Origin: an uncultured Alphaproteobacteria bacterium
Lineage (GTDB): Bacteria; Pseudomonadota; Alphaproteobacteria; Reyranellales; Reyranellaceae
Reading direction: 5' to 3'
Length of the DNA: 64,000 nucleotides
Assembly: GCA_963820155.1 (NCBI GenBank)
Contig: CAWFYW010000017.1
Span: 651,020-715,019 of the forward strand
Under the pieces are notes generated by a model. It saw only the letters and a program-made list of their open reading frames with translations. It was not told the DNA's origin and did no database searches. Below, piece after piece: positions 1 through 64,000 of this stretch. The position numbers were made by a program, and so were the translations under genes. How positions within the stretch are numbered: the first letter of the stretch is position 1; the number at the start of each line of letters is the position of its first letter.

Positions 1-1110
1 GGGCCGACCCTGGGCGGCCTGATGATCGAGTACTTTTCCTGGCGCTACGTCTTCTTCATCTCCCTGCCGTTCTGCGTCGTCGCCGCGGCGCTGGGCATGG
101 CCTTCATGCCGACGCGCCCCATCCCGCGCCAGATCCCGCCCTTCGACTGGCTGGGCTTCGCGCTGCTGGGCCTGGCGCTTCTCGGCCTGATGACCGGCAT
201 CGCCGACGGCCAGCGCGAGGGCTGGGCCTCCGACACCATCGTGCTGCGGCTGGTGGCGGGCTTCGCGTCGGCGGTGGGCTTCGTGCTGTGGGAGCTGCAC
301 ACCCCGCGCGCCATGCTCGACGTGCGCATCTTCGCCAACCTGGAATTCTCCGCCACCGCGCTGATCGCCTTCATCTTCGGCGCCGGCATGATGGGCTCGA
401 CCTACATCATCCCGGTGTTCGTCCAGACCATCATCGGCTTCACGCCGCTCTTGGCCGGGCTGATGATGATGCCGGCCGGCATCATGCTCGCCTTCATCTT
501 CCCGCTGGCGGGGCGGATGAGCGACGCCATGCCGGGCGGCACGATGATCATCGGCGGCCTGCTGCTGTTCTCGGCCGGCTTCGCCTGGATGACGACGGCC
601 GACGTCGACACGACGTTCTGGACCCTGGTCGGCATGGTCATGCTCTCGCGCCTGGGGCTGGGCTTCATCAATCCCAGCCTGAACGCCTCCTCGCTGAAGG
701 CGCTGCCGGCCGACAAGGTCCGCCAGGGCGCCGGCGTGGCCAATTTCATGCGCCAGCTCGGCGGCGCCTTCGGCATCAACCTGATGGTGGCCTTCTTCGA
801 GGTGCGCACGCGCTTCCACGCCGATGCGCTGACCGCCACCCAGGACTGGGGCAACGCCACCACCCAGCGCCTGCTGACGCTGGTCGAGCAGCTCATGCAG
901 CGCACCGGCCTGCCCTTCCAGCAGCAGAAGGCCGGCGCCTACGAGTATCTCGGCGCGATCCTGCAGGCCAAGGCGCAGATGCTGGCCTTCTCCGACACCT
1001 TCATCGTGGTCGGCGTGGTGGCGCTCGTGGCTCTCATTCCGGCGGCCATGCTGTCGCGCTCGCAACGCAAGGTGTTCCGGACGACACGGCAGAGCCTGGG
1101 CCGAGCGTAG
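1..1110 (+). CDS. DHA2/EmrB-QacA family MFS efflux transporter (5' truncated by window edge)
   Basis: Frame is open from base 1 (GPTLGGLMIEYFSWRYVFFISLP). Many TM helices and the typical DHA2 C-terminal ALTATQ...QA.MLAFSDTF region. Confidence 0.9.
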   Translation, partial: GPTLGGLMIEYFSWRYVFFISLPFCVVAAALGMAFMPTRPIPRQIPPFDWLGFALLGLALLGLMTGIADGQREGWASDTIVLRLVAGFASAVGFVLWELHTPRAMLDVRIFANLEFSATALIAFIFGAGMMGSTYIIPVFVQTIIGFTPLLAGLMMMPAGIMLAFIFPLAGRMSDAMPGGTMIIGGLLLFSAGFAWMTTADVDTTFWTLVGMVMLSRLGLGFINPSLNASSLKALPADKVRQGAGVANFMRQLGGAFGINLMVAFFEVRTRFHADALTATQDWGNATTQRLLTLVEQLMQRTGLPFQQQKAGAYEYLGAILQAKAQMLAFSDTFIVVGVVALVALIPAAMLSRSQRKVFRTTRQSLGRA

Positions 1111-1253
1111 CGAGGGCGCGGCCTTGACGCGTTACGCGCGCCGCCGCGGACAGCGCGCGCCTGCGCTCTCTGGCGAAAATGTCGCGTCAGATGAAAGGCG
1201 CATTTCAACAAGGCACTGCTAGGGATGTCTCGACGAGAGCTTTCAAGCGGCCC

Positions 1254-2474
1254 ATGAAACTATTCTTCGACGACGCCGAATTCGACGCACAGCTCCAGCG
1301 CACCGCCGCCAAGGTCGCCTGCCGTGCCGCCGACCTCGGTCAGGTGCTGAGCGTCGCCCGCCGCATAACGCCGGGCGACTACGCAAGCTGGTACGCCCAG
1401 TGGTTCGCCGAAGGCCGCAAGGAAACCGAGCTCGCGCGCGCCGAAAGCGCGCGGGGCCACCACCACAACGCCGGCGAGGCGTGGCTGCGCGGCAGCGAGT
1501 ATTTCCGCTCGGCCTATATCTTCGCCCGGCGCTATCCGCAGGGCGCCGCCCTGGTGGCGGCCTGGCGCCGCAGCCGCGACGCCTTCCGCGCGGCGCTGCC
1601 CGCCCTGAGCGCCGTCGAAGGGCCCGCCCTGCCGTTCGCGATCGAGGCGGTGCAGATTCCATGGCGGGACATCCATCTCGAAGGCTATGTCGTGCGCGGG
1701 CGCGCGCAGCACGGCGCGGCCGCTCCGACGGTACTGATGCCCTGTGGCTACGATTCGCCGGTCGAAGAATTCTACTCCCTCGGCGGCTTCGAGGCGGCGC
1801 TGCGCGGCTTCAACGTCGTCGCCTTCTCCGGGCCCGGGCAGGCGGAAATGCTGTACGAACGCGGCATCCCCTTCCGGCCCGACTTCGAGGCCGTGGTCGG
1901 CCGGGTGATCGACTTCGTCGAGCGCATGGCCGGCAGCGGCGGCGGCCTCGACCCTACGCGCATCGCCCTGGTCGGCCGCAGCTTCGCGGGCTACCTCGCG
2001 CCGCGCGCCGCCTCGCGCGAGCCGCGCATCGGCGCGCTCGCGGCCGATCCGGCGCAGACCGACATGGCCGCCGCCTTCGCCAAGCGCTTCCCGCCCGAGT
2101 GGCTCGAGCTGCTCGAGCGCGGCGATCCCGCGCTGAACGACAAGATTTGGCGGGCCTTCCCCGGCATGCACGGTCAGGAATTCTGGCTCTCGCGCATCCG
2201 CGCCCATGGCCTCGCCTCGCCGCTGGAATACTGCCAGGAGATGCGGCGCTGGACCGTCGATGTCGAGGCCATCCGCTGCCCGGCTTTCGTCTCCTACGGC
2301 GAGGGCGACTTCGCCCAGGTCTCGACCGAGGCCTTCTTCGAGCGCCTGCCCAACCCCAACAAGCGGCTGGTCGTGTATCGCGACGCCGACGGCGGCGGCG
2401 GTCATTGCGAAGGCATGGGGCCGAGCCGGTACTTCGCCGACCTCTACGGCTGGCTGCGGGATCTGTGGCCGTAG
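1254..2474 (+). CDS. Alpha/beta hydrolase (2,6-dihydroxypseudooxynicotine hydrolase-like family)
   Basis: Nucleophile elbow GRSFAG, C-terminal GGGHCE (catalytic His), GYDS motif, N-terminal MKLFFDDAEFDAQLQR typical of this family. Confidence 0.8.
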   Translation: MKLFFDDAEFDAQLQRTAAKVACRAADLGQVLSVARRITPGDYASWYAQWFAEGRKETELARAESARGHHHNAGEAWLRGSEYFRSAYIFARRYPQGAALVAAWRRSRDAFRAALPALSAVEGPALPFAIEAVQIPWRDIHLEGYVVRGRAQHGAAAPTVLMPCGYDSPVEEFYSLGGFEAALRGFNVVAFSGPGQAEMLYERGIPFRPDFEAVVGRVIDFVERMAGSGGGLDPTRIALVGRSFAGYLAPRAASREPRIGALAADPAQTDMAAAFAKRFPPEWLELLERGDPALNDKIWRAFPGMHGQEFWLSRIRAHGLASPLEYCQEMRRWTVDVEAIRCPAFVSYGEGDFAQVSTEAFFERLPNPNKRLVVYRDADGGGGHCEGMGPSRYFADLYGWLRDLWP

Positions 2475-2763
2475 TCTTGTTGGCGACCTCGCTGAAGCAA
2501 GCTGCTGGCGAGTGGACACATTGCCCAAGCAAGCTCCTCTCCCCCGCTAGGGGCAGTGGTTGGGCGGGGGGATGCGCACGTCGCTGCCACTTATGTTGTC
2601 CGCGCCTTATGACCTCTCCAGACGAGAGGAGCTGATCGCCTGGCTCACAAGACGAGCGACCGCGGCACGGAAAACGTTCTTGCCGATCTTGGGCTTGCTG
2701 GGAAGCTCATTGCCAAGACGATCTGGCGGGGGAAGAGGATCTGGGCTTGAGGGACGAGGGCGT

Positions 2764-3378
2764 CTATTTCGCAGCGATGCCGCGCAGCACGAGCTTGAGC
2801 CCGCTCAGGAACTCGGCCTCGGGCGAGATCCGGCGGGCGCTCCTGGCGGTCTCGGCGAGCAGCGGGAAGTCGTCGCGCGGCAGCGCCGCGATCGCCTCGG
2901 TGCCCTTTCCGCCGAGGGGGCCGAGATGCTCGAGCTGCACGGCGCCGAACACGTAGGCGACGATCGTTCGGAACGCGATCGCGCGGCGCTCGCCGGCGAA
3001 CCCTGCCTCGGCCAGTACGCCCAGCAGCGCTTCGCCCCAGCGCAGCGAATGGATCGAAGCATGGCGGTGCGCCAGGAGGAGTGGTGTCGCCGCAGGATGC
3101 GCCGTCGCCGCGGCGTGAGCGCGCTGGGCGAGCGCGGTCGCCTTGTCGACCCAGCTCTTGTGCCGGCTGACATCGAGATCGAGCCCCTCCAGCACGAGAT
3201 CGACCACCAGCGCTTCGAGCTGCTCGCGGCTCTGCACATAGCGGTAGAGCGACATGGTGCCCATGCCGAGCTCTTCGGCGACGGCGCGCATCGACAGGCC
3301 GAACGCGCCGTCGCGCTCGATCACCGCGAGCGCGGCCTTGGCAAGGCGGGCAGGGGTGAGGGAGCGCGGCCTAGGCAT
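2764..3378 (-). CDS. TetR family transcriptional regulator (TetR_C type)
   Basis: HTH LSMRAVAEELGMGTMSLYRYV; C-terminal FLSGLKLVLRGI. Confidence 0.9.
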   Translation of the reverse strand: MPRPRSLTPARLAKAALAVIERDGAFGLSMRAVAEELGMGTMSLYRYVQSREQLEALVVDLVLEGLDLDVSRHKSWVDKATALAQRAHAAATAHPAATPLLLAHRHASIHSLRWGEALLGVLAEAGFAGERRAIAFRTIVAYVFGAVQLEHLGPLGGKGTEAIAALPRDDFPLLAETARSARRISPEAEFLSGLKLVLRGIAAK

Positions 3379-3402
3379 GGTCGATGGCGGGCATGGTTGA
3401 CA

Positions 3403-3417
3403 GCGTACACGATACGC
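3403..3417. promoter_or_regulatory. Putative TetR operator 1 (GCGTA-N5-TACGC), directly after TTGACA at 3397-3402
   Basis: Perfect inverted repeat gcgta-cacga-tacgc in the tetR/ahpC divergent intergenic region. Confidence 0.6.
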
Positions 3418-3433
3418 CTTACATCTAAAATAA

Positions 3434-3448
3434 GAGTATGATGTACGC
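3434..3448. promoter_or_regulatory. Putative TetR operator 2 (GAGTA-N5-TACGC)
   Basis: Second copy of the same 15-bp motif with one mismatch, 31 bp downstream of operator 1. Confidence 0.5.
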
Positions 3449-3468
3449 CTAAATCCGCGAGGCCCGAC

Positions 3469-4137
3469 ATGCCCAATGGCCGTCCGATCTCCGCCGGTTC
3501 GCCCCTCCGGCCCTTCGTGCTGGAGGACATCGCGGGCCGCCGCGTCCGCATCCCGCAGGCCCCGGAACAGGGCCAGGCGCGGGAGCCGCCGCTGGTCCAT
3601 CTGCAGTTCCGCCGCTTCGCCGGCTGTCCGGTCTGCCATCTCCATCTGCGGTCTTTCGTCGGCCGCCGCCGCGAACTCGAGGCGGCCGGGGTCTGCGAGG
3701 TCGTGCTGTTCCACAGCGCCGCCGAGGAGTTGCGGCCCCATGCGGCGGATTTCCCCTTTGCGCTCGTCGCCGATCCCGACAAGCGCCTCTACGCCCGGTT
3801 CGGCGTGACCGCCTCGCCGCGCGCGCTGCTCGACCCGCGCGCCTGGCTGCCCATCCTGCGGGCGATCGCCTTCGCGCTCGGCGGCCTGCTCGCCGGGACC
3901 GTGCGCGCGCCCGGCCTCAATCCGCGCGGCGGGCGCCTCGGCCTTCCCGCTGACTTCCTGATCGCGCCGGACGGCTCCGGGAACGGGCCGATGGAGGGGC
4001 GTGTCATCGCCTGCAAGTACGGCGCCCATGTCGACGATCACTGGTCCGTCGACGACGTCCTGGCGCAGGCTCGGGCGTGGCACGTTCGCCAGGAAGGATT
4101 GCGCCTTGAAGCCCTGCCGGCATCGGCCGCAGTTTGA
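3469..4137 (+). CDS. AhpC/TSA (peroxiredoxin-like) redoxin family protein
   Basis: LQFRRFAGCPVCHLHLR (CxxC), FALVADPDKRLYARFGV, LGLPADFLI, KYGAHVDDHWSVD. Confidence 0.85.
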   Translation: MPNGRPISAGSPLRPFVLEDIAGRRVRIPQAPEQGQAREPPLVHLQFRRFAGCPVCHLHLRSFVGRRRELEAAGVCEVVLFHSAAEELRPHAADFPFALVADPDKRLYARFGVTASPRALLDPRAWLPILRAIAFALGGLLAGTVRAPGLNPRGGRLGLPADFLIAPDGSGNGPMEGRVIACKYGAHVDDHWSVDDVLAQARAWHVRQEGLRLEALPASAAV

Positions 4138-4278
4138 CGGCACTGCTGTCAAACGAGCCATCTCACGGCGCGCACGCTTCCTTCGGTCAGAAAAATTTTC
4201 TGGTCCTTTACGGCACCCAAAAAGTCGAGAGGCAGGCCCCGGCCAAAGGACAGATGCCAAAAAGGCCTATTGAACGGC

Positions 4279-4408
4279 CCTGCCCATTCCCAACAAGCGG
4301 CTGGTCATGTACCGCGACGCCGATGGCAGCGGCGGCCACGGCGGAGGCATGGGACCGACGCGGTACTTCTCGCATCTGTCCGGGTCGCTGCATCATCTGT
4401 GGCCGTAG
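4279..4408 (+). pseudogene. Degenerate 130-bp copy of the 3' end of the hydrolase gene (2345-2474)
   Basis: Ungapped manual alignment gives 106/130 identity and ends on the same ...CTGTGGCCGTAG stop. Translates LPIPNKRLVMYRDADGSGGH versus LPNPNKRLVVYRDADGGGGH. Confidence 0.85.
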
Positions 4409-4750
4409 CTGCAGAAGCAGAGAAGCTTCACGCCGCCTCGCCTTTCTTCGGCACGCCGCCGCTCGGTCACCAACGTTTCACCACCAATGCTTGCCGGCCG
4501 GGCCGAACCACGCTGGCGAGTCCCTGACAACGCGAGCGAAAGCCCCAGAACACCGTACGGTCGAAACGGCCGAGCCCGCCGGTGAAAAAATCTTGCGCCG
4601 TACGGTACGCAAAAACTCTGAAGGGGCCCGGGCTTGCCCGAACGCCTTGCGTAGAGCCCGCGTCGCTCTACTCTGTCAGAATACAACTGACGATAGGTTG
4701 AAGCAGAAGGCGCGCTTCGGTATTTTCTCTCCATAAGCCCGGCCGCCATC

Positions 4751-4810
4751 GATAAACTTTAGTTTTATACCATATGAACTTGACATATACTTAAGAGATG
4801 ATTATCTACC
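4751..4810 (+). promoter_or_regulatory. AT-rich promoter region upstream of the SLT gene (TTGACA at 4780-4785)
   Basis: 16/60 G+C (27%) in a high-GC background. Perfect -35 hexamer but only a weak -10. Confidence 0.4.
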
Positions 4811-4869
4811 CTGAGAGGCCGCTCCTTTTTGCTCCCGTGAAGAGCAGAGCTGGCCCGCGGAGACTTCGT

Positions 4870-6117
4870 ATGGTCAATCCATTCTCTCGAACCAGGACGC
4901 CGGGCTTCAATGTCAGGCCGCAGGACGACCTGCCGGGCTTTCGCCTCGACCCTGAGCAGGAGGTCCCCGGCTTCGACGTCGACGACAACGGCCTGCCACG
5001 ACCTCGTTCCTTCGCCGATTCCCAAAGCTCGGTGCAGCCGGCGCTGGCGCAGGCAACGGTGGATCCGTTTGCCCCCGACTGGCTACGCAGGCTGTTGGCG
5101 CTGCCGCAGCCTCCCGCGTGGATGCCGCCCGGGCTGCGTTGGCCGCCGGCGCGGAACCTTCCGGTCGGGCCAACGGACACGACTGCGACACCGCCCGAGC
5201 CGGACGAACCCGCCGCCGCTTTCCGAGGGAGCGATCCGGACGAGACCAACAGCGCCGCCGCCTCAGCCCGGGATGACGGTCAGTTCCATCCGCAGGCTGG
5301 CGTCTCCGGTCCCTGGGTCCGCTCGACCGGCGCGCCGCCTCTTCCGGCCACCCCCTCGTCCGCGGACCCGAACTTCGTCCTCGCCAACGCGGACGACGAT
5401 GGCGTGGAGGAGGCGCAGCGCCAGGCACAGCCCCAGACAAGGCCGGCGGCGCCGTCGCGTCCGGGACAGGGCAGGACGCCTCCTGCGCCTGGTCCGCAAA
5501 CACCCAGCATGGAAATGACCGAATCCGAACGCCAGCGCGAGCAGGCATTCGCCGATCTCAAAAATCTGTGGCGGCATCAGACGACTTGGGACCGCATCAT
5601 TCGGACTGCGCCTCCGCCCGACGACCCGAACTACAAGGTCCCGAACCAGCTGCCCGACACCTGGGAGGAATTCCTCGGGGGAATCGATCCGCGCTACCCC
5701 GTATGGACGCGCGCCGCGGGAGAGCACTACAACATCCCGCCGGAACTGCTCGCCCGGCTGATCTATCAGGAATTGAAGTACAACAAGAACGCGGCGAACG
5801 GCGCGGCATTGGGCATCGCGCAACTGACGCCCGGCGCGGTCAAGTCGGTGGGCCGCGATCCACGCACGTTCGACTATCACGACCCGCAGGCTTCGATCGA
5901 TGCCGCCGCTGCCTACCTCGCGCAGCAATATCGACAGTTCAAGGATTGGCCGAAGGCGGTTGCCGCCTACAATGTCGGAGCCGGGCGGATCCGGGGCTGG
6001 CTCCGAGGCAAGGGAGAAGATCCGTCCGCGAAAGAGCAGCAACCGCAGTGGTGGCGGGAGATGAATGCCCATCTCCAGCAGGTCTTCCGCGGCCGGCCGG
6101 ATTATTTCGACAAGTAG
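4870..6117 (+). CDS. Lytic transglycosylase (SLT domain) with long Pro-rich N-terminus and three 11-aa PGF repeats
   Basis: C-terminal SLT motifs LLARLIYQE(L), GIAQL, AVAAYNVG. GGAGA RBS before ATG 4870. No signal peptide visible. Confidence 0.85.
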   Translation: MVNPFSRTRTPGFNVRPQDDLPGFRLDPEQEVPGFDVDDNGLPRPRSFADSQSSVQPALAQATVDPFAPDWLRRLLALPQPPAWMPPGLRWPPARNLPVGPTDTTATPPEPDEPAAAFRGSDPDETNSAAASARDDGQFHPQAGVSGPWVRSTGAPPLPATPSSADPNFVLANADDDGVEEAQRQAQPQTRPAAPSRPGQGRTPPAPGPQTPSMEMTESERQREQAFADLKNLWRHQTTWDRIIRTAPPPDDPNYKVPNQLPDTWEEFLGGIDPRYPVWTRAAGEHYNIPPELLARLIYQELKYNKNAANGAALGIAQLTPGAVKSVGRDPRTFDYHDPQASIDAAAAYLAQQYRQFKDWPKAVAAYNVGAGRIRGWLRGKGEDPSAKEQQPQWWREMNAHLQQVFRGRPDYFDK

Positions 6118-6148
6118 CGTCGCTCACGCTCCAGGAGGAAGCCGCGCC

Positions 6149-7148
6149 GTGTTCCACCGCATCGTGCTACGGGCGACAATGACTGCTCTCGCGCTCGTTC
6201 TGCTCATGCTCGCTGCCCCTGCGTCGCATGCAAACTTCGATAGTTGGGACATATACAACTACGTCAAGGAGGACCAGGGGACGTGGGCGGCCTACTACCG
6301 AAGCCACGCTCGCGTCCGGCTGGGCCCCGAGCAGCGGCTGCCCAACGGCGTCAGTTGGCGCCTGCACACCGATGTCGGCACCGGGCTCGCCATGCCGCGC
6401 ATAACCTGGATGCCGGACGCCCGGAGGATGCGGACGGCGAACGCCCTGTTCGACATGGCCCAGGGCGCCGCCATGCTGGTCTCCCGCGCCGCCGGCCGGG
6501 AGCTCGATGAGGAGCAGGCCCGGCTTCGTCTCGACGCAAAGCCCATATTTCAACACGGCAAGCCCGTCGTCCAAACGGATGTCGGGCTGACCTATGCGAC
6601 GTCGAACCTGGTGAGCTTCATCGATCTTGGCTACATCGTCCACGAAGAAGGCAACGGCACCTGGAACATCACCCGCGGGCTGACGTTCGATCTCGCGGCC
6701 AGGCACGTATTCGGCATCGAAGCCTGTCCCGACAGCGACATCCCTTATACCGGCCTCCAGTATACGGTCACGAAGCTGGGCCTCAGGGAGCCGAGAAACT
6801 ATCTGTTCCAATTCGGACCCTTGCGGGTCTGCACTGCCGAGGCATACGAAAAATTCGTCGATGCTGCTGAAGCGCAGGGCGGCCCTGGCTGCTGAACAGG
6901 CTGCCGCAAGCAAGGATCCGCTCGTCCCGCTCTGCGGCGAGACGTCCGATCACGGAAACATCGCCAAGGACCAGGAGATCGTCCTCTACCTGACTTTCAA
7001 GGGCCTCGCCGTGCACAACACCGAATACTGGCCCAGCGCGAGCCGTGGCCCCTGCGTCCTCACCAGAAACTCCGTCAATCCGGTCATCCTTCCCTATCGG
7101 GAGCTCGAGCCCTTCATGGTGCCGGACCGTGGCGCGACGAGCTCCTGA
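6149..7148 (+). CDS. Secreted DUF3298/DUF4163 (RsiV/PdaC-like) protein, one frameshift near 6860; candidate immunity protein
   Basis: AGGAGG RBS, GTG start, signal peptide ...LLMLAAPASHA|NF. GLTFDLAARHVF and LYLTFKGLAVHNTEY..P.A.RG...VILPYRELEPF resemble the DUF3298 pattern. Two overlapping ORFs (6065-6895, 6861-7148) join into one protein. Confidence 0.55.
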
Positions 7149-7285
7149 AGCTGCCGTGAATGCGCTCCAGGGCGGTGCGGCTCAAATGACCGGCGGAAAC
7201 GCCGGAAGGGGCGCTAACCTACAAGTTGCGCAGAGCACCCGCCGACGGCGAGGCGCTCGAGCTCATGCCGGACACTCGTTCTTGG

Positions 7286-7313
7286 CAGTTTTGCTGAATG
7301 GTGCGCAAAACTG
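7286..7313. terminator. Inverted repeat between convergent genes
   Basis: cagttttgc-N10-gcaaaactg, perfect 9-bp stem. Confidence 0.45.
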
Positions 7314-7322
7314 GACAAGCCT

Positions 7323-8879
7323 CTACACGATGCGGCTCGTCCTGTTGCCCCAGTAGCGATCGCGCAGCAGGCGCTTGTAGAGCTTGCCGGTCGGCAGGCG
7401 CGGCAGCTCGGCCTCGAAGTCGACCGAGCGCGGCACCTTCTGTCGCGCAAGATGCCGACCGCAGAAGGCGATCAGTTCTTCGGCGGTTTCCGGCCCCGGC
7501 GGGATGCCCGGCATGAGCTGCACCACCGCCTTCACCTCCTCGCCGAGGTCGGCGTTGGGCACGCCGAACACGGCGGCGTCGGCCACCTTGGGATGGGTGA
7601 TCAGGAGGTTCTCGCATTCCTGCGGGTAGATGTTCACGCCGCCCGAGATGATCATGAAGGTCGCGCGGTCGGTGAGGTGGAGATAGCCGTCCTGGTCGAC
7701 ATAGCCGACGTCGCCCACCGTGCTCATGCGGCCGTCCGGCGACCGCGCCTCGGCGGTCTTCTGCGGATCGTTGAAATATTCGAAGGGCGTCGCCGTCTCG
7801 AACCACAGCGTGCCGGGCGTGCCCATCGGCAGCTCGTTCATCGCGTCGTCCAGCACGTGCAGCTTGCCCAGCAGCACGCGGCCCACCGTGCCCTTGTGCG
7901 CCAGCCACTCCTCGCTGAATTGCAGGCGGTGAAGCCCAGCCCCTCGGTGGCGCCGTAATATTCGTGGATGATCGGCCCCCACCACTCGATCATCTGCTCC
8001 TTGACCTGGACCGGGCAGGGCGCCGCCGCATGGATGGCGATCTCGAGCGAGGAGAGGTCGTGCTTCGCGCACGCGTCGACTCGGGCAGCTTGAGCAGGCG
8101 CGAGAACATGGTCGGCACGAGCTGGCTGTGCGTCACGTGGTGCTTCTCGACGAGCTGCAGGTAATGCTCGGCGTCGAAGCGTTCCATGATGACGGCCGTG
8201 CCGCCCTTGCGGATGGTGAGCCCGACCGCCGCCTGCGGCGCCGAATGATAGAGCGGCGCCGGCGACAGGTAGATCATGCCCTCGCGGTACTGCCAGAGCT
8301 TCTCCAGGAAGTCGAAGATCGGCAGCTGCTGCGCCGGCGGCTGCTCGGGCAGCGGTCGCAGGATGCCCTTGGGGCGGCCCGTGGTCCCCGAGGAGTAGAG
8401 CATGGCGGTGCCCAGCGACTCGTCGGCGATGCGGCGTCGACGGCAGGCCGGCCGTCGCCTGGTCGAGATTGAGGATGCGGTCGCCGTCGCCCGGCCCGTC
8501 GACGATCAGGCAGAGCTCGATCCCGGGACAGAGCGGCAGCGCCGCCAGCGCCACGTCGCGCTTGGCCTGCGAGGTGATCAGCACCTTCGACTGGCTGTTG
8601 TTCAGGATGTAGGCGAGCTCCTCGGCCGTCAGGAAGGAGTTCACGCACGTGTAATAATGGCCGGCCCGCTCGCCCGCCGCGCAGCATTCGACGTAGCGCG
8701 CGTTGTTCTCCATGTAGATCGAGTAGTGGTCGAGTCGCGCCGAGGCCGCGGGCGCGCAGCAGATGCGCCAGCCGGTTGCTGCGCGCTTCGAGCTCGCCGT
8801 AGGTGATCGTCTCGCCGGTCCCGGCCATGATCACGGCCGGATGCGTCGCGCGCGACGCGGCATGTTTGCCCGGATACAT
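7323..8879 (-). CDS. Acyl-CoA synthetase / AMP-dependent ligase, about 4 frameshifts (near 8740, 8431, 8070, 7918)
   Basis: AMP-binding motif MLYSSGTTGRPKG, EYYGATEG, IISGGVNIYPQE, LPTGKLYKR, spread across 3 frames. GGAGG RBS. Confidence 0.85.
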
Positions 8880-8937
8880 TTTGTTTCCTCCGCGCCGACT
8901 ATAGACGCCGTAACGGGCCTGCGCCAAAGTCCGCGCC

Positions 8938-10231
8938 ATGCTCGAAACATCGCTCAAGACAAAGATCATGGACGAGGTCGATCGGCGCTTCGACGACCAG
9001 ACCAAGGTGCTGGCCGATCTGGTGAAGATCCCCTCGACGCGGTTCCGCGAGGCGCCGGCGCAGGACATGATGGCCCGCCTGTTCAAGGAGGACGGGCTTT
9101 CCGTCGATCGCTGGCAGATCAAGATCGACGATCTGAAGCACCTGCCGGGCTATTCGCCGCATTCGCAGGATTACGACAACGCCTGGAACGTGGTCGGCGC
9201 TTGGCGGCCCAACGGCCCATCCTCGCGCCAAGGGGGCCGCTCGCTGATCCTGAACGGCCATATCGACGTCGTGCCCGAAGGCCCGCACGACATGTGGAGC
9301 CGGCCGCCCTTCGAGCCTGCGATCAAGGACGGCTGGATGTATGGCCGCGGCGCCGGCGACATGAAGGCCGGCCTCATCCTCAACGTCTTCGCCCTGCGGG
9401 CGCTGCAAGGCGCTGGGCTTCCAGCCGGCGGCGGATGTCTACCAGCAGTCGGTGGTCGAGGAGGAATGCACCGGCAACGGCGCGCTCGCCTGCCTGCAGC
9501 GCGGCTACCGCGCCGATGCCGCGCTCATTCCCGAGCCGTCGTCGGGCGTGCTGACCGTGGCCCAGGTCGGCGTCATGTGGTTCCAGGTCAAGGTCACCGG
9601 CCATCCCGTGCATGTCTACAAGGCCGATGCCGGCTCGAACGCCATCGAATCGGCGTTCCGCCTGATCCAGCACCTGCGCGACCTCGAGAAGAAGTGGAAC
9701 GAGAAGAAGACGGACGACGAGCATTTCCACGACCACCATCACCCGGTGAACTTCAATGTCGGCAAGATCGCCGGCGGCGACTGGGCGAGCTCGGTGCCGG
9801 CCTGGTGCACCTTCGACATGCGGGTGGGCGTGCTGCCGTCGCAGAACCTCAAGGAAGCGCGGCAGGAGATCGAGGACCTGATCCGCGCGGCGGCGGCCAA
9901 CGATCCGTTCCTGGGCAACAATCCGCCGACCGTGACCTGGGAAGGCTTCCAGGCCGAGCCCTTCGTGCTCAGGAACCACGAGCAGGTGCGGGTCGTCCTG
10001 GCCGAGGCGCACAAGGCGGTGTTCGGCAGTGCGCTCGAGGACAAGACCTCGACCGGCACGGCCGACAACCGCTTCTTCGGCCTCTATGCCGGCATTCCGG
10101 CGCTGGTCTACGGCCCGCAGTCCGACGACATCCACGGCTTCGACGAGCGCGTGAACCTCGACTCGGTCCGCAAGATCACCCAGGCGACGGCCCTGTTCAT
10201 CGCCGAATGGTGCGGCCTGCAGACGGCTTAG
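8938..10231 (+). CDS. ArgE/DapE family (M20) deacylase, one frameshift near 9406
   Basis: [37 protein letters not shown]. Total span is 3n+1. Confidence 0.85.
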
Positions 10232-10237
10232 AGCCGG

Positions 10238-10260
10238 GGGCGCGCCATTCCAGTGGCGCG
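10238..10260. repeat. REP-like palindrome, family B (single unit)
   Basis: gggcgcgccattccagtggcgcg differs by one base from 35786-35808 and lies between convergent stops. Confidence 0.7.
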
Positions 10261-10289
10261 GCGCGTGGACCGGCGTCGTGAGGCACCGC

Positions 10290-11153
10290 CTACCGCATCC
10301 GGCGCACCGACGCGAACAGGCCGAGCGCCAGGCCGCCCAGCACGACGGCGACGCCGACCAGGCGCAACCCGCCCACGGGCTCGCCGACCAGCCAAGCGGC
10401 GAAGCCCAGCGCCACGCAGGGCACGAGCAGCGAGATCGGTCCGACCTTGGCGGCCGGATAGGTGCGCAGCAGCGTGCCCCAGATCAGGTAGCCCAGCCAC
10501 ATCACCGGCACGACGGTGTAGAAGAGCACGAACCAGCCCTTCCAGGTCGGCGCCAGGATCGGCGTCAGGATGTGGCCCGGTCCCTCGAACAGGAGGCTGG
10601 CCAGGGCGAGCGGCAGCGGCGGCAGCAGGCTCGCCCATGCCGTGACGGCGAACATCGACACGCCGCGCGCGCTGCGGAAGAACAGGTTGCCCGTCGCCCA
10701 GGTGAGCGCCGACATCAGCGCCAGGGCGATGGCCAGCAGGTTCGCGGTGCCTTCCACCGTGCGGGCGATCAACACAACCCCGACGGTGGCGATGGCGAGC
10801 CCCAGCCACTGGCTGCGCGTGGCATGCTCGCGCAGGAAGAGGGCGGCCAGCACCACGGTGAGCGGTCCCTGGAGCTGCACCAGCACCGAGGTCAGTCCCG
10901 GCGGCAGGCCGGCCTGCATGGCGAAGAACAGGAATACGAACTGCCCGCCGAACATGAAGCCGCCAATGCCGGCCAGCGTGCCCCACGAGACGGCCGGCTT
11001 GGGAACGAACAGGACCGGCAGCGCGCTCAGCACGAAGCGCCACGTGGCGAAGGTGAAGGGCGTGAATTCGTCGAGGCCGAATCGGATGACCGTGAAGTTC
11101 AGCCCCCACATCACCACGATCAGCAGCGCGGCGAACGTGTGTAGGGGCGTCAA
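10290..11153 (-). CDS. EamA/DMT family transporter (O-acetylserine/cysteine exporter-like)
   Basis: VVMWGLNFTVIRFGL, GQFVFLFFAM..G, about 10 TM helices. TTG start 5 nt after the leuD stop. Confidence 0.85.
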   Translation of the reverse strand: MTPLHTFAALLIVVMWGLNFTVIRFGLDEFTPFTFATWRFVLSALPVLFVPKPAVSWGTLAGIGGFMFGGQFVFLFFAMQAGLPPGLTSVLVQLQGPLTVVLAALFLREHATRSQWLGLAIATVGVVLIARTVEGTANLLAIALALMSALTWATGNLFFRSARGVSMFAVTAWASLLPPLPLALASLLFEGPGHILTPILAPTWKGWFVLFYTVVPVMWLGYLIWGTLLRTYPAAKVGPISLLVPCVALGFAAWLVGEPVGGLRLVGVAVVLGGLALGLFASVRRMR

Positions 11154-11157
11154 GCGA

Positions 11158-11775
11158 TCACAGCCAAACCCATGGCCGCGCGGTCTTGTCGGCGTTCTGC
11201 CAGGCCGCGATCTCGTCCTTGTGGCTCATCGTCTGGGCGATGTCGTCGAGCCCGTTCAGCAGCGCATGCTGGCGCCGCGCGTCGATCTTGAAGGGAATGA
11301 CCCGCCCGGTCGGCGACACGACCTGGCAATTCTCGAGATCGACGGTCACGCGCGCGTTGCCCGGCGAGGCGCGCATCTCGTCGGCGAGCTGCTCGACCTC
11401 CTCGATCGGCAGCGCCACCGGCAGCAGTCCGTTCTGGAAGCAGTTGTTGTAGAAGATGTCGCCGAAATAGGGCGCGATCACCGTCTTCACGCCCATGCCG
11501 GCCAGCGCCCACACCGCGCCCTCGCGGCTCGAGCCGCAGCCGAAATTCTCGGCCGACAGGATGATGGGCGCGTCACGGTAGGGTTCCTGGTTGAACACGC
11601 AGTCGGGGTTTTCGCTGCCGTCGGGCTTGAAGCGGATCTGCTCGAAGCAATAGGGGCCGAGGCCCTTGCGCCCGGTGTTGTTGACCAGCCGCTCGATCCT
11701 GATGATGAGGTCGGTGTCGACGTTCTGGCGCATCAGCGGTGCCGCCACGCCGGTCACTTTGGTGAACCTGTCCAT
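11158..11775 (-). CDS. leuD: 3-isopropylmalate dehydratase small subunit-like
   Basis: NVDTDLII, NFGCGSSREGAVWAL, FGDIFYNNCFQNGLLP, LLNGLDDI. Confidence 0.85.
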   Translation of the reverse strand: MDRFTKVTGVAAPLMRQNVDTDLIIRIERLVNNTGRKGLGPYCFEQIRFKPDGSENPDCVFNQEPYRDAPIILSAENFGCGSSREGAVWALAGMGVKTVIAPYFGDIFYNNCFQNGLLPVALPIEEVEQLADEMRASPGNARVTVDLENCQVVSPTGRVIPFKIDARRQHALLNGLDDIAQTMSHKDEIAAWQNADKTARPWVWL

Positions 11776-11790
11776 GATGGCCTCCGACAA

Positions 11791-11861
11791 CTGTCACCCC
11801 GAGCGAAGCGAGGGGCCTTTGCGGCCATGGGAAAGGTCCCTCGCTGCGCTCGGGATGACAG
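11791..11861. repeat. REP/MITE-like long palindrome, family A, between leuC and leuD
   Basis: ctgtcaccccgagcgaagcgaggggccttt...aaaggtccctcgctgcgctcgggatgacag. A related copy lies at 31914-31986. Confidence 0.8.
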
Positions 11862-11875
11862 CGGGGTTCTGCATG

Positions 11876-13270
11876 CTAGAGCTTTCTCACGTCGGCGATG
11901 GCACCCTTGATCGCCGCGGCGGCGGCCATGGCCGGGCTGGCGAGATGGGTGCGCGCGCCGGGGCCTTGCCGGCCGACGAAGTTGCGGTTGGAGGTCGACA
12001 CGCTGCGCTGTCCCGGCGGCACACGCTCGCCGTTGGAGGCGATGCACATCGAGCAGCCGGGCTCGCGCCATTCGAAGCCGGCCTCGCGGAACACCTTGTC
12101 GAGCCCCTCGGCCTCGGCCTCGCGCTTGATGCGTTCCGAGCCCGGCACGATCCAGGCCGTCACGTGGTCGGCCTTGTGCCGCCCCTTGGCGATCGCCGCG
12201 GCGGCGCGCAGGTCGGAGATGCGGCTGTTGGTGCAGGAGCCGATGAACACCCAGTCGACCTTGGTGCCCTCGATCGGCTTGCCGGGTTCGAGGCCCTGAT
12301 ACTGCAGCGCGGCCGTCCAGGCCGTGCGCTTCTCCTCCGGGCCGGTGCTCGGGTCGGGAATGGGCTTGTCGACGGCGATCACATGCTCGGGGCTGGTGCC
12401 CCAGGTGATCTGCGGCGCCACCTTGCCCATGTCGATCGTGTGCTCGCGGTCGAACTCGGCGTCGGGATCGGACGGCAGCGTGCGCCAATGGGCGACGGCA
12501 CGATCCCACATCACGCCCTTGGGTGCGAAGTCGCGGCCTTGCAGGAACGCGTAGGTCGCGTCGTCGGGCGCCACCATGCCGGTGCGCGCGCCCATCTCGA
12601 TCGACAGGTTGCAGAGGGTGAGCCGGGCTTCGACGGGCAGGTTCCTGATCGCCGAGCCGGCATATTCGACGGCATGGCCCGTGCCCGCCGCCGTGCCGAC
12701 ATCGCCGATCAGGTGCAGGATCATGTCCTTGGCGGTGACGCCTTCGGGGACCTTGCCCTCGAACTGCACGCGGAAGCGCTTGGGCTTGCGCTGCACCATG
12801 GTCTGGGTGGCCAGCGCATGCACCAGCTCCGAGGAGCCGACGCCGAAGGCCAGCGCGCCCATGCCGCCATGGGTGCAGGTATGGCTGTCGCCGCAGATCA
12901 GGGTCGTGCCGGGCAGGGTGAGCGCCAGCTCCGGCCCCACGACATGCACGATGCCGTTGCCGTCCTGGCCGAGATCGAACAGGCGGATGCCGTATTTTGC
13001 CGTGGCTTCGCGCATGGCGCGGATCAGCGGCTCGCCGGGCGGGAAGGTCTTCTCGGTGCGGCCGGGCGCCGTCGAGATGGCATGGTCGGGCGTGCCGTAG
13101 ACCAGGCGAGGCTGCGCCGGCGGATAGCCCTTCTCGACGGCTTCCTGCAGGGCGCGTGAGCCCGAAAGGTCGTGCAGCAGCAGCCGGTCGATATGCAGCA
13201 GCACGAAGCCGTTGCCGAGATCGGTGATGACGTGGCTGTCCCAGATCTTGTCGAACAGGGTCTTGGCCAT
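11876..13270 (-). CDS. leuC: 3-isopropylmalate dehydratase large subunit-like (divergent aconitase-family paralogue)
   Basis: KTLFDKIWDSH, CGDSHTCTHG, FIGSCTNSRISDL, GCSMCIASN, STSNRNFVGRQG. Confidence 0.85.
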   Translation of the reverse strand: MAKTLFDKIWDSHVITDLGNGFVLLHIDRLLLHDLSGSRALQEAVEKGYPPAQPRLVYGTPDHAISTAPGRTEKTFPPGEPLIRAMREATAKYGIRLFDLGQDGNGIVHVVGPELALTLPGTTLICGDSHTCTHGGMGALAFGVGSSELVHALATQTMVQRKPKRFRVQFEGKVPEGVTAKDMILHLIGDVGTAAGTGHAVEYAGSAIRNLPVEARLTLCNLSIEMGARTGMVAPDDATYAFLQGRDFAPKGVMWDRAVAHWRTLPSDPDAEFDREHTIDMGKVAPQITWGTSPEHVIAVDKPIPDPSTGPEEKRTAWTAALQYQGLEPGKPIEGTKVDWVFIGSCTNSRISDLRAAAAIAKGRHKADHVTAWIVPGSERIKREAEAEGLDKVFREAGFEWREPGCSMCIASNGERVPPGQRSVSTSNRNFVGRQGPGARTHLASPAMAAAAAIKGAIADVRKL

Positions 13271-13344
13271 AAGTTTCCTCCAGTGGCCGAGGATATCAGC
13301 ACCAGTGCAGGCCGGAAGGAAGGCGTTTCTGGAAGAGCGGCTAC

Positions 13345-13358
13345 TTGATTTGCATCAA
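13345..13358. promoter_or_regulatory. FNR/FixK box
   Basis: TTGAT-ttgc-ATCAA is a perfect match to the TTGAT-N4-ATCAA consensus, 90 bp upstream of the hlyD start. Confidence 0.75.
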
Positions 13359-13447
13359 CCCCTTCACCGTCAAAGGCCAATAGATGTTGCTCCACACATC
13401 AAATCACGTCCGAAGCCTCCAATCCGGCTAAGGGAAGCGACGACAGC

Positions 13448-14554
13448 ATGAACGAGCCCCGCGAAGTCGGCTCGGCCAAGAGCGCAGTGGCCGGTACGGA
13501 GCATTCTCCGCCTGTATCCTTGCCTGCTCCGGCGCCTTCGCTGCCGGCCGTCATTCCGCCCCGCCCGGCAAGCACGCGGCGGCGCTGGCTTCGCCTCTCG
13601 GCGCTGCTCGTCCTTGTCGCCTTGGCTGGCGCGGGCGGGGCATATTGGTGGCTGCATCGCGTTCCGCCGCTGCCCGCGGGCATCGCCTACGGCAACGGCC
13701 GCCTCGAGGCCGACCCGATCGATATCGCGACCAAATTCGCCGGCCGCATTCTCGAGCTTCGCGTCGACGAGGGAGACAAGGTCGCAGCCGGTCAGGTCCT
13801 GGCGGTGATGGATACGCGCGATCTCGAAGCCTCGCTCAAGAAGGCACAGGCCCAGGTCGAGCAGGCGAGGAAGGCGATCGCCGAGGCCAATGCCAACGTG
13901 GCGCAGAATCACACGCAGGTCGTGCTCGCCCAGCAGCAGATGGAGCGTGCCCAGACGCTGCTCAAGAACGGCTGGATCACGCGCGAGCTGTTCGACCAGC
14001 GCCAGCAGCAGCTCCAGGGCGCGCAGGCCTCCGAGCTCGCGGCTAAGGCCAGGGTCCGCGCCGCGGAGTCGGTTCTCAACGCCGCCGAGCACGAGGTCGA
14101 GCTCTACAAGGTCAATATCGCCGACAACACGCTGGTCGCGCCGCGCGACGGCCGCATCGAGTATCGCATCTCCAATATCGGCGAGGTCCTGCCCGCCGGC
14201 GGCAAGGTCTTCACCATGCTGGATGTCGGCTATGTCTACATGGACGTCTACCTGCCGACCACGACGGCCGGCCAGGTCAGGGTTGGCAACGACGCCCGCA
14301 TCGTGCTCGACGCCTATCCCAACCGGCCGATCCCGGCGAAGGTCACCTTCATCGCCTCGCAGGCGCAGTTCACGCCCAAGATGGTCGAGACCCAGACCGA
14401 GCGCGACAAGCTGATGTTCCGCATCAGGGTCCGTATCGATCCCGACCGCGCACGCGCCCATGCCGATGCCGTGAAGAGCGGTGTGCCCGGCGTCGCCTAC
14501 GTCAAGTTCGATCCCAAGGTCGCGTGGCCGGAGCGCCTGCAGGGGACGCCATAG
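13448..14554 (+). CDS. yhiI: HlyD-family membrane fusion protein (YhiI-like)
   Basis: N-terminal TM, GNGRLEA, IATKFAGRI, FIASQAQFTPKMVET..ERDKLMFRIRVRI. Confidence 0.85.
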   Translation: MNEPREVGSAKSAVAGTEHSPPVSLPAPAPSLPAVIPPRPASTRRRWLRLSALLVLVALAGAGGAYWWLHRVPPLPAGIAYGNGRLEADPIDIATKFAGRILELRVDEGDKVAAGQVLAVMDTRDLEASLKKAQAQVEQARKAIAEANANVAQNHTQVVLAQQQMERAQTLLKNGWITRELFDQRQQQLQGAQASELAAKARVRAAESVLNAAEHEVELYKVNIADNTLVAPRDGRIEYRISNIGEVLPAGGKVFTMLDVGYVYMDVYLPTTTAGQVRVGNDARIVLDAYPNRPIPAKVTFIASQAQFTPKMVETQTERDKLMFRIRVRIDPDRARAHADAVKSGVPGVAYVKFDPKVAWPERLQGTP

Positions 14555-14556
14555 CG

Positions 14557-17307
14557 ATGGCCGATCCCGACGCGCCGGTCGTCCGCCTCGAAGGCTTGCG
14601 TCATCGCTATCGCGGCATCACTGCTCTCGACGGCATCACACTCGACATTCCCGCCGGCCGCATCATCGGGTTGATCGGCCCGGACGGCGTGGGCAAGTCG
14701 TCGCTGCTGGGCATCGTCGCCGGCGCCAAGCGGATCCAGGCGGGCAGGGTCGAGGTGCTGGGCGGCGACATGGCCGATGCGCGTCATCGCGGGGCGATCT
14801 GCCCGCGCATCGCCTACATGCCGCAAGGTCTGGGCAAGAATCTCTATCCCGAGCTCAGCGTGCGGGAGAACATCGACTTCTTCGGTCGCCTGTTCGGTCA
14901 GGGCCGTGCCGAACGCAACACTCGCATCGTCGAATTGCTGGAAAGCACGGGCTTGGCCGATTTCGGCGACCGGCTCGCCAAGCAACTCTCGGGCGGCATG
15001 CGCCAGAAGCTCGGCCTGTGCTGCGCCCTGATTCACGACCCCGACCTGCTGATCCTCGATGAACCCACGACCGGCGTCGATCCTTTGTCGCGACGCCAGT
15101 TCTGGCAGCTCATCGACCGCATGCGCGCGCGCCGGCAGGGCATGAGCATCGTCGTGGCGACCGCCTACATGGAGGAGGCGGAGCGCTTCGATGGCCTGAT
15201 CGCCATGGATGCCGGCCAGATCCTGGCGGTCGGGCCGCCGGCCGAGTTGAAGGCGAGGACGGGAGCCAAGACGGTGGAGGACGCCTTCATCCGATTGCTG
15301 CCCGACGCGCTGAAGCACGGCCACCATGATCTGGAAATCCCGCCGCGGGGCAAGTTCGACCATGAACGGGTGATCGTCGCGCGCGACCTCACCCGCCGCT
15401 TCGGGGACTTCACCGCGGTCGACCATGTCGACTTCGACATCGAACGCGGTGAGATCTTCGGCTTCCTGGGCTCCAACGGCTGCGGCAAGACCACGACCAT
15501 GAAGATGCTGACCGGCTTGCTGCCGGCCAGCGAAGGCACGGCAGCGCTGTTCGGCCGTCCGATCGATGCCTCCGACATGGCCTCGCGTGCGCGTGTCGGC
15601 TACATGTCGCAGTCCTTCTCGCTCTATGCCGAGCTGACGGTCCGTCAGAACCTCGACCTGCATGCGCGCCTGTTCCATCTGCCGGCCGACCAGGCCAGGC
15701 GCCGCATCGAAGACCTGATCCGCCGCTTCGGCCTCGCCGAGCATGTCGGCCAATTGGCTTCCGCGGTGCCGTTGGGCATTCGCCAGCGGCTGTCGCTTGC
15801 CGTGGCCATCGTGCACCAGCCCGATCTGCTCATTCTCGACGAGCCGACCTCGGGCGTCGATCCGATCGCCCGCGATGCCTTCTGGGAATTGCTGATCGAT
15901 CTTTCACGCAATCAGGGCGTCACGATCTTCGTTTCCACGCACTTCATGAACGAGGCGTCGCGCTGCGACAGGATCTCGCTGATGGATGCGGGCCGAGTCC
16001 TGGCCACCGGCGCACCCGAGGCCCTCGTGCGGCAGCGCGGCGCCGCGACTCTCGAGGACGCCTTCGTCGACTACCTCGAGGAGGCGGCACAAGGCCGGGC
16101 CGCCGTTTCGCCCGGCGGTGCCCTGACGATCGAGCACGCGCCGGCCCCCGTCGCGGGTGCGGCGGCGATGTCGCCTCTCTTCAGCCTGCGCCGGATGCTG
16201 GCCTACACCGTCCGGGAATCGCTGGAGCTGATCCGCGATCCGATCCGCCTCGCCTTTGCGCTGGGCGGGACGGCCTTTCTCATGCTGGTCTTCGGCTTCG
16301 GCATCACGACCGATGTCAATTCGCTCACCTTCGCCGCCCTCGATCGGGACAATACCTACGAGAGCCGTGCCTACCTCCAGGAGCTGCGCGGCTCGTCCTA
16401 TTTCGTCGAGCAGCGGCCGCTCAAGGATGCCGCCGACCTGCAGGACCGCCTCAAGCGAGGCGAGGTCACGGCAACCATCGAGATTCCTCCGGGATTCGGG
16501 CGGGACATCAAGCGCGGTCGGCCGACGGAGGTCGGTGTCTGGATCGACGGCGCCATGCCCTTTCGCGCCGAGACCATCCGCGGCTATCTGCAGGGCGTCC
16601 ATCAGCAATATCTCGCCGATCCGGCCATCCGCGGCCACGACGCGGCCACGGACGACGGCGCCCTGGCCGCCGTCGTGGTCAGGTTCCGCTACAATCAGGA
16701 TTTCGACAGCATCTACGCCATGGTGCCGGCCCAGCTCGCGCTGCAGCTTGCGCTCATCCCGGCGATCCTCATGGCGCTCGCCATCGTGCGCGAGAAGGAG
16801 CTGGGCTCGATCGTCAATCTCTATGTGACGCCGGTCACCCGGCTCGAATTCCTGCTCGGCAAGCAGATTCCCTACATCGCGGTGGCGATGGTCAACTTCT
16901 TCATGATGTTCCTGATGGCGCTGTTCGTCTTTCATGTGCCGTTGAAGGGCAGCTTCCCGCTTCTGGCGCTGGGGGCGCTGATCTACGTCACGACGACGAC
17001 CGCCTACGGCAGGGTGATCTCGACCTTCACCGGAACCCAGATCGCCGCCCTGTTCGGGACCGCCATCCTCACGGTGCTGCCGGCGACCATGTTCGCCGGA
17101 ATGCTGGTCCCGGTCTCGTCGATCACCGGCTTCGGCGCGGTTCTCGGGCGACTGTTTCCGATGACCTATTTCCTCCCGCTGAGCGTCGGCACCTTCACCA
17201 AGGGGCTGGGTTTCGCCGATCTTTCCGGCCAGTTGCTGGCCCTTACGGCCTTCGTGCCGGCGCTCACTCTGCTCAGCCTCGTCCTGCTGCGCGGCCAGGA
17301 GAAGTGA
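14557..17307 (+). CDS. rbbA: Ribosome-associated ATPase / ABC transporter fusion (two NBDs plus permease)
   Basis: GPDGVGKS, LSGGMRQKLGLCCALIHDP, GSNGCGKT, DGAMPFRAETIRGY, REKELGSI. Confidence 0.9.
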   Translation: MADPDAPVVRLEGLRHRYRGITALDGITLDIPAGRIIGLIGPDGVGKSSLLGIVAGAKRIQAGRVEVLGGDMADARHRGAICPRIAYMPQGLGKNLYPELSVRENIDFFGRLFGQGRAERNTRIVELLESTGLADFGDRLAKQLSGGMRQKLGLCCALIHDPDLLILDEPTTGVDPLSRRQFWQLIDRMRARRQGMSIVVATAYMEEAERFDGLIAMDAGQILAVGPPAELKARTGAKTVEDAFIRLLPDALKHGHHDLEIPPRGKFDHERVIVARDLTRRFGDFTAVDHVDFDIERGEIFGFLGSNGCGKTTTMKMLTGLLPASEGTAALFGRPIDASDMASRARVGYMSQSFSLYAELTVRQNLDLHARLFHLPADQARRRIEDLIRRFGLAEHVGQLASAVPLGIRQRLSLAVAIVHQPDLLILDEPTSGVDPIARDAFWELLIDLSRNQGVTIFVSTHFMNEASRCDRISLMDAGRVLATGAPEALVRQRGAATLEDAFVDYLEEAAQGRAAVSPGGALTIEHAPAPVAGAAAMSPLFSLRRMLAYTVRESLELIRDPIRLAFALGGTAFLMLVFGFGITTDVNSLTFAALDRDNTYESRAYLQELRGSSYFVEQRPLKDAADLQDRLKRGEVTATIEIPPGFGRDIKRGRPTEVGVWIDGAMPFRAETIRGYLQGVHQQYLADPAIRGHDAATDDGALAAVVVRFRYNQDFDSIYAMVPAQLALQLALIPAILMALAIVREKELGSIVNLYVTPVTRLEFLLGKQIPYIAVAMVNFFMMFLMALFVFHVPLKGSFPLLALGALIYVTTTTAYGRVISTFTGTQIAALFGTAILTVLPATMFAGMLVPVSSITGFGAVLGRLFPMTYFLPLSVGTFTKGLGFADLSGQLLALTAFVPALTLLSLVLLRGQEK

Positions 17308-18437
17308 GCGGCATGCGCACAGTCTCCACCATCTTCTGGCTGGCCACCAAGGAGCTGCGCAGCTTCTTTCGCGACTGGGTGCTGCTCGGCCTCGTCGTCT
17401 ATTCCTTTTCGCTGGCCATCATCGCGCAGGCGCAGGGCAACGCGCAGGAGCTGCACAACGCCTCGATCGCCATCGTCGACGAGGATCATTCCGAGCTGTC
17501 GCGACGCATCGCGCGGGCGTTCCTGCCGCCCTATTTCAAGCCGGCGGAACCGGTCGAGCAGCGCGACGTCGACCATCTGATGAACACCGGCAAGTTCACC
17601 TTCATCGTCGACATCCCGCCGCATTTCCAACGCGACGTCGTGAACGGCCGCAAGCCGGCGGTCCAGCTCGCCGTCGACGCGACGGCCATGGTTCAGGCCG
17701 GCATCGGGTCGGGCTATGCGCAGCAGATCATCCAGACCGAGGTCAACGACTTCGTCTCCCGCGCCGGCGGGCCGCATGCCCCGCCGGTCAATCTCGCGAT
17801 CCGCATCGCCTTCAACCCCAACGTCACCACGGCCTGGTTCAGCAGCGTCATGGGCATCATCAACAGCGTCACCATGCTGGCCATCATCCTGGCCGGAGCC
17901 GCCGTCGTGCGCGAGCGCGAGCACGGTACGATGGATCATCTCCTCGCCATGCCGATCAGCCCGTTCGAGATCGCCCTGTCGAAGATCCTGGCAAACGGGC
18001 TGGTCATCACCGTGGCGGTGGGGCTGTCGCTCTATCTCGTGGTGCGCCAGCTTCTGGGCATTCCCATCGCCGGATCGGTGCCGCTCTTCATGGTAGGCGT
18101 CATGCTCTATCTCTTCTTCGCGACCTCCGTCGGGGTGTTCCTGGCGACCATCGCGCGCACCATGCCGCAACTGGGCTTGATCTTCATGCTGGTCGCCATT
18201 CCCCTGAACATGCTTTCCGGTGCGAACACGCCGCTCGAAAGCATGCCGCCGTTGTTGCGCACGATCATGCAGGCGTCGCCGACAACCCATTTCGTTTCCT
18301 TTGCCCAGGCGATCCTCTATCGCGGCGCGGGCTTCGATGTCGTGTGGCCGCAATACCTCGCCGTCGCCGCGATCGGCGGCTTGTTCCTGGGATTGGGCCT
18401 GCTGCGCTTCCGCAGCGTGGCGACCCAGACGTCCTAG
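17304..18437 (+). CDS. yhhJ: ABC-2 type permease
   Basis: KELRSFFRD, FNPN, REREHGTMDHLLAMP, TPLESMP. GTGA overlap with the rbbA stop. Confidence 0.85.
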   Translation: MSGMRTVSTIFWLATKELRSFFRDWVLLGLVVYSFSLAIIAQAQGNAQELHNASIAIVDEDHSELSRRIARAFLPPYFKPAEPVEQRDVDHLMNTGKFTFIVDIPPHFQRDVVNGRKPAVQLAVDATAMVQAGIGSGYAQQIIQTEVNDFVSRAGGPHAPPVNLAIRIAFNPNVTTAWFSSVMGIINSVTMLAIILAGAAVVREREHGTMDHLLAMPISPFEIALSKILANGLVITVAVGLSLYLVVRQLLGIPIAGSVPLFMVGVMLYLFFATSVGVFLATIARTMPQLGLIFMLVAIPLNMLSGANTPLESMPPLLRTIMQASPTTHFVSFAQAILYRGAGFDVVWPQYLAVAAIGGLFLGLGLLRFRSVATQTS

Positions 18438-19651
18438 ACGTCCGCGAGTCGCGCCGCCAGCTTTTCGGCCTCGTCCTCGCGCAGCACTTCGAGCGTCGGA
18501 TACCAGGGCGACGGTCCGCGGCGGGGACCCCACAGCCAGTCGGCGGAGCGGCCCATCAGCAGGATGGTCGGAATGCCGAGGCGGGCGGCCTTGTGGGTCG
18601 CGGGGATGTCGTCGCCGATGACCAGGCCGCAGCTTGCGATCTGCGCCGGATCGCGTTCGACGGCGACGCCGATGGGGGGCTCGCTGCGGGCGAACCAGCC
18701 GATGCGACCCGACGGCTCGGCACCCGAGCGCGCAGGGTCGGCCGGCGGCAGAGACTCCAGCGTCCAGCCCAGCAGAAACGGCAGGCTGCGCAATGGCGCC
18801 GCGGCGGCGAAGCCTTCGATCGGCTCCTCGCGACGGATCGTCGGCATGCCGAGCCAATCGGCAAGTTCTGCTGCGCATTGCACGACGGCGTCGACGCCGC
18901 GCGCCAGCATCAGCGTATCGCGGATCGCGGCGTCGCCTTCGATATCGGCCTGCTCGGGATAGATCAGCAGCCGGCCGTCGAGCGGCTCGCCCTGCCAGCG
19001 CGGCAGATCCGGCACGTAACGCTCGCCCGGCAGGTCGAGCCGTGCCTCGTGGTCGGCGAGGCCGCGCAGCCAGTCGCCTTGCCGCAGCAGCAGATCGGCA
19101 CGGCGCAGCCGCAGATGCGGATCATCGGGCCGGTTGGTCAGCGCCATGTCGAGATCGGCCAGGGCGCCCATCCAGTCGCCGCGCGCGGCCAGCAGGTCGG
19201 CGCGCGCCGACAGCGACGGCATCAGCCGGTGGTCGATCGACAGCGCCTCGTCGTAGGCGCGCTCGGCCTCCTCGGCTTGGCCCAGCGCTTCGAGCGCCCG
19301 GCCGCGGTTGTGCGCGATGGCGGCGTCGCCGGGCTTGAGGAGGGCGGCCCGGTCGAGCGCCGCCAGCGCCTTGTCATGCTCGCCCAGGACGGTGAGGCAG
19401 CCGGCGAGGTTGACCTGGGCGGTCGGATCCCTGGGCAGGAACTTGGCGGCGCGCTCCAGGGGCTCGCGCGCCTCGGCGAAGCGGCCGAGCTTCAGTCGCG
19501 CCTGGCCGAGAAGGTGCAGGGCCTGGCCCGAATTGGGCCGCGCGTCGGCAACCTGCGCCAGGAGCGGCTCGGCGCCGGCGAAGTCGCCGGCGGCGGCACG
19601 CTGGACGGCATCGCGCGCCAGCGTCTGGATCTGGAGGTCGGAAAGCGCCAC
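18434..19651 (-). CDS. TPR-repeat protein with degenerate glycosyltransferase-like C-terminus
   Basis: Several TPR helices (ALHLLGQARLKLG, AHNRGRALEALG), then PRWQGEPLDGRLL and DWLWG...SPWYPT. Confidence 0.75.
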   Translation of the reverse strand: MALSDLQIQTLARDAVQRAAAGDFAGAEPLLAQVADARPNSGQALHLLGQARLKLGRFAEAREPLERAAKFLPRDPTAQVNLAGCLTVLGEHDKALAALDRAALLKPGDAAIAHNRGRALEALGQAEEAERAYDEALSIDHRLMPSLSARADLLAARGDWMGALADLDMALTNRPDDPHLRLRRADLLLRQGDWLRGLADHEARLDLPGERYVPDLPRWQGEPLDGRLLIYPEQADIEGDAAIRDTLMLARGVDAVVQCAAELADWLGMPTIRREEPIEGFAAAAPLRSLPFLLGWTLESLPPADPARSGAEPSGRIGWFARSEPPIGVAVERDPAQIASCGLVIGDDIPATHKAARLGIPTILLMGRSADWLWGPRRGPSPWYPTLEVLREDEAEKLAARLADV

Positions 19652-19684
19652 GCGCGGCCTCTAGCAAGCGAGGCGGGCGTCGGC

Positions 19685-19790
19685 AAAGAAAAAGCCGGCG
19701 GTCGACAGGGAGGCTGAGGATCGACCGCCGGCCAGGGTCCGGAGAGGGATGAGCCCGCGCAGGGTAGGAAACGGGCTCGCTCCGGATTTG
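19685..19790 (-). ncRNA. Putative cuckoo/CcsR-like sRNA in the DUF1127 3' region (two hairpins with C/U-rich loops, U-tail)
   Basis: Minus strand: stem uccggag-c-gagcccg/cgggcuc-aucccu-cuccgga with loop uuuccuacccugcg, then a 12-bp stem gccggcggucga/ucgaccgccggc with loop uccucagccucccug, then UUUUUCUUU. Confidence 0.55.
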
Positions 19791-19795
19791 AAGGA

Positions 19796-19999
19796 TCAGC
19801 CGCGCCAGAAGGGCTTGCTGGCTTCGAACTGGATCTCGCTGGTGCTGAGGCCGAGGTCGCGGATCGTGCGGCGGTCGAGCGTGGCCAGCTCGCGGCGTTC
19901 GCGCGCCCGGCGGCGCCAGGTGGCGAGGATCTGGTTGAAGGCGGTGAAGGTGCCGGCCAGCGGCGCCTTGGAACTGTAGTGGAGCGAGATGTCGGCCAT
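19796..19999 (-). CDS. DUF1127 (YjiS/CcaF1-like) small protein
   Basis: WRRRARERRELATLDRRTIRDLGLS...EASKPFWRG is the DUF1127 signature. Confidence 0.9.
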   Translation of the reverse strand: MADISLHYSSKAPLAGTFTAFNQILATWRRRARERRELATLDRRTIRDLGLSTSEIQFEASKPFWRG

Positions 20000-20116
20000 G
20001 GGACTCTCCCCGATGGAGTGCTGTCTGTCTGGCGGGTGATTTGGCCGTGCCGGGGGTGCTTTACAAATGACCCTTTGTCCTGTTTTGATAACTTTCCCTC
20101 ATGTGATGGATGGGCC

Positions 20117-21028
20117 ATGAAGCGAACCCTGCCGCCGCTCAACGGATTGCGTGCCTTCGAAGCCGCCGCACGCCACATGAGCTTTACCGATGCCGCCGAG
20201 GAATTGAGCGTCACCCAGGCCGCCATCAGCCACCAGGTGCGCGGGCTGGAACTGCGCCTCGGATTAAAATTGTTCGTGCGCCGCAATCGCTCGCTGCTGC
20301 TGTCCGAGGCCGGCCAGGCCTATCTCCCTTCGGTGCGCGCGGCCTTCGACCAGTTGAACGAGGCCACGGAGAAGCTGCTGCAGAAGGATCGCGGCGGTCA
20401 CCTCACGGTCACCACCACGTCCTCTTTTGCCGTGAAATGGCTGGTGCCGCGGCTGGGCGGCTTCCAGCGCGCCCATCCGGAGATCGACGTGCGGGTCAGC
20501 ACCGGCACGGGCCTGATCGATTTTTCGCGCGAGGACGTCGATATCGGCATCCGCTACGGCCGCGGCCAGTGGCCGTCGCTCACCGCCGAGCGGCTGGTGA
20601 CGGAGGACATCATGCCGGTCTGCGCGCCGTCGCTGGCCAAGGGACCGAACGCGCTCAAGAAGCCGGCCGACCTCAAGCGCTTCACGCTGCTGCATATCGG
20701 CAGCTTTCCCGACGACTGGCAGATCTGGCTGACCGCCGCCGGCGTGAAGGGCGTCGATTCTTCCCGCGGCGTCTCCTTCGATTTTCCGCTCGCTGCCTAT
20801 CAGGCGGCGATGGACGGGTTGGGCGTGGCGCTCGGCCGTCAGCCGCTGGTGGCGCCCGACCTCAAGGCCGGCCGCCTGGTCGTGCCCTTCGAGTTCAAGA
20901 TGTCGACCGAGCTCGCCTACTACCTGGTCTATCCGCCGGAGGCGATCCGGCGGCGCAAGATCAAGGCCTTCCGCGACTGGGTCGTGTCGCTGGCCGAAGT
21001 CGAGCCGCAGCCTGCGCTGTCATCCTGA
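20117..21028 (+). CDS. GcvA-like LysR family transcriptional regulator
   Basis: LPPLNGLRAFEAAARHMSFTDAAEELSVTQAAISHQV, FAVKWLVPRL, DVDIGIRYGRGQW. Confidence 0.9.
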   Translation: MKRTLPPLNGLRAFEAAARHMSFTDAAEELSVTQAAISHQVRGLELRLGLKLFVRRNRSLLLSEAGQAYLPSVRAAFDQLNEATEKLLQKDRGGHLTVTTTSSFAVKWLVPRLGGFQRAHPEIDVRVSTGTGLIDFSREDVDIGIRYGRGQWPSLTAERLVTEDIMPVCAPSLAKGPNALKKPADLKRFTLLHIGSFPDDWQIWLTAAGVKGVDSSRGVSFDFPLAAYQAAMDGLGVALGRQPLVAPDLKAGRLVVPFEFKMSTELAYYLVYPPEAIRRRKIKAFRDWVVSLAEVEPQPALSS

Positions 21029-21032
21029 GAGA

Positions 21033-21050
21033 TATCTGCATTTACAAATA
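21033..21050. promoter_or_regulatory. Imperfect palindrome, candidate MarR operator for the LLM-marR operon
   Basis: tatctgcatttacaaata matches its own reverse complement at 12/18 positions and sits in the only AT-rich stretch upstream of the LLM gene. Confidence 0.35.
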
Positions 21051-21090
21051 ACCGGGCTCGCCGCATCCTCCGCCAAAACAGGAGGACGCC

Positions 21091-22149
21091 ATGGAGTTCG
21101 GGTATTTCACCCTGAGCGACAATCGCTACCCGGGCAATCCGCGCACTGCCGAGGCCTTCATCAAGGATATCTATGAAGAGGCGCTGTGGGCCGAGAAGGT
21201 GGGGCTTCATTCGGCCTGGATCGGCGAGCATCACTTCAATCTCCTGGGCGTCAATGCCTCGCCGCTCGCCCTCCTGGCGCAACTCGCCGGCGCCACGACC
21301 AGGCTGCGGCTCGCGCCCGCGGTGACGCTGCTGCCGGTGCATCATCCGCTGCATGTCGCCGAGGAATGGGCGACGCTCGACCTGTTGTCGGGCGGGCGCG
21401 TCGATTTCGCCGCCGGCCGCGGCTACGACCGCAAGGAGTACGAGCCCTTCGGCGCGCCGTTCGACCAGTCGGCCGAACTGTTCGCCGAGGCGCTGGAGAT
21501 CGTGTGGCGCGCCTGGACCGAGCCCGGCAAGTGGTCGCACAAGGGCCGGTTCTACGCGTTCGAGGACGTCGAGGTGCGGCCCAGGCCGGCGCAGCAGCCG
21601 CTTCGGCCCTATGTCGCCTGCTTCTCGCGGCCTTCCATGGAGCTCGCCGCCCGCCACGACTGGAACGTGATCTACGCGCCCTTTGCCGCCGCCATGGTCT
21701 ATGGCTCGCTGGCCGATGCCGTGCGTGTCTATCGCGAGACCTGCGAAAGCCAGTTCAAGCGGCCCATGCGCCGCGCCATGTGCTCCTACTTCGTGCATAT
21801 CGCCTCGACGCCCGAGGAGGAGCGCTACGGCAAGGAGGCCCTGGTGCGCTATTTCCAGGACGCGCTGATCGCAGCCTTCCCCTCGTCGTCGGGCGAGAAG
21901 GTGCCGCCGACATACAAGTACTTCGTCGACATCGTGAACATCCTGCGCGACATGCGGCCGGAGAAGCTCACCGACAAGTCGATCCTGTGCGGCAGCCCGC
22001 AGCACATCGTCGACACCCTGAAGACGGTCGAGGCATCGGGCGTCGCCGAGGTCATCCTCTATTTCAACTACGGCCAGAAGCCCCACGCCCTGGTGAAGGA
22101 GCAGATGGAACGCTTCATGCGCGACGTGGCGCCCCATTTCTCCCGCTGA
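21091..22149 (+). CDS. LLM class flavin-dependent oxidoreductase (luciferase-like)
   Basis: WIGEHHF, HHPLHVAEEWATLDLLSGGRVDFAAGRGY. AGGAGG RBS. Confidence 0.9.
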   Translation: MEFGYFTLSDNRYPGNPRTAEAFIKDIYEEALWAEKVGLHSAWIGEHHFNLLGVNASPLALLAQLAGATTRLRLAPAVTLLPVHHPLHVAEEWATLDLLSGGRVDFAAGRGYDRKEYEPFGAPFDQSAELFAEALEIVWRAWTEPGKWSHKGRFYAFEDVEVRPRPAQQPLRPYVACFSRPSMELAARHDWNVIYAPFAAAMVYGSLADAVRVYRETCESQFKRPMRRAMCSYFVHIASTPEEERYGKEALVRYFQDALIAAFPSSSGEKVPPTYKYFVDIVNILRDMRPEKLTDKSILCGSPQHIVDTLKTVEASGVAEVILYFNYGQKPHALVKEQMERFMRDVAPHFSR

Positions 22150-22153
22150 CACC

Positions 22154-22609
22154 ATGGGCCCGCTCGAATCCTACCTGCCGTACCTCCTCAATCGGGCCGG
22201 CGCGCGTATCGCGACCGCGTTCAGCGAAGAAGTGCGACCGCTCGGCACCACGCTGCAGGAGTGGCGCGTGCTGGCTGCCCTGCGCGAGCGGGACGGACGG
22301 CGCATGGGCGATCTTTCCGACACGACATCGATCGAGGTCTCGACGCTCACGCGTCTGGTCGACAGCATGGAGAAGAAAGGCCTGGTCGTTCGCCGCCGCG
22401 ATGCCGAGGATGCGCGCGCGGTCCTGCTGCACGTCACGCCCGCCGGCCGGCGCCTCACGCGGCGCGTTCTGCCCATCGCCGACCGCTACGAGGCCGTCGC
22501 CTTGGCGGGCTTCAATGCCGCCGAGGCGAAGACGCTGAAGGCCGCCCTCCGCCGTCTCTATGCAAATATGAGCGCTCTTGAACGTCGAGCCCCGGGCGGC
22601 CGCGGTTAA
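22154..22609 (+). CDS. MarR family transcriptional regulator
   Basis: YLPYLLNRAG, STLTRLVDSMEKKGLVVRRRDAEDARAV. Confidence 0.9.
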   Translation: MGPLESYLPYLLNRAGARIATAFSEEVRPLGTTLQEWRVLAALRERDGRRMGDLSDTTSIEVSTLTRLVDSMEKKGLVVRRRDAEDARAVLLHVTPAGRRLTRRVLPIADRYEAVALAGFNAAEAKTLKAALRRLYANMSALERRAPGGRG

Positions 22610-22662
22610 ATCGGCGCGCGGGATCGCCGATGGTTTCCGCCAACAAGTCGCAAGGAGCTTGA

Positions 22663-23286
22663 ATGGCCCGCCTCACCTCGACCGCCGATCTCCGTCGCGT
22701 CATTGCCGAGCCGCGGGCCACCACCCGCGCCAAGATCCTGGACGCCCTCGACGAGCAGTCGATCGAGTTCCTGAAGCGCTGTCCCTTCGCCCTGGTCGGG
22801 ACCACGGCGGCGGACGGCACCGTCGAGGTCTCGCCCAAGGGGGACGAGCCCGGCTTCATCCGGGTCGAGGACGCCAAAACGCTGCTGATCCCGGAGCGGG
22901 TCGGCAACAACCTGGCGTTCGGCCTTTCCAACATCCTGGCGACGGGCAAGATCGGCCTGATCGCGCTGGTGCCGGCCACCGGCGAGACGCTGCGCGTCTC
23001 GGGCACCGCCGAGATCTACGATGATGCCGACTTGGTGGCCTCGCTGGGCTCGCTCGGCAAGCCCGCGCTGCTGGCCACGCGGGTTCACATCCAGCATTGC
23101 TACTTCCACTGCGCCCGCTCGATCGTGCGCGCCAGGCTGTGGGACCCCAAGGCCTGGCCGGCGCCGGGCCGCGTGTCGTTCGGCAAGATCATCGCCCCCC
23201 GGATGGGCGCCGGCGCCGACCTCGCCGCCCAGATCGACGCCGGCGTCGAGGGTGCCTATACGACACGCCTCTGGACGAACAGCTAG
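22663..23286 (+). CDS. Pyridoxamine 5'-phosphate oxidase-like FMN-binding protein (MSMEG_1061 family)
   Basis: VSPKGDEPGF, LLIPERVGNN, GETLRVSG, YFHCARSIVRARLW. Confidence 0.85.
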   Translation: MARLTSTADLRRVIAEPRATTRAKILDALDEQSIEFLKRCPFALVGTTAADGTVEVSPKGDEPGFIRVEDAKTLLIPERVGNNLAFGLSNILATGKIGLIALVPATGETLRVSGTAEIYDDADLVASLGSLGKPALLATRVHIQHCYFHCARSIVRARLWDPKAWPAPGRVSFGKIIAPRMGAGADLAAQIDAGVEGAYTTRLWTNS

Positions 23287-23306
23287 GGCCGCACGGGGGG
23301 CGATAC

Positions 23307-24086
23307 ATGACGGTATGGACGAGGCGCGGCTTTGGCGGCTTGCTGCTGGCGCTCGGCGCCTGCTCGACGCAGCGGCAGCCCGAGGCCCTGCGCACGCTGT
23401 CGCCCGGCACGCTGCGCATCGGCACCTATTTCGTCAATCCACCCTTCGAGTATGTGTCGAACGGCCAGCGCATCGGCTTCGAGGTCGATCTCATGAACGA
23501 GATCGCTGCGCGGCTGGCCCTGAAGCCGGTCTTCGTCGACACGCAGTGGGAAACGATCCTGCAGGAAATGCAGCAGGGCAGATACGATTGCATCGTCGGC
23601 GGCATCACCATCACGCACGAGCGCCGGCAGCTTCTCGCCTGGTCGACGCCCTACATGACGACCACGCTCAGCCTGGTGGTCGACAGCCGGCGCTCGCCGC
23701 GGATCCATGGCGTCGCCGACCTGAGGAACGCCACGGTCGGCGTGCAGGCCTCCACCACCGACTACACCGTCGCGGTCAGGATGCAGCAGAAGGGCCAGAT
23801 CGGCAGCGTCAAGGTCTATTCCTTCGCGCATATCGAGGACGCCATGACCGACCTCGCGGCCGGCCGCATCACCGCCGTAATGAAGGTCTATCCGGTGGCT
23901 GCCTGGCTGGCGCGGCGGACACCGGGGCTCAGCATCGTGGCCCAGGTGCCCGACGACCCGCAGCCGCTCGGCATCGGCTTCGCCAAGGACAATCCGGGGT
24001 TGCTGGCGGCCGTCGATCGGGCCATCGCCGCCATGGCGCGCGACGGCAGCTACGCCCGCCTGGCGCAAAAGTGGGGTGTGCCCTAG
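23307..24086 (+). CDS. Family 3 (polar amino acid) substrate-binding lipoprotein, orphan
   Basis: TRRGFGGLLLALGAC (Tat-like RR plus lipobox), NPPFEY, GFEVDL, YARLAQKW. Confidence 0.85.
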   Translation: MTVWTRRGFGGLLLALGACSTQRQPEALRTLSPGTLRIGTYFVNPPFEYVSNGQRIGFEVDLMNEIAARLALKPVFVDTQWETILQEMQQGRYDCIVGGITITHERRQLLAWSTPYMTTTLSLVVDSRRSPRIHGVADLRNATVGVQASTTDYTVAVRMQQKGQIGSVKVYSFAHIEDAMTDLAAGRITAVMKVYPVAAWLARRTPGLSIVAQVPDDPQPLGIGFAKDNPGLLAAVDRAIAAMARDGSYARLAQKWGVP

Positions 24087-24139
24087 CGGGGGAAGTGACA
24101 GGATGGCGTCGACGGGGAGTCGTTGAGGTTCGTCGTTCG

Positions 24140-26091
24140 ATGAAGCGCAAGGTCGGCCTGTTTCTTCTGGCGGTGATGGTGGCCGTGAGTTCTCGGCGCC
24201 ACGATCGTCGCCTCGCTGGCGATGTACCGGCTGGTCTCGCAGAAGCAGGACATCGAGATCCGCAAGCTCGAAGCGAGCCTGGCCGAACGCTTCGGCGTGT
24301 TCGAGAACATGCTGCGCTCGCAGCATGAGCGCATCACGACGCATATGGAAAAAGTGCTGCCCGAGATCGCCGCCGGGCTCGAGTTCGCTTCATCGCCAGC
24401 CGCAGGACCTCTCGGTCGCCGAGCTCGACGCGCTGACCAGGAAATACGGCGTCCAGCACATCTATTTCATCGACCGCTCGCACAAGGTATTCCAGACCAA
24501 CCTGGCCACCGACATGAACCTCGCCTTCCCCGAGAGCGATTTCACGCGTTTCCTCGATTCGGTCTACGGCGCCAACGAAGTGAGGAGCGACGGCATCGAT
24601 CTCTCGACGGTCACCGGCAGGCTCAGGACCTACAGCTATTTCAGCCCGAAGGGGACGGACTACATCATCGAGACCTCGACCGACGTCCGCGACAGCCTGG
24701 CCGAGGGCAGTTTCGGCTGGATGAGCAAGTTCTTCTTCGTCGACCTGTTCTCCGACGCCGAGCGCTCCAATCCCTATGTCAAGAACATCGATCTCTACCT
24801 GATCAATACCTCGGGCACCTGGTCGCTGCTTCATGTCGGCCGGAAGCTCGATCCGGCGCTCTCCGAACGCGTGCTCAGGAATGGCCACGTGGTGGAACGG
24901 GACGGCCGGTACGTCACCGTCTATAGCGGCCAGAAGGCGGCTGCCGCCACCGATCCCGGCCATCCCGTGTCGGCCAAGTTCGTCATCCGCAAGATCACCT
25001 ACGACACCGGCCTGGCGCAGCAGGCCGTGCTGCAGGTCTTCCTGAGCTCGATGCTCGTGCTGGCGCTGATGCTGCCGATCGTGTTCTGGATCGCCTCGCG
25101 GCTGCTGCAGAAGCATCTCCTGGAGCCGCTGTTCAACCTGCGCGGCGAGGCCGGGGCCATCGCCGAGGGCGATCTTGAGCAGGCCATCGCCAACACCGAC
25201 CGCCGCGACGAGATCGGCCAGCTCGCCACGAGCTTCGCCTCGATGCGCGACGCCGTGCGCAGGACCATCCTGGATCTCAAGCAGACGAACCTGTCGATCG
25301 AGCGCTTCGTGCCACACGCCTTCCTGGCGATCGTGGGCAAGCCGTCGATCGTCGAGGTCGAGCTGGGCGATAACAAGCGCCAGAACATGACGGTGCTGTT
25401 CTCCGACATCAGGAATTTCACGACACTCTCGGAGAGCATGACGCCGGACGAGAACTTCGCCTTCATCAACACCTTTCTCGAGCGCATCGGGCCGGTCATC
25501 CGCACCCACAGCGGCTTCATCGACAAGTATATCGGCGACGCCATCATGGCCCTGTTCAACAACGCCGACGACGCGTTGCGGGCCGGGCTCGCCATGTTCG
25601 AGGCGCTCGACGGCTTCAATGCAGAGCGGCGCCTGGCCGGCCTCGAGCCGATCGCCATCGGCATCGGCATCAACAGCGGGTCGCTGATGCTGGGCACGAT
25701 CGGCGAGAAACACCGGATGGACGGCACGGTGATCTCCGATGCGGTCAACCTTGCCTCGCGCATCGAGGATCTCACCAAAGTCTATCACGTCGGATTGCTG
25801 ATCTCGGAATATACCTACGAGCAGCTCGTCGACCCCAAGGCCTACGATATCCGGCCTATCGACGTCGTCGTGGTCAAGGGCAAGACCCGGCCGGTCACGG
25901 TTTTCGAGGTGTTCCAGAACGATCCGCCGGCCACGCGGGCGGCGAAAGGCCTGACCCGCAAGCTGCTGCAGTCCGGCGTCGAGGCGCTGGCCCATCGCGA
26001 CCGCGCGGCGGCGCGCGGCTTCTTCGAGCAATGCCTGGAGCTGGCGCCCGGCGACGCCGCGGCGGTCAACCTGCTGAGGAGCTGCGCCTGA
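24140..26091 (+). CDS. Membrane adenylate/guanylate cyclase (sensor-HAMP-class III cyclase), frameshifts near 24190 and 24395
   Basis: HAMP DRRDEIGQLATSF, LFSDIRNFT, IDKYIGDAIM, IGIGINSG, ISDAVNLASRIE, VKGK. Confidence 0.85.
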
Positions 26092-26129
26092 CGGATCCGG
26101 CCGGCGCCGCGCCCGGCAGGTGGGCCGTG

Positions 26130-26813
26130 TCAGCGATCAGTGCCTTGTGCCGACCGGCGGTAGATCGCGTCGACGTGGATGTCGGCGCAATCGACCAGGT
26201 CGAAACCCGGATCGTGGCCGACGAAGGCGAGGAACAGGTCGGTGCCGCCCAGCATGATCGCCTCGGCGCCCCGCTCACGGCACAACTGCCGCCCGACGGC
26301 GAAGAAGACCCGGCGCTGGGCGTCGGTGACGCGGCCGGCGATCGCCATCTCGACATAGGCGCCGTGCACCTGCTCCAGCACCTCGCCCTGCGGCACGACG
26401 ATCTCAGCCGCGGCGATGCCGCCATAGAGCCCGCTCTCCATCACGGTGCGCGTGCCGATGAGGCCGACCTTGCCGAGCTTGCGACGGGCGATCGCGGCCT
26501 CGACTTCGGGGATGGCGTTGAGGATGGGCAAGGGCGAGATCGCCTCGAGCTCCCTGACGCAGAAGTGCCCGCCCATCGAGGTGACGGCGGCCGCCTCGGC
26601 GCCGGCGGCCTTCAGGCGATGGACCAGCCGCGCGAAGATCCTGGCCTGGCTGGCGGGATCCCGGTTGGCCATGTTGCGCGTCATTTCCCGCGCATCGGCA
26701 TGGACGATCGTGAGGTCGAGCGGGATGCCGGAGGAAGCGTGCCGCTCGATCAGGCCGCGATGGTAGAAGTCGGTGGCGGCGGGACCGATGCCGCCGATGA
26801 GTTCGATATGCAT
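26130..26813 (-). CDS. Aspartate/glutamate racemase family protein
   Basis: IELIGGIGPAATDFY, GHFC, MLGGTDL, VDCADIHVDAI. Confidence 0.8.
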   Translation of the reverse strand: MHIELIGGIGPAATDFYHRGLIERHASSGIPLDLTIVHADAREMTRNMANRDPASQARIFARLVHRLKAAGAEAAAVTSMGGHFCVRELEAISPLPILNAIPEVEAAIARRKLGKVGLIGTRTVMESGLYGGIAAAEIVVPQGEVLEQVHGAYVEMAIAGRVTDAQRRVFFAVGRQLCRERGAEAIMLGGTDLFLAFVGHDPGFDLVDCADIHVDAIYRRSAQGTDR

Positions 26814-26823
26814 GGCGGGTCCG

Positions 26824-27717
26824 TCAGCGCGCCGCGCGGCGCTGGATGATCAGGTTTGCCGCCACGGTGAGGGCGAGCGTCACCGACATCAGGATGAAGG
26901 CGATGGCGCCGCCGAACGGCCAGTTGGTCTGCTGGGTGAACTGGTTGTAGACCAGCGGCGCCATCATCTTGAACAGCGGTCCGCCCAGCAGGAAGGGCGT
27001 GGCATAGGCGTTCATCGCCAGGATGAAGGTGAGGATGGTGCCGGCCAGGACGCCGGGCAGCGCCAGCGGCCACAGCACGCGGCGGAACATGACGAGGGGC
27101 GACGCGCCCAGGCTGAAAGCCGCCTCCTCGACGGCGCGATCGATGCCTTCGATCACGCTCTGCAGGGAGAGCACCATGAAGGGCAGGTTGACGGCGATGA
27201 TGCCGATGACCACCGCCTTCTCGGTGAACATGATCTCGATGGGCGCGTCGATCAGGCCCAGTCCCATCAGCGTCGCATTGACGAAGCCCTTGTTGCCGAA
27301 CACCACCATCCAGCCGGCCGCGCGCACCGAATTGCCGACGAACAGCGGCAGCACGATGGATATGATCAGGAGGTGCTTCAGCCGGCTCTGGGTGCGCGCC
27401 ACGACATAGGCGAGCGGAAAGCCCAGGACCAGGCAGGCGGCGGTCACCAGCACGGCGATCTCGACCGTCGTCGCCAGGATCGAGGTGTAGTAGGGGTCGG
27501 TGAAGAACTTCACGTAGTTCGCGAAGGTCAGCGCCTCGACCATCATCTTCTTGGCCGGGATGAATCCGTTCAGGCTGTAGCGGAACAGGATGGCCAGCGG
27601 CGCGAACAGGCTCACGGCGATGAAGATCGTCGCCGGTCCCAGCAGCGCCGCTGCCGTCCAACCTTCGCCCCGCCGTCGCTCGACGACGGGGCCGTGCGCG
27701 ATCGCCGCGTCGGTCAT
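26824..27717 (-). CDS. ABC transporter permease (PotB-like)
   Basis: EAA loop EEAAFSLGA, FRRVLWPLALPG, NWPFGGAIA. Confidence 0.85.
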   Translation of the reverse strand: MTDAAIAHGPVVERRRGEGWTAAALLGPATIFIAVSLFAPLAILFRYSLNGFIPAKKMMVEALTFANYVKFFTDPYYTSILATTVEIAVLVTAACLVLGFPLAYVVARTQSRLKHLLIISIVLPLFVGNSVRAAGWMVVFGNKGFVNATLMGLGLIDAPIEIMFTEKAVVIGIIAVNLPFMVLSLQSVIEGIDRAVEEAAFSLGASPLVMFRRVLWPLALPGVLAGTILTFILAMNAYATPFLLGGPLFKMMAPLVYNQFTQQTNWPFGGAIAFILMSVTLALTVAANLIIQRRAAR

Positions 27718-27727
27718 TCCCTGGCCA

Positions 27728-28768
27728 TCAGCCCTTGAAGGATTTGTTCCACCAGTCCTGGAACGCCGCGTCGTTCTTGGCGAGATAGCCGTAGTCGAGA
27801 TCGACCAGGCGCTTCTGCTCCTCCGGCGTGAAGCCGATGCGCTTCTGCACGTCGGGCGGCACGTGGGCGTTGGTGACGGTGGGATTGTAGCCCATGTCGA
27901 CGGCGAAGCCTTCCTGGGCCGACGGCGCCAGCATGGCGTCGAGATAGGCGTAGGCGCCCGCCTTGTTGGGGGCGTTCTTCGGTACCACGAAGCCCGAGAC
28001 GTACATCGGCACGCCTTCCTTGGCGGCCACCGTCTCGACATTGATGCCGGCCTTCTGCCATTGCACGGCGCGCGCCTTCCACATGATGCCGCAGGCGATC
28101 TCCTCGGTCTTCATGGCCTGCGCGAACGCCTCGTTCGAAGGATAGATGCGCGCGCCCGCCTTCTTGCAGGCGATCAGCCGCTCCTTGCCCGGCTCGATGT
28201 TGCTCACCGAGCCGCCCGAGGCCATGCCCGCGGCGACCAGCGTGTACTGGTACTGGATGTCGATGATGCCGAGCTTGGCGCCGTTCTTGGGATCGAGCGT
28301 GTCGGCGAAGCCCGTCGGCGGGTCCATGAGCTTGGGATTGTAGAGGATCACCTTGCCCGAGTAGATGTGGCCCACGCCGTAGGGATACTTCATCGCCGGG
28401 ATGAGGTTCTTGGAGTTGGGGATCTGACTGTAATCGAGATGCAGGATCGTGCCCTGCTGGTCCATCTCGTACATGTTGGCGGCCGACACGCCCTGGATGT
28501 CCGACGTGCCGCGGCGCAGTGACTTCTCGGCCAGCACCTTGGCGCGGCGCGGCGGGTCGTTGGCCTCGTCCTTGACCACGTCCCAGCCCTTGGGCGCGAG
28601 CAGCGGCGTCTCGATGTTCTTGGCCAGGAGCCGCGAATAGTCGCCGCCCCAGGTGCCGACGACGATGCGCTTGTTGTCATCCGCATGGGCCGGCAGGGCG
28701 GCGCCGGCGGCGAAAGCGGCCGCGCCGCCGAGCGCGGTGCGACGGTTGATCATGAAAGCTTTGGACAT
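27728..28768 (-). CDS. ABC substrate-binding protein (PotD/AfuA-like), Tat signal
   Basis: INRRTALGGAAAF, VVGTWGGDY, AYAYLDAMLAPSAQ. GGAGG RBS. Confidence 0.85.
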   Translation of the reverse strand: MSKAFMINRRTALGGAAAFAAGAALPAHADDNKRIVVGTWGGDYSRLLAKNIETPLLAPKGWDVVKDEANDPPRRAKVLAEKSLRRGTSDIQGVSAANMYEMDQQGTILHLDYSQIPNSKNLIPAMKYPYGVGHIYSGKVILYNPKLMDPPTGFADTLDPKNGAKLGIIDIQYQYTLVAAGMASGGSVSNIEPGKERLIACKKAGARIYPSNEAFAQAMKTEEIACGIMWKARAVQWQKAGINVETVAAKEGVPMYVSGFVVPKNAPNKAGAYAYLDAMLAPSAQEGFAVDMGYNPTVTNAHVPPDVQKRIGFTPEEQKRLVDLDYGYLAKNDAAFQDWWNKSFKG

Positions 28769-28791
28769 GAGGACCTCCTGTGTTTTCTTGG

Positions 28792-29844
28792 CTACTCGTT
28801 GAATACCAGACCGGCCGACGCAGGCCAGCCGACATGGACGGGCTGGCCGACTTCGGGGGCGAACCCGCCGTCGCGGTTGGCGATCTGCACCACCAGCCGG
28901 TCGCTGGGCGTCAGCCGGACATGGATGTCGATCAGGGCGCCGAGATAGGAGACGAACTCCACCGTACCCGGCAGGTCGTTGTCGAGCCCGGCGTGCGGGG
29001 TGGGCCCGATCTCCACCCGCTCCGGCCGGAGCGCCAGCACGCTGCGGCCCTCGGTGGCGCCCACGCAATTGAGAACCAGCCCGCCGTCGCTGCGGAAGCG
29101 GCCGGGCGCCTCGAGCGTGCCCTCGAGGAAGGTGCTGCGGCCGACGAAGCCCGCCACGAAACGGTCGGCCGGCCTTTCATAGAGATCGCGCTGGCTGCCG
29201 ACCTGGCGCACCGAGCCCTCGTTCATGACCACCAGCCGGTCGGCCATGGTCAGCGCCTCTTCCTGGTCGTGGGTGACCATGACGGTGGTGAGGCCGAGCT
29301 GACGCTGCAGTTCGCGGATCTCGACCCGCACCTCCTGGCGCAGCTTGGCGTCGAGGTTGCTGAGCGGCTCGTCGAGCAGCAGCACGTCGGGCCGGATGGC
29401 GAGCGCGCGCGCCAGCGCCACCCGCTGCTGCTGGCCGCCCGAGAGCTGGCGCGGCAGGCGGCCGCCATAGCCCGAGAGGCGCACCAGGGCCAGCGTCTCC
29501 TCGACCCGGCGCTCGATGTCGGCGCGCGACAGCTTGCGCATCTCCAGGCCGAAGGCCACGTTCTGGGCCACAGTGAGGTGCGGAAAGAGCGCGTAGCTCT
29601 GGAACACCATGCCGGCATTGCGCTTCCACGGCGGCAGCAGGGTGACGTTGGCGCCGCCCAGCCTCACCCGCCCGCTGGTCGGCTCGATGAAGCCCGCGAC
29701 CATACGCAGGGTCGTGGTCTTGCCGCAGCCCGAGGGGCCCAGCAGCACCAGGAACTCGCCGTCGGCCACGCTCAGCGAGACGTCGCGCACGGCGTGGAAG
29801 TCGCCGTAGCGCTTGACCAGGCCTTCGATGTCGAGCCGCGCCAT
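28792..29844 (-). CDS. ABC ATP-binding protein (PotA-like, TOBE domain)
   Basis: GPSGCGKTT, LSGGQQQRVALARAL, LLLDEP, VTHDQEEAL. Confidence 0.9.
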   Translation of the reverse strand: MARLDIEGLVKRYGDFHAVRDVSLSVADGEFLVLLGPSGCGKTTTLRMVAGFIEPTSGRVRLGGANVTLLPPWKRNAGMVFQSYALFPHLTVAQNVAFGLEMRKLSRADIERRVEETLALVRLSGYGGRLPRQLSGGQQQRVALARALAIRPDVLLLDEPLSNLDAKLRQEVRVEIRELQRQLGLTTVMVTHDQEEALTMADRLVVMNEGSVRQVGSQRDLYERPADRFVAGFVGRSTFLEGTLEAPGRFRSDGGLVLNCVGATEGRSVLALRPERVEIGPTPHAGLDNDLPGTVEFVSYLGALIDIHVRLTPSDRLVVQIANRDGGFAPEVGQPVHVGWPASAGLVFNE

Positions 29845-29845
29845 G

Positions 29846-30670
29846 TCAGACGACCCGGGCCAGCTTCACGTAGCGGTCGGTGATCAGCATCGCCCCACCG
29901 ATCAGCAAGATCTGCACCACCGAGACCGCGGCGATGGTCGGATCGATCTTCCATTCGAGATACTGCAGGATGACGATGGGCAGGGTGGTGCGGCCCGGCC
30001 CCACCAGGAACAGGCTCATCTCCAGATTGCCGAAGGAGGTGACGAAGCCGAACAGGGCGCCGGCCACGATGCCGGGCCGGATGGCGGGCAGGGTGATGCG
30101 CCAGAAGGTCACCCAGGCGTTGGCGCCGAGATTCTGGGCGGCTTCCTCGATGCTGCGATCGACGCCGGCCAGGCTCGCCGTGACCAGCCGCACCACCCAG
30201 GGAATGACGATCACGATATGGCCCGCCACCAGGGCGTAGAAGGTGCCGATGACGTCGACATCGAGGCCGTTCTCCAGCTCGACGTGGAAGACGTACATGG
30301 CCGTGCCCAGCACGACGCCGGGGACGATCAACGGCATCAGCAGAAGGCTGGCGAGCGGCGGCTTGAAGCTGAACTGGAAGCGCGCCACGCACAGCGCCGC
30401 CGGCACGCCCAGCGCCAGCCCGATCAGCGTCGCCAGCACGCCGACCTCGAAGCTCACCGTGAATCCGTCGAGGAACTTGCGCTGGTCGAAGATCGCGGCG
30501 AACCATTTCAGGCTGTAGCCCTCGGGCGGGAACGAGGGGATCTCCTGCCGGAAGAAGGCCAGCCAGACCACGAAGATCAGCGGCACGAGGATGTAGAGCA
30601 GGGCAAGCGACGCCGCCCCGTTCAACACCCAGCGCCCGGCCCGGCGGCGGATGACGGCAAGGGAGGTCAC
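29846..30670 (-). CDS. ABC transporter permease (PotC-like)
   Basis: PPEGYSLKWF, EEAAQNLGA, FVTSFGNLE. GTG start overlaps the amidohydrolase stop. Confidence 0.85.
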   Translation of the reverse strand: MTSLAVIRRRAGRWVLNGAASLALLYILVPLIFVVWLAFFRQEIPSFPPEGYSLKWFAAIFDQRKFLDGFTVSFEVGVLATLIGLALGVPAALCVARFQFSFKPPLASLLLMPLIVPGVVLGTAMYVFHVELENGLDVDVIGTFYALVAGHIVIVIPWVVRLVTASLAGVDRSIEEAAQNLGANAWVTFWRITLPAIRPGIVAGALFGFVTSFGNLEMSLFLVGPGRTTLPIVILQYLEWKIDPTIAAVSVVQILLIGGAMLITDRYVKLARVV

Positions 30671-31896
30671 AGCACGTTCTTGTGGAACTGGCCGGCCTTC
30701 ATGATGGCCGACAGGTGCGGGCCGCCGTCCTTGAACAGGCCGAGGTCCTTCAACGGATCGCCGTCGACCACCAGCAGGTCGGCGAAGGCGCCGGGCGCTA
30801 TGACGCCGAGCTTGCCCTCCTGGCGCACGACTTCGGCGCCGATCAGGGTCGCCGAGCGGATGACGTCGATCGCCGGCATCACTTCGCCCCGGATCTGGAA
30901 CTCGCCGGTCTGCTCGTCCTCCAGCGCGCCCAGCAGGTCGGAGCCGTAGGCCATGCGGACGCCCGCCTTGCGGCAGTGCTCCAGCTCGGCGAAACCGTAC
31001 TTCAGCACCTCGTCGTTCTTGTCGAGCATCTCCCTGGGCATGCCGAGCTCGGCGGCGCGCCGTTTCATGGCGTCGTAGGTGACGAGGTTGGGGATCATGT
31101 AGACGCCCTTCTGCGCCATCAGCTTGGCGGTCGGCGCATCGACGAGATTGCCGTGCTCGATGGTGCGCACACCGCATTTGACGGCCCGGGTAATGGCTTC
31201 GGGCGTGTAGGCGTGCGTCAGCACATAGCGGCCGAAGGCATGCGCCTCCTCGACGGCGGCGGTGATCTCCTCCTCGGTGAATTGCAGCGATTCCAGCGGA
31301 TCGTAGGGCGAGGCGACGCCGCCCGAGACCATCAGCTTCACCTGATCCGCGCCCTGGCGCATCTGCTCGCGGGCCGCCTTGCGCACCTCGTCGGGCCCGT
31401 CGGCGATGCAGCGGATGAACACCATGCCGTTGCAGCACAGGCAGGGCGGGCCGATGTCGGTGCGGCGGTTGCGGTCGTTGTGGCCGCCGGTCGGGCCGAT
31501 CGAGCGGCAGGAGATGAAGAGGCGCGGGCCGGGGATCAATCCCAATTCGACCGCGGTCTTGGTGCCCCAGTCGGCGCCGCCGGCGTCGCGCACGGTGGTG
31601 AAGCCGCGATCGAGCATGCGTTTGAGGCGGCCGGCCGAGCGCGCCATCATCAGCGTGAGCGGCACCGCCTCCATGCGGTTGATGTAGACCTCGCTGTGAT
31701 GCGTGTGCACGTGGCAGTCGATCAGGCCCGGCATCAGGGTGCGCTTGCCGCAATCGACCACATCGGCCTTCGAGGCCTTGATGGGCTTGGCCGAAACTTC
31801 CTTGATGGTGTCGCCCTCGACCAGCACCTCGTAGCCCGGCCGCGATTCCTTCCAGCGGGGATCGAGGAGACGCAGATTCTTGAACAGAAAGGACAT
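30667..31896 (-). CDS. Amidohydrolase, Xaa-Pro dipeptidase-like (copy 1)
   Basis: PGLIDCHVH, GFTTVRDAGG, GADQVKLM..GGV.S, HAYT, TIEHGN, YGSDLLG. Confidence 0.85.
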   Translation of the reverse strand: MSFLFKNLRLLDPRWKESRPGYEVLVEGDTIKEVSAKPIKASKADVVDCGKRTLMPGLIDCHVHTHHSEVYINRMEAVPLTLMMARSAGRLKRMLDRGFTTVRDAGGADWGTKTAVELGLIPGPRLFISCRSIGPTGGHNDRNRRTDIGPPCLCCNGMVFIRCIADGPDEVRKAAREQMRQGADQVKLMVSGGVASPYDPLESLQFTEEEITAAVEEAHAFGRYVLTHAYTPEAITRAVKCGVRTIEHGNLVDAPTAKLMAQKGVYMIPNLVTYDAMKRRAAELGMPREMLDKNDEVLKYGFAELEHCRKAGVRMAYGSDLLGALEDEQTGEFQIRGEVMPAIDVIRSATLIGAEVVRQEGKLGVIAPGAFADLLVVDGDPLKDLGLFKDGGPHLSAIMKAGQFHKNVL

Positions 31897-31913
31897 CAAC
31901 TAATCTCCGGAGA

Positions 31914-31986
31914 CTGTCGTGCCGAGCGTCGCGAGGGACCTTTGGTGATCAGTAAAGGTCCCTCGGCCTCCGGCCTCGGGATGACA
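31914..31986. repeat. REP/MITE-like long palindrome, family A, between the tandem amidohydrolases
   Basis: ctgtcgtgccgagcgtcgcgagggaccttt...aaaggtccctcgg...ctcgggatgaca, related to 11791-11861. Confidence 0.75.
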
Positions 31987-32012
31987 ATGGTGGTGCAATG
32001 TCGGCCTCGCGT

Positions 32013-33249
32013 TCACTTCAGCGCATTCTTGTGGAACTTGCCGGCCTTCATGATCACCGGCAGATGGGCGCCCTGGTCGAGGAAGAGCTCGAGCTTCTTC
32101 AGGGGATTGCCGTCGACCACGATCAGGTCGGCAAAGGCGCCGGGGGCGACGATGCCGAGCTTGCCCTCCTGGCGCAGGATCTCGGCGCCGACCACCGTCG
32201 CCTGCCGGATGATCTCCAGCGGCTTCAGGACCTTGGCGCGATGGATGAATTCGAGGCTCTGGTCGACCTGCAGCGCGCCCAGCAGGTCGGTGCCGTATCC
32301 CACCTTCACGCCGGCCGCCTTGCAAATTTCGAGCGAGCGCAACGCGCCTTCCAGCACGATGTCGTTCTTGGCCAGCATGTCGGCGGTCATGCCGAACTGG
32401 GCGGCGCGCTCCTTCATCGAGAAGTAGGTCACCAGGTTGGCGATCATGTAGCCGCCCTTGGATTTCAGCAGCCTGGCCGACTTGGCGTCGATCAGGTTGC
32501 CATGCTCGATGGTGCGCACGCCGTTGCTGACGGCCCGGGTGATGGCCTCGGGCGTGTAGGCGTGGGCCAGCACGTAACGGCCGAAGGCCTTAGCCTCGTC
32601 GGTCGCGGCGGCGATCTCGGCCTCGGAGAATTGCAGCGAGTTCGAGCGGATCGTAGGGCGAGGCGACGCCGCCGGAGCACATGATCTTCACCTGGTCGGC
32701 GCCCTGGCGCATCTGCTCGCGCACCAGCTTGCGCACCTCGTCGGCACCGTCGGCGACGGCCATGCAATAGACCATGGCGTTGCAGCAGCCGCAGGACGCG
32801 CCGCTGTCGGTGCGGCGGCGCGAATCGCTGTGGCCGCCGGTCGGTCCGATGGCGCGGCCGGAGATGAAGAGGCGCGGGCCGGGGATCAGGCCGGACTCGA
32901 CGGCGGTCTTGATGCCCCAGTCGGCACCGCCGGTGTCGCGCACCGTGGTGAAGCCGCGGTCGATCATCCCCTTCATCAGGTCTGCGGACCGCGCCGTCAG
33001 AAGCGTCAGCGGCACGTTCTCGAGGTTGCGGATATTGACCTCGACCAGGAAGACATGGACGTGGCAGTCGATCAGGCCGGGCATCAGGGTGCGCCTGCCG
33101 CAATCCACGACCTGGGCCTTGGCCGCCTTGATCGGCTTGGCCGACACTTCCTTGATCAGTTCGCCCTCGACCAGGACCTCATAGCCCCCGCGCGCCTCGC
33201 TCCAGCGCGGATCGAGCAGGTTCAAGTTCTTGAAAAGGATCTGCGGCAT
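32013..33249 (-). CDS. Amidohydrolase, Xaa-Pro dipeptidase-like (copy 2), one frameshift near 32640
   Basis: Same motifs as copy 1. Span is 3n+1 and the frame breaks at YDPLE|SLQF relative to the paralogue. Confidence 0.85.
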
Positions 33250-33333
33250 CAACACTCCCCCACACAGGCGCCGGCACCCTACGATGGCCGCCGGTTTGGC
33301 GCTACAGTCGGGCGACGGTTGGAGGACAAATCG

Positions 33334-34248
33334 ATGGCACGCATTGGCTGGCGGGGCGTCTTCCCCGCGGTGACGACGCAGTTTCGCGAGGATTTCTCGG
33401 TCGACATCGCCGCCACCCAGCGGGTGATCGAGGGCCTGATCCGCGACGGCGTCTCGGGCCTGATCATCTGCGGCACGGTCGGCGAGGGCACGTCGCTGGC
33501 GCCGGACGAGAAGCGCCAGGTCCTGTCGGCGGCGGTCGAGGTCGCTGCAAGGCGCGTGCCGGTGGTGGCGGGTGTGGCGGAATACACCACGGCGATGGCC
33601 GGCGACCTCGCGCGCGATTGCCGGAAGATCGGCGTCGACGGGCTGATGGTCATGCCGGCCATGGTCTACAGCGCCAAGCCGGCCGAGACCGTGGCGCATT
33701 TCAGGACCGTGGCCGGAGCTTCCGACCTGCCGATCATGGTCTACAACAACCCGCCCATCTACAAGACCGACGTCACGCCCGAGATGCTGGCCGAGCTCGC
33801 CGACTGCGACACCGTGGTCTGCATCAAGGAATCCTCGGGCGCCACGGCGCGCTTCGCCGACATCCGCCGGATCATGGGCGACCGCCTGGTGCTGTTCTGC
33901 GGCCTCGACGACGTCGTGGTCGAGTCGATCATGCTGGGCTGCGTCGGCTGGGTGTCGGGGCTGAGCAATGCCTTCCCGCACGAAGCCAACCGCCTGTTCG
34001 ACCTGGCCGCCTCGGGCCGCTACGACGAGGCGCGGCCGCTCTACGACTGGTTCATGCCGCTGCTGCATCTCGATGCGCGCGCCGACCTGGTGCAATGCAT
34101 CAAGCTTTGCGAGCAGCTCATGGGCCGCGGCAGCGAGCGCACCCGCCCGCCGCGCCTCGCCCTGCAGGGCGCCGAGCGCGCCCACGTCGAGAAGCTCGTC
34201 GCCGAGGCGCTCGCCGCGCGGCCATTGCTGCCTCTTGCCGCTGAATGA
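33334..34248 (+). CDS. DapA-like lyase, likely 1-pyrroline-4-hydroxy-2-carboxylate deaminase
   Basis: GVFPAVTTQF, CGTVGEG, MVYNNPPIY, CIKESSG, ARADLVQCIKL. Two genes upstream of the Hyp epimerase. Confidence 0.75.
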   Translation: MARIGWRGVFPAVTTQFREDFSVDIAATQRVIEGLIRDGVSGLIICGTVGEGTSLAPDEKRQVLSAAVEVAARRVPVVAGVAEYTTAMAGDLARDCRKIGVDGLMVMPAMVYSAKPAETVAHFRTVAGASDLPIMVYNNPPIYKTDVTPEMLAELADCDTVVCIKESSGATARFADIRRIMGDRLVLFCGLDDVVVESIMLGCVGWVSGLSNAFPHEANRLFDLAASGRYDEARPLYDWFMPLLHLDARADLVQCIKLCEQLMGRGSERTRPPRLALQGAERAHVEKLVAEALAARPLLPLAAE

Positions 34249-34769
34249 TGCGGCGCGTCGTTGTCATCGGAACCACAGGATCTGGAAAGAGCAGCCTGGC
34301 GCAACGGCTGGCCGGGCAGACCGGCCTGCGGGTGATCGAGCTCGACGCACTGTTCTGGGGCCGCGACTGGCAGCCCGCGCCGGTCGAGCTGTTCCGCCAT
34401 CGCGTCGAGCGCGAGATCGGCGAGGGCGGCTGGATCGTCGTGGGAAACTACGGCCAGGTGCGCGATCTCGTGTGGCGTCCGGCCGACACGCTGGTCTGGC
34501 TCGACCTGCCCCTGCCCTTGGTGATGTGGCGGCTGGCGCGCCGCACGCTGCGGCGGGTGGCGACCAGGGAAGAGCTATGGGGCACCGGCAATCGCGAGAG
34601 CTGGCGCAACGCCTTCTTCAGCCGCCAGTCCATTCTCCTGTGGGCCTTGAAGACCCATCGTCGCAATCGGGAGAAATACGCGATCGAATGCGAGTTCCTG
34701 GCCAAGGAGAAACGGGTCGTGCGCCTGCGAAGCGCACGCGAGATTGAGCGCTTCGTGGCGGAGGCGTAA
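34245..34769 (+). CDS. Adenylate-kinase-like P-loop protein (FlaR/topology modulation family)
   Basis: GTTGSGKSS, ELDALFW, GWIVVGNY, ADTLVWLDLP, LWGTGNRES. Confidence 0.75.
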   Translation: MMRRVVVIGTTGSGKSSLAQRLAGQTGLRVIELDALFWGRDWQPAPVELFRHRVEREIGEGGWIVVGNYGQVRDLVWRPADTLVWLDLPLPLVMWRLARRTLRRVATREELWGTGNRESWRNAFFSRQSILLWALKTHRRNREKYAIECEFLAKEKRVVRLRSAREIERFVAEA

Positions 34770-34778
34770 GCAGGCGCC

Positions 34779-35780
34779 ATGTCGGTCCACACCTTTTCCT
34801 GCCTCGACGGCCATACCTGCGGCAACCCGGTGCGCCTGGTGACGGGCGGCGCGCCCCTGCTCAGGGGGGCCACCATGAGCGAGCGGCGGCTCGATTTCCT
34901 GGAGCGCCACGACTGGATCCGCAGGGCACTGATGTTCGAGCCGCGCGGCCATGACGTGATGTCGGGCTCGATGCTCTATCCGCCGACCCGCGCCGATTGC
35001 GACATCGGCATCCTGTTCATCGAGGTGAGCGGCTGCCTGCCGATGTGCGGCCACGGCACCATCGGGACCGTGACCATGGCAGTGGAGAACGGCCTGGTGA
35101 TGCCGGCGACGCCGGGCGTGCTTGCTCTCGACGCCCCGGCGGGCCGGGTCGTGGCGCGCTATGAGCAGAACGGCCGCTTCGTCGAAAGCGTGCGCATCAC
35201 CAACGTCGCTTCCTACCTGGCGGCGAGCGACGTGGCGGTCGACGTGCCGGGCATGGGCGAGCTGGTGTTCGACATCGCCTACGGCGGCAACTTCTACGCC
35301 ATCCTCGAGCCGCAGAAGAACTTCGCCGGGCTCGAAGCGATGTCGGCCGGCGAGGTGTTGCGCCTGTCGCCCATCGTGCGCCGGCTGGTGAACGAGAAGA
35401 TCCAGCCCGTGCACCCCGAGAACCCGACCATCAAGGGCGTGAGCCACGTGATGTGGACCGGCAGGCCACGCGATGCGCGCGCCCATGGCCGCAATGCCGT
35501 CTTCTACGGCGACAAGGCGATCGACCGTTCCCCCTGCGGCACCGGCACCTCGGCGCGCATGGCCCAGCTCGCCGCGCGCGGCGGGCTCGAGGTCGGCGAG
35601 GCGTTCGTGCACGAGAGCATCATCGGCTCGCTGTTCGACGGCCGGGTCGAGGCGGCGACGCGCGTCGGCAACCACGACGCCATCGTGCCGTCAATCTCGG
35701 GCTGGGCGCGCCAGCACGGCATCAACACTATCTTCGTCGACGAGCGCGATCCCTTCGCGCACGGCTTCCAGGTAGGTTAG
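34779..35780 (+). CDS. 4-hydroxyproline 2-epimerase (proline racemase family)
   Basis: FEPRGHDVMSG, PMCGHGTIG and DRSPCGTG, giving the Cys/Cys catalytic pair. Confidence 0.9.
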   Translation: MSVHTFSCLDGHTCGNPVRLVTGGAPLLRGATMSERRLDFLERHDWIRRALMFEPRGHDVMSGSMLYPPTRADCDIGILFIEVSGCLPMCGHGTIGTVTMAVENGLVMPATPGVLALDAPAGRVVARYEQNGRFVESVRITNVASYLAASDVAVDVPGMGELVFDIAYGGNFYAILEPQKNFAGLEAMSAGEVLRLSPIVRRLVNEKIQPVHPENPTIKGVSHVMWTGRPRDARAHGRNAVFYGDKAIDRSPCGTGTSARMAQLAARGGLEVGEAFVHESIIGSLFDGRVEAATRVGNHDAIVPSISGWARQHGINTIFVDERDPFAHGFQVG

Positions 35781-35785
35781 TCGCC

Positions 35786-35855
35786 GGGCGCGCCACTCCA
35801 GTGGCGCGATCATTCCTCGGATCAACCAAAGACGCGCGACTGGAGTCGCGCGCCC
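35786..35855. repeat. REP-like family B, inverted pair
   Basis: gggcgcgccactccagtggcgcg (35786-35808) and inverted cgcgcgactggagtcgcgcgccc (35833-35855) between convergent stops. Confidence 0.75.
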
Positions 35856-35859
35856 CCAG

Positions 35860-37059
35860 CTACTCCGCTGCCTTCACCGCCGGCGCCGGCGTGCCGATGC
35901 CGCCGCGGGTGAACAGGGCGTCGATCTCGGCGGCGCTGTAGCCCAGCTCGCTGAGGATGTCCGGTCCGTCCTCGCCGATGTGCGGCGCGTGCTGCTGCGG
36001 CTCGTGCGTGGCAGCCGGCGGCAGGCCCGGGATGTTGGCGACCGGCATGCGGCCGAACCCGTCCTGCTCGATCCAGTCGACCGCGCCCGATTCCCTGACG
36101 TGCGGGTGCTCGAGATAGTCGGTGTAGTTGTTGACCCGCTCGCAGAACACTTCCTTGGGCTGCAGGATCGCGATCCATTCCTCGGTGGTCTTCTGCGGCA
36201 TCGTCTCGTTCAGCGCCTTGATGATCTTGGGCGCATTCCTGATGCGGCTCTCGTGGCTCTGCAGGGCGGGATCGTTGGCGATGTCGTCGCGGCCGATCAG
36301 CTCGAACAGGGCGCGGAAATGGTGCGGCCGCATGGCGCTCAGCATGATGTAGCCGTTGGCCGTCTTGTAGCTGCCGGCCGGCATGTAGAGCGGCGGCGGC
36401 GTGCCCTTGGAGAACACCCATTCCATCAGCTTGGCGCCCTGGAACGCCGCGGCCGAGCGCATCAGGCTGGAATCGATGTAGCTGCCCTCGCCGTAGCGGA
36501 ACTGGCGCATCAGCGCCGGCGCCAGCGCCTGGAAGGTGTAGAGGCCGGTCGTGACGTCGACCGCGATCATGCCCTGCCGCCAGGGCGTGCCGTCGGGCAT
36601 GCGGTTCATCACCATCATGCCGCTGAAGGCCTGGATCAGGCCGTCGACCGTGGGCCGCTTGCTGTAGGGGCCGGTCTGGCCGAAGCCCGAGACCGAGCAG
36701 TAGACGACCTTGGGATTGACCTTCTTGATGGCCTCGTAGCCGAAGCCCAGTCGCGCGATCACGCCGGGCCGGAAGCTCTCCATCACGACATGGGCCTTGG
36801 CGGCGATCTTGTTCACCACCTCGATGCCGTCGGGCGACTTGAGGTCGAGCGCGATCGAGCGCTTGCCGCGGTTGAAGGCGACGGAATGGGCGCAATGATC
36901 GCCCTTGAGCTCGCCCAGCGCGCGGCCCCAATCGCCCTCCAGCGGCTCGACCTTGATGACGTCTGCGCCGTGCAGGGCCAGCAGCATCGAGGCGTGCGGC
37001 CCCGCGATGCCCTGCGTGAAGTCGAGAACGGTGATGCCGTCGTACGCGCCCTTGGTCAT
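35860..37059 (-). CDS. CaiB/BaiF family III CoA-transferase
   Basis: VLDFTQGIAGP, DVIKVEP, NRGKRSI, ESFRPG, SVSGFGQTGP. Confidence 0.9.
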   Translation of the reverse strand: MTKGAYDGITVLDFTQGIAGPHASMLLALHGADVIKVEPLEGDWGRALGELKGDHCAHSVAFNRGKRSIALDLKSPDGIEVVNKIAAKAHVVMESFRPGVIARLGFGYEAIKKVNPKVVYCSVSGFGQTGPYSKRPTVDGLIQAFSGMMVMNRMPDGTPWRQGMIAVDVTTGLYTFQALAPALMRQFRYGEGSYIDSSLMRSAAAFQGAKLMEWVFSKGTPPPLYMPAGSYKTANGYIMLSAMRPHHFRALFELIGRDDIANDPALQSHESRIRNAPKIIKALNETMPQKTTEEWIAILQPKEVFCERVNNYTDYLEHPHVRESGAVDWIEQDGFGRMPVANIPGLPPAATHEPQQHAPHIGEDGPDILSELGYSAAEIDALFTRGGIGTPAPAVKAAE

Positions 37060-37144
37060 TGTTGTCCGCTCCTCCCAGCGACGCTGAACGTACGTTTACC
37101 GGTGGTCCGCAGGCAAGGCCCGGCCTGCAAGGAAGCCATGCATG

Positions 37145-37834
37145 TCAGGCGACGACGGGCAGCGCCTGCACCTCGTAGGCGTGCGAGAGCCGGCGGCCCA
37201 GCACGGGGTCCTCGAGCTCCATCTCGAAGCGCGCCGCGGGCCGGATGTCGCCGATCGCCGGCATGGTGCCGCAGAACATCGCGACGCCCGCCGGCAATCG
37301 CTTGTCGCCGTTGCGCCAGCCCGCGATCAATTCGCGCGGCAGACGAATCTTGGCCAGCGTGCCCTCCTGGTAGACCGTCCTCTTGCCGCCCTCGCCGACG
37401 AAGCTGCGCAGCACCAGCTTGTCCCAATGCGGCTCGACCTCCTCGAAGCGCCAGGCCGTGCGGCCGATGACCTTCGGGCAGACCTGCTTGGAGGCCGCCA
37501 CGCCGTAGCTCTCGAGCTTGCGGTCGGTATGGTCGGAGCCGACCGTGACCCACAGCCGGTCGGGCGTGCCCACCAGCACCGGCTCGACCTCGCCCGACGT
37601 GTCGTCGCCCAGCACCTGCACGGTCTCGGCCTGCGTCAGCAGGTTGGCGGTCACGCGATAGTAAAGCGGCACCTTCGACGGGGGCTGCACGCCGATCGCC
37701 TTCAGCTCCTCGATGTGATGGTTGAGCGCCTCGACGTCGCGGCCGGTCCAGCCGGCGATCACCAGATTGTCGATCTCGACGGCGACTTTCTCGATTCCGC
37801 CCTGGGCGGCGCCGCCGAATTCCAGGCGCGCCAT
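37145..37834 (-). CDS. DUF2848 family protein
   Basis: IAGWTGRD..A..HHIEEL..IGV.PP..VPLYY, SGEVE, VGSDHTDR, KQVCPK. Confidence 0.85.
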   Translation of the reverse strand: MARLEFGGAAQGGIEKVAVEIDNLVIAGWTGRDVEALNHHIEELKAIGVQPPSKVPLYYRVTANLLTQAETVQVLGDDTSGEVEPVLVGTPDRLWVTVGSDHTDRKLESYGVAASKQVCPKVIGRTAWRFEEVEPHWDKLVLRSFVGEGGKRTVYQEGTLAKIRLPRELIAGWRNGDKRLPAGVAMFCGTMPAIGDIRPAARFEMELEDPVLGRRLSHAYEVQALPVVA

Positions 37835-37835
37835 G

Positions 37836-38639
37836 TCAGAGGATGGCGAGCTGCGAATTCAGCAGGTCGGTCACCAGCATGTAGCCCGGCGCGTGGGTGA
37901 TGCAGAACTCGGGCTTCACCGTCGCCACGACCGACTGCGGGGTGACGCCGCAGGCCCAGAACACCGGCAGCTCGTCGTCGCGCACCGGCACCGCATCGCC
38001 ATAGTCGGGCTTGGCGATGTCCTTGATGCCGATCATCTCGGGCTTGCCGAGATGCACCGGCGCGCCATGCACCGAGGGGAAGCGCGTCGTCACCTGCACG
38101 GCGCGGATCGCGTCGGCCGGCGTGAAGGGCCGCATCGACACCACCATCGGCCCATGGAACGGCCCGGACGGCTTGCAGTCGATGTTGGTGCGGTACATCG
38201 GCACGTTGGTGTTGCAGGTGATGTGCCGGATATCGAGCCCGTTCTCGATCAGCGCCTCCTCGAACGAGAAGGAGCAGCCCAGCACGAACGACACCAGGTC
38301 GTCGCGCCACACCTTCTTGAGGTCGGTGACCTCCTCGACCAGCTCGCCCTTCTTCCAGACGCGGTAGAGCGGAATGTCGGTGCGGATGTCGAGGTCCTCG
38401 CCCAGCGGCGGCAGGCGCCAGTCGCCCGGCTCCGACGAGGCCAGCAGCGGGCAGGGCTTGGGATTGAGCTGGCAGAAGCGCGCGAAGTCGGCGGCCAGTT
38501 CCTGGGGCAGGATCGCGAGGTTGCCCTGCACGTAGCCCGGCGCTAGTCCCGAGGTCGGCAGGCGATGGCCGCCGGCGCGGATGCGGCGGCGCGCGTCGCG
38601 TCCGGTCTCGCCCTTGAAGGTGGTGATCGTGGTGTCCAT
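37836..38639 (-). CDS. DUF1445 putative hydro-lyase (D-glutamate cyclase/YcsI-like)
   Basis: [53 protein letters not shown]. Confidence 0.85.
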
Positions 38640-38649
38640 GGCGATACTC

Positions 38650-39405
38650 CTACACGTGCTGGCCGCCGTTGATCTGGATCTCGGCGCCGCTCACATAGCT
38701 CGCGCCCTTCTCGCACAGGAAGTGGATGACGTCAGCCACCTCGTCGGGCGTGCCCAGCCGGCGCATGGGGATCTGGTTCTCGACGATCTTCTCGGTGCCG
38801 GGCGAGAGGATGGCGGTGTCGATCTCGCCGGGGGCGATGGCATTGACGCGAATGCCGCGCGGCCCGAAATCGTGCGCCATCTCGCGCGTCAGCGCCGCCA
38901 GCGCGGCCTTCGAGGTGGCATAGGCGGAGCCCGCGAAGGGATGCACGCGACTGCCGGCGATCGAGGTGACGTTCACGACCGCGCCGTGCGCCGCCGACAG
39001 CTCGTCGACCAAGCCGCGCGCCAGCGCCACCGGCGCGAAGAAATTCACGTTGAACACCTGGCGCCACAGGTCGAAGGGCGTGTCCATGGCGCCAAGCCGC
39101 CCGCCCTGGGCGTTCTTGGGCGAGATCGCTGCGTTGTTGACCAGCGCGTCCAGCTTGCCGCCCGCCAGCGCGCGGATCTGCTCGATGCCGCGCCCGATAT
39201 CGACCGGATCGGCCAGGTCGAGCTGCACATGGTTCTCGCCGCCGCTCGGCCACGGGCAGAGCGCGCTGAAGGGCTGGCGCGAGACGGTGATCACCCGCCA
39301 GCCGCCGGCGCTGAATTTCTTCACCGTCGCATGTCCGATGCCGCGGCTCGCGCCGGTCAGCACCAGGGTTCGGACGTTGTCGTGCAGGCTTGCCGCTTTC
39401 ATCAT
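38650..39405 (-). CDS. Short-chain dehydrogenase/reductase
   Basis: [26 protein letters not shown]. Confidence 0.9.
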
Positions 39406-39423
39406 GCGCGATCCTACCCTGCC

Positions 39424-39450
39424 TTGACGTCAATATCGCGACCGATATTG
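39424..39450. promoter_or_regulatory. Overlapping palindromes upstream of the SDR operon (candidate operator)
   Basis: TTGACGTCAA (39424-39433) overlaps CAATATCG-N4-CGATATTG (39431-39450). Confidence 0.4.
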
Positions 39451-39663
39451 GCGACGCGGACCATAGGAAGGGTCTGTCGGCGGATCGGACCGCGACCCGT
39501 TGTAGTTTTGAGTGGAATCATCGCTTCCGCCATTAACTCATTGTCATTGCATCATTTTTTCTTGAGTTTGGCGGGCGCGCGATCTATGGTGCTGCCGCCT
39601 CGGCCCATCATTTCCGGGTCGTTTGGCTGATGTTTTGACGAAGCAATTTTGGAGTGGTCCGTC

Positions 39664-39837
39664 ATGTCGGACAAACGCCGGGCGCAAGGCCACACGCCTG
39701 TTTTGCGCACCCGCCCTGCCACCATGCTGACCGCGATCGGCCTGTGCGTGCTCATCATGATCCTGCAGCTCGTGCCGGAGTTCCGTGACGGCGGCTGGAG
39801 CCGGCTGGCCGCGCCGTCCCTGTCGGCCGTGCAATAG
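39664..39837 (+). CDS. Putative 57-aa single-TM small protein
   Basis: GGAG RBS, ATG, basic N-terminus, hydrophobic MLTAIGLCVLIMILQLV. No family recognised. Confidence 0.4.
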   Translation: MSDKRRAQGHTPVLRTRPATMLTAIGLCVLIMILQLVPEFRDGGWSRLAAPSLSAVQ

Positions 39838-39909
39838 CTTCTTCGCCATTGGGGCGCTTGTGCGCCCGCCCGGGAACGCGCATCTAGAAGCTCAGGTTTG
39901 CGCGTGGCC

Positions 39910-41811
39910 ATGTCCCAAGACAACGTCCAGGCCCTGCCGCTCGGCACGCGGCTCGGCGACTACCGGCTCGACGCGATGATCGGGCACGGCGGCTTTGGCA
40001 TCACCTATCGTGCCTTCGACACGCAGCTCGCCAAGATCGTCGCCATCAAGGAATACCTGCCGGTCGAGTTCGCCATCCGCCGCAACGACGGCCAGGTCGT
40101 GCCACGCGGCGCGCGCTTCGCTGACGATTTCGCCTGGGGCCGTGAGCGCTTCCTCGACGAGGCGCGCGCGCTGGCGCGCTTTCGCCATCCGCACATCGTT
40201 CCCGTGCTGCGCTACTTCGAGGCCAACGGCACGGCCTATACCGTCATGGAGTTCGAGGACGGCCGGAGCTTGGGCGAGTTGTTGCGCGAGCCCGGCCGCC
40301 GGGTGTCGCCCGAGGATGTGCGGCGCCTCGCCGAGGGCCTGCTGAGCGGCCTTGGCACCGTGCACGCCCAGGACTTTCTTCACCGCGACATCAAGCCGTC
40401 GAACATCATGATCCGCCGCGACGGCGTTCCCATCCTCATCGATTTCGGCGCGGCGCGTCAGGCGATGGGCGAACGCACGCGCACCTTGACTGGCGTGCTG
40501 ACGCCGCAATACGCGCCGATCGAGCAATATGCGCTCGACGGCAAGCAGGGTCCCTGGAGCGACCTCTATTCCGCCGCGGCGGTCCTGCATCATGCGATCG
40601 CCGGGCGCCCGCCGCCCGATGCCGCCGCGCGCGCCAGCAAGGATCCCTATCGGCCGCTGGCGGATACCCACGTCGACCGCTTCGAGCCGGCGTTTCTCGC
40701 CGCCGTCGACCGCGCGCTCGCCTTCGCGCCGGCCGAGCGGCCGCAAAGCATCGCCGAATGGCGCACGCTGTTCGGCGCCTCGCTGCGCCGCGCCATGGAT
40801 GCGCCGACCCAGCGTCTCGTGCCGGACAGCGGCGTGGCGCCGCCGCGGCTGGGAGGCGTGAGCCGCGAAGCCGGCGAGCCCACCGTGGTGGATCCGCCGC
40901 CGCGGCGGAGTCGCCCCACGGCCTGGATCGTCGCCGTCCTGATCGCTGCCGCGGCGGTGGCTCTGTGGCGTTTTCAGCCCGAGATCACCGCGCTGCTCGC
41001 GGGCGCGCCGGCCGGCCAGACCGCGGCCTCGCGCGAGAGCGCGACGCCCGCGCCACCGCCGGTCGTCCCGCAGCCCTCGACGTCACAGTCCGCCGCATCA
41101 CAACCCGCCGCGCCACCGGCCAGCCCTGTGCCGTCGACCGCGCCGGCAGCCGAACGCTCGAGCGAGAAGGCGATCGTCGACCAGGCGCGCCGCGCGGCGG
41201 CTGAGGCCAAGGCGATGCTGCAGCGCGCGGACGAGGCCGCGCGCGCGGCGCGCTCGATGGCGGGCGAGGCGCGCATCGCGGCCGCGCGGGCGGGACAGCC
41301 CGATCTCGAGAACGCCCAGCGACTGTCGTACGAGGGCGGCGCGAGCTATATCGGCCAGGTCGCCGACGGCAAGCGCCAAGGCCTCGGCGTGGCCGAGCTT
41401 GCGAACGGCGAGCGCCAGGCCGGCGAATGGCAGGCCGACCGGCTGAATGGCCTGGGCACGGTGCAGCTTGCCGACGGGACGCGCTACGCCGGCCAATGGC
41501 GCGACGGCCAGTCGACGGGCCTCGGCGTGCGCGGAAAGCCGAAGCTCGACCGGGCCGAAGGCAATTTCGTCGACGGCCGCCTCGAAGGCCTCGCCGTGCG
41601 CCGCACCCTTGCCGAGCCTAATGTGGTCCGATCCGGCACCTTCCATGGTGATGCCCTGGAGGGACCGGGCGTCGAGTCGGTGGGTGACCGCGAGCGCTAC
41701 GAAGGCGGCTTCCGCGATGGAAAGCGCGACGGCTACGGGCAACTCACGACCGACGGAAAGACGGTCGCCGGTCGCTGGCAGGCGGGAAAGCTCGTCGAAT
41801 CAGCGCCGTAG
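39910..41811 (+). CDS. Hanks-type Ser/Thr protein kinase with TM and C-terminal MORN repeats
   Basis: GHGGFGITY, AIKEY, HRDIKPSN, DFG, YAPIEQ, SDLYS, TM WIVAVLIAAAAVALW, YxGxWxDGxxxGxG repeats. Confidence 0.9.
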   Translation: MSQDNVQALPLGTRLGDYRLDAMIGHGGFGITYRAFDTQLAKIVAIKEYLPVEFAIRRNDGQVVPRGARFADDFAWGRERFLDEARALARFRHPHIVPVLRYFEANGTAYTVMEFEDGRSLGELLREPGRRVSPEDVRRLAEGLLSGLGTVHAQDFLHRDIKPSNIMIRRDGVPILIDFGAARQAMGERTRTLTGVLTPQYAPIEQYALDGKQGPWSDLYSAAAVLHHAIAGRPPPDAAARASKDPYRPLADTHVDRFEPAFLAAVDRALAFAPAERPQSIAEWRTLFGASLRRAMDAPTQRLVPDSGVAPPRLGGVSREAGEPTVVDPPPRRSRPTAWIVAVLIAAAAVALWRFQPEITALLAGAPAGQTAASRESATPAPPPVVPQPSTSQSAASQPAAPPASPVPSTAPAAERSSEKAIVDQARRAAAEAKAMLQRADEAARAARSMAGEARIAAARAGQPDLENAQRLSYEGGASYIGQVADGKRQGLGVAELANGERQAGEWQADRLNGLGTVQLADGTRYAGQWRDGQSTGLGVRGKPKLDRAEGNFVDGRLEGLAVRRTLAEPNVVRSGTFHGDALEGPGVESVGDRERYEGGFRDGKRDGYGQLTTDGKTVAGRWQAGKLVESAP

Positions 41812-41816
41812 GCGGC

Positions 41817-41831
41817 TGGCATGGAAGTTGC
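41817..41831 (+). promoter_or_regulatory. Sigma-54 promoter of nasT
   Basis: TGGCAT-GGAAG-TTGC with exact -24 GG / -12 GC spacing. Confidence 0.75.
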
Positions 41832-41865
41832 GGCCCGCGGGGTGGAATTCAATTCATCCGCGACC

Positions 41866-42453
41866 GTGACCAAGACGCTGTCCGTTCTGTTGATCGATGA
41901 CAATCCAGCCCGCGCCGAAATCGTCGAGGCGGGCCTGGCGAGCGCGGGCTACGTCCTGCTGGCGCGGTTGAGCGGCACGCACGACCTGCCGGCGCGCGTC
42001 GATGAACTGCAACCGGATGTCATCGTCGTCAGCATCGAGAGTCCCAGTCGCGATGCGATCGAGGACATGCGGCGCAGCACCGAGCAGCGGCCGCGGCCGA
42101 TCGCCCTGTTCGCCGACCGCTCCGACCCGGCCACCATTGCCGCCGCCATGGAAGCCGGCGTCTCGGCCTATGTCGTCAAGGGTCTGGCGGAGGACCGCGT
42201 GCAATCCGTCGTCGACGTCGCGGTCGCCCATTTCAATCGCTATCACACCATGCGCGAGGAGCTCGATCGCGCGCGCCTGTCGCTGGTCGAGCGCAAGACG
42301 GTCGATCGCGCCAAGGGCCTTCTGATGGAACAGAAGGGATTGAACGAGGAGGCGGCCTATCGGCTGCTGCGCAAGCTTGCCATGGACCAGAACAAGCGTA
42401 TCGGCGAGGTCGCGCGCGACATCGTCACCTATGCCCGCGTGCTGAAAACGTGA
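41866..42453 (+). CDS. nasT: ANTAR-domain response regulator
   Basis: REC-like LLIDDN, ANTAR ERKTVDRAKGLLM..KGLNEEAAYRLLRKLAMDQN. GTG start chosen because the ATG at 41821 lies inside the promoter. Confidence 0.9.
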   Translation: MTKTLSVLLIDDNPARAEIVEAGLASAGYVLLARLSGTHDLPARVDELQPDVIVVSIESPSRDAIEDMRRSTEQRPRPIALFADRSDPATIAAAMEAGVSAYVVKGLAEDRVQSVVDVAVAHFNRYHTMREELDRARLSLVERKTVDRAKGLLMEQKGLNEEAAYRLLRKLAMDQNKRIGEVARDIVTYARVLKT

Positions 42454-42609
42454 TCGCGGCCTGCTGCCCGCCGAACGGTCAGGCTGCATAGGCGGGCATC
42501 ACGGGCGATCGGCGCGGACTCCGCCCGATACGGCATTGATCCTGCGCGGAAACGCAAAAGCCCATTCATTCCAGCGGCTTATTTCGATCGAAAGGGCGGC
42601 GTCGATGCT

Positions 42610-42624
42610 TGGCATGCTTCCTGC
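42610..42624 (+). promoter_or_regulatory. Sigma-54 promoter of the nasS-nrtABC-nirA-nasA operon
   Basis: TGGCAT-GCTTC-CTGC with correct -24/-12 spacing. Confidence 0.7.
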
Positions 42625-42642
42625 TGCCTCTTCGGCAGTATC

Positions 42643-42784
42643 GCGGCGCGCCATCGACGGTGTGCCGCGTCTTCGGATCCGATGACGGGTCCTTCCTGAT
42701 TTTGATTGGCGGGCCAAAGGCGGCACGCCGGCGGACATCGACGTCCTGCTCGGCCGGTTCAACCGGCCGGCATGGGCGTTTTTT
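42643..42784 (+). promoter_or_regulatory. ANTAR antitermination leader (tandem hexaloop hairpins overlapping an intrinsic terminator)
   Basis: gcc-AAAGGC-ggc (42713-42724) and ggac-ATCGAC-gtcc (42733-42746) have A1/G4 loops. The second overlaps terminator cgtcctgc...catgggcg-TTTTTT. An extra pair lies at 42643-42692. Confidence 0.8.
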
Positions 42785-42813
42785 GTGTTGGTTCGAGTGG
42801 GAGTGCTGGCGTG

Positions 42814-43950
42814 ATGGCTGATCTGGAGCGATCAACTCTGACCCTGGGCATCATCCCTCTGGTCGACTGCGCGCCGATCGTGCTGGCCGAGGAGCTGGGT
42901 GCGTTCGAGCGCCAGGGCCTCGAGGTCGAGATCCGCCGCGAGGCGTCATGGGCGACGATCCGAGACAAGGTGGCGCTCGGTCTGCTCGACGCGGCGCAGA
43001 TGCTGGCGCCCATGCCGCTCGCCGCCACGCTCGGCATCGACAGCGTGAATGTGCCGATGGTCGCCGCCATGACGCTCGACCTCAACGGCAACGCCATCAC
43101 GCTGTCGCAAGCGCTGTGGCGGGAGATCGAGCAGGCCGCACCCGGGCTTGCCGCCGGCGGACCGCTCGATGCGCGTGCGCTGGCCGCCGTCGTGCGCGCT
43201 CGCGCGGCGGCCGGACGCGCGCCGCTGGCGCTGGCGTCGGTCTTTCCGTTCTCCTCGCACAACTACCTGCTGCGGCTGTGGCTCGCCTCGGGCGGCATCG
43301 ATCCCGATCGCGACGTACGGCTGAGCGTCGTGCCGCCGCCCCACATGGTCGCCCACCTGTCGGGCGGCGTCATCGACGGCTACTGCGTGGGCGAGCCGTG
43401 GAACCAGCAGGCGGCCTCGCTCGGCATCGGCCGCATCGCCGTGACCGGCCATCATCTGTGGAAGGCGATGCCGGAAAAGGTGCTGGGGACGACCGAAGCC
43501 TGGGCGCAGCGTCATCCCAACACGCTTGTCGCGCTGGTCAAGGCGCTGATCGAAGCCTGCGCCTGGCTCGACGAACCGGACAACCGCACCGAGGCCGCCC
43601 GTGTGCTGGCCAGCCCGCGTTACGTCAACGCGCCGGCCGAGATCATCGCGCGCTCCCTGGCGATGCCGGACTTCCACATCTTTCATCGCGGCGACGCCAA
43701 CTTCCCCTGGCTCAGCCACGGCGACTGGTTCCTGGCGCAGATGGTGCGCTGGGGTCAGGCGAACGCCGCCGACCTTGGCGGCGTCGCCCGCCGCGTCTTC
43801 CGTCCCGACGTTTATCGCGCGGCGGCGGCCGATCTGGGCGTGGCCTGCCCGGCCGAGGACCGCAAGCCGCCCGGCGCGCACGGCGAGCCGGCTGTTCCGC
43901 CGTCCGTTGAATCGACCGCCGCCAGGCAGACCGCCTTCAAGGTCAAGTAA
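42814..43950 (+). CDS. nasS: Nitrate sensor / anti-antiterminator (NrtA-like, cytoplasmic)
   Basis: [48 protein letters not shown]. No signal peptide; adjacent to nasT. Confidence 0.8.
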
Positions 43951-43969
43951 TCGAAGCAGGGAAGCACAC

Positions 43970-45373
43970 ATGACCACACGCACATCAGGCACCATCGGCC
44001 GACGGGGCATTCTGGCGGGCGCCGCCGTCGTGGCGGCGCAGGGCCTCGCGCCGCGGCGGGCACGCGCCGAGGCGCTGAAGGTCGAGAAGGACGAGCTGAA
44101 GTTCGGCTTCATCAAGCTCACCGACATGGTGCCGCTGGCCATCGCCAAGGAGAAGGGCTTCTTCGAGGACGAGGGCCTGTTCGTCACCCTGGAGCCGCAG
44201 GCCAACTGGAAGGTCCTGCTCGACCGCGTGATCACCGGCGAGCTCGACGGCGCGCACATGCTGGCCGGCCAGCCGATCGCCGCCACCATCGGCTTCGGCA
44301 CCAAGGCCCATGTCATCACGCCGTTCTCGATGGACCTGAACGGCAACGGCATCACGGTCTCCAACGAGATCTGGGCCGAGATGAAGAAGAACATCCCGGC
44401 CGGCGCCGACGGCAAGCCCGTCCATCCCATCAAGGCCAGCGCGCTCAAGCCGGTGATCGACAAGATGAAGTCCGAGGGCAAGGCCTTCAAGATGGGCATG
44501 GTCTTCCCGGTGTCGACGCACAATTACGAACTGCGCTACTGGCTGGCGTCGGGCGGCATCCATCCCGGCTTCTATTCCAGGACCGACGTCAGCGGGCAGA
44601 TCAAGGCCGAGGCGCTGCTGTCGGTGACCCCGCCGCCGCAGATGCCGGCGACCTTGCAGGCCGGCACGATCCACGGCTACTGCGTCGGCGAGCCGTGGAA
44701 CCAGCAGGCGGTGTTCAAGGGCATCGGCGTGCCGGTGATCACCGACTACGAGATCTGGAAGGACAACCCGGAAAAGGTGTTCGGCCTCACCGCCGACTTC
44801 GCCGAGAAACATCCCAACACGGTGCTCGCCATCACCAAGGCGCTGATCCGCGCCGGCATGTGGCTCGACGCCAATGGCGATGCGAATCGTGCGGAGGCGG
44901 TGACGCTGATCTCCAAGTCCGAATATGTCGGCGCCGACCGCGAGGTCATCGCCAACTCGATGACCGGCACCTTCGAGTACGAGAAGGGTGACAAGCGGCC
45001 GGTGCCCGACTTCAACGTCTTCTTCCGCTACTTCGCCACCTATCCCTACTACTCGGATGCCGTCTGGTACCTCACCCAGATGCGGCGCTGGGGGCAGATC
45101 CCCGAGCAGAAGCCGGACGCGTGGTACGCGGAGACCGCCAGGAAGGTCTATCGCCCCGACCTCTACCTCAAGGCCGCGCAGATGCTGGTCGACGAGGGCA
45201 AGGCGAAGAAGGAGGACTTTCCCTGGACCACCGACGGCTATCGCGCGCCGACGGCCGAGAACATCGACGCCATCCCCTATGACGGCCGCACGCCCAATGC
45301 CTATATCGACAGCCTCAAGATCGGGCTGAAGGGCAAGCAGACCGTCGAGGGCACCGACGTGGTCGGCGGCTGA
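43970..45373 (+). CDS. nrtA: Nitrate ABC transporter substrate-binding protein
   Basis: Tat signal [38 protein letters not shown]. Confidence 0.9.
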
Positions 45374-45375
45374 CG

Positions 45376-46455
45376 ATGACCATCCTCAGCGACCAGGCCG
45401 GCCCGCTCACGGACGGCGATCGCCGCGAGCGGCTGTTCAGCCGCATCGCCCGGGCGGCGTTCTACCTCGACATCGTCGGGCTGGGCTGGCTCGTGCCGCT
45501 CCTGCGCATCGCCGCCGGCGACAGTCCGCGGCACCAGCTCGTCGAGCTGCGGCAGGTCCTGCTGGTGCCGCTGGCGGGCATCGTGGCCTTCCTGCTCCTG
45601 TGGGGCGTGCTCGCCCCGCAGGTGAAGACATCGCTGGGCGCCGTGCCGGGCCCGGCGCAGGTCTGGCATCAGGCTGTCAATCTCTACGACGACCACCTGG
45701 CCGAACGCGGCAAGGAGGCGGCCTTCGAGGCGCGCCAGGCCGAACGCAACCGCAAGCTCGAGGCCGAAGGCAAGGCCGACCAGGTGAAGTGGCGCGCCTA
45801 CACCGGCAAGCCGACCTATCTCGACCAGATCCTCACCAGCCTGAAGACGGTGGCGCTGGGCTTCCTGGTCGCGACCCTGATCGCGGTGCCGCTCGGCATC
45901 ATGTGCGGCCTGTCGCGCTCGGTGAGTGGCGGGCTCAATCCGCTGATCCAGATCTTCAAGCCGGTGTCGCCGCTCGCCTGGCTGCCGATCGTCACCATGG
46001 TCGTCTCCGCGCTCTATCTCGATCCGATGGACTGGCTGCCCAAGTCGCTGGTGATCTCGGCCATCACCGTCACGCTCTGCTCGCTGTGGCCCACCCTGAT
46101 CAACACCGCGCTCGGCGTGTCGTCGATCGACAGGGATCTGATGAATGTCGGCAAGGTGCTCCAGCTTTCGACCGCGACCACGGTGCGCAAGCTGGTCCTG
46201 CCCTCGGCGCTGCCGCTGATCTTCACCGAGCTCAGGCTGTCGCTCGGCGTGGGCTGGATGGTGCTGATCGCCGCCGAGATGCTGGCGCAGAATCCCGGCC
46301 TCGGGAAGTTCGTGTGGGACGAGTTCCAGAACGGCTCGTCCTCGTCGCTGGCCAAGATCATCGTGGCCGTGCTGACCATCGGCATCATCGGCTTCCTGCT
46401 CGACCGGCTGATGTTCGCCCTGCAGGCCGCCTTCACCTACGGCATGAACCGCTGA
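45376..46455 (+). CDS. nrtB: Nitrate ABC transporter permease
   Basis: [52 protein letters not shown]. Confidence 0.9.
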
Positions 46456-46472
46456 CGCGCGGGAGGCGACGC

Positions 46473-48173
46473 ATGGCTCTCCTCGAACTCAAGGGCGTCT
46501 GCAAGGGCTACGGCGAGGCCGGGCGCCGCAGCGAGGTGCTGCACGACGTCAACCTCGCCGTCGAGGAAGGCGAGGTCGTGGCCATCGTGGGCTTCTCCGG
46601 CTCGGGCAAGACGACCCTGATCTCGCTCATGGCAGGGCTGGCCGCGCCCGACGTCGGCGAGGTCACCATTCGCGGCCGCAAGGTCGAGGGCGCCGGTCCC
46701 GACCGTGGCGTCGTCTTCCAGTCCTATTCGCTGATGCCCTGGCTCACCGTCACGGCCAACGTGGCGCTGGCGGTGGACGCGGTCTTCAGGGGCGCGCCGC
46801 GCGCCGAGCGGCAGGCGCGCGTGCGGCGCTATGTCGAGATGGTGGGCCTCGGTCACGCCGCCGATCGCCGGCCGGCCGAGCTCTCCGGCGGCATGCGCCA
46901 GCGCGTCGCCGTCGCCCGCGCGCTCGCCACCGATCCCGACATCCTGCTGCTCGACGAGCCGCTGTCGGCGCTCGATGCGCTGACCCGCGCCAAGCTGCAG
47001 GACGAGTTCGAGGATATCCGCGCGCAGGAAGGCAAGACAATCGTCCTGATCACCAACGACGTCGACGAGGCCATCCTGCTGGCCGACCGCATCGTGCCGC
47101 TGAAGCCCGGTCCAAAGGCCACTCTCGGCCCGTCCTTTCCGGTGACGATTGGCCGTCCGCGGCATCGCATGGCGCTCAACGACGATCCGACCTTCAAGCG
47201 CCTGCGCGCCGACGTCACCCGGTACCTGATGGAGCTCGGCATCGAGCACGGCACCAAGGTGGAGGAGCGGCGCTTGCCCGACGTCCAATCGGTCGTTCAG
47301 CTCGAGCCGCCGCCGGAGCCTGTGCGCAAGGCGGGCCGGTCGGCCATCCTCGACCGCTATGTCGAGTTCTTCGATGTCAGGAAGGTCTATCCGACGCCAA
47401 AGGGCCCGCTGACCGTCGTCGAGAAGTTCCAGCTCCTGATGAAGAAGGGCGAGTTCGTCTCGCTGATCGGTCATTCGGGATGCGGCAAGTCGACGGTTCT
47501 GTCCATGGTCGCGGGCCTGACCGGGATCTCGGGCGGCGGCGTCGTGCTCGACGGGCGCGAAGTCGATGCGGCGGGGCCCGACCGCGCCGTCGTGTTCCAG
47601 GCGCCGTCGCTGATGCCCTGGCTGACGGCGCGCGAGAACGTGGCGCTGGGCGTCGACAAGGTCTATCCCCACGCCACGCCCGCCGAGCGGCGCGACATCG
47701 TCGAATACTACCTGGCGCGGGTCGGCCTCGCCGATGCCATGCACAGGCTGGCGAGCGAGCTGTCCAACGGCATGAAGCAGCGCGTCGGCATCGCCCGCGC
47801 CTTCGCGCTGTCGCCCAAGCTGCTGCTGCTCGACGAGCCGTTCGGCATGCTCGACAGCCTGACGCGCTGGGAGCTGCAGGAAGTGCTGATGGATGTGTGG
47901 AAGCGCACGCAGGTCACCGCGATCTGCATCACCCACGACGTCGACGAGGCGATCCTGCTGGCCGATCGCATCGTCATGATGACCAACGGCCCCCATGCCA
48001 CGATCGGCAGGATCCTCGACGTACCGCTGCCCCGGCCGCGCACGCGCAAGGCGCTGCTCGAGCATCCCGACTACTACCGCTATCGCCGCGAGGTCCTGAC
48101 TTTCCTGGAGGAATACGAACACGGCGCCAGGCCCGGGGCGGCCGCGACGCCGGTTGCCAAGGTGGCGGCATGA
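46473..48173 (+). CDS. nrtC: Nitrate ABC ATP-binding protein, two NBDs fused (NrtC/NrtD-type)
   Basis: GFSGSGKT...LSGGMRQR...LDEP and GHSGCGKS...LSNGMKQR...LDEPFG in one frame. Confidence 0.9.
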
Positions 48174-49951
48174 GCGAATTCGACGACCAGCAGAAGCAGT
48201 GGCTGCAGGGCTTCATGAGCGGCATCGAGGCCCGCAAGGCCGCGGACAAGCTCGCGAACCGCGCCTCCGGCGCGCCGGCGGCTCAGCCGATCGGCCCCGA
48301 CGCCCTGCAACATGCCGCCCAGGACCGCACCGTCGCGGCCGGCGGCAAGCTGGTCGCCGAGGAGGCCGCCAAGCGCGCGCGCCATCCGCTCGATCGCTGG
48401 GACGAGGTGGTAGGGCGCGCCGAGGCCGGCCAGTTCCCCAAGGGCATCGACGTCTTCCTCACGAAGTATCAGGGACTGTTCTACGTCGCGCCGGCGCAGG
48501 ACGCCTTCATGTGCCGCCTGCGTGTCCCCAACGGCATCCTCAACGCGTGGCAGATGCGCGGCCTGGCGGATGCCGCCGATTCCTTCGGTGGCGGCTATGC
48601 CGACGTGACCACGCGCGCCAACCTGCAGATCCGCGAGATCGGCGCCCGCCACGCCGTCGACATGCTGCTGGCCGTGCAGGCGCTCGGCCTCACTTCGCGC
48701 GGCTCCGGCGCCGACAACATCCGCAACATCACCGGCAGCCCCACCGCCGGCATCGACCCGCAGGAGCTCATCGACACGCGGCCGCTCTGCCGCGCGCTGC
48801 ATCACTACATCCTCAATCATCGCGAAATGTACGGCCTGCCGCGCAAGTTCAACATCGCCTTCGACGGCGGCGGCCGTGTGCCCGTGCTGGAGGACACCAA
48901 CGATATCGGCTTCGCCGCCTGCCAGGTGACGGGCGGCGCGGGCTTCGAGCCGGGCGTCTACTTCCGCCTGCAGCTCGGCGGCATCACCGGCCATCTCGAT
49001 TTCGCCTTCGAGACCGGGATCCTGCTGAAGCCCGGGGAATGCGTCGGCGTCGCGGGCGCCGTGGTGCGCGCCTTCATCGCCCACGGCGATCGCACCAACC
49101 GCCTGAAGGCGCGCCTGAAATACGTGCTCGACCGACTGGGTCGCGAGGCCTTCATCGCCGAGGTCGAGAAGGAATACGGCGCGCCGCTGCGCCGCGCCGC
49201 CGGCGCCGAGCGGGCGCCGCGGCTGGCCGCCGACAAGGGAGGCCATGTCGGCGTGCATCCGCAGAAGCAGCCGGGGCTCAACTATCTCGGCCTGGTGCTG
49301 CCGGTCGGCCGCCTGACCTCGGCGCAGATGCGCGGCCTCGGCGAGATCGCCGAGCGCTTCGGCAGCGGCACGCTGCGTCTCACCGTGTGGCAGAACCTGT
49401 TGATCTCCGACGTCGCCGACCGCGACCTCGGCGTCTGCATCGCCGCCATCGCCGCGCTTGGCCTGGGCGTCGAGGCGAGCGCCATCCGGCGCGGCCTGGT
49501 GGCCTGCACCGGCAATGCCGGCTGCAAGTTCTCGGCCTCCAACACCAAGGGCCACGCGCTGAAGCTCGCCGACTATCTCGAGGCCAGGGTGGCGGTGGAC
49601 CTGCCCATCAACATCCACCTCACCGGCTGCCATCATTCCTGCGCCCAGCACTATGTCGGCGACATCGGCCTGCTTGCCTGCAAGGTCGAGCGGGGAGAGG
49701 AGAGCATCGAGGGCTATCACGTCTATATCGGCGGCGGCGCGGCCTCGACGGCCGAGCAGGCGATGGCCCGTGAATACGCCCAGTCGGTCGCCTTCGACGA
49801 CCTGCCGCCGCTGATCGAAAGGCTGCTTGCAGCCTGGCTTGCCGATCGCCAGGCGCCGACTAAGTCCTTCTTCGAGTTCTGCCGCCGCTACCAGATCGCC
49901 GAGCTGCGCGAGCTTGCCGATCGGGCGCCGGTACGGGCGCTCGCGGCATGA
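48170..49951 (+). CDS. nirA: Ferredoxin-type nitrite reductase (siroheme)
   Basis: [50 protein letters not shown]. Confidence 0.9.
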
Positions 49952-51525
49952 ATGCGCTCGCGCCCATCCCGTCGCTGATCCCGGAGAACGCGCCGTTCTC
50001 CAGCGAGCAGCGCGCCTGGCTGAACGGCTTCTTCGCCGCCTATCTCGGCGTGAGCGGCGAGACCGCGGCCGAAGAAGCGGCGGCGCCCGCCGAGCCCGAC
50101 GAGGAGTTCCCCTGGCACGATCCCGCGCTCGCCCTGGCCGAGCGGCTGGAGCTGGCCAGGGACCGCAAGCCCAGCCGCCGGCTCATGGCGGCGACCGCCC
50201 AGCTCGACTGCGGCCAATGCGGCTATCTCTGCCAGACCTACGCCGAAGCCATGTGGTCGGGCGTCGAGCCCGACCTCGGCCGCTGCGTGCCGGGCGGCAA
50301 GGAGACCCAGCGCAAGCTGAAGGAGCTGATGGCGGCGCTGGAATCGCAGCGCGACGGTGTCGCCGCGCCCGCGGTCAAGCCGGCGGGTCCGCTCGGCACG
50401 CGCGACAGGCCCGCGCTCGCCACCCTGGTCGACGCCCATCCGCTGAACCGCGCCGGCTCGACCAAGGATGTGCGCCACGTCGTGTTCGATCTGTCGACCA
50501 CCGATCTCACCTACGAGGCGGGCGACAGTCTCGGCGTCTTCGCGCGCAAGAATCCCGAACTCGTGCAGTCGGTGCTCGACCGGTTGGGCGCCACCGGCGA
50601 GGAGATGGTGGGCTTCGACGGCGAAGCGCTGCCCTTGCGCCAGGTGCTGCTGAGCAAGGTCGATATCGCGCGGCCCAGCGACGACTGCTTGTTGTTCCTG
50701 GCCACGCGTGCCTTCGACGGCGAGGAGGCGCTGAAGCTGCAGGCGCTGGCCCGGGGCGAAGGGCCGCCGGACCTGGCCGAGGCCGACCTGCTCGACCTGC
50801 TGCTGGCGTTCCCCTCGGTGACGCCGTCGCTGCCCGGTCTCCTGAAGTCGCTCGATCGCCTGCAACCCCGGCTCTACTCCATCGCCTCCTCGCCGAAGGC
50901 CCATCCGCGCGAGGTGCATCTCACCGTGTCGGCGGTGCGCTGGGATGCCAACGACCGCCAGCGCACCGGCATCGGCTCGTGCTACCTCGCCGACTTCGCC
51001 AAGCCGGGCGACGTGGTGCCGGTGTTCGTGCAGAAGAGCCACGCCTTCGCGCCGCCCGTCGACGACACCGTGCCCACCATCATGGTGGGCCCCGGCACCG
51101 GCATCGCACCGTTCCGCGCCTTCCTCGAGGAGCGCGATGCGCGCAGTGCAGCCTCGGGGAGGAAGGGGGGGCCGAACTGGTTGTTCTTCGGCGACCAGAA
51201 GCGCGCCACCGACTTCCTGTACGAGGACCAGATCGTCGATTGGCAGCGCCGCGGCCTGCTCAGCCGTCTCGACCTCGCCTTCTCGCGCGACCAGGCGGAG
51301 AAGGTCTATGTCCAGCACCGCATGCGCGAGGCGGCCGACGAGCTCTGGCGCTGGCTGCAGGACGGCGCGCACTTCTATGTCTGCGGCGACGCCAAGCGCA
51401 TGGCCAAGGACGTCGAGGACACGCTGCTCGCGATCGCGGCCGAGCAGGGCGGCAAGGGGGCGGCGGCCAAGGCCTGGCTCGATGGCCTGGCCAGGGCCGG
51501 CCGCTACCAGCGCGATGTGTACTGA
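49948..51525 (+). CDS. CysJ-like NAD(P)H/FAD reductase with an RnfB-type FeS domain in place of flavodoxin
   Basis: LDCGQCGYLCQTYA...RCVPGG, PRLYSIASS, GPGTGIAPFRAFL, FSRDQ..KVYVQH, YVCGDAKRMAKDV, RYQRDVY. Confidence 0.85.
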   Translation: MNALAPIPSLIPENAPFSSEQRAWLNGFFAAYLGVSGETAAEEAAAPAEPDEEFPWHDPALALAERLELARDRKPSRRLMAATAQLDCGQCGYLCQTYAEAMWSGVEPDLGRCVPGGKETQRKLKELMAALESQRDGVAAPAVKPAGPLGTRDRPALATLVDAHPLNRAGSTKDVRHVVFDLSTTDLTYEAGDSLGVFARKNPELVQSVLDRLGATGEEMVGFDGEALPLRQVLLSKVDIARPSDDCLLFLATRAFDGEEALKLQALARGEGPPDLAEADLLDLLLAFPSVTPSLPGLLKSLDRLQPRLYSIASSPKAHPREVHLTVSAVRWDANDRQRTGIGSCYLADFAKPGDVVPVFVQKSHAFAPPVDDTVPTIMVGPGTGIAPFRAFLEERDARSAASGRKGGPNWLFFGDQKRATDFLYEDQIVDWQRRGLLSRLDLAFSRDQAEKVYVQHRMREAADELWRWLQDGAHFYVCGDAKRMAKDVEDTLLAIAAEQGGKGAAAKAWLDGLARAGRYQRDVY

Positions 51526-51546
51526 ATCTTCCGGTCCAAAAAAGCC

Positions 51547-54174
51547 ATGAGTGCCGTCCGCACCACCTGTCCCTATTGCGGCGTGGGATGCGGCATCGTC
51601 GCCACGCCGGACGGCTGCGGCGGCGCGGAGATCGTCGGCGATCGCGACCATCCGGCCAATCGCGGGCGGCTCTGCTCCAAGGGCGCGGCGCTGGGCGAGA
51701 CGCTGTCGCTGGAAGACCGGCTGCTGCATCCCGAGATCGACGGGCGGCGCGTGTCGTGGGATCGCGCGCTCGATGCCGTGGCCGACGGCTTGCGCGAGGT
51801 CATCGGCCGGCACGGACCGGAGGCCGTGGCCTTCTACGTCTCCGGCCAGCTCCTGACCGAGGACTATTACGCGGTCAACAAGCTCAGCAAGGGCTTCCTC
51901 GGCACCGCGAACATCGACACCAATTCGCGGCTCTGCATGGCCTCGTCGGTCGCGGGCCACAAGCGCGCCTTCGGCGGCGACATCGTGCCGGGCCTCTACG
52001 AGGATTTCGACCAGGCCGATCTCGTCGTGCTGGTCGGCAGCAACCTCGCCTGGTGCCATCCGGTGCTGTTCCAGCGGCTGGAAGCCGCCAAGCACGAGCG
52101 GCCGCGCCTCAGGATCGTGGTGATCGACCCACGCCGCACCGAAACCTGCGACATCGCCGACCTTCACCTCGCGTTGCGGCCCGGCAGCGACGTGGCGCTG
52201 TTCAACGGCCTGCTGGTCGAGCTGGAGCGCCGCGGCTTGCGCGACCGGTCCTTCGTCGATCGGCACACGACCGGCCTCGACGATGCCCTGGCCGCAGCGC
52301 GCGCGGGCGACCTTGGCGCATGCGATGTGCCGGCGGCCGATCTCGCCACCTTCTTCGACTGGTTCGCCAAGGCCGGCAAGGCCGTCACGCTCTATTCGCA
52401 GGGCGTCAACCAGTCGAGCGCCGGCGTCGACAAGGTCAACGCCCTCATCAACTGCCATCTCCTGACCGGTCGCATCGGCCGGCCGGGCATGGGACCGTTC
52501 TCCATCACCGGCCAGCCCAACGCCATGGGCGGCCGCGAGGTGGGCGCGCTTTCCAACACGCTCGCCGCGCATATGGACTTCACCGCGGACGACATCGATC
52601 GCGTCCGCCGCTTCTGGCGCGCGCCGCGGATGGCGGAGCGTCCCGGCCTGAAGGCGGTCGACCTGTTCGAGGCCGTCGGTCGCGGCGAGATCAAGGCGGT
52701 GTGGATCATGGCGACCAATCCGGTCGCAAGCCTGCCCGACGCCGACGCCGTGCGCGACGCGTTGAAGCATTGCGACCTGTCGATCGTTTCCGAGTCGGTG
52801 CGCGCCAGCGACACCGTCGATGCCTGCCGCATCCGCCTGCCGGCGCTCGCCTGGGCGGAGAAGGACGGTACGGTCACCAACTCGGAGCGCGCCATCTCGC
52901 GCCAGCGGTCGTTCCTGCCACCGCCCGGCGATGCGCGGCAGGATTGGTGGATCGTGGCCGAGGTCGCGCGGCGCCTGGGCTTCGGCGCGGCATTCGCCTG
53001 GACCGGTCCCGCCGACATCTTCCGCGAGCATGCCGCGCTGTCGGCTTTCGAGAATGGCGGCACGCGCGCCTTCGATATCGGCGCCCATGCCGGCCTCGAC
53101 GATCGCGGCTACGAGACATTGGCGCCGTTCGTCTGGCCGGCGCCGTCCGATGGCGAGCCGGCCGGCCGCTTCTTCGCCGAGGGCGGCTTCTTTCACCCCG
53201 ATCGGCGCGCGCGCTTCGTGGCGGTGACGGCGCGCGCTCCCTTGCATGCGCCGGGCCGCGAGCGACCGTTGCGGTTGAACACCGGCCGCGTGCGCGACCA
53301 CTGGCACACCATGACCCGCACCGGGAAATCGGCCCGACTGGCCCGCCATCGCGCCGAACCGACAATCGAATTGCATCAGGAGGATGCAACCGCCCGCGAT
53401 TTGGCCGAAGGCGATATCGCGGAGGTGGCGAGCGCCTGGGGGCGCGCCGTCCTACGCGTGCATATCTCAGATGCGCTACGGCAGGGTGACGCCTTCGCGC
53501 CCATGCATTGGACGGCGCAGCTCTCGCGCGCCGGCCGCATCAATGCCGCGGTCAATCCTGCCATCGACCCGATCTCCGGCCAGCCCGAGCTCAAGCACAC
53601 GCCGGTCGAGGTGCGCCGTCTGGCGGTCCGCTGGCATGGCACGATTCTCGCTCATCGCCCGGTGATGCTTCCTGACCTCTCCTATTGGGCGCGTCTCAGG
53701 GGTCCCGGCCATCACGTTTGGCTGATCGCGGGCGAGCAGCCGCTCGAAACGGCGCGACAGGCTTTGTCGGCGGCGGTGCGCGCCACCAATCCCGGCCCTT
53801 GGGTCGAAGGCCGAGGCGGGATCGACGCGGTGATCGACGACGGCCGGCTCGAGGCCGTGATGGCGCTCGGCGAGTCGCGCGACGAGTCGATGCGCGACCG
53901 GCTGGCCCCGTTCATGACCGGCGAGCGCCTGAGCCCGGCGCAGAGGGATCTGCTGTTGCATGGCGGCGACGGCGAAGCGCGCGGCGGCGAGATCTGCGCC
54001 TGCTTCGGCGTGTCGTGCGCCGCGGTGCAGGCCGCCATCACCGAAGGCGCGGCAACTCTGGGCGCCGTCTGCTCGGTGACGCGCGCCGGCACCAATTGCG
54101 GCTCCTGCCGCCCGGAGATCCGCGCGCTCCTGCGCGCCGCACGAGCCGGCACGGCGGCGATGAAGGCGGCGTGA
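51547..54174 (+). CDS. nasA: Assimilatory nitrate reductase catalytic subunit
   Basis: TTCPYCGVGCG..LCSKG, NIDTNSRLCMAS, GQPNAMGGREVG, NTGRVRDHWHTMTRTG, C-terminal BFD-like CACFGV...GTNCGSC. Confidence 0.92.
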   Translation: MSAVRTTCPYCGVGCGIVATPDGCGGAEIVGDRDHPANRGRLCSKGAALGETLSLEDRLLHPEIDGRRVSWDRALDAVADGLREVIGRHGPEAVAFYVSGQLLTEDYYAVNKLSKGFLGTANIDTNSRLCMASSVAGHKRAFGGDIVPGLYEDFDQADLVVLVGSNLAWCHPVLFQRLEAAKHERPRLRIVVIDPRRTETCDIADLHLALRPGSDVALFNGLLVELERRGLRDRSFVDRHTTGLDDALAAARAGDLGACDVPAADLATFFDWFAKAGKAVTLYSQGVNQSSAGVDKVNALINCHLLTGRIGRPGMGPFSITGQPNAMGGREVGALSNTLAAHMDFTADDIDRVRRFWRAPRMAERPGLKAVDLFEAVGRGEIKAVWIMATNPVASLPDADAVRDALKHCDLSIVSESVRASDTVDACRIRLPALAWAEKDGTVTNSERAISRQRSFLPPPGDARQDWWIVAEVARRLGFGAAFAWTGPADIFREHAALSAFENGGTRAFDIGAHAGLDDRGYETLAPFVWPAPSDGEPAGRFFAEGGFFHPDRRARFVAVTARAPLHAPGRERPLRLNTGRVRDHWHTMTRTGKSARLARHRAEPTIELHQEDATARDLAEGDIAEVASAWGRAVLRVHISDALRQGDAFAPMHWTAQLSRAGRINAAVNPAIDPISGQPELKHTPVEVRRLAVRWHGTILAHRPVMLPDLSYWARLRGPGHHVWLIAGEQPLETARQALSAAVRATNPGPWVEGRGGIDAVIDDGRLEAVMALGESRDESMRDRLAPFMTGERLSPAQRDLLLHGGDGEARGGEICACFGVSCAAVQAAITEGAATLGAVCSVTRAGTNCGSCRPEIRALLRAARAGTAAMKAA

Positions 54175-55604
54175 TGCAAAGCTTCCCGCTCTTCCTCTCC
54201 TTGCAGGACCGGCAGGTCCTGGTGGTCGGCGGGACAGACGCGGCGGCGCGCAAGATCGAGCTGCTGTTGTCGGCCGGCGCGCGCGTGACCCTGATTGCCG
54301 ACACCGTGGCGGGCGAGATCGCGCAATTGATCGCCGAGGGATGCATCTCGTGGGCGGGTCGCGCCTTCGGCGAAGAGGATCTTGCCGACATGGCGCTGGT
54401 GATCGTCGCCTGCGAGGACGAGGCGCTGCAGGCCCGCGTGTCGCAGGCCGCGCAGCGGCGTTCGATGCCGGTGAACGTCGTCGACCGGCCGAGGCTTTCG
54501 AGCTTCACCATGCCCGCCATCGTCGACCGCGCGCCCATCACCATCGCCATCTCGACCGGCGGCACCGCGCCGGCATTGGCGCGGCGGCTGCGCGCGGAGA
54601 TCGAGCGCGCGATGCCGGCGGCCATCGGGCGGATGGCGCGCTTCGCCGAGATCTTCCGCGAGCAGGTGCGCCGCACGCTCGACCAGCCGCGCGCGCGGCG
54701 GCGTTTCTGGGACCGCGTCTTCGACGGTCAAGTCGGCGAGATGGCGCTGGCCGGCGACGAGATCGGCGCGCGCCGCGAGTTGATCCGCCTGCTCGATGCG
54801 GCGCGCAACGAGAGCGTGCGCGCGGCCGACCCCGGGCTCGGCGTGGTGCATCTGGTGGGCGCGGGTCCGGGCGATGCGGACTTGCTGACGTTGAAAGCGC
54901 ATCGCCTGCTGCAGCGCGCCGATGCCGTGGTCTACGACCGGCTGGTCTCGCCGGAGATCCTGGCGATGGCGCGGCGCGATGCCGAGCGCCTCTATGTCGG
55001 CAAACGTCCCGGCCATCCCGGCCTGCCGCAGTCGCAGATCAACGAGCGCCTGGTGGCGCTGGCCCGCGCGGGCAAGAGCGTGGTGCGGCTGAAGGGTGGC
55101 GATCCGTTCGTGTTCGGTCGCGGCGGCGAGGAGGTCGAGGCGTTGACCCGGGCCGGCATCGCCGTCGAGGTCGTGCCCGGCGTGACGGCAGCCTTGGGTT
55201 GTGCCGCGAGCGCCGGCATCCCGCTCACCCATCGCGACCATGCGCAGGCCTGCATTTTCGTCACCGGCCATCGTCGCGAGGGCCTGGAGGGCGACCTCGC
55301 GCTCGACTGGCCGATGCTGGCGCGGCCGCGCCAGACCGTTGTCATCTATATGGGTGCCGGGACCTTGGCCGTGATCGCCCGGCAATTGATCGCGCACGGC
55401 CTGCCGGCGGCAACTCCCATTGCCCTGATCGAAAATGGTACAACCAGCCGCGAACGGCGGGTCGTGGGCACATTGGCCACCATCGAGCGACAAGCATTGC
55501 AGGCCAATCTCTTAGGACCAACTCTTTGCGTGGTAGGTGAGGTTGTTGGTCTAGCCCTCGCTCGGGACCGCGAATTTCGCTTTGAGTCCAGAATCGGTCT
55601 CTGA
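54174..55604 (+). CDS. cysG: Siroheme synthase
   Basis: FPLFLSL..R.VLVVGG, ISTGGTAP, VGAGPGDADLLT, RLKGGDPFVFGRGGEE, GIPLTHRD. Confidence 0.92.
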   Translation: MQSFPLFLSLQDRQVLVVGGTDAAARKIELLLSAGARVTLIADTVAGEIAQLIAEGCISWAGRAFGEEDLADMALVIVACEDEALQARVSQAAQRRSMPVNVVDRPRLSSFTMPAIVDRAPITIAISTGGTAPALARRLRAEIERAMPAAIGRMARFAEIFREQVRRTLDQPRARRRFWDRVFDGQVGEMALAGDEIGARRELIRLLDAARNESVRAADPGLGVVHLVGAGPGDADLLTLKAHRLLQRADAVVYDRLVSPEILAMARRDAERLYVGKRPGHPGLPQSQINERLVALARAGKSVVRLKGGDPFVFGRGGEEVEALTRAGIAVEVVPGVTAALGCAASAGIPLTHRDHAQACIFVTGHRREGLEGDLALDWPMLARPRQTVVIYMGAGTLAVIARQLIAHGLPAATPIALIENGTTSRERRVVGTLATIERQALQANLLGPTLCVVGEVVGLALARDREFRFESRIGL

Positions 55605-55646
55605 TAAGAAGGACTGTGGCATAAATACAACAAGGTTGGGGCAGGG

Positions 55647-56384
55647 ATGCACCGTTTCGTATTGTTCTTGGCGGCCCTCCTGGCATTTGCCGGATCGAGC
55701 TTCGCCCAAAGCAATAATGCCGGATCGAACCTTCCCAAGGTTCTGCGCGGGGCCAGTGCAGAAACTTCCATCAAAAGTAAAAAGGCGCCTGTTCGCGCGG
55801 TCGCCCACAAGTCATCGGTAGGCCGCCGCTCGGTCCAGCGGCCTACGATCAAGAGGCCCCCGCAGCAGCATGTGCGGGCCGCGCGCTATGGCGGCTTCAT
55901 GATGGCGCCGCCGCCCCCGCCGCCGGTCCTCGACACGACCAGCCCGCGCACCTTGAGCCTGGTGAACGTCAATTCCGGCGAGGCCCTGACGGTCACCTAC
56001 TGGTCTGACGGCGCCTATCATCGCGATGCCCTCGACAAGCTGAATTACTTCCTGCGCGATACGCGCGAAAACCAGCAGACGGAAATGGATCCGCTGCTGC
56101 TCGACGTGCTGTGGCACACGAGCCGGATCGTGGGCTATGGCGGAACCATCGAGGTTCTGTCGGCCTTCCGTTCGCCCACGACCAACGCCTGGCTGGCCAG
56201 CGTCAGCCGCGGCGTGGCATCGGACAGCCAGCATATGAACGGCAACGCGATGGATATCCGCATGCCGGGCGTGCCGGTGTTCAAGATCCGCCAGGCCGCG
56301 CGCTCGCTCGGCATGGGCGGCGTGGGCTTCTATCCGCGCTCCGGCTTCGTCCATATCGATACCGGCCCCGTCCGCTACTGGTAA
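55647..56384 (+). CDS. DUF882/YcbK (peptidase M15A, MepK-like) protein
   Basis: Signal peptide, [51 protein letters not shown]. Confidence 0.88.
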
Positions 56385-56388
56385 GGCC

Positions 56389-56901
56389 GTGGCGCGCATC
56401 GAAGTCGTCGAAGGCGATATCACCCGCCTCGACGTCGATGCGATCGTGAATGCCGCCAACGAAAGCCTGCGGGGCGGCGGCGGCGTCGACGGCGCCATCC
56501 ATCGCGCCGCCGGCCCCGAGCTTCTGGCCGAATGCCGCACCCTGGGCGGCTGCCCGACCGGGCAAGCGAAAATCACGCGCGGCTATCGCCTGAAGGCCCG
56601 CCACGTCATCCATGCGGTGGGCCCGGTGTGGCGCGGCGGCACGTCGGGCGAGCCCGAACTGCTGGCCAGCTGCTACCGCAACAGCCTGGAACTCGCCGCA
56701 CGGCACGGTCTGGCGAGCATCGCCTTTCCGGCGATCTCGACGGGGATCTACGGCTATCCCAAGGGACCCGCGACCGAGGTCGCGGTGCGCGAGGTCGTGG
56801 CGCATGCCGGCAGCCTCGAGCGCATCCTCTTCTGCTGCTTCGGCGCCGACATGGCCGATCTCTATCGCGCGGTCACTGCCCGAAGCGCTTCGCCGTCTTG
56901 A
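56389..56901 (+). CDS. Macro domain O-acetyl-ADP-ribose deacetylase (YmdB-like)
   Basis: [46 protein letters not shown]. Confidence 0.92.
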
Positions 56902-57448
56902 GATAGTCCAGCTCGGCTTCCGTGCAGGCGCGGGCCAGCACCTCGTTGCGATGCGGGAACCGGCCGAAGCGGGCGATGACCTCGCGATGCTCCAGCGCGT
57001 GCTTCATGGGGTCCTCGTCCTCGAAGGCGGCGAACAGGCTGCAACCCAGCTCCTGGTCGCCAAGCGCCTCGCTGTGCTGGAACGGCATGTAGAAGAACAG
57101 CCGCATCGTCGGATTGAACGCCGTCGGATAGGCCCGCGCCAGCGCGAGCCGCGCGGTTTCCAGCGCCTTGCCGTCGCCCGCGAAGGCGCCCGCCGTCTTG
57201 CGGTGCATGTTGCGCGGGAACTGGTCGCACAGGAGAATGTGGGCCAGGGCGCCGTCGGGCGACTGACGCCAGGAATCGAAGGCGCCGCCGAGCGCCTGCT
57301 CGAAGGCCTCTCCGAAGCGGGTCCGGATCTCGGCGTCGAACTCCGCCGGCGCGGCCCACCACAGGTCGCGCGGCTTGCCGTGGCCGGGATCGGCAAGCGG
57401 CAGGAACCAGAAATCGAGAACATCGCGGATGGACGGCTTCGGGATCAT
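56873..57448 (-). CDS. DUF924 family protein
   Basis: [38 protein letters not shown]. Its 3' end overlaps the macro gene by 29 nt. Confidence 0.9.
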
Positions 57449-57496
57449 GCGGCTTAGATAGGCCAGCGGCGCGAAGTCCGTCGAGGGAGGAAAAGT

Positions 57497-59062
57497 GTGG
57501 GCACGGTCAAGAATGTCTTGTTCATCATGTGCGACCAGCTGCGCGCCGATCATCTGTCCTGCGCCGGCCATCCCACGCTCGAGACTCCCGCCATCGATTC
57601 GCTGGCCAGGCGCGGCGTGCTGTTCCCGCGCGCCTATGTGCAGTCCGGCGTCTGCGGCCCCTCGCGCATGAGCTACTACACCGGCCGCTACATGTTCAGC
57701 CACGGCGCCACCTGGAACCGCGTGCCGCTCTCGCTGCGCGAGAAGACGATCGGCGATTACCTGCGTCCCGCCGGCCTGCGCGTGGCCTTGGCCGGCAAGA
57801 CCCATGTGCTGCCCGACAGCGAGGGGCTGGAGCGTTACGGCATCGAAGGCGGCTCGGCGTTGGCCGCCCTGATGCGCGCCGGTCGCTTCGAGGAGCTCGA
57901 CCGCTACGACGGCCATTCGCCGCCGGGCGGGGAAAGCGGCTATGCCGCCTATCTGCGCGCGCACGGCTACGCCTCCGACGATCCATGGAGCGACTATGTG
58001 ATCTCCGCCGACGGACCGGACGGCAAGCCGGTGTCGGGCTGGCACATGCGCAACGTCCACCTGCCGGCGCGCGTCGCCGAGGAGCATTCCGAGACCGCCT
58101 ACATGACGCGCGAGGCCATGCGCTTCATCGACGAGATGGGCGAGAAGCCGTGGTTCCTGCATCTCAGCTACGTCAAGCCGCACTGGCCCTACATGGCGCC
58201 CGCGCCCTATCACGCGATGTACGGGGCCCAGGACTGCCTGCCGCTCAATCGCGACAACTCGGAGCTCGCCGACCAGCATCCCGTGCTCGCCGCCTATCGC
58301 CGGCACGAGGAGTCCGTGTCCTTCCAGCGGCCCGAGGCGCCCGGCATCGTGCGGCCGGCCTACATAGGCCTCATCAAGCAGATCGACGACTGGCTCGGCC
58401 GCCTGTTCGACCAGTTGAAGAAGGCTGGCCGCTTCGACGATACGCTGATCTTCTTCACCGCCGACCACGGCGACTTCCTGGGCGACCACTGGCTGGGCGA
58501 GAAGGAGATGTTCTACGAGGAGGCCCTACGCGTGCCCTTCATCGTCTACGATCCCGACTCGGCGGCCGACGCCACGCGCGGCACCGTGGACCGCCGTTTC
58601 GTCGAAGCCGTCGATGTCGTGCCGACCTGCCTGGCGGCCCTCGGCCAGCCGGCGAACGACCATCTCGTCGAGGGAAGCTCGCTCCTGCCGCTGCTGCGCG
58701 GCGGCGAGGTCGGCGCCTGGCGCGACGCAGTCTTTTCCGAGCTCGATTATTCCTTCCGCGAAGCCCGCAAGCTGCTCGGCCGCAGGCCGCAGGACTGCCG
58801 CGCCATGATGGTGCGCACCGATCGCTGGAAATATGTCTGGTGGCAGGATTTCCGCCCCATGCTGTTCGACCTCGCGGCCGATCCCGGCGAGCGGCGCGAC
58901 CTCGGCGCCGACAGTGCGCACGGTTCCGTGCGCCGCGAGATGGAAGAGCGCATCGGCGCCTGGCTGAAGGCCCGCAAGACCCGCGTCACCGTCGACGATG
59001 CCTATGTCGAGGCGCGCACGGCCACCCACAAGAAGCACGGCATCTTCTTCGGCGTCTGGTAG
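57497..59062 (+). CDS. Sulfatase/phosphonate monoester hydrolase family (alkaline phosphatase superfamily)
   Basis: IMCDQLR, VCGPSR (CxPxR formylglycine motif), SYVKPHWP, TADHGD.LGDHWLGEK. Confidence 0.88.
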   Translation: MGTVKNVLFIMCDQLRADHLSCAGHPTLETPAIDSLARRGVLFPRAYVQSGVCGPSRMSYYTGRYMFSHGATWNRVPLSLREKTIGDYLRPAGLRVALAGKTHVLPDSEGLERYGIEGGSALAALMRAGRFEELDRYDGHSPPGGESGYAAYLRAHGYASDDPWSDYVISADGPDGKPVSGWHMRNVHLPARVAEEHSETAYMTREAMRFIDEMGEKPWFLHLSYVKPHWPYMAPAPYHAMYGAQDCLPLNRDNSELADQHPVLAAYRRHEESVSFQRPEAPGIVRPAYIGLIKQIDDWLGRLFDQLKKAGRFDDTLIFFTADHGDFLGDHWLGEKEMFYEEALRVPFIVYDPDSAADATRGTVDRRFVEAVDVVPTCLAALGQPANDHLVEGSSLLPLLRGGEVGAWRDAVFSELDYSFREARKLLGRRPQDCRAMMVRTDRWKYVWWQDFRPMLFDLAADPGERRDLGADSAHGSVRREMEERIGAWLKARKTRVTVDDAYVEARTATHKKHGIFFGVW

Positions 59063-59078
59063 GCCGGGAGCGTCGCGG

Positions 59079-59732
59079 CTACATCATCGCGGGTTCTTCG
59101 CGGTGCAGCCCCAGGCTCTCCGCCATGCGCACGAGGTCGGCCAGCGTCTTCACGCCCATCTTGCGCATGAGTTGGCCGCGATGGATCTTCACCGTGACCA
59201 CGCTCAGCCCCAGCCGGCCCGCGACCTGCTTGTTCATCAGGCCGCCGGTCACCAGCGTCATGACCTCGCGTTCGCGCGGCGTCAGGGTCTCGAACAGCGC
59301 GCGAGCCTCGGCTGCGAGCTTCTCGTCCTCGCGGCGCTGGCGGTCGCGCGCGATGGCGAGCGTGACGGCGTCCAGCATGTCCTGGTCGCGGAACGGCTTG
59401 GTCAGGAAGTCGACGGCGCCCGCCTTCATCGCCCTGACCGACATCGGGATGTCGGCGTGCCCGCTCATGAAGATGATGGGCGTGCGGATATTGGCCCGGG
59501 CGAGCCTTGCCTGGAAGTCGAGGCCGCTCATGCCGGGCAGGCGGATGTCGAGCACCAGGCAGCTCGCGGCCTCGGGCAGTTTGCTGTTCAGCATTTCGCT
59601 GGCGGAGCCGAACAGCTCCACCTGAAGGTTGACCGACTGCAGGAGATTGCCCAGCGCTTCCCTCATCGACGCATCGTCGTCGACGACGAAAACCATCGGG
59701 TCTTCTTCCTGGCGTGCAGACCGGATCGCCAT
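59079..59732 (-). CDS. FixJ/NodW-like response regulator (REC-LuxR HTH)
   Basis: VFVVDDD, LVLDIRLPG, GAVDFLTKPF, LTPREREV, NKQVAGRLGLS.VTVKIHRG. Confidence 0.9.
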   Translation of the reverse strand: MAIRSARQEEDPMVFVVDDDASMREALGNLLQSVNLQVELFGSASEMLNSKLPEAASCLVLDIRLPGMSGLDFQARLARANIRTPIIFMSGHADIPMSVRAMKAGAVDFLTKPFRDQDMLDAVTLAIARDRQRREDEKLAAEARALFETLTPREREVMTLVTGGLMNKQVAGRLGLSVVTVKIHRGQLMRKMGVKTLADLVRMAESLGLHREEPAMM

Positions 59733-59734
59733 GG

Positions 59735-60115
59735 TTAGCCGCCTTTCTGACTGCCGAGTGCCCGCGCGACGGCGGCAAGCATCGCCTGGCCGTCGAAGGG
59801 CTTGCGAAAGAAGCAATGACTGTCCTGTGCCAGGCCGCGCTGCTGGTCGGCGATCTCGTGGCGCCCGGTGATCAGGATCACCGGCAGCCCGGGCCGCGCC
59901 GTGCGCGCCAGTCGCCTGAGCTCGAAGCCGTCGACCACCGGCATTCCGATGTCGGCGATGAGGCAATCGATCTGGTCCAGCGTGTCGGTCGCCAGCAGCG
60001 CCTGCGCCGAGGGGAACGCAACGACCGAATGGCCGGCCGATTCCAGCAGGTCCTCCAGCAACTCCAGCACGCGGCGGTCGTCGTCGACCACGGCGACAAG
60101 GGACTTTTGCGTCAT
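59735..60115 (-). CDS. Single-domain response regulator
   Basis: VAVVDDD, IADIGMP, LITGR, FRKPF. Confidence 0.88.
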   Translation of the reverse strand: MTQKSLVAVVDDDRRVLELLEDLLESAGHSVVAFPSAQALLATDTLDQIDCLIADIGMPVVDGFELRRLARTARPGLPVILITGRHEIADQQRGLAQDSHCFFRKPFDGQAMLAAVARALGSQKGG

Positions 60116-60116
60116 G

Positions 60117-60758
60117 TCATTGCGTCCCCATCCGCCGCGAATGGGTCACCGGGATCTGCAGCTTCTCGGCGATGCGCACCAGGTCGGCGAGCGACGCGGC
60201 GGCCATCTTCTGCATGATCTTGCTGCGATGGATCTGAAGCGTGACCTCGCTGATGCCGAGTTCGGTGGCCGCCTGCTTGTTCAGGAGCCCGCTCACCACC
60301 AGCGGCAGGACCTCGCGCTCGCGCGGCGTCAGTCCGGCAAGGCGCTGCCTCAATGTCTCGAGTTCGGCCCGCTCCAGGCGGGAGCGCCGATCCTGGTCGA
60401 TCGCGGCACGGATGGCTTCCACCAGTTCTGCCTCGCTGAAGGGTTTGGTCAGGAAATCGACGGCACCGCGCTTGATGGCGCGCACCGAGGAGGGGATGTC
60501 GCCGTGCCCGGTGATGAACACGATGGGCGGATGATGCCCGTCGGCGATCTGCTTCTGGAACTCGAGCCCGTTGATGTCGGGCAGCTCGACATCCAGCACC
60601 AGGCAGGCCGGCAGGTCGGGCCGCGGGAAGGCGCCGTACTCCGCCGCCGAACCGAACGCCACGGCCTGCATGTCGAGCGATGCCAGGAGCTCGCAGACGG
60701 CCTCGCGGATGCGATGGTCGTCGTCGACCACGAACACGATGTGATCCTGCTGCGTCAT
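60117..60758 (-). CDS. FixJ/NodW-like response regulator (second copy)
   Basis: FVVDDD, LVLDVELP, GAVDFLTKPF, LTPREREV, NKQAATELGISE.T..IHR. Confidence 0.9.
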   Translation of the reverse strand: MTQQDHIVFVVDDDHRIREAVCELLASLDMQAVAFGSAAEYGAFPRPDLPACLVLDVELPDINGLEFQKQIADGHHPPIVFITGHGDIPSSVRAIKRGAVDFLTKPFSEAELVEAIRAAIDQDRRSRLERAELETLRQRLAGLTPREREVLPLVVSGLLNKQAATELGISEVTLQIHRSKIMQKMAAASLADLVRIAEKLQIPVTHSRRMGTQ

Positions 60759-62938
60759 GCGGCATCGCCCGGCTGCACGGGGATGGAGAAGAGGAAGGCC
60801 GTCCCCGCCGGATCGCCCTTCGTCGCCCACAGGCGGCCCTCATGGGCTTCCACGATCGAGCGGCAGATCGCCAGCCCCATGCCCATGCCGTCGGCCTTGG
60901 TGGTGAAGAAGGGTTCGAAGATCTTTTCCGCGTCCTCGATGCCGCCGCCATGGTCGCGGATCTCGACCAGCACCCGGTCCGTGCCCTCGCGGCGCGACCG
61001 GATGGTGAGCGACTTCGGCCCATCCGCGACGCCGTCCATGGCGTCGATGCCGTTGCGCATGAGATTGACCAGGACCTGCTGCATCTGCACGCGGTCGGCC
61101 AGGGCCGCCGGCAGGTCGTGGTCCAGGACGGTCCGGACCTCGATGTTCCGGGTCGTGACGTCGTCGATCATGAGCTGGCACACTTCGGCAATCACCTCGT
61201 TGAGATCGACCGGGGCTCGGGTCGTCCCGGTCTGCTTGAACAATGCGCGGATGCGGCTCACCACCTCCGCCGCCGCGTTGGCGTCGCGGATGATGCGCTC
61301 GGTGGTGAGCCGCGCGCGTTGCAGGTTGGGAGGCTCGGCGGCGAGCCAGCGCTGGCAGGCATGGCTGTTGGTCACCACGGCGGCCAGCGGCTGGTTGACC
61401 TCGTGGGCGATGGAGGCGGAAAGCTCGGCCAGGCCCGCGAGCTGTGCGGCGCGCTGGAAGCGCGTCCGGGTCGAGCTCAGCGCCTGCTCGGCCCTGAGCC
61501 TCTCGTCGATGTCGACGTTGACCCCGTACCATTGCACCACGCTGCCGCCCTGGTCGCGCCACGGCTCGGCGCGGCCTTCGTGCCAGCGATAGACGCCGTC
61601 GGCGCGGCGCAGCCGGTAGGTGATCATGAAGGTCTGCCCGGTCTTGACCGACTGCGCCCAGCTGCGCAGCAGCACCGGCACGTCATCGGGGTGGATCATC
61701 TTCCAGCGCGACAGCGGGGCTTCCTCGGAAGACAGGCCGGAGTAATCGAGCAGGCGCTTGTTGAGATAGAACGGATCGCCCGAAGGTCGCGCACACCATA
61801 CCAGGGCGGGAATGGTGTCGATCAGCAGGCGGAGCTGCTGTTCGCTTTCGCGCAGTGCCTGTTCGGCCTTCTTCCGGTCGTCGATGTCGAACGTCAAGCC
61901 GTACCAGCCGGTGATGCGCCCGCCGGCATCGCGGGAGGGCCGGGCGACGCCGCGGAACCAGCGATAGACGCCGTCGTGCCGGCGCAGGCGGTGCTCGGTC
62001 AGGTAGGGCTCGCCCGTCTCCAGGCAATGCCGCCAGGTCTGCGCCACCCGCTCGACATCGTCGGAATGCAGCACCGCCATCCAGCCGAACCGGTCCTCCG
62101 CTCCGACGCGGTCGAGGTCCTCGCTTGTCCTGCCGGTGTATTCGAAGACGCTGGGATTGAGATACCTGAAGCGTCCTTCCGCATCGGTCGACCATCCGAG
62201 GCCGGGCATGCTTTCCACGATCATCCGCGTCTCGCGCGCGGCGCGGAGCTGCTCCTCGGCCTTCTTCTCGTCGTCGATGTCGAGCGTCACGCCGTACCAG
62301 CCGGTGATGCTTCCCTTGGCATCGCGCGAGGGTCGCGCCGCCGCCCGGAACCAGCGATAGACGCCGTCCTGGCGGCGCAGCCGATGCTCCGATTGATAGG
62401 GTTCGCCGGTCTGCAGGCAGCGTGCCCAGGCGTCCACCACCCGGTCGGCTTCGTCGGGATGCAGCACGCCCCGGCCGGCGAAGCTCGGCGGCTGGCTCCG
62501 CATGTCGTTGCCGACATAGTCGAAGACGGTGGGGCTGAGATACCTGAACATGCCCTGGCGGTCCGTCGACCATCCGAGTCCGGGCATGCTTTCCACGATC
62601 AGGCGGGTTTCATGATCGGCGCGGCGGGCGCGCTCGGTGCCCTGCTGGCGCTGCAGGACGAGGCCGACGAGCAGGGCCGCCGCCACGAAAGCGGCGAGCC
62701 GCATATAGGCTTTGTCGTCGTCCGCCAGGGGCAGGCCGGGGACGAGGACGAGGGCCGCCAGGCCGACCCCGCACAGGCCGATCGACAGCAGGCCCGGGCC
62801 ACGCCCGGCAAGGACATGGACCACCGTGATCCCCGCCAGCAGCCAGACGGCTTCGCCGGTCAGCCAGGTGAGGAGGAGCGCGGCGCCGCAGATCGCAACC
62901 GCCATGCCGTATTGCCGGATCGAAAGAGTGTCTTGCAT
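60755..62938 (-). CDS. NodV-like sensor histidine kinase (short TM input, 3 PAS/PAC, HisKA, HATPase)
   Basis: Three PAS-PAC units (LHPD..., YRLRRADGVYRW), SIAHEVNQPL, NLMRNG, FFTTKADGMGMGLAI. Confidence 0.9.
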   Translation of the reverse strand: MQDTLSIRQYGMAVAICGAALLLTWLTGEAVWLLAGITVVHVLAGRGPGLLSIGLCGVGLAALVLVPGLPLADDDKAYMRLAAFVAAALLVGLVLQRQQGTERARRADHETRLIVESMPGLGWSTDRQGMFRYLSPTVFDYVGNDMRSQPPSFAGRGVLHPDEADRVVDAWARCLQTGEPYQSEHRLRRQDGVYRWFRAAARPSRDAKGSITGWYGVTLDIDDEKKAEEQLRAARETRMIVESMPGLGWSTDAEGRFRYLNPSVFEYTGRTSEDLDRVGAEDRFGWMAVLHSDDVERVAQTWRHCLETGEPYLTEHRLRRHDGVYRWFRGVARPSRDAGGRITGWYGLTFDIDDRKKAEQALRESEQQLRLLIDTIPALVWCARPSGDPFYLNKRLLDYSGLSSEEAPLSRWKMIHPDDVPVLLRSWAQSVKTGQTFMITYRLRRADGVYRWHEGRAEPWRDQGGSVVQWYGVNVDIDERLRAEQALSSTRTRFQRAAQLAGLAELSASIAHEVNQPLAAVVTNSHACQRWLAAEPPNLQRARLTTERIIRDANAAAEVVSRIRALFKQTGTTRAPVDLNEVIAEVCQLMIDDVTTRNIEVRTVLDHDLPAALADRVQMQQVLVNLMRNGIDAMDGVADGPKSLTIRSRREGTDRVLVEIRDHGGGIEDAEKIFEPFFTTKADGMGMGLAICRSIVEAHEGRLWATKGDPAGTAFLFSIPVQPGDAA

Positions 62939-63023
62939 CGCACAGGCATTCCTTGCGCTGGATTACGACGCTTTGTTGCCTGAACCGCCGCGGACCATAG
63001 CAGAGCAGGCCGCCGTTCCGTCG

Positions 63024-63039
63024 TAATGGAAAACCATTA
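63024..63039. promoter_or_regulatory. Inverted repeat TAATGG-AAAA-CCATTA in the divergent kinase/oxygenase intergenic region
   Basis: Perfect 6-bp arms in an AT-rich patch; contains a T-N11-A motif. Confidence 0.45.
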
Positions 63040-63144
63040 TGGACAGGCGGCGCGCCGGCCGTCCTCCCCCGGGGCCGCGAAAGCGCCCGGCCGGCTTTGG
63101 CATATCGCTTGCTCCGCTTCCGGCACCCTGCAGCGGAGCGCGTC

Positions 63145-64000
63145 ATGGCCAAGCAAGCGGTTCCTGTCCTCGATATTTCGCCCTATCGCTCGGGCGATGA
63201 CGCCGCCCGGCTGGCGCTGGCCGCCGAGGTCGATCGCATATGCCGCGAGATCGGCTTCATGGTGATCGGCGGCCATGGCGTCGCCCCGGAGCTGGTCGCC
63301 GAGGTCGAGAGCCTCAGCCGGGATTTCTTCGACCTGCCGCTCGAGGAGAAGATGCGCATCGTGCGCCCGCGCCCGACGTGACGCGGGGTTACCAGCCCTT
63401 CAAGGCCGAGGTGCTGGTGCGCAGCCGCGGCGGCGATGCCGCGGGCGACCTGAACGAAAGCCTGATGATCGGCCCGGTCGATATCACCGGTTCGGCCTAC
63501 TACACGGCGGAGGCGGCGGGCCGGCATTTCGCGCCCAACCTCTGGCCCGAGCGGCCGGCCGGCCTGCGCTCGGCCTACGAGCGCTACTACCGCGTGGTGG
63601 ACCGGCTTGCCATCGATCTGATGCGCCTGTTCGCGCTCGCCCTCGACCTGCCGGAAAGCTATTTCGACGCCAGCGTCGATCGCAGCATCAGCCGGCTGCG
63701 CGTGCGCAACTACCCGGCGCCGGAGGTCGCGCCGGAGCCGGGGCAGCTGCGCGCCAGCGCGCACAGCGACTATGGCAGCCTCACCATCCTCAAGACCGAG
63801 GACCGGCCCGGCGGCCTGCAGGTGCTGGGCAAGGACGGCGAATGGCTCGACGTGCCGCACGTGCCGGGCTGCTTCGTCGTCAATATCGGCGACATGCTGG
63901 CGCGCTGGACCAACGATCGCTGGGTCTCGACCCTGCACCGGGTCGTCAATCCGCCGCTCGATCGCGCGGCCGAAAGCCGTCGCCAGTCGATCGTGTTCTT
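63145..64000 (+). CDS. 2OG-Fe(II) oxygenase, isopenicillin N synthase family (3' truncated; frameshift near 63375)
   Basis: VPVLDIS, GFMVIGGHGV, DLNES, LRVRNYP, AHSDYGSLTIL (HxD), VNIGDMLARWTNDRW.STLHRV. Confidence 0.88.

Follow-up and report, generated by a model that had tools for sequence, protein, structure and literature searches.

How a protein that lacks a signal peptide and is largely disordered could bring an enzyme that acts on the cell wall, or a nuclease, into a second bacterium is the question raised by a putative toxin gene at positions 4870..6117 (+ strand) of the window, that is, the whole 64-kb stretch of DNA analyzed here. Its 415-residue product, delimited from the ORF, the alignment of homologues and an AlphaFold model, consists, in this order, of a disordered leader with PGF repeats, a junction motif, a linker helix and an SLT head. 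We consider that the window probably holds an SLT-headed member of a polymorphic toxin family, in which a new disordered leader would be the constant delivery module. Judging from the sequences collected, this leader is joined in soil Reyranella-like Alphaproteobacteria to ten or more distinct, putative killing domains.

The toxin gene almost certainly starts at the ATG at 4870. A ribosome-binding site, GGAGAC (4859..4864, +), stands 5 nt ahead of this codon, and its GGAGA is invariant in 4/4 aligned upstream regions. This conserved site and the N-termini of the homologues favor 4870 over the start at 4798, which would give an ORF of 439 residues and was rejected. An AT-rich stretch further upstream contains TTGACA and TATCTA separated by 17 nt (4780..4808, +), which may function as a promoter, and the arrangement is aligned in one relative (locus L001) as TTGATA-17-TATCTA. 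The GC content over 4400-5000 is 0.56-0.57, compared with 0.68 for the window, and Rfam gave no match over 4100-7400.

The protein begins with a cap, MVNPFSRTRT (4870..4899, +; family consensus MFNxF(F/S)R..., always at residue 1), followed by three 11-residue PGF units (4900..4998, +) in the frame of the ORF 4798-6117: CCGGGCTTC at 4900, giving PGFNVRPQDDL, CCGGGCTTT at 4933, giving PGFRLDPEQEV, and CCCGGCTTC at 4966, giving PGFDVDDNGLP. Direct reading thus places the units where the earlier note had them, and its description of an exact 33-bp repeat holds for the period but not for the sequence, 15-18 of the 33 bases and 4 of the 11 residues being common to the units. Tandem Repeats Finder did not report them, and when the protein was shuffled 20000 times, any tripeptide occurred three times at equal spacing in 33 of the shuffles. 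Conservation across the family, as read from the aligned sequences, is stronger evidence than the repeat itself. Across 21 diverse members there is no variation at F13, P22, G34 and F35 and almost none at G23 and F24, which makes the PGF residues the most conserved positions ahead of the head, and 150 family repeat units yield the consensus P-G-F-[RN]-V-x-P-Q-D-D-V, with the last unit ending in PGF[ND][VIL]D[ED]NG. The homologue alignment also contains LDPEx pentapeptide expansions adjoining the repeats, which indicates that this region tolerates slippage.

The leader exceeds 200 residues, with 19% proline, and residues 1-212 are modeled with a pLDDT below 50. The only helix predicted in this region (residues 70-76) coincides with a short conserved motif, DWLRRLL (5077..5097, +; family P[DE]WL..L..MP.P), in which L72 is invariant in the family alignment. 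The motif that had been said to precede the enzyme region, DPNFVLANADDDGVEEAQ, was found at residues 166-183 (5365..5418, +), where the shared module ends and after which the heads differ. It is followed by the linker helix TESERQREQAFADLKNLWRHQTTWDRII (residues 218-245; 5521..5604, +), modeled with a pLDDT of about 90 and common to the Tox-REase-7 and WHH-like members; from residue 1 to this helix at 218 AlphaFold predicts no confident fold that could be a folded receptor-binding domain. The protein was correctly called signal-less, as its first 60 residues contain no hydrophobic stretch and the maximum 19-residue hydropathy, 0.75, is located within the SLT domain; neither a signal peptide nor a membrane anchor was found in the 415 residues.

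The SLT lytic transglycosylase domain (PF01464; 5710..6024, +) matches Pfam with 75.1 bits against a cut-off of 21.3. It is modeled with confidence, and its top Foldseek matches are Slt, MltF, MltE and g-type (goose) lysozyme, each with probability 1.00. By sequence its catalytic site is intact: Glu301 (5770-5772) aligns with the catalytic Glu of Pseudomonas aeruginosa Slt, which is the residue changed in mutant E503Q, and the motifs GIAQL (5812-5826) and AYNVG (5965-5979) are present. The residue after the catalytic Glu is Leu in the window and Ser in relatives.

The earlier note had proposed a profile search, with a table of C-terminal domains and downstream genes. A profile of the pre-enzyme region, with the SLT domain removed, returned 207 protein clusters at E ≤ 1e-3 among 1.84 billion, and the full-length members show 10 or more classes of C-terminus behind the PGF leader, with head-specific partners downstream. 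The heads include SLT, Tox-REase-7, Colicin M, WHH-like and several other nuclease-like domains. Pfam confirmed Tox-REase-7 at 36.7 bits (cut-off 25) and Colicin_M at 80.8 bits on leader proteins, the true Colicin_M domain being carried by one PGF protein (P0128), and precomputed matches to PF15649 and PF01464 are also found among leader-bearing relatives. The leader is thus not confined to SLT orthologues, and it is conserved across the family alignment, so that neither of the outcomes named by the earlier note as refuting its idea was observed. It opens with a Met-Phe-Asn cap, continues with between two and five PGF units and with P[DE]WL, and reaches to the junction D[PS]NF.LANA, over about 165-350 proline-rich residues, so that the conserved module includes residues 1-45, as proposed, but is larger than these. 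Unrelated heads sit on N-termini that are 70-85% identical, and the junction motif occurs with SLT, Tox-REase-7, WHH-like, VRR_NUC-like and other heads; it is at D[PS]NF.LANA that heads are exchanged.

Searches of Pfam, NCBIfam and PDB sequences gave no credible match for the leader, and the description of an unnamed family stands because no Pfam or NCBIfam model covers this region. The same three sources gave no credible match for the WHH-like, YDYI, TDVVL, P0075, P0143, P0151 and P0065 heads, nor for a 229-residue upstream gene product and the 260-, 211- and 206-residue downstream ones; a weak match in the PDB between the WHH-like head and a nicking endonuclease (E 0.33) is no more than a lead. 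The family offers a catalogue of 10 or more putative toxin heads, some of which (several) lie outside any assigned family, together with their immunity-like partners. A degenerate contig scan (GF-x8-PGF-x9-GF) followed by hmmsearch identified at least two true loci, in Reyranella soli (L049) and in a metagenome-assembled genome (L095), and further related loci were gathered from metagenomes with a narrower family alignment.

At these loci, which are stand-alone modules of two or three genes, the class of the head and that of the downstream gene co-vary in 18/18 cases with an intact downstream ORF. The WHH-like head is paired with a 113-residue DUF2019 protein in 9/9 loci, the Tox-REase-7 head with a 260-residue protein in 3/3 and the SLT head with a signal-peptide protein in 5/5. 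Among the partners compared, only that of the SLT head has a signal peptide, a localization that fits a head acting in the periplasm, and we infer that the downstream genes are immunity genes. The islands have a GC content of 0.58-0.62, against 0.65-0.75 in their flanks. Some also contain displaced pieces: a toxin remnant in L151 (1902-2498) has the junction motif as its start, L136 and L150 contain additional DUF2019 genes, and L176 has tandem paralogues.

In the window, the immunity-like gene (6179..7159, +) lies 3' of the SLT head and would encode about 326 residues, with the signal-peptide-like N-terminus MTALALVLLMLAAPASHA. Two indels, an additional T at 6862 and the lack of a C after 7121, break its frame, and tblastn accordingly finds it in three frame segments; both indels are absent from short-read contigs of related strains. 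The downstream protein was modeled with a pLDDT of 87, and its best structural match is 3cyg (E 1.9e-5), followed by lysozyme-bound RsiV (5jen, E 1.4e-3) and two DUF3298 structures, 3s5t (E 2.4e-3) and 4e72, although the TM-scores of these matches are only 0.3-0.5. It resembles RsiV and DUF3298 proteins in these matches, in being exported and in the lysozyme-like fold of its neighbor. In contrast to them, it is not an anti-sigma factor and has no Pfam DUF3298 match: no Pfam family was found for the window ORF, and the precomputed Pfam field is empty in 92/92 relatives. As a separate observation, further frame-broken genes are found elsewhere in the window.

Taken in the framework of polymorphic toxins (Zhang et al. 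2012, PMC3482391), the family has a constant N-terminus with unrelated heads, a head-specific downstream gene and orphan cassettes, so that the earlier suggestion of a polymorphic-toxin-like tag is supported by the architecture. A recognized trafficking domain or secretion linkage was not found, either with Pfam and NCBIfam on the leader or in the flanks of the loci. It is from the architecture that we infer a trafficking role, in which the leader mediates delivery and the heads are toxic. The CdiA, Rhs and MafB toxins have pre-toxin motifs such as VENN and PxxxxDPxGL. The PGF proteins are like them in that heads are exchanged at a short conserved motif, here D[PS]NF.LANA, and in having displaced toxin-CT remnants and extra immunity genes downstream, whereas they are small (about 400-600 residues) and have no TPS domain, filamentous haemagglutinin, RHS repeats or signal peptide. 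In the mechanism that we propose, the PGF units would be short linear motifs within a proline-rich disordered leader of about 165-350 residues, onto which interchangeable killing domains are recombined after the junction. The SLT head would cut peptidoglycan in the periplasm of a rival, and the exported RsiV-like partner would bind and block this head in the producer's own periplasm.

Given this family reading, we tentatively prefer delivery in the manner of colicins and pyocins over loading into a secretion system, with a likelihood that falls a little short of even. Release of the toxin would require no dedicated secretion system. Its disordered leader would thread via an outer-membrane protein of the target, and the linear motifs of the leader would then engage the periplasmic import machinery, the PGF units and the TonB-box-like strand of the junction being the candidate binding epitopes. 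The stand-alone organization of the modules favors this route, as does the absence of secretion genes within about 10 kb at about 30 loci and in the 64-kb window. Like colicin M, pesticin and the S-type pyocins, the PGF proteins are signal-less, about 270-600 residues long and predicted to be unstructured at the N-terminus; their killing domains likewise include lipid II cleavage, cell-wall hydrolysis and nucleases, and a dedicated immunity-like gene, periplasmic for the periplasm-acting heads, accompanies them in stand-alone loci. The Colicin M head is itself of a type known from released bacteriocins (PMC8469651). In addition, ColM has an unstructured N-terminus containing a TonB box, and no lysis gene (PMC8469651).

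Other features set the PGF proteins apart from colicins or argue against the proposed explanation. The disordered region measures about 165-350 residues versus about 35 in ColM, and no sequence is shared with colicins outside the heads. Classical colicins have a folded receptor-binding domain, which is not predicted here, and they also differ in having a canonical TonB or Tol box. The DPNFVLANA sequence may resemble a TonB box (acidic-x-x-hydrophobic-V-x-A); the junction lies far from the N-terminus, unlike the TonB box of colicins. No lysis gene was seen, and inspection by eye found no alphaproteobacterial LexA box (GTTC-N7-GTTC) upstream of the ATG at 4870. Contact-dependent systems, CDI and Rhs among them, are where orphan toxin-CT cassettes are more typically found, and the double frameshift in the immunity-like gene would, if real, be odd beside an intact toxin gene. 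The ColM orthologues named in PMC8469651 come from Pseudomonas, Pectobacterium, Burkholderia and Klebsiella only, and none from Alphaproteobacteria; if delivery is colicin-like, the family would be an alphaproteobacterial bacteriocin class with an unusual, all-disordered import module.

A bolder form of the proposal, possible but on balance doubtful, is that the leader defines a new delivery route, fully disordered and made of motifs only, which would operate without a receptor domain or a secretion machine and whose heads and junction are exchanged with phage ejection proteins. Hydrolases of peptidoglycan and lipid II and nucleases would be carried into rival Alphaproteobacteria by this route, with the PGF units and the DPNF.LANA strand serving as new import epitopes for the envelope machinery.

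The alternative that survives best, although we regard it as unlikely, is that the PGF leader tags its protein for loading into a specialized secretion apparatus with genes elsewhere in the genome (T6SS-type, T3SS, T4SS or a contractile injection system), which would inject the toxins on contact, the leader being likened to MIX, FIX, RIX, PIX and WHIX, by which orphan cargo effectors of the T6SS are marked. The layout described for RIX, PIX and WHIX effectors (PMC10435454, bioRxiv 2023.07.16.549128, PMC12135965), in which the marker forms the extreme N-terminus, the heads are polymorphic, a cognate immunity gene lies downstream and orphan islands are frequent, is indeed that of the PGF loci, where orphan CT cassettes are present and periplasm-acting (SLT, ColM) and cytoplasm-acting nuclease heads coexist, as in T6SS arsenals. 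The PGF loci differ in showing no T6SS linkage, since neither vgrG, hcp, PAAR or adaptor genes nor any further secretion genes were found over the range searched above, and in none of the 150 relatives listed does a PAAR, VgrG or Rhs domain precede the leader. Known T6SS markers are folded domains, whereas the PGF leader is disordered and proline-rich; it was compared with RIX, PIX and WHIX by description, Pfam and NCBIfam having given no leader match. RIX, PIX and WHIX each opened an effector class and showed how cargo is recognized, and the PGF leader has no name in Pfam or NCBIfam.

It is improbable that the leader instead packages the protein into a phage-derived particle, with the heads delivered via a tail and the family descending from podovirus internal virion proteins. 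In favor of this reading, junction, linker and SLT head are homologous to those of P0021, whose N-terminus matches internal virion or lytic tail families of phages (phrog_2013, phrog_342 and phrog_1044), and of a 700-residue protein in L178 with an N-terminus of the same kind, which adjoins genes for a T7_gp14-like protein, other internal virion proteins and tail fibers; an orphan copy of the RsiV-like gene accompanies this phage-type protein. The 'GRFDY' head is also shared with proteins that have N-termini of phage internal virion or lytic tail type. Unlike in podovirus ejection proteins with a lytic transglycosylase domain (T7 gp16-like), however, the PGF leader replaces the helical N-terminal region. 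It matches no phage family and is absent from 2.9 million viral contigs, scans of which with the narrow leader alignment, the window protein and P0021 gave no match; the PGF loci lie among housekeeping genes with no virion genes near, and P0021 is also found as a stand-alone module. The shared junction suggests that bacterial toxins and the ejection proteins of phages exchange warheads with each other.

That the gene encodes a housekeeping lytic transglycosylase for the insertion of a flagellum or pilus, with PGF as an incidental stretch of low complexity in a flexible linker, is extremely improbable: although the SLT domain is common in such enzymes and the region tolerates slippage, this is largely refuted because the pre-enzyme profile finds other heads, nucleases and Colicin M among them, and the PGF residues are invariant where the linker varies, the exported partner co-varies with the head, the protein lacks both a signal peptide and a membrane anchor, and no flagellar or pilus genes are neighbors. 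An assignment as a flagellar assembly lytic transglycosylase, from a weak NCBIfam match of 41 bits against a cut-off of 234, was rejected.

The named sources of the PGF family are Reyranella. A PGF gene is present in one of them, Reyranella soli NBRC 108950, and since this strain has a designation, a culture may be available for testing.

The leader, the N-terminal PGF-repeat region that the earlier note proposed as a polymorphic-toxin trafficking tag, extends beyond SLT orthologues. A search with the whole protein returned only 34 clusters (5.8 billion searched), three of which (P0029, P0032 and P0033) have the leader without SLT. The A2 profile, made from the pre-enzyme region only, was searched exhaustively against 1.84 billion representatives, and matched 207 clusters at E<=1e-3, of which 85 reach E<=1e-10. 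The full-length A2 members include at least 10 C-terminal classes, or heads: SLT, as in the window gene (Pfam PF01464); a WHH-like head ('MQWHHIVEQ') with a hydrophobic, glycine-rich hairpin in front of it; Tox-REase-7 (Pfam, 36.7 bits); 'YDYI...EVKTT' and 'TDVVL...YDLKTG', each with a PD-(D/E)xK-like motif; a VRR_NUC-like head with a weak Pfam match (17 bits vs a cut-off of 23.8); 'PDLL...WEVKP' (P0075); Colicin_M (Pfam, 80.8 bits); 'GRFDY' (P0051, P0151); and singletons (P0143, P0065). Leader proteins carrying precomputed PF01464 or PF15649 hits also came back, independently, from a word-indexed search using this profile. The leader begins at residue 1 in all head classes; apparent offsets trace to mis-called starts or to a second PGF block. 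Polymorphic toxins and SLT heads, along with the logic behind them, are already known (PMC3482391). The libraries searched contain neither the leader nor the junction motif, and they also lack several of the heads and most of the immunity partners; the leader family falls outside every Pfam and NCBIfam model and is indeed unnamed, and literature searches on the PGF leader found nothing.

At 42 soil-metagenome loci, N-termini that are 70-98% identical bear unrelated heads. The junction motif, D[PS]NF.LANA, is kept across heads, and the sequences diverge from there. The downstream gene tracks the head with zero exceptions: the WHH-like head is paired with a 113-aa DUF2019 gene (9/9 loci, spacing always 19 nt), Tox-REase-7 with a gene for a 260-aa protein (3/3 loci, 4-bp overlap), the YDYI type with one for a 211-aa protein (2 loci, 11-12 nt), the TDVVL type with one for a 206-aa protein (1 locus, 4-bp overlap), and SLT with a gene for a signal-peptide protein (5/5 loci, variable spacing). 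The signal peptide is restricted to this partner of the periplasm-acting SLT head. Downstream at three loci (L136, L150 and L151) there are additional immunity genes and a toxin remnant starting at the junction motif. No clear immunity candidate was found for the Colicin_M head at L129 2214-3740. There the ORF after the PGF protein is convergent (3321-3740, -) and encodes a Tat/Sec-like signal as well as a short stretch matching TctC; instead of a Cmi-like immunity gene, it may represent a transporter gene that has been truncated.

Read directly from the sequence, the PGF codon triplets of the window gene stand at 4900, 4933 and 4966, as had been claimed, and all three units are contained in an ORF at 4798-6117. 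We take ATG 4870 as the true start, because homologues begin MF(N/D)PFSRTRT there and the upstream GGAGAC ribosome-binding site and TTGACA-17-TATCTA promoter-like site are conserved. The repeat, described as exact, is so in its 33-bp period, while its units match at just 15-18/33 bases and 4/11 residues; Tandem Repeats Finder did not call the units, and a shuffle test for any tripeptide recurring three times at a regular period gave ~0.002. Judged from the alignments, the real evidence for the repeat is conservation: F13, P22, G34 and F35 never vary among 21 divergent relatives, G23 and F24 hardly do, and the family consensus from 150 units is PGF[RN]VxPQDDV. Homologues P0005-P0009, aligned to window 4942-4965, have 1-4 additional LDPEx/LGAEA pentapeptides between units 2 and 3, so the spacing of the last two motifs varies across the family. 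The second motif, DPNFVLANADDDGVEEAQ, is found at 5365-5418. A 12-bp tandem repeat, AGGCACAGCCCC x2.2, occupies 5411-5436 in the Gln/Pro-rich linker directly after the junction motif. Its length is polymorphic in frame, as 12 bp are missing at 5421 in a related strain (run X1).

The window protein is signal-less, as proposed, with hydrophobic segments confined to the enzyme domain, and SLT is its sole Pfam match (75 bits). An AlphaFold model from a 24-sequence alignment gives residues 1-212 a pLDDT <50, save for the seven-residue helix DWLRRLL, and predicts helix 218-245 and the SLT domain confidently. The enzyme looks competent, since the modelled domain has Slt, MltF, MltE and goose-type lysozyme as structural matches and, in an alignment with P. 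aeruginosa Slt, Glu301 takes the position of the catalytic Glu.

The RsiV-like gene 3' of the window toxin (6179-7159, +) encodes a product whose N-terminus is signal-peptide-like and which falls in no Pfam family. It belongs to a family of 92 clusters, found after the SLT head at every locus examined. The protein model (pLDDT 87) resembles lysozyme-bound RsiV and DUF3298 structures, and the product looks like the immunity protein expected against a periplasm-acting toxin, in that an exported putative binder with a lysozyme-receptor fold adjoins a lysozyme-fold enzyme. One SLT-headed toxin at L176 5479-7496 is followed by two tandem RsiV-like paralogues, 65% identical. The window copy is broken into three frame segments. 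In short-read contigs from related strains, a single base is absent at 6862 and an additional C stands after 7121; these differences coincide exactly with both frame-break points, and making both changes yields a 326-residue read-through protein. These indels are probably assembly errors, because further window genes are also frame-broken, although real decay may be the cause. An acyl-CoA synthetase-like gene (7323-9122, -) is spread over three overlapping reading frames, and an M20 peptidase ORF (8938-10281, +) switches midway to Arg/Gly-rich sequence that is out of frame. Along with the two indels, these breaks suggest that the window holds many single-base indel errors, or real pseudogenes.

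Two clusters, P0021 and P0028, have the same junction motif, linker, SLT head and RsiV-like partner behind a helical N-terminus of ~390 residues, which matches phage families annotated as 'lytic tail protein', 'internal virion protein with endolysin domain' and 'endolysin'. A T7-like virion module at L178 1-9002 comprises a tail fibre, two internal virion proteins, T7_gp14 and a distant, orphan RsiV-like gene copy. Its 700-aa internal-virion-like protein joins the helical N-terminus to DPNIVR...QIAQQQ and the 'GRFDY' head, which is shared with PGF proteins P0051 and P0151. From these shared heads and junctions, we conclude that both are exchanged between N-terminal modules of two kinds, one of them derived from phage. 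After the 700-aa protein come truncated N-terminal copies and the orphan RsiV-like gene. This layout suggests that heads are swapped in phage ejection proteins and that the RsiV-like protein might serve in superinfection exclusion.

We observe the architecture and infer the function of the leader. We tentatively favour a colicin/pyocin-like mode of delivery, since the PGF proteins are signal-less, have a long disordered N-terminus with invariant short motifs at or near residue 1, include Colicin M among their heads and lie in stand-alone loci. The junction strand DPNFVLANA is presumably similar to TonB boxes, e.g. DTLVVTA. The action of the Colicin M domain is exerted only from outside; in the proteins that classically carry it, the N-terminus is unstructured and holds a TonB box, and there is no lysis gene (PMC8469651). 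The predicted structure lacks a receptor-binding fold, which counts against colicin/pyocin-like delivery. So do the orphan CT cassettes, which are commoner in contact-dependent systems. The main rival, that the toxins are cargo of an unlinked T6SS-like apparatus, seems to us rather unlikely; it would parallel the RIX, PIX and WHIX effectors, and no secretion-system genes were found within ~10 kb at roughly 30 loci, nor across the 64-kb window. Packaging into a phage-derived particle is highly improbable, the PGF leader having no phage family match and not being found in IMG/VR.

The PGF modules have a GC content below that of their flanks and occupy differing chromosomal sites amid housekeeping genes. 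A leader gene (L049) is present in Reyranella soli NBRC 108950, of an alphaproteobacterial genus; at least one named strain carries the leader, and the delivery route is testable. Leader protein P0296, encoded in GCA_019750135.1, and two immunity-like proteins come from 'Reyranella sp.'; a 2.36-Mb contig with P0009 is syntenic to the window, and soil and wetland metagenomes contain related sequence. At six loci of the main PGF clade, a gene of 224-229 aa ends 99 nt upstream of the toxin ATG (L131 825-1499, L132 7575-8249, L136 9212-9901, L140 582-1271, L147 942-1631, L150 426-1115); it is present in R. soli (L049 6583-7227) and absent from the window's SLT subfamily. Its product, with zero matches in Pfam, NCBIfam, PHROG and PDB, may be a DNA-binding regulator, given its HTH-like segments; its conserved sequence reads PWWSIPQ..W.VTRSE ... 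NHFGLSRKVALDIWN..PRDRKGGRPKK. The window region 5' of the module (2764-4137) holds a TetR-family regulator (-), in which TetR_N and TetR_C_1 both score above cut-off, and an ORF that is AhpC/TSA-like but under the Pfam cut-off. The two seem to be ordinary neighbours with no relation to the toxin.

Follow-up and report, generated by a model that had tools for sequence, protein, structure and literature searches.

A covarying two-hairpin RNA element downstream of a DUF1127 gene in Reyranellaceae, possibly a divergent relative of cuckoo/CcsR small RNAs

The 3' untranslated region of a Reyranellaceae DUF1127 mRNA appears to form a structured RNA of about 100 nt, which may well be related, in divergent form, to the cuckoo/CcsR small RNAs. 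The gene lies in a 64-kb stretch of DNA that was analysed as a whole and is called the window here. A first-pass annotation had placed a DUF1127 gene at this locus, and this is borne out by a Pfam match to PF06568 of 28.1 bits (gathering threshold 23.3) covering residues 25-57 of the 67-aa ORF. The DUF1127 orthologues in Reyranella-type genomes show 63-93% identity, and the purine-rich GGAG core in the Shine-Dalgarno sequence is kept among them in the alignment of the upstream regions. The 111 nt 3' of the stop codon (19795-19685, minus strand) are folded into a two-tier hairpin and a terminator hairpin followed by UUUUUCUUU. The fold of this region has a z-score of -3.77, and none of 200 shuffled sequences folds equally well. 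The two hairpins, the C/U-rich loops including AUCCCU and the U-tail that had been annotated after the gene are all present, on the minus strand (Table 1).

Table 1. Positions of the genes, RNA segments and candidate regulatory sequences in the window
Feature	Position	Strand	Remarks
U-tract UUUUUCUUU	19685-19693	-	transcript 3' end
Hairpin 2	19694-19732	-	39 nt; terminator hairpin with anti-Shine-Dalgarno-like loop
Hairpin 2, G+C-rich stem GCCGGCGGUCGA/UCGACCGCCGGC	19721-19732 with 19694-19705	-	12 bp
Hairpin 2, loop UCCUCAGCCUCCCUG	19706-19720	-	15 nt
Inter-hairpin linker ACCCUG	19733-19738	-	6 nt; ACACUG in most relatives
Hairpin 1	19739-19785	-	47 nt; outer and inner stem, apical and internal loop
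Hairpin 1, outer stem CCGGAG/CUCCGG	19780-19785 with 19739-19744	-	invariant
Hairpin 1, 3' internal loop AUCCCU	19745-19750	-	from the fold
Hairpin 1, inner stem	19771-19778 with 19751-19758	-	8 bp; covarying
Hairpin 1, apical loop UUCCUACCCUGC	19759-19770	-	12 nt; invariant ACCCUG at 19760-19765
Spacer UCCUUCAAAU	19786-19795	-	single-stranded, stop codon to hairpin 1; A/U-rich end
DUF1127 ORF	19796-19999	-	67 aa; C-terminal motif FEASKPFWRG
Shine-Dalgarno sequence GGGGAGAG of the DUF1127 gene	20004-20011	-	read from sequence
Candidate -10 element CCAAAT	20039-20044	-	17 nt downstream of TTTGTA (20062-20067)
Conserved intergenic block	20059-20106	-	ATCACATGAG..TTATCAAAACAGGACAAAGGGTCATTTGTAAAG on the minus strand; candidate LysR operator
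Box TTTACAAATGACC	20060-20072	+	within the intergenic block
Dyad ACAAA-N6-TTTGT	20063-20078		within the intergenic block
GcvA-subfamily LysR regulator gene	20117-21028	+	divergent from the DUF1127 gene; Pfam HTH_1 and LysR_substrate
Second box copy TTTACAAATAACC	21041-21053	+	38 nt upstream of the luciferase-like monooxygenase ORF
Luciferase-like monooxygenase ORF	21091-22149		Pfam Bac_luciferase

The distribution of the element was assessed among related genomes. All Reyranella-type loci examined carry it on the 3' side of the orthologous gene; 43 of them were found through the protein and at least 26 more through a DNA pattern. All 26 full elements listed by the DNA pattern scan directly follow a DUF1127 ORF ending in FE..KPFW. 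When 42 orthologous copies were used to build a covariance model, this model detected one single copy in the window (129 bits) and matched behind the orthologous gene in 43 of 43 cases, with 86-134 bits. The mean identity to the window is higher for the element (86%) than for the coding sequence (82%), the upstream region (75%) and the downstream region (64%). ACCCUG of loop 1 is invariant in 42/42 copies, GCCUCCC is likewise present in all 42, and the loop motif GCCUCCCUG is essentially invariant. Three constant pyrimidine-rich patches are single-stranded, namely UACCCUG, the internal loop and GCCUCCCUG, the C/U-rich internal loop being less strictly kept, with CCCUCU in most copies.

The stems behave differently from one another. 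All seven pairs scored in the inner stem of hairpin 1 show compensatory double changes; covariation across relatives was among the checks named in the first-pass annotation. Paired cells amount to 98%, as compared to 91% in shuffles and 24-50% with slid partners, and none of 500 shuffles reaches any of the five covariation measures. Each orthologue alone folds into the same shape. The inner stem has been turned over completely many times (GAGCCCG, GGGGCCUG, GGAAACCC, GGAGGCC and others), and the adjoining loops are unchanged. By contrast, the stem of hairpin 2 is nearly invariant in sequence with rare compensatory variants, and across 56 distinct copies neither CCGGAG/CUCCGG nor the 12-bp terminator stem covaries, both being retained at the level of sequence.

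These data bear on the question whether the region is simply the 3' end of an mRNA, i.e. an intrinsic terminator with a stabilising hairpin whose conservation would reflect slow divergence in one genus-level group. Hairpin 2 and the U-tract do look like a functional terminator, with the 12-bp stem located directly before UUUUUCUUU. A terminator scan of 19400-20400 called none because the 15-nt loop exceeds the 3-8-nt limit of the scanner. In the available metatranscriptome data, which are assembled contigs of related soil species from eight runs, coding sequence and element are found on one RNA; three contigs end within the U-tract at 19689-19691 and two read through. These assembled contigs were no deeper over the 3' part than over the coding sequence. 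Furthermore, the 43 close copies stem mostly from a single family, so that shared ancestry perhaps accounts for part of the invariance. However, the sequence past the U-tract diverges (64%), divergence is greater in the coding sequence than in the element, a terminator loop of 13-15 nt is atypical, and the inner stem was fully replaced many times while the loops next to it never were. The annotation had stated that conserved stems with unconserved loops would point to an ordinary terminator; the element, with a covarying inner stem and essentially invariant loop motifs, shows the opposite pattern. Sequence comparison thus supports the view that the 3' region is not an ordinary terminator, and we consider such a plain 3' end distinctly unlikely.

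More distant relatives also argue against it, since they swap the stems and retain CUCCC in the loop. Their two-hairpin plan is the same, built from other stems and from loops that are related (UUUCCCUG; CCGCUCCCAG; UUCCUCCCA); hairpin 2 is retained with other stems (GCCGGCGACACC/GGUGUCGCCGGC) and has either UUUCCGCUCCCAG or UUCCUCCCA as its loop. In Thalassospira (L065) and Afipia (L056) the LysR-DUF1127 pair is present and the two-hairpin element is absent. An apparent second copy in one related locus (L047, 3730-3815, 23 bits) turned out to be the terminator of an unrelated gene, and its score was used as the background level of the covariance model; G+C-rich terminators alone can reach about 23 bits with this model.

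The invariant arms of hairpin 2 form a perfect inverted repeat, GCCGGCGGTCGA-N15-TCGACCGCCGGC, which could in principle be a protein-binding palindrome at the DNA level, e.g. an operator for the downstream TPR (tetratricopeptide-repeat) gene. This gene follows in the same orientation in 41/41 Reyranella-type loci with sequence past the element. We regard this reading as very improbable, as the spacer, i.e. the loop, is conserved to the same degree as the arms and asymmetrically, the U-tract is conserved only on one of the strands, the TPR gene lies anywhere from about 30 to more than 1000 nt away, and hairpin 1 covaries in the fashion of an RNA.

An RNA element may also act solely in cis, as an mRNA platform to which the DUF1127 protein, Hfq or a different RNA-binding protein binds, or by folding back onto the gene's own Shine-Dalgarno sequence GGGGAG, and would then set stability or translation without a trans-acting small RNA. 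The non-covarying stems kept by sequence in 56 distinct copies fit recognition by a protein better than mere pairing, and CcaF1-type proteins bind their own transcript (PMC8034643). In addition, the element occurs in single copy, with none away from a DUF1127 gene among the matches listed, and CUCCCUG is able to form seven pairs with CGGGGAG at the ribosome-binding site of the gene. Nevertheless, the Shine-Dalgarno region varies (GGGGAG, CGGAGA, AAGGAG) while the loops are constant, the 5'-3' pairing is unsupported by co-variation, and the closest known relatives act in trans. A purely cis-acting element is, in our estimation, rather unlikely; the cis reading and the trans small-RNA reading are not mutually exclusive.

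The relationship to the cuckoo/CcsR RNAs was assessed by architecture, by gene context and with covariance models in both directions. Cuckoo RNAs have been described as two to four adjacent hairpins of 24-50 nt with loops of 9-27 nt and a helix of at least 6 bp, in which helix interruptions do not exceed 6 nt and linkers do not exceed 10 nt (PMC4615179), and each hairpin loop carries CCUCCUCCC or a listed variant (PMC4615179, Reinkensmeier & Giegerich 2015). The sizes found here, i.e. hairpins of 47 and 39 nt, loops of 12 and 15 nt, a linker of 6 nt, internal loops of 1 and 6 nt in hairpin 1 and a stem of 12 bp in hairpin 2, all lie within these limits. A cuckoo RNA next to a DUF1127 ORF defines the CIN1 subgroup (PMC4615179), and RNase E, helped by CcaF1, generates the CcsR RNAs from the 3' UTR of ccaF1 (PMC8034643). 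Our element begins 10 nt downstream of the stop codon in an ORF that matches PF06568, and the same context is found at the 43 and at least 26 related loci. A search for the exact motif CCUCCUCCC in either loop, in contrast, was negative for the element of the window and for all 42 aligned orthologues.

Searches with the Rfam models gave a weak signal. A search with CcsR covariance models had been proposed in the annotation, and in a 701-nt search the Rfam CcsR1 model (RF02791) indeed matched at the site, but with 18.1 bits it remained far below the gathering threshold of 65.3, and the match is absent from the window-wide search, at which scale it is not significant. At gathering thresholds Rfam gave no match in the whole 64-kb window, and at E values up to 10 it gave four chance-level matches elsewhere in the window and none at the site. 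The same model scores somewhat higher in relatives (L012, 25.5 bits; L045, 30.4 bits; L047, 29.7 bits; L052, 28.1 bits; E down to 4e-4), with no other CcsR1 match in those loci, and CcsR1 is the only Rfam family that recurs at the site, hairpin 2 being aligned to the second hairpin of Rfam CcsR1.

In the opposite direction, the Reyranella model was run against canonical cuckoo RNAs of Rhodobacterales and Rhizobiales and reached 25-42 bits in the loci listed, with E values down to 4.5e-11. Nine matches exceed the 23-bit background, and 9/9 of them fall on cuckoo positions among the canonical loci listed. The canonical loci (at least 120) were selected by CCTCCTCCC in a DNA pattern scan of the genome collection, and these reciprocal matches are partly circular for this reason. 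Overall, the proposed kinship to cuckoo/CcsR RNAs holds with respect to the DUF1127 context, the size rules, the C/U-rich loops and the two-way model matches; it does not extend to CCUCCUCCC itself or to a score above the Rfam threshold. The annotation had named a lineage with no description known to it, and Reyranellaceae is indeed not among the reported lineages of the family (PMC4615179, PMC8034643).

The DUF1127 proteins themselves were compared as well. The protein encoded in the window is 28-43% identical over the domain to those encoded beside canonical cuckoo RNAs. A tblastn comparison with 80 of the at least 120 canonical double-motif loci (L066-L145) yielded 26-48% identity over 21-58 residues with E values of 0.004-0.9, and the FEASKPFW tail occurs in none of the DUF1127 ORFs of these 80 loci. 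Judged from these alignments, the Reyranella protein appears to belong to another subfamily than those adjoining canonical cuckoo RNAs.

The divergent regulator had been annotated as GcvA-like, in agreement with its score against the NCBIfam GcvA subfamily NF008352 (384.9 bits over residues 1-294; cut-off 288) and with GcvA 8y6u as its best solved relative in the PDB (E 1e-81). It is located divergently upstream of the DUF1127 gene in 44/44 Reyranella-type loci with 86-96% amino acid identity, a few of these 44 LysR matches stopping at contig ends. The same divergent order is found in 14 more distant loci, where the LysR proteins show 42-71% identity. The alignment of 44 upstream regions contains near-invariant columns in the block 20059-20106, a candidate operator of the LysR protein which would overlap a possible -35 element. 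The CA and T columns of the candidate -10 element CCAAAT are conserved in this alignment; with this element, the putative transcription start would lie near 20030. A sigma-70 promoter scan of 19400-20400 gave no match. RNAs of the CcsR type are bound by Hfq and are induced under stress from an RpoHI/HII promoter; TTTGTA-N17-CCAAAT here is only loosely RpoH-like when compared to the TTG/TAT description for Rhodobacter. No metatranscriptome contig from the eight runs covers 20022-20105.

The box TTTACAAATGACC occurs twice in the 64-kb window where no occurrence is expected, and a box about 40-46 nt upstream of the luciferase-like monooxygenase gene is kept in 25 orthologous loci, pointing to this gene as a possible second target of the same LysR protein. 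Control of the DUF1127 transcript by the LysR protein is suggested by the conserved divergent order and the conserved A/T-rich box. The parallel to LsrB/VtlR drawn in the annotation stands as an analogy only, as the regulator belongs to the GcvA subfamily and the VtlR box is missing from the intergenic region. VtlR/LsrB has the binding motif CAATGCAGCCATGCA upstream of its targets and is encoded next to trxB (PMC12595884). This motif has no match in 20000-20116 with up to three mismatches, the sole match in the window being at 37128, and the neighbours of the LysR gene here are the DUF1127 and luciferase-like monooxygenase genes as opposed to trxB for VtlR.

Under the reading that we prefer, i.e. 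a divergent cuckoo/CcsR relative, and by analogy with ccaF1-ccsR of Rhodobacter, the transcript would originate from a promoter in the 117-nt divergent region and would be controlled by the adjacent GcvA-type LysR protein. Its 3' part would be released, or would outlive the mRNA, via cleavage in the A/U-rich spacer before hairpin 1. This spacer (19786-19795), a possible entry site of RNase E, varies in length and sequence among orthologues except for a short A/U-rich stretch before CCGGAG. The exposed CCCUG and CUCCC loops may then pair with G-rich ribosome-binding regions of target mRNAs, with Hfq probably residing on the U-tail of the 3' RNA, and the co-encoded DUF1127 protein may bind the 3' RNA or modulate its maturation. 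In the window, the complement of loop 2 (CAGGGAGGC, up to one mismatch) gave 31 matches as compared to 30.6 expected, and the complement of loop 1 (GCAGGGTA) gave two, one of which is the element itself. A more far-reaching version would be a single bifunctional transcript, coding for a small RNA-binding protein and carrying the accompanying small RNA in its 3' UTR, that is wired to its dedicated GcvA-type LysR protein. In this version the seed is centred on CCCUG and not on CCUCCUCCC, the DUF1127 protein recognises the invariant stems CCGGAG/CUCCGG and GCCGGCGGUCGA/UCGACCGCCGGC, and the whole represents a distinct, old branch of the DUF1127/cuckoo family; we put this version forward tentatively and consider it rather doubtful.

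DUF1127 proteins number in the tens of thousands and, to our knowledge, have no assigned function apart from CcaF1 and a few others. The Reyranella lineage keeps the pairing of gene and RNA with a changed loop motif, a single copy and a fixed GcvA-type LysR gene. This would imply that the protein-gene pairing, a pair of hairpins and exposed C-rich loops with CCCUG at their end are essential features, and that the literal CCUCCUCCC and tandem copies are dispensable. Searches for this family that are anchored on the motif miss such relatives, whereas the covariance model built here recovers them. The module is compact and genetically tractable in the cultured R. soli NBRC 108950 and R. aquatilis KCTC 52223, where it should be helpful in asking which signal switches the RNA on and what the protein recognises. 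If the LysR-wired bifunctional branch is real, a DUF1127 protein would for the first time be assigned a defined RNA motif, and a cuckoo-type RNA would for the first time be linked to a transcription factor and thereby to a small-molecule signal. The literature cited (PMC4615179, PMC8034643) describes no transcription factor dedicated to cuckoo/CcsR RNAs.

In E. coli, GcvA-gcvB and OxyR-oxyS are pairs in which a LysR regulator is encoded divergent from or next to the small-RNA gene under its control. In Brucella, VtlR/LsrB is found with AbcR2 and DUF1127 genes, and activation of DUF1127 genes by the LysR protein VtlR is documented (PMC12595884). The Reyranella locus shares with GcvA-gcvB, OxyR-oxyS and VtlR-AbcR2 the head-to-head arrangement of a LysR gene and a short transcript containing a structured RNA, but its divergent transcript also encodes a protein, and no similarity of the element to GcvB, OxyS or AbcR was detected with Rfam. 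Burkholderia anti-hemB (RF02837) also combines a CUCCCUG-type loop hairpin with a terminator; its match (12.4 bits, E 5) is at chance level, and gene context and lineage are unrelated.

Among cuckoo-type RNAs, ar14, NfeR and SmelC397 of Rhizobiales have loops of the same chemistry, and some of them are accompanied by DUF1127 ORFs; in the current NCBI taxonomy, Reyranellaceae belong to the same order, Hyphomicrobiales. These types have three to four hairpins and are often located 5' of a DUF1127 ORF or occur by themselves under a separate promoter (PMC8034643), and ar14 gave no Rfam match at E values up to 10 at the site and in the loci of the relatives. The closest likeness is to CcsR1/CIN1 and CcaF1 of Rhodobacter sphaeroides (RSs0680a-d). 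Both RNAs immediately follow a DUF1127 gene of 65-71 aa that is encoded on the same strand, both have two adjacent hairpins with large, C/U-rich, anti-Shine-Dalgarno-like loops ending in CCCUG, and in both the last hairpin begins with CGGCGG and is followed by a U-tail. In contrast to CcsR1, the Reyranella loops read UUCCUACCCUGC and UCCUCAGCCUCCCUG and are without the family motif CCUCCUCCC, hairpin 1 has two tiers and bears a third C/U patch in its internal loop, and the element is single where cuckoo RNAs form tandem clusters of two to nine. The Reyranella DUF1127 protein, with its FEASKPFW tail, appears to be of another subfamily, and Reyranellaceae lie outside the reported lineage range. 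Finally, the Reyranella element is always paired with a divergent GcvA-type LysR gene, whereas the canonical loci are without one.

The DUF1127 gene and the divergent GcvA-like LysR-type regulator gene proposed in the first-pass annotation, which a model had made from the sequence alone, were both confirmed. The DUF1127 protein reaches 28.1 bits with the Pfam DUF1127 model (threshold 23.3), and the regulator passes the NCBI GcvA-subfamily model with 384.9 bits (cut-off 288), its closest solved structure being GcvA (8y6u, E 1e-81). The alignment of the LysR protein with its relatives begins at the ATG at 20117. A mechanical ORF list also contains a 76-aa ORF antisense to the DUF1127 gene (19749-19979, + strand) and a GTG-extended LysR version of 349 aa (19979-21028, + strand), both most likely artefacts of the high G+C content. 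Downstream of the element, all 41 Reyranella-type loci with DNA past this point carry a tetratricopeptide-repeat (TPR) protein gene in the same orientation, between about 30 and more than 1000 nt away; the sequence at its start (UGCUAGAGGCCGCGCGUG) is found again in many loci.

Features of the DUF1127/LysR locus (positions in the window)
Feature	Position	Strand	Description
TPR protein gene	18434-19651	-	405 aa; 34 nt beyond the element
Hairpin 1	within 19685-19795	-	outer stem 6 bp, CCGGAG/CUCCGG; inner stem 8 bp
Hairpin 1 loops		-	apical UUCCUACCCUGC; 3' internal loop AUCCCU
Linker between hairpins 1 and 2		-	ACCCUG
Hairpin 2 (terminator)	19694-19732	-	12-bp G+C stem, 15-nt loop UCCUCAGCCUCCCUG
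Tail 3' of hairpin 2		-	UUUUUCUUU
DUF1127 ORF	19796-19999	-	67 aa, ATG start
Shine-Dalgarno-like sequence		-	GGGGAGAG, seven bases 5' of the DUF1127 ATG, read from the sequence
13-mer TTTACAAAYRACC, copy 1	20060-20072	+	within the DUF1127/LysR intergenic block
LysR-type regulator gene	20117-21028	+	303 aa, head-to-head with the DUF1127 ORF, gap 117 nt
13-mer TTTACAAAYRACC, copy 2	21041-21053	+	38 nt 5' of the luciferase-like monooxygenase ORF (21091-22149) that follows LysR

The 111 nt after the DUF1127 stop codon fold into two hairpins as originally described, with a stability exceeding that of all 200 shuffled sequences (z = -3.77). For comparison, 65 loci were gathered by a DUF1127 protein scan with one genome per species; the closest 44 belong to Reyranella or Reyranella-like MAGs and R. 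aquatilis KCTC 52223; Reyranellaceae is placed in Hyphomicrobiales by NCBI and in Reyranellales by the record titles. The element is real and conserved: it lies 3' of the stop codon in 42 of 42 uncut Reyranella-type loci, where its mean identity to the window is 86%, as compared to 82% for the DUF1127 coding sequence, 75% for the 150 nt upstream and 64% for the 100 nt downstream. A covariance model made from the aligned orthologous copies (R1) found one match in the 64-kb window (129 bits), one behind each orthologous DUF1127 gene (86-134 bits) and weaker ones behind the gene in more distant relatives (21-37 bits). No unlinked copy was found by R1 in the window and the relatives' loci; a candidate in the distant locus L047 was rejected as an unrelated terminator. 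At least 26 further complete elements, including those of R. soli NBRC 108950 and a complete Reyranella chromosome, were detected by an independent DNA pattern scan, and all 26 listed sit directly 3' of a DUF1127 ORF of the FE..KPFW type.

When 43 copies are aligned to the covariance model, 98% of cells are paired, versus 91% in shuffles and 24-50% with slid partners. The inner stem of hairpin 1 shows compensatory double changes at 7 of 7 pairs, its versions including GAGCCCG, GGGCCCG, GGUCC, GGAGGCC, GGGGCCUG, GGGACCUG, GGAAACCC and GAGGCCCC, and each copy folded singly without alignment adopts the identical shape. The loop sequence ACCCUG is invariant and GCCUCCC is found in all 42 protein-selected copies; the internal-loop patch is kept less strictly and is pyrimidine-rich in all copies. 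Loop conservation together with stem turnover, the comparison named in the first-pass annotation, thus points to a functional RNA that exposes recognition sequences rather than a plain terminator; an ordinary terminator fits the data poorly and is improbable. A DNA operator, likewise a poor fit, is the least credible alternative and very improbable indeed. The outer stem and the terminator stem are almost invariant in sequence; the latter (19694-19732 and its orthologues in L001-L044 and L186-L303) shows three variant types, two of them compensatory, among 56 distinct copies. Protein recognition may be one explanation for this invariance beside the free turnover of the inner stem. The two invariant helices also favor the main rival reading, a purely cis-acting element that binds protein or pairs with itself, which we consider rather unlikely.

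In the more distant relatives (DUF1127 identity 41-54%), the same LysR lies upstream in all loci, and the stems differ while the plan is alike. L045-L053 carry a hairpin with the loop UUUCCCUG and a terminator stem GCCGGCGACACC/GGUGUCGCCGGC with the loop UUUCCGCUCCCAG; L051, L057 and L063 retain the terminator alone, with a 7-nt loop (UUCCUCCCA, UCCCUCCCA or UCGCUCCCA). One relative (L033:2720-2874) carries an additional hairpin of 28 nt inserted into hairpin 1, where it separates the outer stem from the inner stem. Afipia clevelandensis ATCC 49720 (L056:2678-2730) has the LysR-DUF1127 pair but lacks the two-hairpin element; single-stranded UCCCCUG borders its terminator hairpin on either side, which may mean that the CCCUG motif persists after the structure is lost.

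Among the sequencing runs searched, none contained raw reads of the window's own sequence. Transcription was therefore assessed in eight metatranscriptome assemblies from soil, sediment and rhizosphere, which contain contigs of relatives with 85-100% likeness to the window. These span the DUF1127 coding sequence (up to about 20005-20024) and the element, and several join both (e.g. 19689-19897 and 19686-19871), so that the two are co-transcribed in relatives. Three contigs have their end inside the U-tract (19689-19691); two run past the terminator towards the TPR gene. In all eight assemblies the stretch 20022-20105 is free of contigs. This gap agrees with a transcription start immediately 5' of the ribosome-binding site and, with coverage on both sides, with two separate divergent transcripts; one contig covers the LysR gene start. 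By depth of the relatives' assembled contigs, there is no excess of the 3' part over the coding part.

The divergent LysR is present in every element-bearing locus, and also in Afipia and Thalassospira loci without the element. Among Reyranella-type loci its identity is 86-96%, and its conservation exceeds that of the DUF1127 protein. The near-invariant A/T-rich intergenic block 20059-20106 contains the dyad ACAAA-N6-TTTGT and one of exactly two copies of TTTACAAAYRACC in the window, where none is expected. In 25 orthologous loci the second copy again precedes the monooxygenase gene at a distance of about 40-46 nt, also in loci with intervening genes. The two sites suggest one putative regulator of both promoters, with LysR as the simplest candidate; the 13-mer may be a shared operator. 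TTTGTA-N17-CCAAAT could be the promoter, with an implied start near 20030. The E. coli GcvA-gcvB arrangement offers one analogy for this locus. DUF1127 genes under VtlR/LsrB control are another (PMC12595884), and since the published VtlR box is absent from the intergenic region, the LsrB/VtlR comparison of the first-pass annotation does not extend beyond analogy.

We see an even chance that the element is a cuckoo-like small RNA embedded in the 3'-UTR. The DUF1127 gene and the RNA would be transcribed together under the neighbouring LysR, hairpin 2 would end the transcript and cleavage in the A/U-rich spacer would release or stabilise the RNA, whose C-rich loops would target ribosome-binding regions rich in G; the DUF1127 protein and Hfq are its putative partners.

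Cuckoo RNAs are defined by two to four adjacent hairpins with CCUCCUCCC in each loop; their largest subgroup, CIN1, adjoins a DUF1127 ORF, and the family is reported only in Rhodobacteraceae, four Rhizobiales families and Polymorphum (PMC4615179; PMC8034643). The cuckoo/CcsR assignment of the first-pass annotation held in part. The element agrees with the published size rules and the CIN1 gene context, and Rfam CcsR1 is the sole family recurring at its site, although all scores (window 18.1 bits, L012 25.5, L045 30.4, L047 29.7, L052 28.1) are far under the 65.3-bit threshold. CcsR1 has no other match in 64.6 kb of loci and none at the element when the whole window is searched. The alignment lies mostly in hairpin 2 (CGGCG.CACC ... 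CUCCC ... GGUG.CGCCG, then the U-tail). Conversely, R1 matches canonical cuckoo RNAs at 25-42 bits (generic-terminator background 23 bits), among the matches listed in Ruegeria, Tropicibacter, Roseovarius, Paracoccaceae, Ochrobactrum and others, always at positions with the canonical motif, a partly circular result because these loci were picked for CCTCCTCCC. In Ruegeria and Tropicibacter, the last hairpin of the canonical cuckoo RNAs likewise begins with CGGCGGU. In contrast to cuckoo RNAs, CCUCCUCCC is absent from both Reyranella loops; the only copy seen with this canonical 9-mer is L033, in the spacer right 3' of the stop codon. Canonical cuckoo RNAs are tandem and the Reyranella element is single-copy; within the domain, their DUF1127 ORFs are only 28-43% identical to that of the window, the FEASKPFW tail is missing from them, and no GcvA-like LysR occurs in the canonical loci examined. 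By the family's own definition the element is therefore outside the cuckoo family, and we file it as cuckoo-like; it would work like a cuckoo/CcsR RNA and is probably a distant relative. A known partnership of protein gene and small RNA is thereby extended to a new family, the Reyranellaceae, in which the seed motif is different, one copy is present and the LysR partner is fixed.
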